In this document: piece after piece, positions 1 through 64,000 of the stretch
How the letters are laid out: each line of letters opens with the position of its first letter
Position numbering within the stretch: position 1 is the first letter of the stretch
From: Auanema rhodensis
Lineage: Eukaryota > Animalia > Nematoda
Length of the DNA: 64,000 nucleotides
Direction of reading: 5' to 3'
Assembly: GCA_964057225.1 (NCBI GenBank)
Contig: OZ059894.1
Span: 15,128,001-15,192,000 of the forward strand
The notes under the pieces: model-generated
The model's input: the letters and a program-made list of their open reading frames with translations, nothing else
Told to the model about the DNA's origin: nothing
Databases searched by the model: none
Made by a program: the position numbers and the translations under genes

Positions 1-804
1 ATCTTGTTTTTTTATTTAAAAAGTCGATTTGGATGGGATGCAGAGCAATATAGCTATTTAAGAGTTGGAATTCAAGCCAGTTCTACGTTGATGGTAAGAA
101 TATGGACTGCAGATTAACAATTACAAAGTACAAAGGCAGTAGAAAACCTTTTTGTTAACTTTGAAGCTCTTGTTTTTGTATATATTTGTCTGGAAAATAC
201 GTGAGATGAAATTCTAAACAACATGCTTATTTAGGCTTTGTTGGCGTATCCCTGGCTTAAAGGAAAAGGGGTCCGTGATACAACACTGTCAATCGTTGGA
301 CTGCTTGCAAGAGCTCTCAGTAAACTTTGGATAGCTTTAGTGCCATCAGCATCATTTATGATCACATGTAACATTGAAACTTTGATTTTCTTAACAATGC
401 ATAGGTGTTTAGGCATATTTCTTGAAATGCTCTCGCGTTTTCCTGCCACTGCTCTTCGATCTTTAATTGCCTCCAACGTTAAAGCACATGAAAGAGGTTA
501 GCATTTCACTAAGATTCAAATCAAAATAGTAGAGAACTTGATGTCTAGGTAGCGCTTTTGCTACCGTTGGAAGCATTGAAGCATTCTGCAATCTTTTGGC
601 TGCCTTTGTATTTCACACATTATTTCCTTGGTCACTTTCATTCCTGCCACAGTTATCATTTATAGTTATGTCAGCACTAATCATACCACCTACTTTCTTA
701 TTGATGTGAGTTTCTAAATATTTTTGTTAATTATCTAATAATATACAGTAGATTATTATGCTTTCTTTTTCAGAATTTTCAAGAAGAAGTTTAAAGAAAA
801 TTGA
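1..804 (+). CDS. SLC46/PCFT-like MFS transporter, 3' portion (5' end outside window)
   Basis: GT-AG exons splice to ILFFYLKSRFGWDAEQYSYLRVGIQASSTLM/ALLAYPWLKGKGVRDTTLSIVGLLARALSKLW.../LEMLSRFPATALRSLIASNVKAHERG/SAFATVGSIEAFCNLLAAFVFHTLFPWSLSFLPQLSFIVMSALII, typical of the SLC46 C-terminal half. Last exon (774-804) is less certain. Confidence 0.8.
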
Positions 805-1214
805 GTTTTTATCAACAACTTTATGAGGTTTATAGAGTTTAAAACACATGCATGTATACAATACAGGTTCTGTTCTAAGCATTATGTAATAAATATTCAT
901 ATTTAAAAAGAATTCAAATAAATTATTTATAGTAATTATCAATCCTTTTAAAAAAAAACGAGCTCAGATCATGCAAAATAGCAAAATATATACTTTAGGG
1001 GATTCATGTAACTGCAGAATTTCCGCTATATTTAGATTTCAAAGTTCATTCTAAAATCAAATCCACCACAAGGGTAATTATGTAATATGATTATATTTTC
1101 TTTATTTTTTAATTCGTTGCTAAACATTAAATGAATAATTATGTTTATTACAGAGCGCTGTAAACAATTTGCAGTGTACTGATGTATGAAAATAAATTAC
1201 AATGTTTCAGAAGT

Positions 1215-1483
1215 TTAATCCAAATTTAAATAGGATTTTTTCCAACGGTCATCATTGGCACGATATGGATTCAAGAACATCTTGCGACGGAATGCATAAG
1301 CTTCTCGTGGAACAGGAACGTAACTATTCCTGTAAAAAAGGTTTTAAGAAAATAATTTTAAAGGTCTTCTGTAACTGTCTACTAGAATACTCACCGTCTG
1401 TCATCCATCATATCAAACACACGTTGCGAGTAACCGAACTCGAAAACAATCAGGAGCATCAAAATAATCGCAAAAAACCGCAT
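1215..1483 (-). CDS. Small secreted neuropeptide-like precursor, 67 aa, 2 exons (1483-1395, 1329-1215)
   Basis: TTTAG acceptor 2 nt before ATG; GTGAGT/TTTTACAG intron keeps frame; product MRFFAIILMLLIVFEFGYSQRVFDMMDDRRNSYVPVPREAYAFRRKMFLNPYRANDDRWKKSYLNLD has a signal peptide and RR, RRK, KK basic sites. Confidence 0.7.
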
Positions 1484-2894
1484 TTCTAAAGATCACAATG
1501 TTGATAAAAGTTTTTTTTCGAACAGTGAGAAGATCTAAGAAAAAATGGAAAAGCCTGGTGTGACGGCAAAAATATGTAAGAATAAAATAACCAAAAATTA
1601 TTTCAAACATGTCAATCGTGTTTTTCACAAACCAAGCTTCAAGAGAACTCTTCAGTAACTGAATAACTTTCAACTTCGATGAGTTAAATAGAACAAAAAC
1701 ATAAATAGTTAAGAGGAATAAAAGGGGAGGAGGACGAATGTGAACTGTGTAGTTATATCTCTTCCTATCCCCATCAATGTAAAAGCAAAGCACTTTCTGG
1801 TTTGTATGAAGTAGAATAATATTAAGGAATTTTAGGAAAATTAGTCTGAAGCTGGAATAAGAATGAAAGTCAAGCCAGCTAGGGGTTTGTACTAATCGTA
1901 AACATAATTAAAGCAAAGGAATTTGAAGCTCCACCTACTTCTTGATTTTGGCTCTTTTCGGTCTTTTTCTTTTATAAACGAGAAAGGGAGGAAAAGATGT
2001 TTGAGCTTCATGATAATATGGAGAGGGAGAGGTGAAGAAACAAATATAATTCAAACGTTGTTGAAAAAGAAAAGTTCAAAAACGTCAAAAAGATGAATAC
2101 GTCACGGGGGAGAATTCAAAACTACAACCGCTGAAAAAAAATGGAATTCTGAATTATCTTGGTTCTTCAACCATGGACACGCTTCATTGTTGCTTTGCTT
2201 GTCTACCTCCGGTTCCGTTTATTCTTTAATTTCACCTACTTCTATTGCAACACAAAAAATATAAAAAATCTTTTCAAAAGTATTATTTTTCCTACAAAAA
2301 TAATATCAAATGAAGTGCAATCCGGGATACAGATTGTTTTCGGACAATGGAATGGAATAGAGGGATACTAAAGAACTTCCTTTGCGGCAATATTGAGGAC
2401 AAGTTTAAAAAGCGACAAAGTTTATATTATAACTGAAATTCTACCGGTTCTTTTGATAGAACTCTTTATTGTTTTTTTTTATATCAGCTGCTGCTCTTAT
2501 CTCATGGACACAAACAAATGGAAGTTCTTAGTCGAATTAATCGTAGTTCCAATATCTGGGCGGGTGGTAGAAGAAAAAATAAAGTTTTCAGTTTAAAAAC
2601 ATCCGATCCGAAAGTAATGACCAGCTCTTAGGTATTTGAAGTAATGAAGTTTCTGTTTTGATTTTCTCCCGTAATTCTGGTCTAATTATAGTTTATCGTA
2701 AGATTATATTAATAGTTCCTAGCTTTCGAAATAATTTTAGAAAAATTCACAGCATGAAGCATTCAGAAAAATCAATGTGTTTATTCATCTGTATACTTGC
2801 TGGTGATTTTGGGCTGTTCGAAGAGACATACAATAGCGAAGTCCTGCGAACTGTCTCTTTGGATGCTGCATAGTGTGTTGAGATATTTTCATAC

Positions 2895-3840
2895 ATGATC
2901 ACTACAACATCCAGCAGTCAATCACCATACTTTGAAAATGTTGATATAGAAAGGTTTGTTATTAACGTTGTAAATTGAAAAACACGGAACCCACGTTCGT
3001 ACTATTTTTACGGATGTTTCAGAGGTGCCTCTGAAATAGAAAACTCTAAAAGTTCTCCTAATATGGAAGGCTTGAAAGAAACAGGAACAGCACAAGTTTT
3101 AAGACACCCACAGTGCAGGTGACATTATTTCTGCTATATTCATTCAATATATGCTATAATGAATTCGATCAAATGTTTATTTATTTTTTAATGAGTTAGC
3201 ATATTCTGTTTTGAATTTCTAAACGTTAGATCATCTAGTAATCTGGATGAATATTTGAAATAAATTATAAAAGTATAAAGAAGGTTACTGTAACTAATAT
3301 ACCCAGAGATGTAGCATTTCTCGACAAAACATTTAAAACTTTAAGATTCATATGGTATCTTCGTACAGGGATAGGAATATTCACAGTATTAGCAATAGCC
3401 ATGTCATCGTTCAACTCACTCATTTCCATAACGCATGTTCTTTTTGGAGTATATTTGGTTGCAATCCTTGTTCCATGCTTCCTTCTTGAGTTTGGCTATA
3501 TTCTGCGTTTCATATGCGGGTTTGTTCTACCCGAATGACTAGGTATGCTATTACTGATTCAGAACAAATGGAGCATTCTGTCAAGTATTTGGAGGTATAT
3601 TGCATTTCGACAATTGGAGAAGAGGACTGTTATATATAGCTATGTCTGTAGTTTGTTTTATACCATCGTTTACCAATAACTACGGAGTTGTATGTGGTAA
3701 AATATATAAAACATATATATATATATAATTTTTATTTTCCAGGAATATGCTTAGATCTTACTGGATTACTGTACTGTGTCAAAGACTGGGAATATAAAAC
3801 AGTTCATACATACATAGCTGATGTACAACAACAGCATTGA
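2895..3840 (+). CDS. TMEM72/Flower(CACFD1)-like multi-pass membrane protein, 5 exons
   Basis: Five exons splice in frame: ...FIWYLRTGIGIFTVLAIAMSSFNSLISITHVLFGVYLVAILVPCFLLEFGYILRFICG/TNGAFCQVFGGILHFDNWRRGLLYIAMSVVCFIP...G/ICLDLTGLLYCVK; hydrophobic pattern and RGLLY..S, TGLLY motifs match the family. Confidence 0.7.
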
Positions 3841-4342
3841 ATACAATTTCACAAATTCATGATATTTCAATAGAAAACTAAATAAAGAATTAAGAAAACT
3901 AAAAAGCTTGAAACGGTTTAAAAGTTTCTTAATTAGGGAATAACTATAAGAAATGAATTACAACTTCTTTATTATATTAATGACACCAAGAAGAAATTGT
4001 TTTCTTAAAAATATAAAATAAATATTTTGTATAATCACCGGAATATTTGCAACTTTCTCACACTATTTGAAATTGTCTAAGAAGTATTGCAGTTATTTCT
4101 AAGCAATAGAATAGGTTTTCTGGCAAACCCTAACAAAAAATATAATATTTATTACATAAATGCAAAACAAAACAAATGTAAGGAATGAAAAAAGATATAA
4201 ATATTCTAAAAAACAATAAATTATTATAGCCTACCACCTATAAGGTTTTCAGACCCAGCTTATTTTAAGGCACATGTTTTCCCAAATCATTTATCACAAT
4301 AGTGTAATTATGAAGTAACCTACTTTGTACATTAAATATATA

Positions 4343-5007
4343 TTATACAACTTTTACTATACACTCCTTCGTCCACCTAAAACCATATATAAACCCCTCT
4401 TCTAACGATAAAATTGGAATGTGACGATATCCTGGTAGATCAGTTGATGATTCACCTTTCAGCTTAATGGGAGCGAATATTTTGTTTTTCTTAAATTTAT
4501 ATATCTTTATATCATAAAAACTGGGCACTTACAACAATAACAGGATCATCAGGAGTTTCACTTACTAAGCTTTCTAAAATAGAATTCATTTCTGATTCAT
4601 TGATATCCTTTTCTTCGGGTATTTTATATCCATAATTAAGCTTAAAAATTTAATTAAAAATATAACTTTCTAAAACCTTCCTACCGCTAATGCTTCATAT
4701 TTCTTAAGCTTATCTTCAGTTCTTTCTAATTTACTGAAAAAGATAGTGATTATTGCCAAGAACAGACAAAAAAAAACGATACGTTGTCAGTTGATCTATT
4801 TCCGTAGAAAGGGTAATCTTATCACCTTCAATCTAGAAACATGATAATGAACAAAAATGTAAATATTATTATAATACATACTTTTTCTACCATATCTAAA
4901 ATTCTATCTTCTAAATCTTCATTTCGCTGCTTTACTTGAGAATATTGTTCTTCTAACAATGAATATTTAGTTTTCCAAAACGATAAATCATCGTTTTGAT
5001 CATCCAT
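4343..5007 (-). CDS. Coiled-coil protein, TJAP1(Pilt)/BEGAIN-like, ~160 aa, 5 exons
   Basis: TTTGTAG acceptor 6 nt before ATG; spliced product MDDQNDDLSFWKTKYSLLEEQYSQVKQRNEDLEDRILDMVEK/IEGDKITLSTEIDQLT/TKLERTEDKLKKYEALA aligns by eye with the TJAP1/BEGAIN coiled coil. Confidence 0.65.
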
Positions 5008-5829
5008 ATATCTCTACAAAATAATTCTTTTTTATAAAGAATAAAACAAGTGGCAAAACATGAAATTGCGCAGAAAAAAATTCATAAAAAATATTACTAA
5101 TATACAAATATTATTTAAATTCCAAAATTATTAATAATATCTAAATTAATTATATAACAGCATGAAGCTCGTAAACACAAAAAAATCTTGAATGAAATGA
5201 AATTTATGAAAAAAGAAACATGTTGGAATACCCAGATTTCTAATCAAAATGAATATCAATAAACGAAGAATAAAATTATTACGTATATTGCGTAATTAAC
5301 CATACAGTATATTTCACCAGGTGTCATTTCTTATATGATATAAGTTTTGAAACTTCAAACTCTCCCCTTTGAAAACTAGAAATGTGGGTTAGCAATAAAC
5401 CAGTACGATAGAAAGGACATTCAGAAACATTACATTTCATTTTGATTTCAGCGACAACAAGCAACAATATCACAGTTGATAAATTTCGGAAGTGTATCTA
5501 CTAGTGATTGATGGTTATGAAATTGGGGGAATCCATTTATTTTTACAAACGATAAAAAGCATCTCCGAAAGCGAGAGTACCCTATTGATTTCGATGATTC
5601 AAATCTGTTCCAAAAAGAACGATTCCGTTTTTGAATCATGTCATTTCATTTCTGATCGGTTCTGTTCAGACCTTGTACACAATTTTTGATATTTTCAATA
5701 TAACCAACATGTTACACATTTATCCTGAATGAAAACTATATTAAACCTCTAAAACTTTATTTATATAAATAAAAGCCAGCCGGAATAAATAGAAGTAGAA
5801 GTGATATTGACATCTGTACAAAAGTGAAG

Positions 5830-7668
5830 TTACTTCAAGTCATCATCGTCGTCCTTATTAATGGCCTTCTTGACTTTAACAAGAAGTGAAGTATGCCATG
5901 AGTCAAGACGGCTAATCTTATCATAATTCTTTACAGCTTCGGTGAACTTCTCTTCATCTTCTTCACCGAGTGCACTAATGAGTTCCTGAAGAAAACCATA
6001 ATATATATCATATTAGTTATTTCATTTACCGCTATGAATTTTGATTCACGTGATTGTGCGAAAGAAGGGGCAGCGTCTTCATAACGTTTTAAGGCATTTT
6101 GAGTATCCAGCTATAAAGAGAAAACTATTACACTTAACTTGGGCAAAAAAATCTTACGGTATCAAGGCACAGGTAGCAAATAAGAGCTTGGAAGAAATGA
6201 TTTTTAGCAGCGTACTTCAACGTTGGATGATCGGCTTCCCAGAAAGCAATTTCTTCAAATACAGTGATAGCTTTTTGGTACTGTTCCAATTGGGCATGAT
6301 ACTAAAGCAAGAAAAAATATTGTTTTCCAATAAAACTGCAATGTTTACCTGAGCAACCTTGATCAAACATTTAGTTGCGCTACTCTTCGATTCTTCTCCC
6401 TTATAGTAGTCGGCTGCTTTTTGGTAATGGAAAATAGATTGTTCGGTATCTGGGCATTCAGTTTCAAAACTGCAACATAATATTAAATTTTGGTTAAAAG
6501 AAATGAAACATACAGCTCAGCAATCGTCACATGGATTTTGGCAGCCATGGTGAAACGGCCCATATCAGTATAAATCTCTGCGGTCTTTAGCAAGCAATCA
6601 ACAGCTAACTAAAACTTATAAATGATTTTCGATAATTAAATATTCGGCAACTACCTGAGGATTGACTTTTCTGTGACAGTTAGCGGCTTCTGCGTACTGG
6701 CTAGCACAATCATGCTTGGAATCACCCTAACGGAAAAATTATATAAAACTTGTTTTTCAAGCTTTTCAAAATCTTACCTGAGGTCCATGAATCTCAGCTG
6801 CACGAACAAAAGCATCTCCAGCTTCCTTCCATAGCTTAGACATTTTAAACAAGTTTCCAGCCTGAATATAAAGTACTTAACGGATAACACCTTTGATATC
6901 TAAACACCACTACAAAATATTTTATTGCATTCACGTTAGGCATGTTATTGGGGTTTTCGTTTATTCCAAGGCCTAGCATATGCACGCACTCCTTCAAAAG
7001 TTTGCTCTTGTTCGTTTCCAAAACGAATTTTCCTAGGAGCTTTGGACTTTGACGAGCTGACCGATACTGTGGTTAAATCCTTTTCTATTTTTTCTAGTCT
7101 TCGATTCATTTTTCTTTTTTCTAATTCAACTTCCATATGTTTAATTTTATGTACAGATGATGAATGTGCATCTCTTTCTGAAGAAGTGAGAAATTTTAAA
7201 CCACATTCTTGTTCAAGACATCGATATTGGGGATCAGCTGAGTCACGAGTTAAGCGAACATTGAAAAAAGGGCAATGGGTTTCATCGGAATGTAACTCCA
7301 AAACGAAGTTCGAAGGAAATGTTTTAGAGCACACAATACATTGATGAGAATGCACAAGCTGATAATGTTCTTCGAAGGATAAGTGATCTTCAAAGGCTTT
7401 GCCGCATCCCATTTCCATACAGGTCATGAAATCAATATCTTCATCTTGGGACTCAACAAGAGAAGAGGACGTGGGTGCTTCCTGGGGAAGGTTAAGGGTG
7501 AAAAAGCCCAAAAAATAAGTATGAAATTTTAATTACTTGAATGAAAAGATCAGCTGCTTCATCAGAACCACCGCCGCCGAAAAATTTACCAAGGAAGCCT
7601 CCACCACCTTTCATTTTTTTCTCAGCCTCTTCGAGCTTCTTTCTAGCTTTAACTTCGCTATCTGCCAT
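5830..7668 (-). CDS. snap-1: alpha-soluble NSF attachment protein (alpha-SNAP)
   Basis: Exon 1 7668-7537 ([44 protein letters not shown]), exon 2 6861-6778 ([18 protein letters not shown]), later exons [14 protein letters not shown] and [14 protein letters not shown], acidic end DDDDDLK*. TTTTAG acceptor 1 nt before ATG. Confidence 0.96.
6921..6926 (-). terminator. AATAAA polyadenylation signal of the nested ZNF511-like exon
   Basis: Canonical hexamer ~19 nt after the stop at 6945 and ~60 nt before the snap-1 exon 2 acceptor. Confidence 0.6.
6945..7481 (-). CDS. ZNF511: ZNF511-like triple C2H2 zinc-finger coding exon nested in snap-1 intron 1 (same strand)
   Basis: [75 protein letters not shown] plus C-terminal PRKIRFG matches the ZNF511 architecture. 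Acceptor TTCCCCAG ends at 7482; AATAAA at 6926-6921. Confidence 0.85.
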   Translation of the reverse strand, partial: EAPTSSSLVESQDEDIDFMTCMEMGCGKAFEDHLSFEEHYQLVHSHQCIVCSKTFPSNFVLELHSDETHCPFFNVRLTRDSADPQYRCLEQECGLKFLTSSERDAHSSSVHKIKHMEVELEKRKMNRRLEKIEKDLTTVSVSSSKSKAPRKIRFGNEQEQTFEGVRAYARPWNKRKPQ

Positions 7669-8030
7669 CCTAAAACAATAATAATAATAAAAAGAAATTC
7701 TTAATAAATAAGAAAAATAAGTAAAGAAAATATAAAAGAATTATGGAGAAGCGCGCTAAAAAAAGACCAATAGCGAAATCAATAAGTTGCTTGCGCGCTC
7801 CAACATCATTGTTGGTTGCTCTAGTATCGATTCCTTCCATGAAAAAGTCTCACCCCAAGAAAATGTTCTTTTTTTTAATATTAATATTAGTGATATTGAA
7901 GTTTATTAAGAATAATGGATGAAATACACAAAGATAATGAGTTGGCTTTATCCAATAAGTAGTTTGGCAATTAATAACTGCGTACATTTTTATAGTTGTA
8001 AATACAAAGTGTTGAAGAACGAGATCAGTT

Positions 8031-8981
8031 TTAATGCTCACGCAGGTTTTCCTCTGGGATAATTCCTTTGCGAGCAAGCAACTCCTTTATATTATTAGTA
8101 AGTTGTTGTGATACAGGAGATAACTGATTGACGTCTGTTACCAACATCTAAATTAAGTATATTAATTTTTACAAGTCTTTAAAAATGCAATTTACTTGAT
8201 GTAGAGTTGGCGGACCATCCATTGCTGCTGTAACTGGCGATCCATTTATAGAAAATAAGACTTCATCATTTCTTGATGGACGATAAGCAGTTGCTCTGAA
8301 ATTTACATTAACCTCACCATATCATGATAAAACACTTACGGAACATTTTCAATTCCAGACTTTACATGTAAAATAGCAGGAACGCGAACAGCACGTCCTG
8401 CTGGTGTGAATAAATTAAGTTGTCTACCACGTGGTCTGAATAAAATGTTATTAATTAAGGTTATGTTAAATTTGATGATTGAAATACTGATACATATAAG
8501 CAAATAACATACTGTGCACTAGGTCTTACAACTGTTTCTGGTAATACAACATTGGTCGTATTCTCCTTATTATCTATAGTATTTCTTTCTGCTTTGACCT
8601 GTTACAACATTATAATAAATGAAATTCATTCGGACCCTTACGTTATTTGTCTTGGTACCACCTAAGATGTTCTCTTCGAAAAATTGTAGAAAATTCATTT
8701 TGCGGCATTCCTTAATTACTATTTTATATTTATCGATATTATTAATACCACCAACCTCTGGAACAAGCGTTACATAATATTCATCTATTTGTTCATCGAT
8801 ATATTGAAGATAACGCTCTCTAATCTTGTCAAATCGTTCTTTAGCTTCTTGTTCTTAAAAAATTAAAAATATAAATTTGAAAAATATGTACAATACTTTC
8901 TCTTTCCGTTTCGGAATGGAACTGTTGTTTCAATTCACTATTTTTAGGTTTGCTTTTTGTTCTAGTGGATCTCTTCGACAT
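8031..8981 (-). CDS. csc-1: Borealin-related chromosomal passenger subunit CSC-1, 6 exons
   Basis: In-frame splice model MSKRSTRTKSKPK...EAKERFDKIRERYL...FTPAGRAVRVPAIL...AYRPSRNDEVLFSINGSPV...; the TPAGR and FSxNGSP motifs are characteristic of CSC-1/Borealin. Confidence 0.75.
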
Positions 8982-9149
8982 CAAGCCTGAATAAATTAAT
9001 ATGAATATCACTAAAATTCGATGAACAAGACAAGAGTTTAGAAATAACCATATTATCATTACATAAGGTTTTATTCAAAATATTAAAAAATTTAAACACA
9101 AAAAAGAAAAAAGCAAGTTTTTATATAAAATCTATATATTGAAAATATT

Positions 9150-9166
9150 TTTGAATTTGGCGCGAA
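9150..9166 (-). promoter_or_regulatory. Composite E2F/CDE-CHR (DREAM-type) element in the csc-1/pgs-1 divergent promoter
   Basis: Minus strand reads TTCGCGCC-AAA-TTCAAA: an E2F/EFL-1 site followed by TTYRAA (LIN-54 CHR), ~170 nt upstream of the csc-1 ATG. Confidence 0.6.
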
Positions 9167-9282
9167 CACACTAAGCGTCCAATTGCGTATAAATCCCTAG
9201 TTTCGATCTAAGAAGCTGAATGGCATATTGTAAAGTTGAAGCAGTGTAGTAACGATTTCCTATTCAAATTAACTTTTGCTCC

Positions 9283-11053
9283 ATGTCTTCAGTTGAAGAC
9301 TTATTTAGGAAATTACCGGGAATTCCAATAGACTCAAAAGATGTTCATATAATTCATTCTCCTTCAGACTTCTATCAATGCCTTATAGTGAGTTATCTAG
9401 TATTGACCTACGTGACCCTCTAAATCTAAGTTCAGGATCATGCTGAGAATGCCAAATCGAGGATAGCCATTAGTAGTTTATATTTAGGAGACGGGAAACT
9501 TGAGAATCAGTTTGTTAGTTTAGTTATATGTGCATTCACTGTATCTAATTATATAGGTAGATGCAATTAAAGAAAATTTAAATATAAATTCGAAGTTGAA
9601 TGTTAAATTTTTGCTCGATTTTCTTCGTGGTACTAGAGGACAACGTGAGGAAAAAAGTAGCACTACTCTTTTAAAGAAAATAGCAGATAGAGCAGAGGTT
9701 TGATATTAGTATGTAGTATAATTTAACATTATAATTTAAAGGTTTTTCTATACCATTCACCTGATTTGAGAGGGTTTATGAAAAAAGTTTTGCCAGAAAG
9801 AACTAATGAAATTATTGGATTACAGCACATGAAACTTTATATTTTTGATGATAATGTGTTAATCAGTGGGTAGGCTTTATTCTAGTTTGTCTTTGTTCAT
9901 TTAATATTACAGAGCTAATTTATCTGATTCTTATTTCACAAATCGACAAGATCGTTACATTCTTTTCAAAAACAAGGAATTGGCAGATTTTTTCTCTCGC
10001 ATCATTGAGGTTATCAGTAAATTCATATATATATATATACTATAACCAATTCAGGTCGTTGGACAATGCTCTTTCAAGTTACAAGCTGATGGGGCTGTTG
10101 AGCTAAATCCAGAGTGCCATGTTCATCCCTTGACTGGTTTACACTTTTTTATACTTATCATGTTTTTTATTATATAGGTTCCTATTCCGAATACACTAAA
10201 ATGATGAGGGATCGTATCAATGAAGTGGTGAATACTCTTAAAATAGTTCCTTCTGATTCCGATACTGTGATATATCCATTAATACAAATGGGACCTTTCG
10301 ATTTGAATCAAGAATTGGATTTTTTAAAAGAAGTTTTCTCACTTAATGTATATATGATATCAAAGTGACACACAATTTAATTTATTAATTTAGTCTGAAG
10401 ATATTTGTCTAACCATGGCTTCGGGATATTTCAATACTACGATAGAATATGAGGATTTAATTTTTGGGAAAGGACTCTATAAAATGAATATTATCACTGC
10501 TGCGCCTGAGGTAACATGTTCGGTTTTTTGTGAAACTAATAATACTCTCTATAGGCGAATGGATTTTTTGGAGCAAATGGGATGTCGAAATACATTCCAT
10601 CAATGTATTCTTGCATTAGCAAGAATTTTATTGAACAAGCTAAAAATCATACTAGGTGTTGTTTTATTCTATTTTTGGTTTAAGACATATACGTTCAGGG
10701 ATATCACACTTTATGAGTATAAGAGAGAAAATTGGACATTTCATGCCAAAGGGTTATGGGTAGAAACTCCTAAATTTACGGCTACTATTGTTGGCTCATC
10801 AAATTACGGTTATCGTTCGGTCCATAGGGATCTAGAAGCTCAAGTTTTACTAGTCACTTCGAATCAAAGTTTGCGTTCGAAACTGAGAGAGGCAAGTTTT
10901 TATTTAGTATTAATAATATTTTTTTGTTTCTAGGAACATTCACTTATCTCTAATTTCACATCAGTATTGGATGTAGCTGCTTTAAGAAGAGCAGAACATC
11001 ATGTTCCTACTATAGTGAAAACTATATCAAAAGTTATTAGAAACTTTTTTTAA
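9283..11053 (+). CDS. pgs-1: Mitochondrial phosphatidylglycerophosphate synthase (PGS1, phospholipase D superfamily)
   Basis: Motifs SPSDFY, RIAISSLYLGDG, LLDFLRGTRG, GLQHMKLYIFDD, ANLSDSYFTNRQDRY, WTFHAKGLW, GSSNYGYRSVHRDLEAQ over many short GT-AG exons. Confidence 0.95.
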
Positions 11054-11201
11054 TAATAATTTTAATAGAAAATAGATGTTTAGAATAAGAGTTTTAGAAT
11101 AAGATTTTTTTGTTTTTATTGTTTATTCAATGGCTCACTTCCATCTTCAGTATATGTGTTCTTTTTATACTATTTCTTATGCACTATTAAATTTAATTTA
11201 G

Positions 11202-12359
11202 ATGGCTTTCTTAGCGGCTATGGTCGCTGCTAAGTCCCTTATGGATAAAGCGGCTCGAAATGCTCGACCAGCGCAGGTGACCTACTATGATTTTAATGTT
11301 TATGCTTTTTTTGACTTCAGATTGTAAGAACTTCGGCTAGCGTCACATCGATCCAAAATTTTTGTCAACCACGTAGAAGAGTATTGAAATCCGGGAAATC
11401 ACAAAATCCTTTTGCTCGTAATGAGGTAGTTCACAGTTTGCTCAAAGGTTTATACTTATCCACGTATTGGGCAGATGATTAAGAGAATGGGAGGTTGTGG
11501 TGTTCGCAACTTTTGCACAAAAACTGATGATAATTCAATTCTAGAAGAATTGAAATCCGAAAATTGGTAAATGACTTTTCATATTCTGGTATCATGCTAA
11601 TTTTTTTAAAGGAATGCTGTGTATCGTTATCCTGGCGTTCGATTTGCTGTGATGCTAGCTAGAGCAAAACTAATTCAAACTGTTGCTAGCGTCTTCTATC
11701 TTCCCTATTCCACTTTTCAATATTCGCTAGGAAATGCAGATCCTACTTGGTACTATACAACAGCTGGACTTGCCATAGCAGCACCTTTATTTTTAATTTT
11801 ATTCAGCAGGTTTTTTTATTCTCATATGCCTACGGTATTACATATCTTTAGATATTTAAATCGTCTAGTCGGAGTTATTTCTATGAATGATAACAATGAG
11901 TTTATTCGAATTGGTTATCTTACTTTTTGGGGTTCGAGAAAAAATAAGTAGGTCATTCTAGATTTAGGATCTATTTAATTTTTTTTAGATATGTTGAGGT
12001 GAATGAAGTTTTGCCTTTGTCAGAAGTTTCTAGCAGCAAATCTGATGCTCTTGTTAAATTTACTTGGTATGGAAGGTAATCCTTTAATTTGTTAACAACC
12101 GGTTGCGTCAAAGAAAATAGTAAAATAAAATTCAACCTGCTCATTGTCTCAATGAGCAACGATTGTCTCTCAATTGTCTAGAGCACTAATTGAGTTCAAA
12201 ATATTTCAATCTTTAATTATTTATTCATATAATCTGTGTGTTTTCAGTGATAATTACCTGTATCTTCCAATAAAACACGCAGAAATAGTTGATGAGGAAA
12301 GAGCATATTTATTATTTGGAGATCTATCAATATTTGACTCGAACAAAAAAATGATGTAA
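11202..12359 (+). CDS. TMEM186: TMEM186-like mitochondrial membrane protein (complex I assembly factor family)
   Basis: ATG immediately after AATTTAG acceptor; basic presequence-like N-terminus; W/NAVYRYPGVRFAVMLARAKLIQT...IRIGYLTFWGSRKNK; C-terminal LLFGDL. Confidence 0.8.
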
Positions 12360-12706
12360 ATATTAAATTTATATTTAATAATTTTCCTCGTAGAGGTTTC
12401 AGTTTTTAATTAAAATCTTTTTATTCTGTGTATGAAAAATGATCTCACTTTGATAGTTTAAAAATGACTAGTTATAAAATTATTTTAAAAATACATTTTC
12501 ACAACCAATGGAAAGAACAATGGCACCATTAAAAAAAAATTCTATCACCTGTACGAGACAAAATGTGTAGTATAATACGAGGGAAATTAAGCTTTCTACA
12601 TGAAATTATATTTAATTGGTATTTAATACGAAGCTCACATCTACAAACATAATTGTTGATCCCGTTTAGATGTTAGTTCAGGTTATCATTAGTTTTTCAA
12701 AATATA

Positions 12707-13954
12707 TCAATCGTACTTGAGACTTTTAGCTCTACTCATTAGGTTCTTAAGAACAACAACAATAAAAGTTAAGGAGAGTAGGAAAACCGCAAGAATAAGC
12801 GCGTTAATTGGTTTATAAATTGTTCCATCTTCAGGTGACGAATCTAGATCCGCTGCTTCGCATAAGTTCCAAGCAACCATGTTGATACATAAATGGAAAA
12901 GCTGAATTTGGAAGTTATACTACTTTTTTTCTAAACATGAGCTACCTGGTGTCCATATCCCAAAATGTCGAATGTTCCTGGGGCAAATCTTTCTGGGACA
13001 TGTCCTCCCATGAATACACCACTATATAGAAGCCATAGGAAAGCTTTAGTGTGCAAGCTGAGGCTGCTATCATTAGCATCAGATGAAGTCTATGAGATTA
13101 GACCAATTTTGATTAAAATTGTTTTTCAATATACCCAATAACGATGAATGAGTGGAATGTATAACCATATGGCAAGAAACAGACATGTCAACATTCTAAG
13201 CTCCAACCGGTATGGCCAATGCGGGCGACAAACGAAAAGATAGCATGACGACAAGAACTGAAGCCCTAACACTACTAATAGAAGAGAAGGCAGATAAACC
13301 TAAAAACAAATTATTCTGTAATTCAATGTCTATATATTTGATTAAAATACAATACGAGCTAATAATTCCATTTCTTGATTACAGGCAAATCGTTGAAGAC
13401 CAATTGATACTCCAAACATGGCTATGCCAGCAAAATCAATTAAAAACCAGAAAATATGATCCAAAGGTGATCGTGAATGCTGAAAAAAGTTGTTATTATC
13501 ATCATAGTACTGTTTGAAGTTGTTACCAATAGATGAGCGGCTGATGATCCGAGCAAAAGACAGCATATTCCCATATACAATACTAACACTGGTATTCTGG
13601 GTACATCTGCTCGAAGTTCCGGAATTAAAAACCAAGCAATGAGAACAACTGCCGGTACAAAATGAGTCCAAACATTAATCTATAGCATTCTTTACTTTAA
13701 CAAATATTATGTTTCGCTCCAAATTACGAGAAATAGAAGCTTTGGGAGCTTTGATTCTATTGTGTCAAAGCAAGAGCTGACAAATATTTTCTCGTTTGAT
13801 GACAGAAAACAAAACTTACCACTTCATTATGGGAGCAAAATGCTGATTTCAAATAGTAGGAACAGGGTTGGTGAAGTGGACGATATCCAGACACAATATG
13901 ATTTCTCTTTAGTAATGGCGGTATTTCTTCTGATGTCAATGTTGTGGTTATCAT
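12707..13954 (-). CDS. paqr-3: Progestin and adipoQ receptor (PAQR) family 7-TM protein, membrane progestin receptor-like
   Basis: RNHIVSGYRP, HNEV/INVWTH, SSAAH, and PERFAPGTFDILGYGHQ/LFH motifs; stop after LKYD at 12709-12707. Paralogue assignment is less certain than the family. Confidence 0.85.
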
Positions 13955-16900
13955 GATAGGTCTGCAAAATAGTATGCATTGAAATTTGACGAAAATAATT
14001 TTAATCTAAAGAGTTAAAAAGAAAAATAGTATAGAAGATGAAAGTAATATAGAATATTGGTTTCGAGACAAGTTAAACAAACATTTGGTACCTAGATAAA
14101 TCATAATTTAGACATATGGTTGCGAGAAAGACAAAGAAAACTGAAAATTTGATCTCAAGTGATAGGTTGAGCTAACCCCAAATATCAGAAGTACATCATT
14201 CGAGGTCAGTCATACGTCTCAAGATTAGCATATGAAGATAATAAAAAAGTTGTTGCAGTATGTGATTGACTGATAAATGTGAGAAAAAAATGAGATTAAT
14301 CTTGAAGCATTGGGTTATTAATAGATATATTAGAAATTAATATTAATATGAAATTAATATATTAATGAAAATTGAAATTTTAAATTTTAGCGAAAGTTAT
14401 AGTAGTTTCATTCTTACTATATAACAAATAGTTAATCGGTTGTTCATCATCATTCATAATGGTATATAATAAAAGAGAAAGCAAATATAAAAAACCAGTA
14501 CATCTACAACTATATACAACCAAGTATAAACACGAATCCTCTTAATACACTAATTTAAGCCATAACCTGCAATGTTTTTGATTGTTATTAAGATTCATAA
14601 GAGAGACTTTTTTTTCGTAAAGTTTTAACAGCTCTGAAGATGAAAAAAGCTTTTTTAGTCAGTCATCGTCTTCTCTTCTGTTGGCTCAACGTCTAGTTTG
14701 ATTTTCGGTGGGCACAGACACTCGTACCCACTCTGCACGAGAGAAAGAGAGATGGGAACAGTAAGAAAGGGATCGAGAGGTAACGAATGAAATGCAGACA
14801 GAATGAAAGGGAGAGAGAGATAGAAGGAGGGAGAGACAGAAGGAGGGAGAGATGATCTCTTATTTACACTTCTAATATTGAATTTCCAAATCCGCTTCAT
14901 AAGCAGGGTCATTCAGATTTCATATCAATTTCTTTTCCCAACATGTTAAGATTATCCGATTTTTAAAGTACATAAAGTAAAATAATTGAAGACGATGTAG
15001 AATTTTTGGAAAACTGTAAAGAGAAAATGTCTCTTGGGCAGACAAAAGTTTGCTTTCTTGGTTTGATGAACGATTAAAGAAAAACAAGTTCGATTAAGAG
15101 ACTGAAAGTGTCGTCGTAGTAACCTTAAACCTCAATAGAAAAGAGTCTACCACTTAACTCTAAAAACTTATTGTTTCTTGACAAAGAAGCATTTATTTGT
15201 ATAATTTTGATATGTATGTAACATATAAATATAATAAAATCATGATTAGTCGTCGAAACAAAGTATCCAATGCATACATATGTCTGGTAAGTAATACAGT
15301 GTAATATATATTATATTACAAAATATTTAAAGTTATTACTCATTGAAGATGCTTGAAAATGACATAAGCTTATTCAAAGCTCATCAAGCAGATATATCTT
15401 TTATCTTTTTTTTGTAGAAATAATGATAATGATAATAATTTATTATTTATATTATTGTAATAATTCATACATATATGCTGTTATAGAGATTATTTATAAA
15501 ATAATTTAAATCGCATATTATAAAATTCAAAATCAAAGTGATTCAAACCTTTATTATAAGTAAATTTTAAATTGACAAATCTTTTTTTTTGGAGATTACC
15601 TAGTTTAAATAACGATTTGCAAATAGAAATTCAATGGCCTATTTTCATTTAAAATTACTTAAAATATAATAACTTAAAATACAAATCTATTTAGTGAATT
15701 GAATCAAAAAAATAAAATTTTTTAGGCTCCTCTCTCCCCTACAAATAAAAGACAAGTTTATATAAGAGTTATTGTTATAAACGAAGGTTTAACGCAAAGT
15801 TCTATTTGCCAATTCTGTTCTAAACTATTTCTTGAGATTCTAATTAAAACTTCAAAATAATAATATTGAATACAATAAAACATTTGGAGATGCAACCACT
15901 GTTGTTAACAAAATTATTTAAAATGAAATTCAAAAACATCAAGATACTAGTGTAGATATTTACCATAAATGTTTTCTTTTCATAAGCTTTATTCTTTAAA
16001 AAATAGCAATTAGTGAAAACTGGTAGTCAATGTTAAAGAGGGGTACGTTTGGAAGAAACTCAGATTTGCAGTGGACGTCAGAATTGCTTTTTTGGCCATT
16101 GAATGCGAAGAACAGCAAATAGCTAAGTGACAAATGGCATACGATTGACTTCATGAAGAGGGACAAGAGTGGGGCCGAAAAAAAAAAGAAAGTGGATTGA
16201 TTTTCATTCAGTTATATCGTTGATTCGATTGTAATTGAACTTAAGAATATGAACGTATTTACTTATGTATGTATACTACATGTATTACACGTTTTATCTG
16301 GAAAGGAAATGAGTAAGCATGTAAAAGGATAAACAGTACATAGTAATGATTATATAGGGAAAGAGGGATAGAGAGAGAGAAGGAAAATATGAAATATAAT
16401 AGATCCAAACGGATAAACTAAACATATTGTTCCAAATTACTATCATTGTACGTTTTGAGAGTACTCTAAAGCTAATTTGAAAAAAAATCTATTTATACGT
16501 TTTTCTTTTATTGTTACGTCACACAATTTAGTTTTAAAGTATGCATAATGTTCAGAAGCTTTTGGGCCTAAGCGACAATTTCAAATGTCGTATATCAAAA
16601 CTTCGTTTAAGATTTGAATAGAAGAAGCAGAGAGCGCTTATGTCAAATCTTTGAATAAGTGAATTGTATAAACGGAGAGAGGGAGGGAGTTTTAAAACTT
16701 AAGTTTTTTTTAAAGTAAACCTTCATAAAACTTGAAAAAAAATTAATTTTTATAAACCAGATGTTTAACTAAATTATTAGTTTTGATTAAATAATGATTA
16801 TACATACAGTTATTGAAATGAAAATAACCAAAAATTTATTATCGAGCTTCTTATTAGTTGGAAAAAACTTGTATTATAGATTATGAAATGAAATAAATGA

Positions 16901-19035
16901 ATTTATATTAAAAATAAAATTTGTTTTTTTCATAAAAATTGAAGAAATTCCTAATATATATGTATACATATATACTATATATATAGCTTCACATGGTGAT
17001 GAAGCTCTTTTTATCTCAAAAAAAAGAGCCAATGATTGTATCTGCACATCTTTGGATTGAAAGCAAAATAAACGGATGAAACAAAACATTAATTATATAT
17101 ATATATATATACATATATGTAAATATAGTAATTGATATAAGATATATGTATTTATAGTGATATAGAAATAATAATAAACAGATTCACATCTAAGAGATTT
17201 TTCGGTAGAATAAGTTCAGCAAGTTTACTGAAGCGTTGAAATAAAGTAAAAGACCTAGTCTCAAATATGAGGCCAAGAAAATCTTTGTATGGCTTCATGA
17301 TGTTGAATGTGCTTGCCATGAACACAAGCGGGATTGTTATGAACAAGAGGGGTGAAGCTTCTCTAAATGACCGAACTACTGAATATTGAAAGACGACGAT
17401 GACGATGAAAAAGAAGAAAAAAAAGAATTTTCAGTATCATTGACTCTAACATTATCTTTTACCTCTTCTATTTCAATTTTTAGCTTCAGTTTCTTATAGT
17501 CTTTATCTCTTTTGCTAGCTATCTCTCTCGTATTTTTTCCTCATTTTTTTTGCATTGATATGGCAGATAAACAAAAAAAATCATCTTCCAAAACATCAGT
17601 TGTTGAAGATTTTAGAGGAGTTCTAAGCTAACGTCTTAACATTTTATAACAATACAGCTTAAGATTATAAAAAAAATTATAATATTTAATAAAAAATTAA
17701 AAGAAATATTCGAAATATTGAAGATTAGTCTTATTTAATGTTAAATTATTTATTTAATTTGTAGATGATGATTACTCAAAACTGAAAATTAGTTTTTTCT
17801 TCAAATTTTTTGTTGTAGCATCTGTGGGTGAAAAAAGAAAAAAAACGTCGAGGATGATCGATAACTGTTAAATTATTCACAAAGTCTTATGTTATGTAGG
17901 ATATGAGACGAAAAATTACATTTAGCAAAACAATTTCTTCAAAAATACAGAAATTAAAAAAAAAAACTAGAATTACATATAATGAATCTGACATAAACGG
18001 AAAATATTCTTATGTTCTAGTTTCTTGTTTTCTTATAACTAAATGTAATATTTGACCATACAAAACTTTTTTAAAAAAATTATGGAGCAATGCCTGACGA
18101 ATTAGGGCTATGAAAGAGGGGGAGAACAGCAAAATGAAGCAGACATGCAGGGGCCAAGGGAAAATCGACATCCGTCGGCATCAATTGGAAGACGGAGAAA
18201 GCGGAAAAGTAGTGAAATTGTAAGAACGCTAAGCCTGACAGAGGGAGGGTAACAGAGAGAGAGAGGAGAGAGAAGTAAATGGAGAGAGAGAGAGAAAGTA
18301 GCCGTAGAGATACAGATGAGTAGCTGACGCATTAAGATAATATGAATACGAGTAGAAGAATAAGTGGCAGTTTAGTGATTTTAGAATCTAATGAACACAT
18401 TATTAATCTTTCAGATATTGTGATTTGTGAGGATTAATCATTTTCCCAATAATTATTTATTTAATAATAGTTCATTATAACAGAATTGTCAGTATTTGAA
18501 ATATTTCAGAAAAAGATACAAAAATCTTTTTTTTTCAAATCAAATTTTGGCTATATTTTTAGATGGTACATACACATGAACAACCAATTTTTTTTTAAAA
18601 ACCAAACCTTATTAGCGACAAAACGAGAACAGAACTAAAACTTTTTTGTGGGAAATCTTATTTGCATCAATATTCTGGAAGTCTTTGCAAAAGAAAACAA
18701 AAGAGTTCTAGGAACATAAAAGGTAACAGAACTTCGAAATGCTGGAGAGAAACTCGTTTGCTCCATGAGGAAGATCGATGAGCAAATGGCTGGAGCAACG
18801 TTTAGTTGTTCCAAGTTTAGAAATACATATCTTATCCATTGTTCATGAAACAAATATTGAAATTCCAAAAAAACGTTAAAATGGGAAGGGAGCGAGTCAG
18901 CAACAATCCATATTTGTTAGAAACAAAACGAAATTTCTCAAAATATAACTTATATACTTTTATTGTGACATTCAAATTAAATAAAAGAAAGAAAAAAAAG
19001 TTGTAGAAAGATTCATTACTGAAAAGCAATTATTG

Positions 19036-19397
19036 TTAACGTTTTACAATTCCAATTTGATGTTCTTTCAAAGTTTTTTCTATAAACGACCATGGTAAGC
19101 CATGTGAAGGAATTGATCTGATCGCTTGAGATGCATCCTAAAAGAGAAAATTTTTTTTTGTTTCAAATTTTTACCTTTCATACCTTACCAGCTTGGCGTA
19201 ACATTGCTCTTCCACCCGGATGTAGTCCTATATATGACGTAAGATCATAAACCTGAAAACCTGACAGCATTAAAGGAGAATAGAGAGAAAAAGTAAGAAA
19301 AATGATTTATAAAGTGACTCACTTTATCATCAAAAATGATCCATAAGTCTTTTATACTTGAATGCTCTTTTACTTCTTCTAATGTGTATTCTTTCAT
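19036..19397 (-). CDS. Small soluble cytochrome b5, 81 aa, 3 exons (19397-19323, 19252-19184, 19137-19036)
   Basis: MKEYTLEEVKEHSSIKDLWIIFDDKVYDLTSYIGLHPGGRAMLRQAGKDASQAIRSIPSHGLPWSFIEKTLKEHQIGIVKR: YTLEEV, VYDLT, HPGG, AGKDA and a second axial His; no TM tail. Absent from the ORF track. Confidence 0.92.
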
Positions 19398-20215
19398 TTT
19401 TCTTTAAAAATATAAATATTTACATATAAAATAAAAGATTTTAATATAAATGAATGAATTATGTAACGGTAGTCTTTATAAGATTAAAAGATCTATAAAT
19501 GTATGTATATGATGAGATAAGATGTAGATTCGAACAGAGCAAAAGCTTTATATGAACGGATGTTATTCACTCATCTACTGCTTTCTCGACCTTTTTACAT
19601 TTTTAATAACTTTCTAGACATCCATATAGATTAATAGCCTATTGAAGCATTTTACACCTGGCCCAATTGCGTGACTGCTAAATGGACTCAGAAATCATTT
19701 TGTCTGAATATGCTGTTCATCTTCAAGTGCTATTGAACATTCAATATTCTGTTAAAAGACTTTTAGGCTTTATGTAATTTCCCAATTGACTCACTTTGAT
19801 GTTATCATGTTTTTTGTTGTGTGAAAAACGTGAAGTTATTTGAAAGAAACATTTGATTTAATAGTAGAATGCAACCAGCCCAGAAAACAATGAAAATATT
19901 ATATTTTACTTCACGTGAAAAATTGTGCAAATTTTTCACGTAAGAAAAAAATTAACATGCTTTATGCTAATTCACCACAAACATTTAAGTTAACATATTT
20001 ATTTTTTGCAAACGTAAAGCTAGCAAACAGTAAGTCATTTTATGCTTTTTTCATAAATGTTCTTCCAGAAGCGGGAGATCTCAAATAATATAATTATAAA
20101 TATTAAATTCAGTTAAAACCAGGAGTAGGGAAGAGGGCTATAACAAGAAGATCTGAGTATTATTGTATATCATTGTTATAATTAAGCATTTGTATCAATT
20201 TTTCAATTCTAAACT

Positions 20216-21965
20216 CTATAATCTAGAAGCAGGAGTATAGTTTCCTCTGGCATCACTACGGCATTTCTTTACAATGAAGAATACAGCAACACCAATAGCA
20301 GCAAGTACAATAAGTCCAATAATAACGCCGATAAGAATAACTGACCACAATGGTAATGGTGAATACCATTCTGAATAATAATAATTAATTGACGTACATT
20401 GTCATGAATTAGATGAACTCACTATGCTTAAGACGAAGCTTTTGTGAATTCAAGGCTAAGACCAAATTGTCGATAATTGTAGTAAATCCTTCTTCATATT
20501 TCTCTTTTCTTATGAAATATTCTGAATTAAATTAAAATTAATAATAATTAATAATTATAAGGAAGAAAGATAAACATTTATTGTTTATTAGCTTCTATCA
20601 TACTTACCTCCATCCTTGATAACCTTCAAGATGACATTTTTATCTAGTGGAACAGCTGTACCCAAAGCGGTGTAAAGCTAAAACAATACATAAAAATATC
20701 AATAAACATGTAAAAATATTAAAAATTATTTCTTTTTATAGTCATGAAATAAGAAAATAAGAATGAATGACACATTTGTCTTTTGATAAATCATAGTTCT
20801 TTTCTTCTTCTTCATATTTAGAAATGTTTAACTAGCTGAGAAGAGAACATAAAATATATTCGTCTATCATACATAAACCTAATATTTTCCAACAATCTTA
20901 TTCTCATTCTTTACTATTCACTATCTCTCTATTCTATATTCTCTATTCCTATTTCTATTATATAACATTTTGTTGACATTTCAACTTTCCAAATGGGCCT
21001 AAATGCAAACAGTACTATTCAAAGTTATCACCATTTCAAACCAGCATTATTCAAATCGTATCGGAATATATTACAAAAAAATAAGTAATACCATACCACA
21101 TTATCTGCTTTTGAGTAAAAAATGACAATATCATCACTGCAATGACCTCGGTTCCAATTTTCTCGTAAGGTATTAGAGAATATATCAGCAGCCAGAGTAA
21201 CTTGTTCTTTCGAACTGAAATCAAAACAAATTCGAAATATACATATATGTATATGATATACAATATTTATTAACCGATCATTTTATATTAAATTCAGATT
21301 TAGTATAATAAGAAAATAGCTAAACTTACTGCTCATCTGGATTCAACTTCATTTTGTTTACGATAGCAATTGAAAGAATATATCCAAGTCCGGCAGAATC
21401 GCATCCTTAATATATAAATAAAATAAATAAATTTCTCTCTTATATATTTTAAATATTATATGTAAATATAATAATAATAATAATTATTATTATTCATCAA
21501 ACATAATATATTTTGAAATATTACTAATCATTACCTGCTCCGATTCCATATTCTGAACAAACGCAATGAGTTCTATTTTGAGCAGCAACCAATTTATGCA
21601 TGAGATTTAATTCTAAAACCAAACAAATTAATTAAATTAACAAATTAATTTTAAAAAAAATGAAATGATTCAACAAATTTATTTTTAATTTCTCAAAAAT
21701 AACTTACTTTGATCAGGGGGAATAATATTTGATGGATCGCATAGAAAACCTGGCTCTAAGATATTACAGGCAACTATAATATTTATTTTTAAAAGTTTTT
21801 ATAATAAACAACACAAATATCATGTTTATTTTTAAAATATTTAAACGTACATGGATCTTTCATCGAATCAGGGTATGTCTGTGCAGTATAATCAGGAAAA
21901 TCTCGATAATCAGCAAGTGAATATATGGTAAGACATGAAATCAAAATCAAAATCTTCGAAATCAT
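20216..21965 (-). CDS. MOLO-1-like (TPM-domain) type I membrane protein, 8 exons
   Basis: Signal peptide MISKILILISCLTIYSLA, then YTAQTYPDS...AC...FLCDPSNII, CVC, LSIAIVNKM, FSNTLRENWNRGHCSDDIVIFYS, TM helix LPLWSVILIGVIIGLIVLAAIGVAVFFIV, short tail ending SRL. Confidence 0.8.
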
Positions 21966-24785
21966 GATTTTTGCGTTTATTTGAATAAAGAACTAGCAAA
22001 GTGCACAGTAAAGTTGAAGTGAAACTGATAGGAGAATCACAGACGAAGGCTTGAAATACTGAGGAAAGAGAGGGGCTGTCGCGATAAGGAGTTGAGCCCA
22101 CGCATGATGTTCAAAATGGTTGTGACTCATAAAATCGACAATATATCTAACCATTTCAATGATATGAGGAATTTATACAGTTTCCTGTTTATTCATTAGC
22201 AAACTAAAATACAGAATAATAATAATAATAATTACTATAAAATATTTGATAAAATATGAATAAAATTAGATTTAAGTTTATTTTCATGACGTGATACAAT
22301 TTAAAAAAATCTTGTAAATAGTTCAATTTAATATATTCTATGTTAATTATATTTATATCTTATAAATATAAATATACATATAGTTAGTTAGATATATTAT
22401 GTATAATATACAATAACAAATAATATAATAATACTTTTTGATATTAATATTAATCATCAAACTTTTGAACTAACATGGTTCATATGAACTTTCATATAAT
22501 ATTTGTATTGAAGATACAAAGAAATAAACTTTATAATAAAATGAAGAAACAAGTGAAAAACAAGTATTAAATATATGAATAATATTAATGTAATTCTCAA
22601 AATAATAATGTTAAAAAAACAAAAAAATAGCTTAATATAAACTATGTTCTAAAGACCATTTTCAGCTACATTGTACTTTCTTTTATAAAATGGAATCCAA
22701 CTTTAACTCTGAAAATATTTCCATTTTCCGTCAACTTTTATAAATATCTTCCTCTCTCTCTCACTACATATACATATAGAGTATATTATCTTTTACTTCA
22801 AAGATCTAAGCGCTATTCATCTTAGAGTAATCGTATATGTTCATCTTTCTTAGAACGATGTATGTGTATTTCACAATCACTATTCCTCTGTTTTCTGAAA
22901 CATTTTTCGTTTTTTTTCTTAATTTATCTTATCAATTTGATATTATTTTTGATGGCTATATAGATTCTTTGATTATTAGAAATACATGAACATTTTTTTC
23001 GTATCTTGTCCAGATTTTTCTAAAATCCAAGATTTATTTTAATAGCTGGAAAAAAAAAAGAAAAATGAGAGGCTAAGATAGAGACATGAAAAATGAAGTC
23101 TTGTTTGACTAACTAGGAAAAATGACATTCAATAATTTGAATCTTGTTGACATATAAAGATCATCTTGAATTTCCATTTATATGTCTAGTTTGATTCATA
23201 ATTCATCTATAATATATCTTTTATTATTACACTTAATTCATTTGTTAAAAAACATAGAAAACAATATATAAATATATTATCTACGTATCAATATCCCTCC
23301 CACCTTCTTTTATTTTCATATCAATTTAAACTTATCATCTTTGATCATCATGATAATAAACCTCAAAAGCTTGTATTTATGATTTAATTTCTTATTAGAA
23401 TAACTGCTTAGGATCTGTTTTCAGATCAATTCTATTATATATTTTTTTTTTGCAGAAGAAAAATTATCCTGAATAAGCGAACCAGAAAAATAAACAGAAT
23501 GAGATAGAAAGTTCCACGAGTAGTAAGTAGGCTCTCAGAAAATTGTACGTTTTTTTTCAAATTTCAATTTTTTTTTTGATATCAAACACTTGCTCAATTG
23601 ATTTCCCTTTTCTCACTTCATTCACTTATATATGTTGATGTATGATCTTTTTCTTTGAACCTTATTTAGCCTTTGAGATCTTAGTATAATGAGCGTTTGC
23701 AACATATAACGAAAACATAGTTTAAGAAATTTCTAAATTTTGTTTCATTCTATTCTTTGCGCCCTTTAAGCTTATCACCAACTTTTTGCACAAGGCCTAT
23801 AAAAGCCAAAATGAGACTAAATGTGTTATCGTGGCTTCTTTCATATTCCGAAGTTCTTATTCTGTTGTGCTTTCACGGAAATCCGCTTTCTTTTGCCTTC
23901 TAAGAATTTTTGTCTTCTACCCCCTGCTTAACGTAGAGCCCAAACTATAATCAACTTCATAACTTTCCTCCCCCTCATTTCCCCCTGTCTTTCGTCATCT
24001 CCTCATTTCTTACTTTCTATTCTAATGATATATACTAATCAGTTGAAATAGTTTATTTCTTTCATTCATTAAAAAAAATTGAAAAATGGGCGTGTACTAA
24101 CAGTTGAAGAAATTGAATGTTTTGACAAAGCAGAAAACACCTATAATCCCATCTCACGCTCTTATTGCTCCCAATCATATCAACATGTTATTCGTCGGTT
24201 GCTACTTCTTGTATTCGGGATATGACTTTCTTTTCGAGGAGACTCCTTCGTTTTCTTCACTGTTCAGCATTTCTTACTACTCTCACCCTCTTACTTCGTA
24301 CCTTCATTAAAATTTATAATGATTTGCTATTTCTTCAGTTAACCATAGTATGTATATTTACTTCATTCAAAGTAAATTTGATCTAGTATAATACTAATTT
24401 CTTGTTTGGATAGTATTCACGATGTTTTCTTCCTATTTTGCTAATTGAGAAGACTAATAACAATTGACCTACAGCAATAGCAAATACGAAATCTCATCTT
24501 GAACTTTACTAGAAAGTAATCTTCTACTATAGACCTCTCATATTCTTTTCATCTTAAGCAAACTTTATTGAGAAAATTTCATTGTAATTTCACATATCAT
24601 TTCTTCTCAAAGAAAGCTACACTCAACTTGTCTTGATGTTTTGTTGATCACAAAACGAAAGCTCATTGAGAAAAGTTGAAAGCAATCTATGCTACAACTT
24701 AAATTTTATCTTTTTCTGACTAGTTGTTCATCTAATACATCTTCAATATCCTTCTGCACTTATCGCTTACCCTTTAAGATAGAAA

Positions 24786-27685
24786 ATGAATCAAAATCCT
24801 CTTCAACCAGAAAATTCAGGGTATATTCGAACACGAATCAGCTGGTAGGTTATAATTGACGATCAATAGGCATATTTGGTTGGTTTTACGTTTGTTATTC
24901 TAAAACAAAGACAGGCTGTATGAAATCTAGAGGCTATTCATATAGTTATTCTGTTCATATTCGTCCTTTATCCATCTCTTCCTTCATTTATCTTACTCCC
25001 CCCCCCCTCTCTCTTTCTCTCTCTTTATCTTACTTCCCCCTCTCTCTCTCTCTCTTTATCTTTGTATTTAAACCTACTTTCCGTATTTTTATTCGTTAGT
25101 ACTCTCTTCCTCCTTCGCCATTTCGTATCTTTTCCTCTTTCTTATTCAGCTTTTTCTTTTCCTATATTCTCGCGTCATTTGAGAATATCTCTTTACCTCT
25201 CCCTCAGTTCGTTTTTCTTTATATCTCTTATTAACAATCATTCTCTCAATTTATTTCTTCCTCTTCTGTTTCCCATAATATTCTTCTTGGAACAGATTCA
25301 TAATTACCTACAAGCTTGAAATTGAACAACGGGATTCTTGATCTCAAATGTTCAAAATTACTTCGGTCATCTTTGAGTTGTTAGCATTTTGTCCATTTCG
25401 GTCATTTTTCCATATTTTAAATATCTCTCGTAATGCAACTTCAGATGGATTTTCTAAAACTTATCTTAACTTATAGAGAAATATAATAAACACACTTATA
25501 GTTTGTATGACCTCTGAATTTGCTGAAAATAATACTTTTCTGATGATTTATATTCTATTTTTAAAATGTTTTTCATACCTTTTTTCGTGATATCTTTCAT
25601 ATTTAGAGGTGTGATGTCAAAATTTTTGATCAAAGTTCTCCCATATATGTATGTCTCAAGTTAATTTTTCATCATTTTTGACATTCAACTGTATATATTC
25701 ACACATAAGACTAGAATTATGTTGATCTTAACACACACGGACAATTTAAGATTTCTTTTTTTCACACCCTGAGTTAACCACCCCCGTTTTCTCGTCCTTC
25801 CCAACTCTCCTCAACCCTCTATTCCTTCGTTGTTTTATGTGATTTTGTGGATTCCTTCTTTATTCGAATTAGTTTTGTGACTCAAACAAAATCTTCACAA
25901 GAATGAACACGTATTCTGAGGTTGAAGACTTCCCTTACGGAAGATCGTGAAGGCGATTACTCTGGATGCTGCCACTCAGCTATTTGCTTTCATCGCGCAT
26001 GAATCCCCTCCAAAGAAAAATATTGTACACGATCAGTGTGACAATATTACTACAAATACTTCTTTTCTTCCTTAATTTTTCTATTTTTTCACGATTGAAA
26101 AAGTTCGTTTAGCATATAGCTCATGAACTATGTATAGTATACACCAGCGTGACTTCTAAAACGCCTCCAGTCTCATACATAATTGTCGGAAAATGCATGT
26201 TTTTCTCAAAATCATAAAGTTATTTGGAGAATATAAAAATGATTTTTGACCTAGCTTTCAAGATCATCATATATAAATAAATATAAGTTTGCGTCAACTT
26301 TTCAAGAGCTTGTTTAGTACATCAAGTACAGATGCATCCTTATTCGAATGAACTTGAAGTTTTCTCATTTAACCGAAATTCCTCCGTTTGTCATGATGAT
26401 GTTGTTGTGAATGACAACCCTCCGACAAAACGCTGACATCGTCTTAAAACAAGTTGCAATGAGCCCAATAGATGAAACAGTCTCAGCATTTTCAAACATT
26501 TAAATTGATATTCCCCGTTATATTTCCGGTGGGATTTGCAATAACTTGAAAAGCCTTGTATAACTATCCTCCAGATGTTTGATATTCTGACACATTCTCA
26601 TGGATTTATGCTTACATCTTTGATTTTCGGCTGATGATTCTTATTCTTATTCAATGCAAGCTTTGCCTTTTCCTATGTGAGCAAAGTAATTGTGCTGAAC
26701 TTACGTAAGCAAAAGTGCTAGGTTCATATCCCGCTATTCTAAATTCCAAAGCTAACGCCCTCACTAGCATGAAATTTCATTTTTGATGTGTAACCTTCGA
26801 CAATTTAATCGCTTTAATTCAAAGTTTTCCCTTCAATTCTCCTAAATTTTTTGATTATTTTTTCAGGAACCTCCAGACCAATAGTAAGTGGATTTGCTTT
26901 AGAACATTTCTTTTATAATTTTACTTTCATTATGAGTGGTTATTTCTTTTTTTAGTCATTTTAAAAAACAATTTTCTTTTTAAAAGATTCTTATTAATTA
27001 GAAAAATTAATTAAGATCACTTCAGACATTCTAAATGTCTTATATGTCATTCATAAACAAAATCATTACTCATTTTGCTTTGTCTTCAATCGAATCATCA
27101 ATGAGTCCTTATTCATTTTAAAAATTTTCTCAAAAGTTTTCGTTTTTTGCAACAAAACAGTTGATATTTATGTATCCTTGTGGCTATCAGAGTATAAAAA
27201 CATAACATGGACATCAAAAAGATTGAAATATTTTCCACTTTCTGTTTATTTAATCGATGTGTCGTCTTTTAAATCTGATTATCGCAGATTTCTTTTCAAA
27301 TTTCCGCTTTTTCTGACGTAATATTCTCAATAATTGATCAAAAACGACATTAGAACAGCTAAATAGTGAGCTTCTGGGACATGCGAACCCTGTCATTTTT
27401 CCTATTCTTTTCCGTTTTGCCGTAATCGCTAAATAACTGAATAAAGACCAAAGTAACAAACTGTTCAACGACATGGTGCTTCGTATATCTCAGATTCTCG
27501 TGAATGCTAACAAGCTATTTAGATAATCGAATATATATGTTTCTAAGACTTATCTAGAGATCATGAACCGATTAAAAGAAAATGGATACGTTACACATGA
27601 ACTTCTGATGATGAAATGCATCGTCGTTCATCATCATTTGCCTCATAGTCTTTGAACATACAGATATATAAAGATAGAAAAAGAT

Positions 27686-27716
<31 letters not shown>

Positions 27717-27973
27717 AGTGCCCTAGTCAGATGCATATGTATATAGTATGAATGTATATTGAATATAAGAAAATAACCCAAAAGAATATTTTAATAGCAA
27801 AATCAGAGTGACATTGTTTTTGTCACTCAAGAATTTATATAGTTCACTGTCTTCTGTTTTTAACGGAAAATGCATTGTGAAACAACTACATTTGAGTTTC
27901 GTTCTTCCTTCTTACTTTGTTTCTTCCTCATTGCGATGGCTTTTACTTGTCTGAAGAACGCAAAGTTTTCAAG

Positions 27974-28023
<50 letters not shown>

Positions 28024-30961
28024 GGAATAAGAGGGTGATTGAGTAAGTAAGTAAGAGATAATTAAGAAAATAATCCAAATAAAAAGGTAAAGTGAAACAA
28101 GCAAGAGCTTAAATCTGCTTAGGCATTATCTATTTGTATCACACATTCATTGCTTTTTTTTGCGTATTTCATCTCTTTTTTGTTGTCTGGGCTTTACATA
28201 CATACGTTGCGAACAGTTAATTCAATTTGTATTTTTCTAATTTTTCTTTCTTTTTTTGTAAGAAAATATTTTATGATGAGCAGAGACTTTGTCCCCTCTT
28301 TCATTCCTTCCAAGTTCTTAACATTTCCTGTTTTTTTTTCAATAAGATTATTTATTTTTTGCTCAGAAAAAATGAAGAAGAGATAAAAAAATATATATTT
28401 ATGCATCTATAGTTAGATATATATATAGTATATTTCATTTTTTTTCATCTTCAATATAATATATATTGAAAGTATATATATACATATATGTATCACTTAT
28501 TTTGCATCATTATACTCTTTTTACTTGTTATAAAGAGTTGTTGAAAGACTCTGCTGAACTTATTTTTCAAAGCTGTCATGGCCAAAATCCGGAAACAAGA
28601 GAAATAGTTTAGGAAAATTGAAAACATTATCTTAGAATTGAATTCTGTTAAGTTTTAAGTAGTAAGAAGGACTATCCACATATTTACAACGTAAATATAT
28701 TTCATTTTGTCTTTTTTTTCGAAACGATAGATCAGTTGAAATGTACATACATTTGTCTTTCAATATCATTATAATATTTATTATTATAAACATTGTTATA
28801 ATAAAGTTATTTTAAGATAAAATACAAGATATAAATAAACTATATATATATATATATATAATATTAATAGTATATATGTATATTTATTATATTTAACATT
28901 ATTTAATCATCTAGAGAATATTCATAAAGAAAAAAAATTGTTTCTCCTTTTTCAATCAACATTAGATTTTTTTTTCTTCGAAATTTCATATAAATTTATA
29001 TAAAATATATATACATATACACATATATATATATACAAATGTACATGTATAAGCGATAAGATCATTTACTTATTCATATAACATGTACATATTTGTTTTT
29101 CCCGTATCACAATCACTGTTTTTCTGCCTGTCTGAACTTAGAGAATATGCTCGTTATTCCTTTTATATTATTTCATATTGTTTCTTTATTTTGTTGGTAA
29201 ACATCCCTTCTTTTTCTTGTTTAAATGTTGTAATTTTAACTATTATACAACTGATTACTATTATCTATTTCTTCTTTTTTTTCACTTTTTTCATACTTCA
29301 TATAAGTATTTGTAAACATTCATATGTATATTTATAAATATATGCTAATCACGTACACGTGTTTCTAATTATTTTATTTTTTTTTCTTCTTCAAGAACGG
29401 TTGCATATATTATATTTTACTTAAAATATCTTATATTCATATATCATTCACCTGTTTTAACTTATGGTTTTTCTGCAAAATCTTTTCTTTTTTGAAAAAA
29501 TTATGTTTTGCTTTCTTTTTTTAGTTTTTCTTCTTCTTATTCTTTTTTTCTTTTTTTAAAAATTTAAAAGAAGAGTAAATCCTAAGAGAAAGTATGTAGG
29601 TGCACATGAATATGTAATAAACTCTTATGAATGTTTCTATTTCATTTGCTTAAATCATAACTATTCTATCTTTTTTCTCTTCTAATCACTCACTGATATT
29701 TGATACTTAAGGTTAATAATTTATATTTCTGATTAATAACTGAGCACATCAGGCTCGGGTACCTATAACCCTCGTTTGTTTTCACATTATGAATAAAACA
29801 AGCATTTTTAAAATTTGTATCCAACATGAAACACCAAATTTTAACTAAACAGATAGCTTAGTTAGTTTATTTTTAACTATATATTTTTCCTTATTTTCAA
29901 GTACAAAATAAGGCTAAGCGTTCAATGATTCGCAGTTCAATCATTTGAAAATCCCGGGTGGAGTCTGAGTGAGTTACTCGAACATGTGTTCTTATTTTGT
30001 TTTGTTGTTACTTTATGTATTAATTCATTGTGTAATATATTTTTGTTTTAATTATCGTTACTATATATTAATTTTTTTCTTTCTTTTTAGTTTTATTGAT
30101 ATTTTTTTTGTCTTTTCAGCTAAGGAAAAATTTTCTAGATTCATCATGTGAAATGAGTACAGCATTTCCAATATTCAACTCATTGGTACGTTATCATTAT
30201 TCATATTTCTAAGAAAAAAATGTTAAAGCTGATCTTTTTTTTGTTGTTTTTCTTTAGTATTTTACATATAAAGTTTATTCTTCATTATTTTTGTTTTAGG
30301 AAACGTGTGAGGAGAGTTGTACAACAAGTCTTTCCCATTGTCTTTTGTCTGGACATTCGGATTTATATGTCTGTAAACTAAATATCACATTATTTGCTGG
30401 AATTATAGTATTAGCTGTAGGAACAGGTTAGACATCTTATTTTGAAAATTCAAATTGTTTATTTAGCTAATAAGAAAATTACTTTTGGGTTTGATTACTT
30501 AAACAATTAAATTCAAATTCAAAAATACATTAATGTTTATTAATTATACATTAGTTTTTTATTTATTATAGGGGTTGTTATACCTTTAACTATATTATAT
30601 TGCTATTTAATGGAATGCCGACCTTTTTGTACTGCACGAGGTGGACCAGCAACAGATGAAGAAAGACAAGGCCTTAATTCTTATAATGTTCAAGGTTTGT
30701 ATAATATCTGTTTTTTTTCTCATAAATTATATTATATTCTTAATACTTAATTGCCCATTTTTTAATTGAAAATTATATTTTTCAGTTTCAATCTCAGGGT
30801 CCGATGATGGAAATTTAATGCCTTCAGTTGTTCGGAGAGAAACAAGTCAAATTTCAAGACTATCCGTAAGTTCATGTAACAACTATATCGTCTAAAAGGA
30901 AATAAAATAATTTCTATTATAGAATCCTAGTAGCTTTCGAGAACTCAAGTCAATAGCTTAA
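24786..30961 (+). CDS. Uncharacterised single-pass membrane protein with small Cys-rich segment; 5' microexons tentative
   Basis: Core exons 30139-30961 give MSTAFPIFNSL/ETCEESCTTSLSHCLLSGHSDLYVCKLNITLFAGIIVLAVGTG/VVIPLTILYCYLMEC...ELKSIA*. Upstream exons 24786-24844, 26867-26883 and 29936-29968 chain in frame. Confidence 0.6.
27977..28020. repeat. (GA)22 microsatellite
   Basis: Read directly from the sequence. Confidence 0.95.
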
Positions 30962-33518
30962 TCGTCCATACAAGTATCATGTTAAGATGACAAATAATGT
31001 TTTTCCATTTGATTGCTCGAACGAATGTTTCTATAAAACCTTTTCTTCAGTTTTAACTGATATATAGGTGACTGGTATATTACTTGTTATGCTTGGTTTT
31101 TCTATTATTTTGAACATAAATTTGTTCAAAAATTAAATAAATCTGCTCACTTTTGCTTAACTGTTTATCTAATCGAATAAGATTATAAAGCAGTTATAAA
31201 AATAGTTTATTAAATTTCAAGTACATTTCAACTGATAACATTTCATAAACTAAACTAATATGACATTTTTTTTAACTATTTTATTTACATAACTTTTATA
31301 AAAACAAATTATTTTGCAAAAAAAGGAATAACATCAAATCTAGGTTAATATTATAAATCGTTTTGTTATGTTTATTTTATTTATACAAATTGTATCAGTT
31401 AAAGGTTAACAATATAATATGTCATAAACTTTTAATTTTTTTATAACTCAAACAATGCAAAAAAACCTTGAAAATGTTTCTTGAAAAGGTTCATGAAACA
31501 TGTTTTATGCAAAGATACATGTAGAATGTTATAGCTATTGAACGAAGTTACATATGCTAAACGAGTGTGTTGACGGAAATCTTTCTGATTATAAGAAAAA
31601 AAATTCTATTTCAAATCATCATAACTATTCTTGGAAGATAACACAGAGGGCATTTGTGTAAACTAACTTCAATCTCAATTGTAAAATCAGAAGGATGGAC
31701 GGGATGAGCTTAGTGCTTAGATTTACATATTCATTCTATTTTGCTATTTTTTCAAATAATTTTACTATTTTGATAAATTTTCTTACACAAAATTGTAAAA
31801 TTTAACAAACACCCGTTTCGATCCCATAGTTCGTATTGTTGTTTGTTAGTTTTTTTTGAAGAGGATGAAAAGAGTGTTGAATTGTGAATACTGGTCAACC
31901 GCGCAACTTCTAAATCGGTCAACCGTCAGGTATTTATTCGTTACAAAAGTTGCGATGTTCCTTGATAAACATGCAGAGAAACAAATAAATAAAAGAAAAA
32001 AAGAGAGATGCAGATAGTTTGAGAGCGAAATGAGACAGCAATAGGAAAAGGAAATATATAAAACAGCTATATGGGCAAAATGAACCATCACTACACCCAC
32101 CTCTCTCTCTCTATCTCTCCCTCTCTCTCATTCAATTTCGTTCTCCCTCTCTCTTCCAATCTCTCAGGTTCTCTCTCTGTTTCTCCGTTTTTTACCATTA
32201 TCTATTACTTCAGTCTCTACCTATCCTTGTTCAATTTTGCTGACGCCCGTTGGTCTATCTACTAGCTAGCTAGCCTATAACCGTTCGCTCGTTCAACTGT
32301 TGTTTATTTGTGTTTGCTGTTTGCATTTTGTGCGAACACCTTGGTGCCTGGCATCAAACGACACCGATCAGTGACTGTAATGAATAGAGAGAGTTAAATA
32401 GATTGAAAACTGGAGATTCAGTTGTCAAACTAATCGAAACATTCATGAACATACACGCTACATGTGAGGAGATAAAGAAGATAGAAGAAAAATTAGAGAT
32501 AACAATAAGACAATAGAGAATAGAGAAAGAGAAGAAAAAGTGAGAAGAGAAACTCATAGCAAAGATGTTAGAGGAGGTCAGCCGTTCTAGAAATCTGCCA
32601 AAAATAAATAAAATGCGTGAAGTTCACGTAAATGACGTGACGCCGTGCGACAGATAGGAACACGTAATTAGTTTAAACGAAAGTTTAAAAACATTAATTA
32701 TAAACAAATAAACAACATTCAATTACTGTTTATTGTTTGCAAAAATATTCTTAGAATCTTAATAATTTTCAAAAAAGAAATGGAAGAATAGAAATTTGAT
32801 TTCTTTTGAATACATCTGTTAAGGAAACTAAACTATAAATATCTAATTAAGAATGTTCATCAGCTAAAAGAATATTTATATAGTTTATATTCATCAATAA
32901 ACGATGTAATAACCTATTAACAAGTTTAATTTTTGACTTTTAAGCAGTTAGAATGATCATTTTACACTCATGAGTTCTATTTTTCCTTCAGAGAAAACTA
33001 AAAGATAGACATATATCTTGAAGAGCAGGTTTTGACACAAAAAAATCGGCCAACGGTCAGTAAATGAAAAAGATTGTTCATTTGAATGTTGAGCATTGTT
33101 GTTAAGATGTGTTCGAAGTTTATGAAGAATATTGTAACAAAGAAAGTTTTATTAAAAAATTAAAAAAAATTGATAATAAAACATAAAAAATATTTATAGA
33201 AATAATGAAACTTTAAAATTTTGATTATAACACATGTTATCAGATGTGCTGATACATCTTTTTCACTAATCATTTAACAGCATGTCAAAAGCCTCTTCAT
33301 CATGCTGACCTATGAAGTATAATTATCATTATATGCCCAAAATTATATTTGTTTCTGTGTTAAAAGATAACAAAAATTATAATTTCTTCAGTTTAAACAT
33401 AGAATTCATCTGTTTATCTCAAGATTTTATCGTTTGAATAACATACCAATGGATTGCACTTGATACAATGACACGCATCTAAAGCTTCGGTAAATGATAA
33501 AAGCTTATTTGGAATCAT

Positions 33519-33563
33519 ATTTAGTTGGAAATGTAGAAGAAAGAATTTAGTTGGAAATGTAGA
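33519..33563. repeat. 19-bp direct repeat ATTTAGTTGGAAATGTAGA x2, 26-bp period
   Basis: Copies at 33519-33537 and 33545-33563. Confidence 0.9.
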
Positions 33564-34246
33564 CAGAAGAAGAAAGGTCAGATGAGTCAATTGTTTTTGT
33601 AAGAAAAATGAAAAATCAGCAAATATTATAGCATTAACATGATCATAGCATACTCATCAACAGGAATGTTTGTCGTAAAAAGCCGTCAAATAGTAGTATC
33701 CCTTTTGAAGTTTTCTTCTATTTCATTTAATTAATAAAACATCTCTTTTTCAAATAATATAAGAACTTTTTTTCAATTTTTTCTTTATTCTATTATTCTT
33801 TTTGTCTTTCTTTTTTTTAATTTTTAAAAAGTAAAAAGTTATTGTGATCATGTTGTTGTCTTTATCGTTTATTTGATTTTCTACGAAAAAAAAAATGGAC
33901 GTTGAGTATTAGACCCCTCTCACATCTCCTACTTTCTAAACAAAACTTTTTCAAATCAACAAGGTGTTCTAATAAAAAAAAAGAAATTTTCTTGAATGTA
34001 TATTTGTTTATATTTCATAATATAATCCCATAAACATCATTTTATTTTATGATAATAGTAATGTTACCTTGTATAGGATGTTTCATATTGGTACGAAATG
34101 TTGAAAGAAAATAAACAAACAAACAAATTTATTGAAAAAAAAATTTCCTATGAGGTCGAACGCAATCTCTGACCTGTTCATAAGCGAGGCCGTTCATTTC
34201 ACCATTTCTCTGGTAAACAGACGGAAAAGTTGCATTTCTTACACAG

Positions 34247-34263
34247 CCCCCCCCCCCCCCCCC
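34247..34263. repeat. C17 homopolymer (G17 on minus strand)
   Basis: Read directly from the sequence. Confidence 0.9.
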
Positions 34264-37200
34264 TTTCTTCCTCTCTCTCTCTCTACCTTTCTTTTATCAT
34301 TTTCCCTCTTTGCCAGCTCTTACTTTTTCTGTTAAAAATGTCTTCTTTTTTCTGGTCAAAAATTAATGTCATGAAGGTTTAGCTTTAAAGTTTTTTTTCT
34401 TCTTTACAAATGTTGTCATTATTGAAGTTAAAAAAAAGAAGATCAACTTCTTCCTACATTCCATATCCACAAATCCATTTATGTTTTCATCAGTAGTTGT
34501 TAGTCTGTACAAACTTTAATTATCATTCATAAGTTTTAAATATATTCTCTATTGTTCAGTACATATCAATATTTTTATTTTGATAAACATTTATAGTTTT
34601 TCGAAAAAAAAAGAAAAATAATCTAACATCTAAGAGTTAATTTTCGAATGTTTTTCTTGTCCAATTCATGAATGCTATAATCCGTCACACCATAACCTGT
34701 ACCCATAGGTACACATGCACACAAAAACTTTTTTTTTTGATTTAACATCATTCATTCCGATAATTACTTTTCTCGAAAAACAGAAAGATTGAACTCAATG
34801 AATATCCCCTATTCAGCATGTATAATAGTTTATGAGAATAGATAAGAAATCAGTTTATTTTGAAAAATTTAATAAAATATCATCAGAGCAATTTCGAAAT
34901 TAAATAATAAATTTGAGAAACAACATACTGAACCTGCCTTTCATGTTATACGTGATCTATACATGGTATGATTCACGCGTGTGATATCCATGAAAATACA
35001 AATATTTTTCTATTTAATTTAATTATTTTCTATAAATGTATTATTTATTACTATATATATATCATATATATGTATAGATATATCTATATACATCTTAATA
35101 TAAACTATTATGTATCTCAATATACTCAATAGACTATACTAAATTCGTTAATTGTGTGTTACCTGATAAGGCTCACACAATGATGATACCGCGAACGGCT
35201 CACCTTTCATTTTTCAGGTACAACACCGTTCAAAAAATTTTGCAACACAGAAAAATGTCTTATCAACCTATGAGAGCCTTACCTAACGTACACGGTGACT
35301 GGCAGTGATAGTCTATTGTTTAGAGGGATAGGAGTTCCTCCAGTCCTGAAACAACCGTTCGACCAGCCTCAGCCGACATGCCGATGGCCTCTGCTCTTTT
35401 CAACTTGCATTCACCTTACATTTTTTTTCACATACTTTCTTTAATTTGTTTGTATTCATAATGCTATGAGGTTTTTCATTTATGAAATTAAGTTGATATA
35501 GGCTTATCTCAAATCTTCTCTGCTTTGATTGCTTGAAGATATTTTTTGAAAAATTCATTTCTATCTTTTAATAGGAACTGTTGAAACCAGTTAAAAGTAC
35601 CAAATATATTTATATTTATTCATAATTTCTTCTTTTTTTTTCAAAAACTTTAATCTGTTTATCGAAACAACTTTCTCTATAAATTATAATTTTTTGCATG
35701 TTTTTCTTTACAAACGAACAGAAAGAAATTGATGAAGAAGAGGAGAGAGATAAAAAAATTGGAAAAAATTGAGGAGATAGAGGGTGGAAGAGAAATAAGA
35801 TGCAACTGTTTCTGTCTAGCGCGTGTTAGGAAATGACGTAACATGGACAATGCCGTGTTCAAAATTATTCAAATATGCTAATTTCGAACGTAACTCTGAT
35901 ATGAAGTATTTTGATTTTTGTAAAAAAAAATTTTGCATTTGCAAACATTTCAAAGCTTTCACTTATAGCTTGTCTTCTAATCGAATATTTTACTTCTACT
36001 TGCTTCTTCACACAATAAGAAGTTTGAAAGCTGTAACGAGTGAGAGTATCTGAAATGCAGAGTGATTGAATGAGAACGGAGAAACGAGAAGGACAAGCGT
36101 TACGGGAAGTTCGTTGGTGTGGTTCATCATCAAAATATTTGCACTTCAAGCTACAAGCTGTTTTTTTATTTATTTTTGACTGACATTCGGCAAGTTTTCG
36201 TAGTTTCTGGTGGCAAAAAGAAAAAATGTGGCTAAAATTAGGTTCTAGCCAGTTTCGCAAAGTGGAAAAGCTTGTGAGGTAACCAGCCTTAGTGTGGACC
36301 TAAGCTAGCTTTAGCTCAAGTTTTGTTGACGTTCCGGACGTGAAAACGTGTCCGGAAGCCGTCCAACGTTTTCATACAGTACAGATAGTATAGAGAGAGA
36401 CAAGAATAGAAATCGAGAGAACAAACTACCAGATTAATTGCAAGTCAGTGAATTGAAGCTTGTGTTACTCGTCAGTTTCTTCTTGACTTCCAAGTCGTCT
36501 GGTTGTCTAAGGATCAAAGCTGCTATCCCTCAACAATCAATCATTCAAGCATGGTAGATATCGCAGCTATACCATCGATGAACCGAAACGGTTTATCTTT
36601 CTCCAATCCACCTATATTATCTTCAGCAGAATTTTATTTGGACTCACAGGTAATAAACTGCCTTATTGGCATAAACTAAAACTTATTCTGATTATCTGAG
36701 AATTACAGTTCATAATAGATAATATGAACCTGCAAAAGCTCAAATCATATAATACATTTTGTAAAATTTGGCTTCAATTATCAACAAAACAATTCATTTC
36801 AAATGAATGTGATAAATTTCAATATGTTCATGTAATCCTTATCTGTTATCGAAGTTTTCGCTGACTTGGAACCTACTTCCTTTTCTCTTAAACTCTGCCC
36901 CCGTTCATCCTCAATCTCCTCCCTTCTAACATGTACCTCTTTTTCTCTCTGTAGTTCATCTTTTCTCTGTAGTTCTCCTTCCCTCTGTGATTCTCCTTCT
37001 CTCTCTCTTTCTCTCTCTGTGAATATTCACCCGAATTTACCTTTTGTTCCGTTCGCAATCTCTCTTCATCTCAATTTTTCAGTCTTTTCTCTATACTTAA
37101 CACTTTATCGATACTTAATTGAAACAGTTTGGTAACCAGTTATTTGCTGTTACAGTTGTTACATCAAATACTTCTATGCTGCCCCCCTTTTTTTCGAAAA

Positions 37201-38264
37201 ATCCAATTGTAAGACATTTCAAGTCTTCTCTATTAGTTTTTCTTTAGTATTCAATAAAGAATATACAAAAAGGTCTTTATTTCTCTTATTTGTTTCTATC
37301 AACCCATAACTTCATTTCATTTTTATAAACAAGATCGCAATACCCATTTAACGTCATTTCAACTTTTATCCGATGTTTTCTTTTTTAAATTTGTATTTAA
37401 AAAATTTTTAATAGGTTTGAACTGAGTTAAGATTCAACGAACATCTAGTTATTAGTTGATTTCAAACTGAAATCCTTTATCATAACATGAAATATGTCAT
37501 TCATTATATTCAATTTATCATATATCTATATAATCTATCTAATCAGTTTAAATGAAATATCTCTCACTTTTTCTCTCTCTTGTAACTTTTTTGCTTTAAA
37601 AAGGTAAATGAACAATACATTTGAAAAATCAAAGTCCCTTCTTCATAAAATAGAAGTGACAAGAGCAAACGAACCTGGTCAATGTCCCTTCACATAGCCT
37701 CTTTTCAAAATTTTGTTTTGCTCTAAAAGGCAATCGAATGAACGTAAAGCTTTAGGAGAAACGTCACGAACAAACAGAAAACAAATAAACAAAAAAGTTC
37801 GAAGCTTGGTCATTTCTATCGTTTTTCTTGTTGTCATCATCATCATCCTCAATGTCATCATATTATAATTGAAATATGCCGATTTCTCAGTGTTTTATGA
37901 AATTTGTTTTTTTTTATTTCCAAGAATTAAAATATTTCGAGTTCACGTAACTTGACGTCAAATTTTGTCTAACTTAACCTCATTTTCTATTTTTGTAGAA
38001 TTAGAATGAGGTTGCATTCTTATATATTTTTCTTTTTTTTTCATCTTTTATACATTTTATGTATTTTTTCGTCTTTTTAACCTCTTTGCTTTTACCGTAT
38101 TGTTGCTGGTACAGGTGGATATGTAAGTCACCAAAAAACGTTGAATAATAATGTAGGTTCGGAGTAATTGTTTACTTGTTTACCAATTTCGCTATACATG
38201 TAGCATACATTTGATTCTCTTCAACCTTTCATTCAAAATTTGCCTCCACTTTACCTCTTCATGC

Positions 38265-38268
<4 letters not shown>

Positions 38269-38306
<38 letters not shown>

Positions 38307-38328
38307 CTGTACCTCTTTGTCTTCTTTC

Positions 38329-38376
<48 letters not shown>
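38269..38376. repeat. Paired (CT)17 and (CT)22 microsatellites
   Basis: 38269-38302 and 38333-38376. Confidence 0.95.
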
Positions 38377-38380
<4 letters not shown>

Positions 38381-41300
38381 ATTTCTAATTTTCTGTTCCT
38401 CTTCTTAAAATATTCACATATCCCTCCTCTCTTTCTCAACCTACCATATCGTAGTATCATTCGCTTTTCTCCGATTTTTCTATTCAACCGACGACTTCTC
38501 TCGGTTCAGCCTTTCTTAATTTCGTAATGGGGTCACTGAACTAACCATCAAAACTTATGATACTCTCTAACCATTCTCTTCATTTCATATACTATTTTTT
38601 TCAAAACATCTACTCACTCTATACCATATAACTGTGACACATTTAGCTATACACATAAAGAGTCACAACACGAAAAAACAACACAAATAATAGTTTTAGC
38701 TATGCGTGTTACTATGAATAGGTTTAATGTATAGATTAAACACAGCTATTCTAACATATGAACTTAATAATCTTATAGAAATCATATTTATATTCATTAT
38801 TACTATTTATTAAAAAAATTAACAAAAGAAGTGTCTGTTTAATCACTGAGCTATTTTAAATTTTAATTCACTGAATAAGAAGTATACCTGTTGACACACG
38901 ACCTGCCTAAAATGGGATTTTTCTCATTTAGAAAATAAACAAATTTTCAAAAAATCATACAAAAACCTCTTAGCATTCTAAATCACAATCAAATCACAAT
39001 TGAAGAGCTTTGTCTATTTCGCAGCTTGAGAGTGAGAGTGTGAGAATATGCTGCTGCTACTTTATCATCCTGATCATCATTCAAAAATAACAAATAAACT
39101 ATATGATATCAAAGAATAGATAATAGCTATTCTATTATACGCAAAATATTTCTTTGTAATATGGGCGGATCCTTCTTCATATCTTACTGTCATAGTTCAT
39201 TTTCTCTTCTGTATTTCTGTCCTTTCAGGATTACGGTATTTGCACTTTTCACTTCGTAATAGTTTGTCCTTTGCGAGAAAGAGCGCAGAGAGTGCACAAA
39301 AGTGAGAGGTTGAAACAATTCGTTGGATACCGTAATCTCAGTATCTGCTACATTGAATTTTAATTGAAAATATATGAAAAGAAGAAAGAAAATTATCTAA
39401 CAACTAAGATGTTAAGATGCTTGTATAAGTGAAAGAAACTAGTCAATTCTAAATCCCAAGACATCATCATTCAATAGCTTAGTTGAATGTTTTGTTAACG
39501 TTTTTATATTAAGCATTAACTAAACTCTTTAGATATCAATTAAATACAAGCATATGTATTAATGTATGTTTCAACATTGTTTATTATACTAACGAAGTTT
39601 TCAATTGATTGTTGTTTGGAAAGAAGATACATGTTAACCAATATGTGAAAACGGAATTAAGGTTATGCCTGTCATGAAACATGTAATCTAGTATAGTGTC
39701 AACGAAAAAAAACTGCTAAAAATTTATATAGCCTTAATAATTAGATAATCAATGTCCTATCAAGTTGACTAGTTAGGTGTACAGCCTCTCACCCAATTTA
39801 TTCCTTGTCATCACTTTATTTTTTCTCTGGTTAATGATTTTTAATGTAGATTAAAACTTCATTCAAAATCGAAATTAGAAACATTCATCTTGTGTTTCGA
39901 TTAGTTAACTCTGAGTTCAGTCAGTTTAGTTGACTTTCAACTTCAAGGTATGTCGTAAGACACCGAGGAAGGTTGAGACGTAGGGGCGGGCGAACAACAC
40001 GGACGACACTGCGGAGGACAACCAAGGTAAAAGACCACTAAGATAGACATGAAGATAGAGGTTTTTCAAGTTGAAGGTAGAGAAAACGTCACTGGAACAT
40101 TGAAATCGCAAGAGAAAAAGGACGGACTATGGAGGAGGCACGAGAGAAAAAAAGGATAATAGTTGTTTTTCGGCGACAAAACACTGACCAGCATGTTAGA
40201 TTGTCTGAAAGTCGAATAGATAGTATTACCGCATAAGAGGGTCACTGTATAAACGACAATGCCCGAGTTTTTCTCTTTATCTCTTTCCTCTCTCCCTCCT
40301 TTCCTCTCTCTCTCTCTCTTTCTCTTTCTCGTTTGCTTAATAACTCATACACTATCTTACATCATTTTCCATTCTCTCTCTCTCTCTGTATATCATAGTT
40401 TTGGACGATGTTTTTCATTCAAGTAGCATCATGTTCGGCCACTGTCCGTTCGACCGTTCTTTCTCGGATGTGAGTGAAAGAGGAGGCTCAACTACTAACC
40501 ACAACATAACCAGCCCAGTTGTACCGACTTTAACTAACCACAAATGGGCAACATACAGAAACGTTGTCCGTTTGGTTTTGAGAGCTATCCACTGTTTATC
40601 TGTTTTAAAGTGATCATATCTCGGGCGGGTTGATTGATTTTATCATATTTTGGTGTTTCGGAGTCTGTAGTCTGTTATTTTCTTTGAATTTTACCGTATA
40701 TGATCCGATTTGACTGTTATCTCTTCAACGTAATGCTAACTTTGCTATTTTTTTCATAATTTGCTAACTATGCTAATTTTTAATTTCATATATCTTTTAT
40801 AATCAGCAAATTGCTCTTGTTTTATTCATTCTTATCTGAAACTTTTTTGTTTGTTATAAATAACAATTTTGCCTTCTTATTATCATTAACTTATCTTTCT
40901 ATATATGCTAATTATATTTTTGTTTTGAATGCGGAATTGTACACGTGGCTTGACGTGTAGTTTCATTTCTTTGATTTGTTAATTATCAAACGGTTGGTTT
41001 TTTTCTTATGACTATTTAGTACAGATTGTGATGAACATGTTGTTCAATTGAATGTCTCATTCATAATCCAAAAAACAAAAGTTCCACTGGTCTGGTCAAG
41101 CTATTCAACAATCTTTTCTCGCTAGTTGTATCTTCGTAAGCCAAATCCTTACAATCTACGTTTGTATCTAAAGAAAATCCTTGTTTATTTCGAGTTTAAT
41201 GAAAGTTCTCTGATTAGCTGAGTATTGAATAAGCGATTATACAGTTTCAGTTTTGATTGTTTGAAATGTTTGTTTATACAAAGCTACATTACTAAGTCCC

Positions 41301-44300
41301 TTGTTATCACTTAAGAGTTTCTTCTAAACTTGACAGAAACCTAGAGATTGAATGAAGATGTCAAGGATGAGATGATAATAATTGGTATTGATATTCTTTC
41401 TATCATTAACTATTTCTTCTCCGTTGTCTTTTCATCTCCATACCAGAATTAATAACTTTTCCTTATTACCATTCGCTCTCTATCCTACATATCGTTCTTA
41501 TGCCTATCTTCCTAAATCTCTTCAACTTACTCTCTCATTCATCTCCATTTCTTTCGTTTTTCTCACTTTTCAGCTTTTTCATCGTGAATTAGCTATAAGT
41601 ATCACAAGTAAAACTAGCCGAGATTAAAGCGAGAATTCCATGAGAGAAAGACGACCAAATGCTACAGTCCATAGCATCTACTAGCCTATGAGCCATATCA
41701 AAACTTAGCAGCCATTAATCGTTAGCTAATTCTTGTTCTTTCTTTATCTTTCTCTCTTCAACTTTCTATACCCTTAGCTTACTATCTTTCATGTATAGAT
41801 ATCCTCGAAACAGCTACAATAAGCAGCAAGCACCGACAGGCACAAGATTAGTCGGTCGCTTAGATGAGGAGTTGCCAACAAGTTTCTAAATTCAGAGACA
41901 CACCCGTGACTTGTAATCATTGTATTGAAATTCTTTCAATCCTTTCTCGATCGTGCTATCACTTTCAGAGTTTCCGGTCCTCTTCTGGAGTTACATTCGC
42001 AGCAATATTTTTGACTTTTATTTCTCAGTCCGTCACTTCTCGCTTTCATCTTCAAGTTTTCGTTTTGCTTTTCCGTCTTCATATTCATTATCTTCTGATT
42101 CTGGATGTTGTTTTCAAGATTTTCAAATACAGTTCACTATTTCCCGAAACTCTTGCTCACTGGTTCTGCTGTCACCGGAACCGGCAGTAGGCTAGCAAGA
42201 ACCAGATTACTTGAATCCTGCGCTTTTCCTCTTTCCCTCAACACAATACAGTTCGTACGTTCTTGTTCTTAAGATTTTGATCTGTTGAGAGCTTCTCCAT
42301 TTCATTTTCTCTTAATTTCGGTCGTACAGTAACTTTTCTTAGAAGCTCTTAGTATCATCTAACACAAATCAGAAGAGAAGATCTACCTATACTCGTACTA
42401 ACATTGATGATAACATTGCCAGTTTCATGCAAAGCGTTAAGCTGAGCTTAACCCTATTTACGATCACGTTTACCTAAAAAGAAATATTTTTTTCTGTTTG
42501 TTAGGCTTATGTAACCAGATGAGAGTGGTTTTAGTAATAGAATTGTCGAAAAAAATGAAAATAAAAGATGAAGAAGAGGAAAACCCCAATTTCCTTGTTA
42601 TCTGGTGGCTATTCATTAAGCCTTACTAGCATCATAGTTCTTTCTTCAAATGTTGACATTTATTTACGAATTTTGTGTCAACTGCGGTAGCGACTGTTTG
42701 CTAGTTACGTTTCTTGTTAACCTTGATTCCCTTTTTCCTAATAGGCCTATTCAATTTGTTTTGAAATTTTCGTCTCAAAATTGTATTTTTCTATCTGACC
42801 CCTTCACATTTTATCGTTCTTCTTTCATAATAGACACAAGAGTTGTTCGAGATTTGCTTATTACTATGTAACTTGAAGAATTCTGAAACAAGCGATTTAA
42901 CAAACTATACTAGACAATCGGTTCACTAAAGCTCCTCCCCTCATTATTTTTTTCGTTTTGCCGTTTTCATTGTTTCGAATATTGACGAGTTTCAAGGCTT
43001 GTTGTTTCACACTTCATGAAACATCCATCCAGATGGTATTGAATCATTTCAGACAGTGCCGTGACTCATTACATCATAAACTTGTTGTTGTCTTGACCTA
43101 CGATTCTCTTTAACACTGAAAACCCAAAAGATTTTGAACTTCATGCCCTAAAAAAGCTGGATCTTGCGTCATAACCTGGTCATTGCATGATTCAATTGAA
43201 TCTAACATGCATGATTTTTCGCAATTTTTTAAACTTCGTAATGAAGTATGTGAACAATCTATCAGCTTTTGCAAGCTTTGTGGCAATCTCTACCAATGAA
43301 ATAAGGTCATGATGCAACAACCAGATGTTATCGTTTCACGCATTGAAGCTGTAGTTGGTGGTACTAGCATTGCGTCCCAGCCTGTACATCAGTATCTGAA
43401 CGTGTGCCAACCGGTTACCGAAGTGAAATGGCATTATAATATATATATGAACGGATGACCAAGATGACGACGATCAAGTTGTCTTTCTGTCGGCTCGCTA
43501 AAAGCCTTGACACAATGGTTTGTCCTTGCTCCATCTCTTCCCAGTTTTTTCTGTCAAGTTACAGTCTTCATAATTAGCAGTTCTTGAAATATCTTATATA
43601 TTTTTTGCTAAACCCGAGAACTATGAGGGATTTAATGAAAAATACAACAAATTGTGACTTCTACGAGTTCAAATTGAAACCGTTCCTTTGAATAGAGTTT
43701 AAATGGCTTCGTTCTTATCTCACAACTCTTTTTCTCTGACCCCAGTTGGTTACAGCCCATCTTTCACCTGATTACTGTAGGATGGCGCTGGCATTCACCG
43801 TATGATTAGGATCGGGATTAGATTTCTTAACTACGGTAGTGCCTAAGTGTGAGCTCCAAACCCCTGAAATTGTATGTGCGGTGTTACAGTTTTCGCCCTT
43901 GTTATACCATCAGACCACTCGTACCCTCCCTTGTCAAGTGTTTTCCGAGTAATTGACCCTTTTCCAACTTTGCACACAACTAACTGACAATCTGTTCTTC
44001 ATCCCCGTTTCAATGTTGGTCAAATCAAAATCTAGGTTACTTTGTTGACAACGTCATCGCCTTCTAAACTACACAGCTACAATCTGGTCAACATTGATGA
44101 TTTTGGTGTTCGCGTGCCGCTTCTTCACATTTAACCAGCCTATCGTTCATGCTTCTTGTATGTCCAATCGGCTTTTTGAGCTCCATCAAGATATGAGTGA
44201 GCTTCATTCTTGTCCTCAACTTAAACTTCTTAAATTTCTAGAGATTATGGTATAGAATGTTTGTTTCTAACAGCTTAAAATAAGCTTCATCTAGTTTCTT

Positions 44301-46965
44301 GAATTTAAGAGCAACCCATCTATCACTGCTCCTCAACCAGCTAACGTTTCCAGTCTTATGAAATAATAATTTTTGTTTAACATATAGCAGAGCTTACTAA
44401 CTGCCAAATAAACTAATCTCGATTTTCATAGCTAACAAGTGTCTTTCTGATCCTGTTCTTCTAATTGTAACTTATTATCGAGACACAATCCAGCTACTAG
44501 TTGACATTCAATCAAACCCCCCCCCCCCTTTCCCCTTCTGGGAGAATCGTTGCAATTATCTGCTACTTTATAGATGATTCAGTCATTTCTATAGCTTTCA
44601 CGAATCAAAATTTTTTTCCAAAAATATTTTGTTGACATCAGAAAATAGCTTGTGAGCTCAAGCTCGTTTCGTTTCTCTTGAACTAAAACTTTAAAGGTTG
44701 GAATGTCAAAGCACGACATAACGATGCACCCACCACAGACTGTATATGAAAACGAACGTCAAAAGCAAAAATCGCAGCACCACATACTCACACAAGCCTT
44801 GAAGCGAGAGGACCAGCAAAGAGTGTTAGTAAGGTGGAGAGGACTGTTGGTGCTGGACACTGTTCTTTTGAACAATATAGGGGGACAGCATAGTTAAATG
44901 ATGTCTGTTTGTACAGTTTTTTTTCTAAAATTCAGACTTTTTGGTTCTCATCAAATAAACAACTAACATCAACATACAACACATGATAGAGACAGAAAGC
45001 GAGTGTATGAGAGGATGAGAGGGAGAGGAAACGAACGAGAAATAAGGAGATGAAAAAGCAGACTTTAGGGCTAGGTTCTTCTCTCAAGTTATCAAGCCTG
45101 TTCTCTACCTCTTTATGTCTCTGTTTCTTTCTTTGTCTCTCATTCCCCCTCATCTAATCTCACTTTCAGTGCATCTCTGCATATGTTTTTGCTTATGCAC
45201 TGTAGTCTAACTGTCAATTCCGAAGACACGTTGTTTACTTGTTTAGCTCTGTTTCATCTATATCTTACCAATGTCTAAAATGTCTCTTGCCATGTATGAC
45301 AGTGGTTGTTCCAAATCGAGTCATTTTCTCCACTTCCTTACTTGTCGTGTTGCTTTCTCTTGTTTTTTCTTAATATTTTTATTTTTTTCTTATTACCATC
45401 ACCTCATACCACATCTGACAGGGTTCATTCTCTCTGTTACAATACATAATCTTCATCCACTTTGCATTTTGTCTGTTTATTTTTCGAGTTTGAACCTCAA
45501 GTTCGTGATATTTTTCATTTGAACATTAACTACAGTTGACTAGTTAACTATTATTCTTCAAAATATGTTTTCCTTTAAACTCTTTGTCAACTTTTCTGGA
45601 TTATTATAGGTCAATTACCCCTCCCTCATGTCTTTCTTTCAACTTACCTCTACCAGGTTATTCCTCGTCTCGCTCCTTATTAGATCTTTTTGGTTCAAGT
45701 CCTACTAAGCGAATTTTCATAAAATATCATTTGTTTCCCTCTCAATTATATTTATTTAGTGTCCCATTAGATGATCTACTAGTCGAATGATTCCATCCTC
45801 TTTTCTCAATTTTCTACCTTCAATCAACACTATCCATCTTCGTATCTCTTTTGTATTTTTTCTTTTCTTTTTACTTGCAACCAAAAATATTAATTGATAA
45901 GTTTGTTTTTTTTACTTATATGTATATTTATGGCATATATACTATGCCTTAAGTAAATCAACAAAATATGATAAACTTTGGTTTTTTAAGTATTGTAGAT
46001 AGACAATCATATAGTTTGCTTGTCTTACTGTTTCCTCTTTTGAACAATAACTTTTACTTTTAATTCCTTCGATTTATACTTTTAACTCTCATTCTCATCA
46101 CTAATCATCACACAATCACCTCACTTCTGTTTTTTTCCTCTGAACAAGAATTTCTTTTGAAGCTGCTTCATCTAGCTAACATACCATATCTCATGTATGC
46201 TATCATGGTTATCTCATTCTCAACGTAGTTTTCTCTTCGAGATCTTCTTATTAATGACTTTTTTTCATAAACTTCATTAGTTATCTCAATTAATTAAAAG
46301 CTTAAATAGTTAAACATCTAATGACGTCATATAAATCTGGTAATACCGGTTTGCAAGACTTTCAATTGAGCAATGTGTTTGAGATATAGGATTGACTGAA
46401 GATGTCATAAAAACAATTAAGCCTTTCAACTATTTTCATTTCGGATTTTCTCCTTTTCTGATTATTCAAAACATTTCTGATGCATGATTGAGTAATAAAT
46501 CTCTTTACTTCATCAAAATGACATCTTCAATCATTATCCCAAAAGTATAGAATTAACGACCTGATTACGTAATGGGGGGAAACAGTTTCGGGAAATTAAT
46601 CAAATGAACAAAGCGTATCTCTCTTATCTATTCAAATTATGTACATATATCCCATATATAGCTGTTAGAAGATCTGGAACTTGTAAAAACTTAATCACGT
46701 TGTATAACAAAATACTTCATCCCTCTTCCTTATTTTTGATGAAAAGAACAGAAAAAAATATATAAATTCAGTAGGATTATAATAACCTTTGACTATGCAT
46801 TAGTCATACCGATATCCGTTCAAACGAACTAAGTCGGAAGAAGAGAAACAAAAGATCTTGTCATGAATATCATATTGACTCAGCTATCTTTTAACCATTT
46901 TGTTTTGTTTTATATCTTAAAGAATAATAGTTGTAGTTGATATTATATAATATATTTAACTTCCT

Positions 46966-47002
46966 CATCATCATCATCATCATCATCAGTAGTAGTAGTA
47001 GT
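46966..47002. repeat. Compound (CAT)7-(AGT)5 microsatellite
   Basis: Read directly from the sequence. Confidence 0.9.
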
Positions 47003-48996
47003 ACTTGTATTATCATGATCTTTTCTATTGTTTTTTTTGATTCAAAACTCAATATAAGTCTTTTTAAGATTTTCAACTCATTCAAAAAAAGTTTATTCTT
47101 TTTTTTCTTCCAATTTGAACAATATATAGTAATGATATTGCAATTCATATTGATACCTATACACCTCCTCTCCTCGTCTAGCATTACCCTCCTTCCTCTA
47201 CCCTACAACATAAAATTCTTATTAATAAATTACACAATTGATAAGAATTGTTTGAACTAAGAAAAACACAAAATAGACATCTTGCTTGCATACAATTCAA
47301 GTATAGTGTTCATATAAGTATCTTGAGAATATTCTCTTCATGTTTCAGTTATATAACAAGATAGCTTTTCCATATGTTTTGTTTCTAAATTTATATTCAA
47401 AATAGTGACGTTTCATATAAAACATCGTAATGATTCAGAAAATTCTTCTTGACAATTGGTCATTTTCATTACCGTAATACTTCTTTCAATTCATTTTTTG
47501 TAGCAGAAGTATGAATATTATAATTATTGTTAAAATTAAAAAAAAATAAGTTGTAAAATTTATTTGAAACAAAGTTACAAAACTATTGTTTCGATGTAAA
47601 AACATTTTACATTAGATTATTAAAAGATGTTAGAGAGAGAGAGGGAAAGAGAAAGAGAGAAAGAGAAAGAAAGAGGTATAATGAGAGAAAGTGAGAGAAA
47701 TTTCCTCTGTAATTCTCTTCTGAACATCTCTCGTCACACTATTAAACAAAGATGTTGCTAGTTTTATCTGTATTTATCTGGTTCGAGAAGAGAGTATCAA
47801 CGAATAAAGCAACAGATTCACTTAGACGATATAGCCAAAGCTATGGTAGTGTTTCTCGTCTTACCAGCTTCACTAAACGACATCTTCTAAAATCAGGTCT
47901 TTAGCCGTGACCGAGAATGGCACAATGCCTTTCATTATCTAGTTTTCCTTTTGTTTCTTTCCACCAACTCTCATAGTTTCTATTATCTCTCAAGCAATCC
48001 TTCTAGTCGTCGCAATTCATCTTTGAGGATTCTTACCTGTATCTATCTGTATCTTCCTAAGCTTTCTCGCAATGCATCATTTCAATGCAAAACCATTAGA
48101 CTTCACTTCATCATATTCATTGCGCTAGTAAACTCTTCCCAACTCTATGACTTCATTAGAATATTCTACAATATCATTTCACGTGAATACACGTGCACCT
48201 TCTAACATCATTACATCCATTATGACACGTACTGTTCGGTTGCTTTCAACTTCTCCAAATTCATTTTGCAAATTAATGTATAGTAAACGAAATAATAGTT
48301 TCACTGTTCTTGATTCAATCAGTATTTTGCTCTAAATAATGTTCCTTTTCCTTTTTTTTCGTGTTAAACAGTTTTTACCTTTATTCTTTATCATTACTAA
48401 ATATTTTATCCATATCAAATATATGTTATATTCAACATAAATGGTATGAGAGAGAGACAACTATGTATAATAGTCTATCTGTATAATCTATCTGTCCTCG
48501 CATAGTCTCATCTTTCTTGCTACCGTATCCTGTTTCCCGAAAATCCAATCATTAAACTGTATCCGACAAGAATAACTGTCTAAGAGCGGTTACCTATTTG
48601 TCGCAATCTTTTCTTAATATCTTTTTCCACCTCTTCAAACTTCTGTCTTATATCTAAATCTCTCTTTCTTCTAATGTGAGTACCCTTTTTCATTAACTTT
48701 GAACTACTTTTACGAACTCCTAACTGTATCTGTCTTTGATAATTTACTAGCCCAATAGTAATTCGCCTAGTTACCGTTTCATTCATACCTTTTATCACTT
48801 ACTACTCACATATATTTGCACATGAACTTTTATTTCTTTTGATCTTAGCTTTGTTTCAACCTTTTTAAAGTTTTTTTCTTATTTTGACTTTCATACATAC
48901 AGTACAAATATATACATATAGTATACAACATATGTATAATCATTGTTAACTAATATCTAATACCTCACTATCACCTTTCCTCTCTTCATGTCCTCC

Positions 48997-49000
<4 letters not shown>

Positions 49001-49072
<72 letters not shown>
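49001..49072. repeat. (CT)36 microsatellite ~400 nt upstream of the DM gene ATG
   Basis: Read directly from the sequence. Confidence 0.95.
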
Positions 49073-49079
<7 letters not shown>

Positions 49080-49479
49080 TCTTCTCTTTATTTTTGAACT
49101 TATTCTCAATTACCTCTCCTATATATCATCAAACATATTCCTAGCTCTTTTAATTAAATAATTTTCCTTAATATCATGCTGATCTTCAATACCGTAGTCG
49201 GCTGTCTTTGTGCTCATATGCTGATTCATCAGCTTAGTTTCATGTCGGCAAGTATCTTAATCATTGCACTACCCTTTAGGATCATAACCAAACTCTCTTC
49301 ATTTTCCTCATCATCATCGTCACAGCGAACACATTAGATTGTTCTGTTTTCAACAATATCTTACTTTCCTGTTTTTCTTTCCAATTTCTCATATTATAAC
49401 TCTAATATATAGTTTCAAGTTCATTATCGTTATTCATCTATCTTATACCTTCGAATACTAATTCTTAATTATTTTCCAG

Positions 49480-52400
49480 ATGGCCCTTTACGGTGCTACT
49501 ATGACTTCTGCTCCAATTCGGGTAGGAATTTGCATACAACATGTCATAATCTAATGTTTTTTTTGTTTTTCAGGACCTACTCACTAGTATTCGACTTCCA
49601 CAACGGAGTGACATTTCGGTTAATAAGCCGACAGTGATAGGTTATTCTTTTGATTTCCAACTTAACTGTCTATCTTGACAAATCTCCCTCCCAATGACTT
49701 TCAAAACTAATATTGTTGCTATAAATTAGTATTTGCAAGAAAACTTAAAACACTATGCAAAAAGATTTAACTATGCGATAAATTGGACTGAATTTCGATT
49801 TCAGATAAAAAAGTTTATTACTGCCAACGATGTTTAAATCATCAACGAGCAGAGCCGAGAAAAAATCATAAGGTAACGATTCATTTCGATTTGAACTTGA
49901 TAACTTTTATAAGTTTTCTTCCCATTTTTAAAAAAATATTAAATCAAAAATCATCATTTTCTAGTGCGATTGTCCATATGCTAGTTGCACTTGTGAATTC
50001 TGCATTCTGGTGGAGAAGAGAAGGGAATTAAACACAAAATTACAAGAATTAGAAGGCACAGATACTGCTGAACCTCAATCTCCAGAGAAGTTACCAGAAG
50101 ATGATGATGATGATAAGACACCTAGGACAAAAGGTTAGTCAGTCAATGCTTTTTTCTCATGAGAAATGTAATCAAAAAAGCTTTCAAATACATTTTGATT
50201 AGCAACATTTGAAGTTGAATCATCTCAAAAATTATTATTTCGATATAAATTAGATTAAATATAAGATTCTTATATAATTCAATTTATAAAATTGAGTAAT
50301 ATAGTATAATCAACTCTAAGAATATCAAAAATCATATGTTTCATTACATAAAACCTATTCGTTAAATTAAAAGAAAAAAAAAACATTGAACCCTGTTTAA
50401 GACAAAGTAAAAATATCTGATGTTGCAATGATTTTTGAACTTAAATCTGTTTACTTGTATCAAAGGTTATTTCAAATTTGCTTTTATGGATGTGAGAATT
50501 TAATTTTAATATTCTTCATCATGAAATGTAGCAAATTTTGTATTATTGGTTCATTCAGTAACAACATTAATTGGCTATTCTTTGAAACCAAATGTATACA
50601 TTGGACATTTCCTTATTTTACTAAAATTCATGTAACAATTAGAATTATTTCATTCTTTTGCATCTTCTTTTTGGAAGTTTTTGCTCATCTTTCCGTTTCC
50701 TCTATGATATTTCCTATTCTAGTTATTGCTTCTTTATCTTTACCCTGTTTTCCGTCAATTGTTCTTCTGAATCTACACGTTCTCTCTGACATCTCTCTTG
50801 TTGCCTGCCTTTCGTTTTCCTGCTTCTTCTTATCCTTCTTCTCAAGTCCTCATTTTGTCGTTTCTTACCGTCCCCCCTTTTGCCATGTTTAATCGTCACA
50901 ATCAACTATTTTTGTTGTTCTCTCCCTCACACATTTCTCTTTATATATTGAAAGAGAGTGGGAGGGGTTCTTTCCTATCTCGATACATTACTATTTTTGT
51001 CCTGCTTCAGCTTCTCAACTAATAACGAACTTGGCCTTAGATGGCCAATGTGGTAAACATGTGACCAGCGAGGCTGGGAAAAACAACAAATTGCAAAATT
51101 CGCTAATAGCCGTCGTCCTCTCTCCCTCACTTTTTTTTCTCTCTCTCTCTCTATCTTGATCCCTCTCTCTCTATATTCCTCTCTCTTTCTCCCCTTTCTC
51201 CGTTCTCGCTTGGCCTGTTCGTTGTCGTGGACGACGTCGTTGTTGCCGTTGTTGGTAGTGTGGCATCGGCGTCAGCATCAACAGAAGCAACAGCATCGAG
51301 TAGGCATTGTCGTCGTCGTCGATGTGGTGGTAGTGTCCATATGGGGTGTGTATGAGGAGGTATATATGTATGAATATAAATTTATAGTATATATATATAT
51401 ATAAGTCGCTACATATATATATATATATATATTTCTATGTGTTGTAGTAAATATTCAAAACAATTTAATTGTTTTTCCGAAAAGAGCGGGGGTCTCTTTT
51501 TGATGTCCACTATACAATAGGGTAACTATCGGAACATGTACATGCACATATACATGCTGACCATAGTTTCTTCTTCGATCCATCCTAATCCATCTATTAC
51601 TTACAAGTTGTTCCCTCTTTTGATTTCATATTTCTTTTTCCGATTTCTACACAAAGATCTTCATATCTCTTTCATATTTCTTCATAAGATCTCTCTCTTT
51701 CTCTCTCCTTTCCCCGTTCTCGTTCTTTATCTCTAAGAATTTCTTTGTTGCCTTTCTCGACGAAATAATGATGTCCGGACCAGACAACATTCGGAAGCCA
51801 AGAGCCATGAGAGCTGAACAATGAATTTGAGATTAGTAACTGTTTATCAACTGATGTTTAGTGGACAGTTGGAGTTTTCGAATCACTGATTTCATAATGC
51901 GAAAATCGCAAAGAAATGAAAATGTGTTGTATACGAAATAGAATGATGAAGCTCAAGATAGAGAAATAAGGGGAAAGGCTAAGAGAGGTAGACAACAAGA
52001 AAGTGAGAGAAACGAAGAAAACGTTTGGCAGAGAGGGAGATGGGAGAAGAGAGACAAGAGAAATTATATTTATACAATTCATTCAGAGAAAAAAAAGTTG
52101 TGGTGGTCAAGCATGAAAACTTACGATAAAAGACAAATCAAGGGTAATCGTACATAACTACTATATTTAGTTTGAAAAATATGAAAAAAAGCTGCAAACC
52201 TGATTAAAATCTGATTGTTGTTTAGATGAATTGGCGTTCACTTCATAAACACTGTACATACGGTGATTATAATATGTAGATGATTTGTGATAACAAAAGA
52301 TATCAGCTGTCAGCAAATTTTCAAAAGAAAAATTTCTTAATATATTTTTATCGCATTTGGTCAAGAAAGATGGAGAGAAGAAAACAGCTTCGTCAAATGA

Positions 52401-55400
52401 TCTCATCTCGTATTTTTCGCTTTAGGCTCTATCTACATACATACTACATATAGAGATACATAGATGTATATACATACATAGATGTATGTAGATATTCCTA
52501 TTTTAAATGAAACATATAGTCAATTAGATCTTTAAAAACAACAAAATAAAGTTTTTTTTTCAAAATTAAGAAACATAGTACAACCGTTCATGCAAAATTC
52601 CAACATTAAAATATTGCGTATGAAGTTAACGTGAAAATTGACGTGAAATACGTCATGATGCTGGCTTAATAGACCAAATCTATTACAAGCATCGCTATTG
52701 CAACTTACTAAGAATTTAGTAATTTCAGTAAATTATGTTGTACAAAGCCTTCAATTTAAAAAACATATTTATATTTTGATTAAAATTTCACCCTCAATCA
52801 TATCATTTGCCAACTATGCTATAGAATGGACGCAAATTTCTATTTTAATAATATGATTATGAAGAAAAATGTAAACATTTGAATAAGAAATGGCTATTTG
52901 TGGTTAATCACTACAATGAAATAAATTTTTTTTAGAAAAATCTTAAGAACTTTCGTTTTTTTTTCGCAGAACTTTCAATTATATTAACTATAATTCACAT
53001 TTTTTGACCAATGAATGAAGATATTTCAAAGTTTAATGATAACAAAAGTTCTTTCATTATATAGTAATATCTTTATATTGCTTATTTTAGCTGCTAATCA
53101 GTATTTTGAATTATAATATGAGCCGCTTAGCTCAAGTAATATGTTGGAAACTTAGTTTAACATGCCACTACTATAGCTTAAAATCAAATTTTCTAAGCTT
53201 TTAGTTTCAAACGGAGAGATTTCGATCAAAAATACTAAAAAAAAAGTTTAATTTTTTCTCAAAAGAGTTCTACTGAATAATTCGTTTTGAAAAATAATTC
53301 ATTTAAGCATGATATGTGTATGTATTTCTCGTTTATCTTCAAATTCTGAAAAACGTTCAAGAATAATGATCAGAAGCAACTCTTCAGCTTCTCATTCATA
53401 AGCTTTTGCTTTCTTGCTCAGATTTCTTCCGCTATCTATGTATGAGCATTTGTTAACAAAATTGATATTGAAACAAGAGAATAAGCTGAAGAGTGTGTAT
53501 CTTCAATTTGAATCATCAAGCTTGTTCATCTGATTTAGAGCACGAATATCATTATTAACTCGTTCAGATTTATGATTTCAAGCTACTTCCTTAATCTTCT
53601 TAAATCGGAGCTTTATGCAGGTCCAACAGGGAAATATTTAAGAAATAAATTAGAATTATCTCAACAGTTTAACAACAATCCTATATAATCTTTTATTTTT
53701 TCTAAATCAATGACATTGAATTAAGACATAAGTAACTTGGGAAAAAAAATGTTTTCAAACCTTAAATTTGCTTTTTTAATTTTTTGACTTTAATCTTCTC
53801 AATTTGATAAATAATTTTATTAAGTATTTAAGTTGAAATATGATAATTCTATTGTTCATCTGATATTTTTAATTCCTGAAACCTTTTACTAGTCTTCGAT
53901 CTCAAAACTTTTTTAAGTGAACTCTGTGATCTCTAATGATTATGAAAAACTCAATGACAAAGCTTATAAAGCCAAACTAACAAGAAATGAATACGTGATC
54001 TCTTAGTATATTCACTTATTCTTGTAACATTATCATTTATTTGTTTCTTATCTATCACCATGTAATTCATTTCCTCATATTTCTTCGTTATATCCCTCTC
54101 AAAGCCCAAGAGAGTATAAAGATTTTGAGCTAAAAGAAGCCAATATATTTCAGTTATTTTCAACAAGGAGACAACATCAGAAGAATAATTTGAATAGTTT
54201 TGTATTTACCACGTTCTATCATTTCCTAAACAAGAGAGAAAGAGAGAGAGAGAGGACGAACGAGAGGGGGAAAAAGCATCATAGAGCTGGCAAAATAAAA
54301 AAACTGAAAGAGAATACATGCTTACAAGAGGGTGCGAGTAGCCAGTGGATAACGGTAGAATCGCACACAGGAGCCGGAGGCGGAGCTAAGCTGGACGACA
54401 GGCTATGAAGAGCGAGAGAAAGAGAGAGGGAGAGAGATGTTTAAAGGCTGTGTAGTTGTCTCTGTGTGTCTGCTCTCTCCCTCATATCAATACTATCTGT
54501 TCCGTTGTCCCCCCGTGTGCACATACAAACACAGGGGCTCGCGACTCGAGTCCCCTCCCCCTCAAACCGGAGACTCGGCATTCAGACACTCTGTCCGAGA
54601 AGACAGAAGCGAACGGCACAAAACAAAGTGTTCGGCTTTATAGCATCTGACCAACCATCGTTCGTGGTCATTTCACTGGATCCTCTGACATTCCACTTCA
54701 GAGCAATCAGTGTAATTGCCAATTTCTGGAATTTCACACCTTATTCTAATCACCTCATTTAAACTGTTGTTGAATTGTTTCAACACAGAATCTTGCCAAT
54801 TCTACCTAAAGCTATACTCACTCTATCATGACTCAACTAAGCTTCTATCCAACTGCTGGTCAACCTACAGCACAAAGTATTCAACCTGTCGGAGTAGCAG
54901 ATCCCACGAATCAAATTCCAAATCCTTTTGAATTAACTATTACGGCTGCTCTTCGAAGTGCTTTTGAGCCAGAAAATCCAAGTTATTCGAGTAGGTTTTT
55001 AATTTCCGTTCTATCTAAATCCTCTAACTGCAAATCATCAATAAACAACGTTATCTTTTTTTCTTATTTTTCCTATCTCTTTGTCCTAAAAGGTACGAAC
55101 ATCTACACCATTTTCTCTCTCTCTATTTCTCTCATATATGATCAGATCTAGTTGAGAATTCATTGATGTTAAATCCTAAAATGATTAACCTTTTCTCAAA
55201 ATTGAATAGAAAATAAATAATAGTCTATTATTCTCCTATTTGAAATGAAGTTCAATGAAACAGCTTATTATCAGTTGAAATTTTTTCCGATGTTTCTTTC
55301 ATAATTATAAGATAATTCAGTAATATAACTGATTATCGTCTAAATGTCTGTGTAGTTAATGTTTCAATAGTTTCTTATGCCATTTTTGATTCTATTAATA

Positions 55401-55902
55401 AAATCTCTAATATTTGATGATAGAAACTTGAGATACAAATATCATCTTAATGTTTCAATAAAAGAAACAAAACTTCCTCAGATTACATGATGAAGTTTGT
55501 TGCAATCAGCAAGTGTATATCTTAAACTTGTTATCCAACAACCTTCTCCTACAAGCCATGTCACGACTGTTTAGACGTTTGCACTTCAAGTTTTTCGATA
55601 TTTCATCAAGAACGAAATTTTTGTTATTGACTTCACCATCTTCATCTTTCAGTTTTTTATAATTTTATGGCATTCTATCCCCATTTGAATTTGCTAAATT
55701 AAGAATATTTCTTCATTTTGTGCCTCATATCATACACGTTTCATAGAAAAAAGAGTATGAAATGAACCGCTGACCAGTACTAGTACGTACATGTCTTCAG
55801 TTTTTGAATAATGTCTAGACAAATGAGAAAGAAAAGAAAGAACACAATTAAAGTTCGTTGTGGGACCAACTAGCTAGAAGTAGTAAACACTTGTGTGTTT
55901 TC

Positions 55903-55949
<47 letters not shown>

Positions 55950-58900
55950 ATTTCTCTTGCTATTTATTTCTCTCTATGCTTTTTCGGGATACGAGAAAGC
56001 ATCTGAGCCCATGTATGACCGGCGTCATCAACAGATTCGCTTGAGGTTCTGATCGTCAGTCCTTCAACGGCCGCGTTCGATGACCGACGCTGAAGCCTTA
56101 TCTATCATGAATGTTTCAGTTTTTGTCCACTCACCCTTCTACCCTCTCCCTCGTCCATATACGGAAATTGAGTGGCTAAATGATCTTTTGTCCAACATTG
56201 CAGAATGTTTCTGCGTTCGTTTTTCAATGTTTAATAAACTATGAAAATATTTCCTCCTCTGAGATCAAATATATTATTTCAAACTGAATTGAGATGTTTT
56301 CAGCATACGTGAAAGCAAAAATTGACCATAATCCATTAGTTAACGGAATTAATATTTCATCTGAAACGAAGCTCAAAAAAAAGGAAAAATAGGAGAATGA
56401 ATAGCTAGCGATGATCTTGAAAAATCTTTTTAATTCTCTTAGTAACAGATTAGAGCATATAGACCAATGAAGTATTTGCATGGTTCATACATATGAAGCA
56501 TTATGAAGTAATCTTGCTACCTCTTATCCTATCTATAAAGAAACGTCGAAACCTATGCAACGGATTTGCACATTCTCTGTCGTTCAACGTTTTCATATCG
56601 AGAGTAGCGTTAAGAGCCATAAATGCTTCTTAGATGAAAACTGAGCTTTACAACAAAAGTTTTTCTGTGATGCGATATTCTGCGGAAATCCCAGTTTGTC
56701 AACATCGTAGAAAGTTGATTTTGGTCACATATAATGATGACGACGTCCACAACGACTCTAGCGGATGCCAATGTTGACGAACATAAAACGGCATGAAACA
56801 AGCTACTAGTAGTCTTGTGGACGAAAAATATACATATAACTCATTAAAGCTTCATTTCAATAAACCAATTTATTAATATTTGAAACATACAAGTATGTAT
56901 TCATAGAGTTGAAAAGGTTTTATTAATCAAAATACCAATTGATACGAAACGAAATTGGATTTCTCTTGTCATTATGACCTGGAACAGAGCTTCATATGTT
57001 GTTGCAATTTGAGATCTTGCTTCCTGAAGCCATATTTAGCTTTTCCAATTGAATTATACAAAGTTTGAAGGTTTAGTAAATATAGGCAACAATCTAATAT
57101 ATTTGCATTTCATAGCAGATATTTGAAAACAAAACAATTTCCTAATAATTATCTAACATTATAATTTTTTTCAGAACGCATTCCCAATTGCCAAAAGTGT
57201 GGTCAGCATGGTCGCAAATCTCGTCTGAAGGGACATAAACGAGTTTGCCCATTCAGAGACTGTCCGTGCTTCAAGGTTTGTTGACGATTGTTCTCATTTC
57301 TCCTGATAGTTTTTGCTTAAAAGTGAACAACAACTGCTGATTTGAATACAAATTCACCATATATAGACCGGTAGTGACCAGCACCGAGCACAAACTAGTG
57401 AGAGAGTGAGCAAAAGAAAGAAAAAAGGGAGGAGAAACAGAGGTGCCAATGAGTGTGGTGTATTCCATTTTCTGTTGTCCCTTAGAACATATTTTCCTTT
57501 CCGATAAACAATTAGATTGGCAACACGAACCATGCAGAAAAGCTTAAAGTATATTCAAAAAATAGCAGATTTTAGAGAAAACGAAAAAAATATTTGAGAT
57601 ATAATAGGAAAAGTAGTGGAAATGAGAGAGAGAGGTAGAGAGAGAGAATGGGTAAAGGGATTTATATTTTCTTTTGATAAATAAAGTTCTTCTATTCCAT
57701 TAAAAGTTTGTTATCTGGAAACTATGATGGTAAAAAGCAGTATTGTGAGGAAAAAAGCCATTGTGCTCTTTGAAGACGTATTTATCCAAACAAAGGATTC
57801 TTGAAAAGCACGATGACCAGTATGAAGAGTCAAAGTTGCTTCGGATAAAGAAGAGCAGTATTAAGAAAGAGAAATTTTTAATTTACTTGATTTTATTTCT
57901 TGAAAACGTTTTTGGAAATGAAGATCTTCATGAAGTTATTAAAACTTGAAACTGCTTATACTTGTTGACTTCAAGCTTGTCTTCAACACTTCCTCTTCTT
58001 TTGCCTTCATCTCTCAATAAAAGTTCGTGCATCAGAATCCGAATATGATGCGGAAACATCTGAGAAAAGTTGCCCTTATATGAGCATTAACCGTGAAAAA
58101 GGAAGAAAATAGAAACTTTATTTAAATATTTTACCGTCGTGATCCTCAGTCGAATCTTGAAGTAGTTGTGTAATAGGCTTCGTTTATCTAAGTTGAAACG
58201 ATAATGTCATAGTAAATTGAAAATTCGTTACTCTCTAGTCAACTAACTGATGATTCTCAGAATATTTGAAAATGAAAACGAGATCATGCTCTTCATACCA
58301 TAAAACGTATTGGCAGGATTACTAAAAGAACCAAATCCGCGTTTCTGCTCTCTGATTCTGATTCAGTCTCTCACAATGATCTTGCTATGATAATGTAGGA
58401 TTAATCTGTAAAAAGCTGAGAAAAGAAGAGAAAGGGGGGAGATATTTGCATTAAATGCTTAAAGTATTGTTTAATATTAATTAAAGATAATCAAGAACAT
58501 GGTTGATATATCCTGATATCTGACCATTTGTCTCCAATGATCATATAATCCTATCTAAAGATGAGTAAGATATTGTTTCCTTGTTGTTTCATACAACTTT
58601 GACGTGAAACAACATTCTTAAATGAGAGAAAAGACTAAAGATAATCAAGCCAATGTTACAGCTCAATCTTCTAAACACATTGAGACTAACAATGCTTTCG
58701 TCTAAACTTCTTCTTCAAGTCATCTCGTAATTCAAAAGTCAAGATTCACCGATTTCTCGTGTTTAGCTTTTACATTTCAAACTTGGTAATGTATTCAGTT
58801 GTTGCTGAATCTCCAGACATCTCATGTTCTCTCGTTCGTGTGCTCCTTCGTTGTGTTCTTCAATGCTAGAGCCAGGCACCGGGCAGTATGTCTATTTATG

Positions 58901-61900
58901 GAATGTCTAGCCTCAGGCTACTACGACAGATACTACTATGACTACTCGTTGTATGTGTATGTGCTCTCGTTTTCCTCTGTTTCTCTGTGTTTCCTCGTTT
59001 ACACTCTGTTTTCATCAAAAAACGAATGAAGAGGTAGTCAGAGATTAAGAGTATATATAAGAGAGAAATAGAAAACATGAGCAAGAAAAGAGTAGGAATA
59101 CGGAGAGAAGAACACTGAGCGGCACGATACATTTTAAATTGTTGTCCAGTGCCTCACATCAACAATATTGTTTACTCGTTGTTTACTCGCCGGTCACAAC
59201 ATGTCTCAGTGTTGCCACAGCTATTGATTCCATTTATGGAACGAACAGTGTTCAAACTGAAGCAGCGGGCGCCGGGCCTCGGTGTCCCGGCTTGTGTTCG
59301 ATTTCGGCCCTTCGTCGCGAAGCCCGGAAGAGCTTGTTTACTACTCGTACGCTTGTCTCTACTTTTTCCTAGTTCAGTTGTGCTCTCTAGAACGCTATAG
59401 ACTCCCAGCACACGGGCTGAACAATGACCGTTCGTCCTCTTCAGGATCCAAAGGGACAACGATGCTAGTCATGACATAATAAAAAAGGGATGAAATATAT
59501 GATATATTGCAAAAAAAAATTGAAAGAAAATAAAGATATATACAGTAAATATTACTATATTTAGAAATGATTAAATTAAAATTAGGCTGATAAAGTATTA
59601 ATAATTAAGAAATATCTAGTTTCATGATATTCTTATATCTCATTGCCTTTTTCTTGAATTACATCAAAATTAAGTGAATTATATGTTATAATTTTAACCG
59701 TAATTTCGTATCCTTTTTTTTGATTTCTTGAGCAATTGCAAAAAAATAAGTTTTTGGTCTTCAACTTGACAACTCAACTTGTTTCTCTTGAGAGCATATG
59801 TATTTTTCTTCCTCTGTTAAGCAGAAGTGTGAGCAAGACTACGATGTATAGAAAGCATGGTCAGCAGATGGGCTAAGCTTCACACAAGCTTGCACATAAA
59901 CATGTTGTTTTGACTTTCCTATGTTCATCGAAGCAAAAAAAGTATATTTCTTGTTTTATCATCGAGAAAAAAGAAATGAAGAAAGAACTAGAAAAAGGAT
60001 TTTTTGCAATGAAAATTTCAAAATGTTGCTACTTTGTTTTATTGAAATTTGATATTAACAGCAAAGAAGATCATTCTATAATTGAATTCAACTGATAATT
60101 CAATTGATTATAATCCTTGTTTCAATACATCACTCAAGATTTATGAACCAAGTAGGCTAATATCTAAAAGCAATCTAATTCATATAGATTGTCTTTGATG
60201 TTTTATACTATATGATCTATATTACTTAATAATGTTTGAGATCATCCATTAGCTTTACTACAACTCAGCTTCTCGTGATAGCAGTTCGTGTTGAAAGAAC
60301 AACACGGATATCCTGATATCGTTTTTTTCGTTCAAAAATTCTATGAAAAATGGCTGTGTTGCAAATAAAATGTTTAAAATCATATGACTTGTACAAAACG
60401 ACTGAAGTTGCATATGTTTTTTTCAATATTTTTGTTTACTTGCTGACCACTAGTTGGGCTGAAATATTTCAGTCAAGCAAAATAGAGGGAGAAACAGTGA
60501 AATTAACCGAGAAGAGGAGAGGAAAAAGAAAGAGAGAAGGAGTCAGAACTCTGTGGTCCATGATGTTTGTTTTTCCTAATCTGCAAAATAGATTGAAAAA
60601 CTATACGATGGTTGCCCGGAGGGAAATTTTTGCAATCGGCCAGTGGGTTTGTTTACGGGGGCTCGCATATTGTTGTTTACATTGTTTACTACTTTCTTTC
60701 CTTTTTGCTTTTTTTCTCTCACACCCTACTTTTTTCATTATCTCTTTGGAGCTCTTTTCGCTTCTGTATCTCTATTAGTTGTGACAAACTTCAAGCAATA
60801 TTCAGCTTTGGTTTCATGTTCAATAGTATGACCAAGTTAAACAATTGCAAATGTAATTTTGAATTTTATTATGAAATCTTTTATCTGCTTCCAATCTAAA
60901 ATTACCAATGTACAATATTTTGAAGTCTTGAAACAAAATCTTATTTCATATAACTATGATGTCCATTTTCTAAGTACTTAATACTAAAGATAATAACCAG
61001 TATCATCAGTTTAATGGAAAAAAAACCTGAAAACAGAAAAGCCATTGAAAGAAACTTAAAATAGAATCACGTGGTGTGATTTTGATGATAATTACTAACA
61101 ATATAATATTATCATCATAATTTATATGAAAGATGTTGTTAAATGATGAAAGAGCCCAGCATTTGCTCAATCCGTTTGAGTATTAATTGCTACTTGAATT
61201 TGAGAGAGTCACATCAAGAATATGAAACTGAAACATGCTTCTGGGGACATATACATAAACAGAGGGAGATTAAGTAATTAGAATGTTGAGATGACTTACG
61301 AGGCTTGCAAGTGATTCACACTTATTCACGTTTTCACGTAAGCACGTAAGCACGCGAACTCAGTGGTTTAGGTACATACATGTATGTATATATGAATTTA
61401 GTTAAATATTGAAACATTGTTATTAACAATATTGGAAAATCTTATTACTCAATGTTAAGAGAAGAATGCTCGTGTAGACAAACAACTTTATCTTTAGCCA
61501 TGTCCGATTTACTCAATTTCTTCAGGGGATTAAAAAAATAAATGAAAAGTTCCTTCAAAATGAAAGAAAAATCAAGCAGAATTATTTGTTGTAAATTATT
61601 TCTAAGCATTTCATGTCAATAATAGCTGAGCTCGCAAGCTTGAAATCTTATAACAGAAGTAAAAGAAACATGAAGGGATTTGATCTATTTTTAAGCTTTT
61701 CAAATGCTATAAAAAAGTTTATTCAGTCCACAAATTTCTATGAACATTGTCAAACTCTAGAGAGGGGGGGGGCTATTGTTTATAGCAATTGAGAACGAAA
61801 TTCATTTAAAATTTATTAAAAAATATTACTTTAAGTAACATAATAACCTAGATTTTAAAAAGAAAAATTGTAATTCATGTATTTTTAGTGCCATTTGGTA

Positions 61901-62736
61901 ACTGATCGTCAGAAGTTAATGGCTGAACAAATTAAAATCAGAAGACGTCAACGTAAAGATCATTTGATGAATATGACTAGAGAACAGATCACTAGTACTT
62001 TAAATGCTGCTGCTGCTTTATCAGCCGCCGGAAACTTCACCTTTAACCCCTTAATATGTAAGTTTTCTTTTAAATTATTTTCATTTCAAAAGTCGTATAT
62101 ATTGAATTGAGATCTTTTTATTTTGACCAACGGATATCCACATCAAAACATAGTTTTAATATTGTTCTCTTCTCTATTTTGAAAATATCATATGAAGTTA
62201 GTATAGAAATAGAAATAGACTCGAAAATCAGAATAATTTGTATTTTGAATTGGAACTATGTTTCTAAATGTCGTTTGAGTTGAAACTATAGCCTTCCTAT
62301 CTCATATCTAAATATACATTTATTCAGCTATTTATATATTTATATGTCTATCATGAATCTGTTAAATATGCTAACTATGTCTAACTTTCGCTGAGAATCA
62401 CAATTTTATTTCAAACTTCTCCGTCCTAAATATAGTAGACATAAGAAATGTGCCGACAGTTTGTAGTCATAGATCGCTGTAACAGAAAGTTGGAACATGA
62501 ATAATTCGAAAATCTTTAATTGAAAACAAAGAAATAATATGAATTTCTACAGATTTTAATATAAAATACCCTATATATATATAAATGATTTTCATAATTA
62601 ATATACTTTTTTCGTCTACTTTGTTTTTAAAATTGTTTTCAATATTATTATAAATGTACTTTGAAACATATTTTGTCTCGAATATGTTTCTGATTTATCG
62701 AACTAGCGTTTATTAAGTTTTCTATTATTTATATAA

Positions 62737-62790
<54 letters not shown>

Positions 62791-63917
62791 GTATATATGT
62801 ATAGTTTGAGACCAACAGCCAATTATAATAATAACTTTTGAATTATTTCCCTTTTTTTACTGTAAAAACCGCTTACGATGTAATTTACGATAAAAGGAAA
62901 GATAAAACTATATAAGGTTTAAGAGAAGAATGCTTACATGCTTTTCCTATTATCTATCTTCTTCTATATAAGCCAATAGGGATTTATCTTAGTTTCAGTT
63001 ATAAGCATAGAGAAGATTAAAGAGTAAAAATCTCGTTTAAAAGTAGAATAAATCGGATAAATTATAATTATTCAAGTTATTTACAATATATTATTATATA
63101 GACATGTACTATGATTATCATTTGAACAAAAATTGTTATAAAAGGACAAATGAAGAATCTAGTACATGTTGACTCCTTTTCAGTCTATCTTGTTTCTTAT
63201 TGTACAGCTTAATAGATCAAAATGTCTGTAAACCATATGAAAACAGAAATGTTTATTAGTCTGATCTAACTTACCGAAATAATTTGTCGTTTGTTCTGAC
63301 ATCATTCATTAATAGTGGCAGGGAAATGGATAAAGTAAATTAAATATGACAAAAACATATAAACTAATTACAATCATAACTCTATAATTTCATGTTGTTG
63401 TTGTTATTAAAATTTTTATGGATATACATGATTTGCCTTCTATTTGATTCCTCTTCTAATTATGCGTTTTTCAGTCCAAGACAACCAGCTGCCTTGCTCT
63501 CTTCTCACCTCACCAGCAGCTTCTTCCGATGGCAGCTCATACTCTCCAACGAATGTCATCAGCCAACCGTTCCGCACTTCGCCAGAACTCATGACTGCTG
63601 CCACACCAACTAGTGCTGCTCCAATTACCACTACCGCAAGTGGCGCCAGCGCACCTGTTGTATCGGCGGCTACTGCCGCTGCAGCTGTGTCCGCCGCAGC
63701 GACCATTACATCACCAAGCCCACCAAGCCCTCAAGGCATTTTGGCACCTGTAGCCATAAATCCAGCCTTCAGCTTCCCACTCTTCAGTAGTGAAGCATTA
63801 ATTCAGCTGCTCGCCAGCTACAAGATTCTGGATCCTGCAGCTCCAACACTGAAGGCGGATCATGCTCAGGAGAAGATGGATCTCAGTAATCCAATCATTG
63901 ATGTGTGTTCCGTCTAG
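49480..63917 (+). CDS. Doublesex/mab-3 family transcription factor with two DM domains (dmd-6/dmd-7-like), 352 aa, 7 exons
   Basis: Exons 49480-49521, 49574-49640, 49805-49872, 49965-50133, 57175-57275, 61889-62057, 63475-63917 total 1059 nt in frame. DM1 YYCQRCLNHQRAEPRKNHKCDCPYASCTCEFCILVEKRR; DM2 RIPNCQKCGQHGRKSRLKGHKRVCPFRDCPCFKCHLVTDRQKLMAEQIKIRR; Ala/Pro/Ser-rich tail. Confidence 0.93.
54828..54990 (+). CDS. Alternative first coding exon of the DM-domain gene (single-DM isoform)
   Basis: ATG-initiated 163-nt exon (MTQLSFYPTAGQ...EPENPSYS) ends in phase 1 at a GTAGGT donor, matching the phase-1 acceptor at 57175 (gives K-RIPNCQKC); GC-rich, GA-flanked promoter-like region upstream. Confidence 0.65.
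55906..55947. repeat. (CT)21 microsatellite in DM gene intron
   Basis: Read directly from the sequence. Confidence 0.95.
62741..62784. repeat. (AT)22 microsatellite in DM gene intron
   Basis: Read directly from the sequence. Confidence 0.95.
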
Positions 63918-64000
63918 GCTTCAGACAATTACATGACTGTAACGACGTGATCCGAAGTCAAATTTAACTTGTCATTCGTCTCCATCACATGTAATATTCC

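Follow-up and report, generated by a model that had tools for sequence, protein, structure and literature searches.

A coding first exon shared by alpha-SNAP and a ZNF511-like zinc-finger protein at the snap-1 locus of Auanema rhodensis and other nematodes

In the nematode Auanema rhodensis, a single coding first exon is used for two unrelated proteins, alpha-SNAP and a chimera that places the N-terminus of alpha-SNAP ahead of a ZNF511-like zinc-finger protein, a conclusion that is supported because both of the splice joints concerned are present in RNA and because the zinc-finger reading frame is continuous with exon 1 at seven of the seven nematode loci that were compared. A shared coding first exon had been proposed in a first-pass annotation made from the letters of the sequence, and the RNA joints together with the conserved frame bear this proposal out. 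The locus lies on the minus strand of a 64,000-nt stretch of DNA (hereafter the window; GenBank assembly GCA_964057225.1, contig OZ059894.1, positions 15,128,001 to 15,192,000), and all coordinates given below are positions in the window. We read the locus as an orthologue of nematode snap-1 with alternative terminal exons, in which a single promoter, start codon, and splice donor are used for both products, and we place the probability of this reading at roughly 0.8.

The positions that the first-pass annotation had given for the exons, the acceptors, the zinc-finger stop, and the AATAAA signal were all reproduced on the minus strand (Table 1). Exon 1 is closed by a GTAATT donor at 7536, and downstream of it lie a proximal acceptor, CCCCAG, that ends at 7482 and a distal acceptor, TATTCAG, that ends at 6862; the distal acceptor is nearer to the nematode UUUUCAG consensus, and the proximal one looks weaker by comparison. 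The zinc-finger open frame, which continues the frame of exon 1, spans 7481 to 6948 and is terminated by a TAA at 6947–6945, with an internal methionine at 7427 that precedes the first cysteine by two codons. The frames and lengths match the earlier claim of a phase-0 donor with two in-frame acceptors, the 44 codons of exon 1 and the 178 codons of the zinc-finger exon giving a chimera of 222 aa, and exons 1–8 of alpha-SNAP encode 294 aa. Unspliced read-through of the exon-1 donor leads to a stop after 14 codons. The annotation had also set a 675-nt first intron against other introns of about 50 nt, and the intron lengths defined by RNA joints agree with this, at 675 nt for intron 1 versus 44–51 nt for the other six.

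Table 1. Features of the shared alpha-SNAP/zinc-finger locus, in window coordinates
Feature	Position	Strand	Remarks
Shared coding exon 1, 44 codons	7537..7668	minus	ATG at 7668; ends DLFIQ, phase 0
Proximal intron of 55 nt (GT..AG), spliced out in the zinc-finger isoform	7482..7536	minus	joint skipping 55 nt in X2, X3, and X4
ZNF511 / l(2)k10201-like exon, 178 codons + TAA, three C2H2 fingers	6945..7481	minus	
AATAAA poly(A) signal, 18 nt past the zinc-finger stop	6921..6926	minus	read from sequence
83-nt spacer downstream of the zinc-finger stop, up to the acceptor of SNAP exon 2	6862..6944	minus	presumed cleavage site inside
alpha-SNAP intron 1, 675 nt, with the zinc-finger exon within	6862..7536	minus	675-nt joint in X2
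alpha-SNAP exon 2, 28 codons	6778..6861	minus	Pfam SNAP 41–65 and RNA joints
alpha-SNAP exons 3–8 (stop in the last)	5830..6726	minus	six joints, four runs; Pfam SNAP 69–282
alpha-SNAP exons 3–8, singly	6726-6655, 6608-6514, 6469-6349, 6301-6158, 6110-6030, 5985-5830	minus	

In an exon-by-exon search against the Pfam SNAP profile (PF14938), with exon borders taken from the RNA joints, exons 1–8 tiled the whole profile in order, with exons 1–4 matching positions 2–40, 41–65, 69–91, and 93–122 and exons 5–8 matching positions 124–163, 165–209, 214–238, and 240–282. Given that exon 1 covers positions 2–40 and exon 2 continues at 41, the distal splice yields alpha-SNAP without interruption. The part of the protein that exon 1 encodes comprises helix 1, a Gly/Phe-rich hydrophobic loop (residues 21–34, Gly-flanked and bearing F25, L26, F29, and F30), and the start of helix 2. 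In mammalian alpha-SNAP, the loop formed by residues 27–32 (F27/F28) is a membrane-inserting element on which efficient disassembly of SNAREs depends (PMC12923601); the A. rhodensis loop was placed by comparison with these residues, and its membrane role is a predicted one.

By homology, the zinc-finger exon is a member of the ZNF511 / lethal(2)k10201 family. An exhaustive HMMER search with this exon returned 737 relatives at E ≤ 0.001, the best non-nematode relatives being ZNF511-like proteins (scallop, sponge, and bryozoan) or lethal(2)k10201 (sand fly) at E-values of 1e-13 to 1e-15, and the Atlas feature score to the ZNF511 / lethal(2)k10201 clusters was 0.95. The chimera is laid out as SNAP residues 1–44, an acidic and Ser-rich linker, three C2H2 fingers, and a basic tail. 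Across an alignment of 13 sequences, the ligands H39 and H44 of finger 1, C48, C51, H64, and H69 of finger 2, and C88, C93, H106, and H111 of finger 3 are invariant, and the finger-1 cysteines are kept wherever the sequence is complete. The exon is present as a single copy in the 181-Mb genome, and ZNF511 is otherwise a widespread eukaryotic gene; judged by its conservation, the exon is a real gene and no chance ORF.

Several searches with the zinc-finger exon or its core were negative within their own scope. A match to Pfam DUF7565 (PF24446) reached 16.4 bits, under the gathering threshold of 27.1, and named ZNF511-like relatives likewise stayed under the threshold (21–24.5 bits or no match); because named ZNF511-like proteins also score below the cut-off, we take the model to be insensitive rather than the protein to be foreign, and DUF7565 was dropped as a criterion of family membership. 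A word-indexed homology search with the single 178-aa sequence gave no match, while HMMER and an alignment query did find relatives, and both a fold search and a PDB profile search with the zinc-finger core returned generic C2H2 arrays only (WT1, CTCF, and TFIIIA), with no functional lead. A literature search on the function of ZNF511 yielded incidental mentions only. In the AlphaFold model of the Brugia malayi chimera, the three-finger core is confident (pLDDT about 90 over residues 50–150), residues 3–20 form a helix that is followed by a flexible, unstructured loop unpacked from the core, and the basic tail is disordered; in this model the SNAP piece looks like an independent appendage.

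RNA evidence was drawn from Logan contigs of four public runs (X1–X4), all from one study, over positions 5500–8600. Logan contigs show presence only, and abundance, strand, single molecules, 5′ ends, and poly(A) ends are invisible in them. The contigs at the locus are spliced and therefore represent RNA. The first-pass annotation had proposed a comparison of the junctions 7537>7481 and 7537>6861, and both were found in RNA contigs with their donor in common, the former (55 nt skipped) in contigs of X2, X3, and X4 and the latter (675 nt skipped) in contigs of X2. The six downstream SNAP introns are spliced out in all four runs, and RNA contigs cover the zinc-finger exon in all four as well. 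In X2 the zinc-finger path forms a contig of its own, 679 nt in length and reaching from 30 nt inside exon 1 to 30 nt inside exon 2, a pattern characteristic of an alternative route from the one SNAP exon to the other. In contigs of X1, X3, and X4 the zinc-finger exon runs unspliced over the distal acceptor into all of the SNAP exons. In X1 the contig has its start precisely at 7481, which fits a de Bruijn branch at the acceptor and may reflect a second 5′ form (SL-spliced or unspliced); no SL-like loose end at 7481 was reported among the contigs of the four runs. Contig depth in X2 was 12.4 for the zinc-finger path versus 308 for the joint of exons 1 and 2, a measure that cannot rank the parts of a gene, and a reading of the zinc-finger product as a minor isoform from these depths was set aside for that reason.

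Nesting at the snap-1 loci of other nematodes, which the same annotation had suggested looking for, was found with the same frame in at least 12 further species. Annotated proteins that join a SNAP N-terminus to the zinc fingers, which are the nearest relatives of the zinc-finger exon, are present in Caenorhabditis elegans, C. nigoni, C. brenneri, B. malayi, B. pahangi, B. timori, Gongylonema pulchrum, Ancylostoma duodenale, A. ceylanicum, Strongylus vulgaris, Nippostrongylus brasiliensis, and Diploscapter pachys. The protein of Plectus sambesii, by contrast, begins with no SNAP part. On chromosome V of C. elegans, NP_001380251.1 (256 aa) and a 295-aa SNAP product are called from one start coordinate, as are the SNAP product and the zinc-finger product of B. 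malayi, the chimera of which bears the UniProt name "BMA-SNAP-1, isoform c".

Genomic comparison was made across seven nematode loci including that of the window, six of which extend to SNAP exon 2, and two architectures were found. In the first, a proximal intron separates the SNAP part from the zinc-finger exon, with lengths of 55 nt in the window, 75 nt in a further nematode, 265 nt in B. malayi, and 1,401 nt in A. ceylanicum. In the second, found in Caenorhabditis and in a GC-rich metagenomic nematode, there is no intron, and CAG|GTG is read through with GTG as a Val codon. Because Caenorhabditis reads through the donor, with V directly after DLFIQ, it has no acceptor at which an independent mRNA could be made by trans-splicing. 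Within the linker from the SNAP part to the first finger, the SNAP frame is stop-free and at least one other frame carries stops at seven of seven loci. The linkers differ in length (8, 16, 20, 26, 33, 34, and 51 aa) with the SNAP frame open in all, so every indel has kept the frame; between the window and the C. elegans and B. malayi chimeras, the linkers are unalignable and the zinc-finger parts are only approximately 27–45% identical. Three of the seven loci (B. malayi, A. ceylanicum, and the metagenomic nematode) have no methionine in the linker, and by inspection the other strongylid proteins and that of Gongylonema likewise lack one, which means that in those species the first finger can be translated only from the SNAP ATG.

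These linkers bear directly on the possibility that the zinc finger is a nested, independent gene, with SL trans-splicing at 7482, translation from the methionine at 7427 into a protein of 160 aa, and the joint of exon 1 to 7481 as a minor by-product. The location of that methionine just ahead of the first cysteine would suit such a gene, as would a genome with about 3,450 canonical SL1 copies and an X1 contig that begins as if two upstream sequences join at the acceptor, but the cis joint was assembled in three of the four runs and the contigs came without a reported SL-like loose end at that position. The linker upstream of the methionine is moreover open and in frame with exon 1, both here and at six of the six other loci, and the lack of a methionine at that place in B. 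malayi, A. ceylanicum, the metagenomic nematode, the other strongylids, and Gongylonema, together with the lack of any such acceptor in Caenorhabditis, argues against separate translation. In nematodes an upstream cis donor normally outcompetes trans-splicing, which also counts against an independent gene; exact look-ups for called products of 160 or 178 aa were blank and are uninformative. Frame-conserved linkers without a methionine do not fit easily with an independent gene whose only tie to the locus is its place within an intron, and we consider such a gene unlikely.

A poly(A) hexamer, AATAAA, is found at or near the zinc-finger stop at all six loci that reach SNAP exon 2, and the acceptor of SNAP exon 2 follows that stop at a distance of 74–109 nt at five of the six, the remaining one being B. 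malayi with 521 nt; in A. ceylanicum the gap is short though its proximal intron spans 1.4 kb. Intercistronic spacing in nematode operons is roughly 100 nt, and the resemblance would favour an operon-like hybrid, in which cleavage at the zinc-finger poly(A) site and SL2 trans-splicing at 6862 yield a truncated alpha-SNAP that starts at the exon-2 methionine, lacks the membrane loop, and is made beside the chimera and full-length SNAP. The annotations of C. nigoni and A. ceylanicum, in which the locus is divided between two genes with SNAP products of 246 and 244 aa, respectively, point the same way, but these split models are probably prediction artefacts, and an exon-2 methionine is general to alpha-SNAPs and thus uninformative. 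No sign of SL2 was seen among the contigs, the B. malayi gap is 521 nt, and we regard this hybrid as very unlikely. Scarcely credible is a third alternative, that the zinc-finger RNAs are non-productive snap-1 variants (a cryptic acceptor plus a retained intron) with an ORF that is no longer functional, for although the zinc-finger exon is continuous with SNAP exons in contigs, with no second splice between them, and intron 1 is fully unspliced in contigs of B. malayi RNA runs, the ORF is intact, single-copy, and about 35–45% identical to orthologues across Rhabditida, the finger-2 and finger-3 ligands and both finger-1 histidines are invariant, the core predicted for the B. malayi orthologue is of high confidence, and the genome holds no second copy to replace a gene that is widespread in eukaryotes.

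Under the preferred reading of alternative terminal exons on a common coding exon, transcription would begin upstream of exon 1, and the exon-1 donor is joined either to the distal acceptor at 6862, giving the 294-aa alpha-SNAP, or to the proximal acceptor at 7482, giving the 222-aa chimera, which in A. rhodensis would be translated from the SNAP ATG. The zinc-finger mRNA would be polyadenylated mostly near 6900, and the ORF of the chimera has the same end, 6945, in an RNA cleaved after AATAAA as in one extended into the SNAP exons. Proximal splicing and cleavage versus distal splicing would then set the ratio of the two products, and the 44 shared residues may confer membrane binding or another SNAP-derived property on the zinc-finger protein. 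More doubtful is the further suggestion that the shared residues are more than a passive remnant, with the SNAP loop anchoring the finger protein, which probably binds nucleic acids, at membranes or near the SNARE/NSF machinery, and that the 74–109-nt spacing seen at five of six loci is a tuned kinetic switch coupling both outputs across Rhabditida.

The C. elegans and B. malayi reference annotations already include the pairing of SNAP and zinc finger; a search of the literature outside subscription journals for the alpha-SNAP/ZNF511 pairing, D1014.4, and D1014.3/snap-1 found no paper describing it. The present study adds RNA support in one more species, the breadth of conservation across Rhabditida, and the argument from reading frame, together with the description of two architectures and of a short, conserved distance from poly(A) signal to distal acceptor. 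The locus represents an evolutionarily stable case in which a single start codon and a single coding exon give rise to two unrelated and widely conserved eukaryotic proteins, an arrangement that has outlasted a change of architecture between a proximal intron, 55 nt to 1.4 kb long, and the read-through of Caenorhabditis. The fusion of ZNF511 to the alpha-SNAP membrane loop in nematodes is also a testable lead to the function of ZNF511. For genome annotation, the locus is one that gene predictors mishandle, as seen in the SNAP-finger-SNAP fusion of 412–430 aa in N. brasiliensis, the 385-aa fusion in Gongylonema, and the two split genes of C. nigoni and A. ceylanicum, in which SNAP is N-terminally truncated.

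The nearest comparisons are with the chimeras of C. elegans (NP_001380251.1 / VGM69557.1 / A0A486WXT8) and B. malayi (XP_001902018.2, 205 aa), which share with the window the host gene, the intron, and the frame, the SNAP N-terminus set on ZNF511-like fingers, and a poly(A) hexamer at the stop; the gap from stop to acceptor is 100 nt in C. elegans, 521 nt in B. malayi, and 83 nt in the window. C. elegans differs from the window in having an extra intron that splits the SNAP N-terminus and in reading through the donor into a composite terminal exon, whereas the window resembles B. malayi (265 nt) and A. ceylanicum (1,401 nt) in possessing a proximal intron, here of 55 nt. At unc-17/cha-1, a single promoter and first exon are spliced to either of two gene bodies, the first intron of one enclosing the other; the exon used by both carries no coding sequence there, and the proteins have no residues in common. 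The window is like this locus in its shared first exon and its nesting, and the contrast drawn in the first-pass annotation holds, as exon 1 in the window, with its ATG and 44 codons, is coding for both products. Alternative terminal exons or intronic polyadenylation, with a choice between splicing and cleavage, are used by calcitonin/CGRP and by secreted versus membrane IgM, and Drosophila lola combines common N-terminal exons with alternative zinc-finger exons. All three resemble the window in having a common 5′ coding part and alternative 3′ parts, but their products belong to one protein family, whereas the window joins a fragment of a TPR-like fusion factor to a zinc-finger gene that is free-standing elsewhere and widely conserved. 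In C. elegans eat-18/lev-10, the first exon of eat-18 lies inside intron 1 of lev-10 and is spliced to a lev-10 exon that is read in another frame (PMC7173930); this locus is like the window in that a small gene within a first intron is joined to its host by splicing and unlike it in that the first exon is not shared (PMC7173930).

On the minus strand of the window, the RNA contigs also reveal a same-strand neighbour gene of snap-1, expressed and spliced, at 8031-8600 (features in the table below). Its RNA contigs stop at 7844-7973, and only ~175-210 nt separate the end of this gene from the snap-1 exon-1 acceptor (7671/7670); given so short a gap, this gene and snap-1 may belong to one operon. 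Directly upstream of the snap-1 ATG lies an ATT/TTA repeat run (window 7666-7702), which was left out as repeat when the RNA contigs were placed, and the view of snap-1 exon 1 that they provide therefore excludes its 5' end and spliced-leader (SL) status. Across the whole A. rhodensis genome (G000), the canonical nematode SL1 22-mer had 3,451 matches, including large tandem arrays, and the reversed 22-mer, searched genome-wide as a control, had 0.

Features of the neighbour gene and SL1 arrays
Feature	Location	Strand	Remark
Neighbour-gene intron	window 8148-8195	minus	removed in RNA contigs
Neighbour-gene intron	window 8296-8339	minus	removed in RNA contigs
Neighbour-gene intron	window 8436-8512	minus	removed in RNA contigs
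Neighbour-gene stop	near window 8033-8031	minus	
Neighbour-gene AATAAA	window 7905-7900	minus	
Large tandem arrays with SL1 22-mer	G000 C3:6741531-6766485, C3:14134320-14136387		periods ~252 and ~341 nt

Automatic annotations disagree at the snap-1/zinc-finger locus, as seen in the zinc-finger relatives P0004, P0162, P0167, and P0003 (N. brasiliensis, Gongylonema, Cylicostephanus) and in the gene calls of the nematode loci L003 and L008. Some models are SNAP-finger-SNAP fusions of 385-430 aa with an invented donor within the zinc-finger exon; others cut the locus into two genes, so that the SNAP product lacks exon 1 and is 244-246 aa long. The model for the relative P0014 (Caenorhabditis auriculariae, 212 aa) opens with the SNAP N-terminus; between this and the zinc finger, the Gly-rich stretch of the SNAP exon is translated in a different frame, and the model probably reflects a mis-chosen acceptor.

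In Brugia malayi, run contigs L013:1-1331 and L015:1-1023 are colinear with the genome (L002:5104-6434). Both begin within snap-1 exon 1, 29 nt short of its end, and L013 stops 30 nt inside exon 2. These contigs represent a fully unspliced intron-1 path, and their source runs must be RNA; intron-retaining snap-1 RNA is therefore abundant enough for assembly in Brugia.
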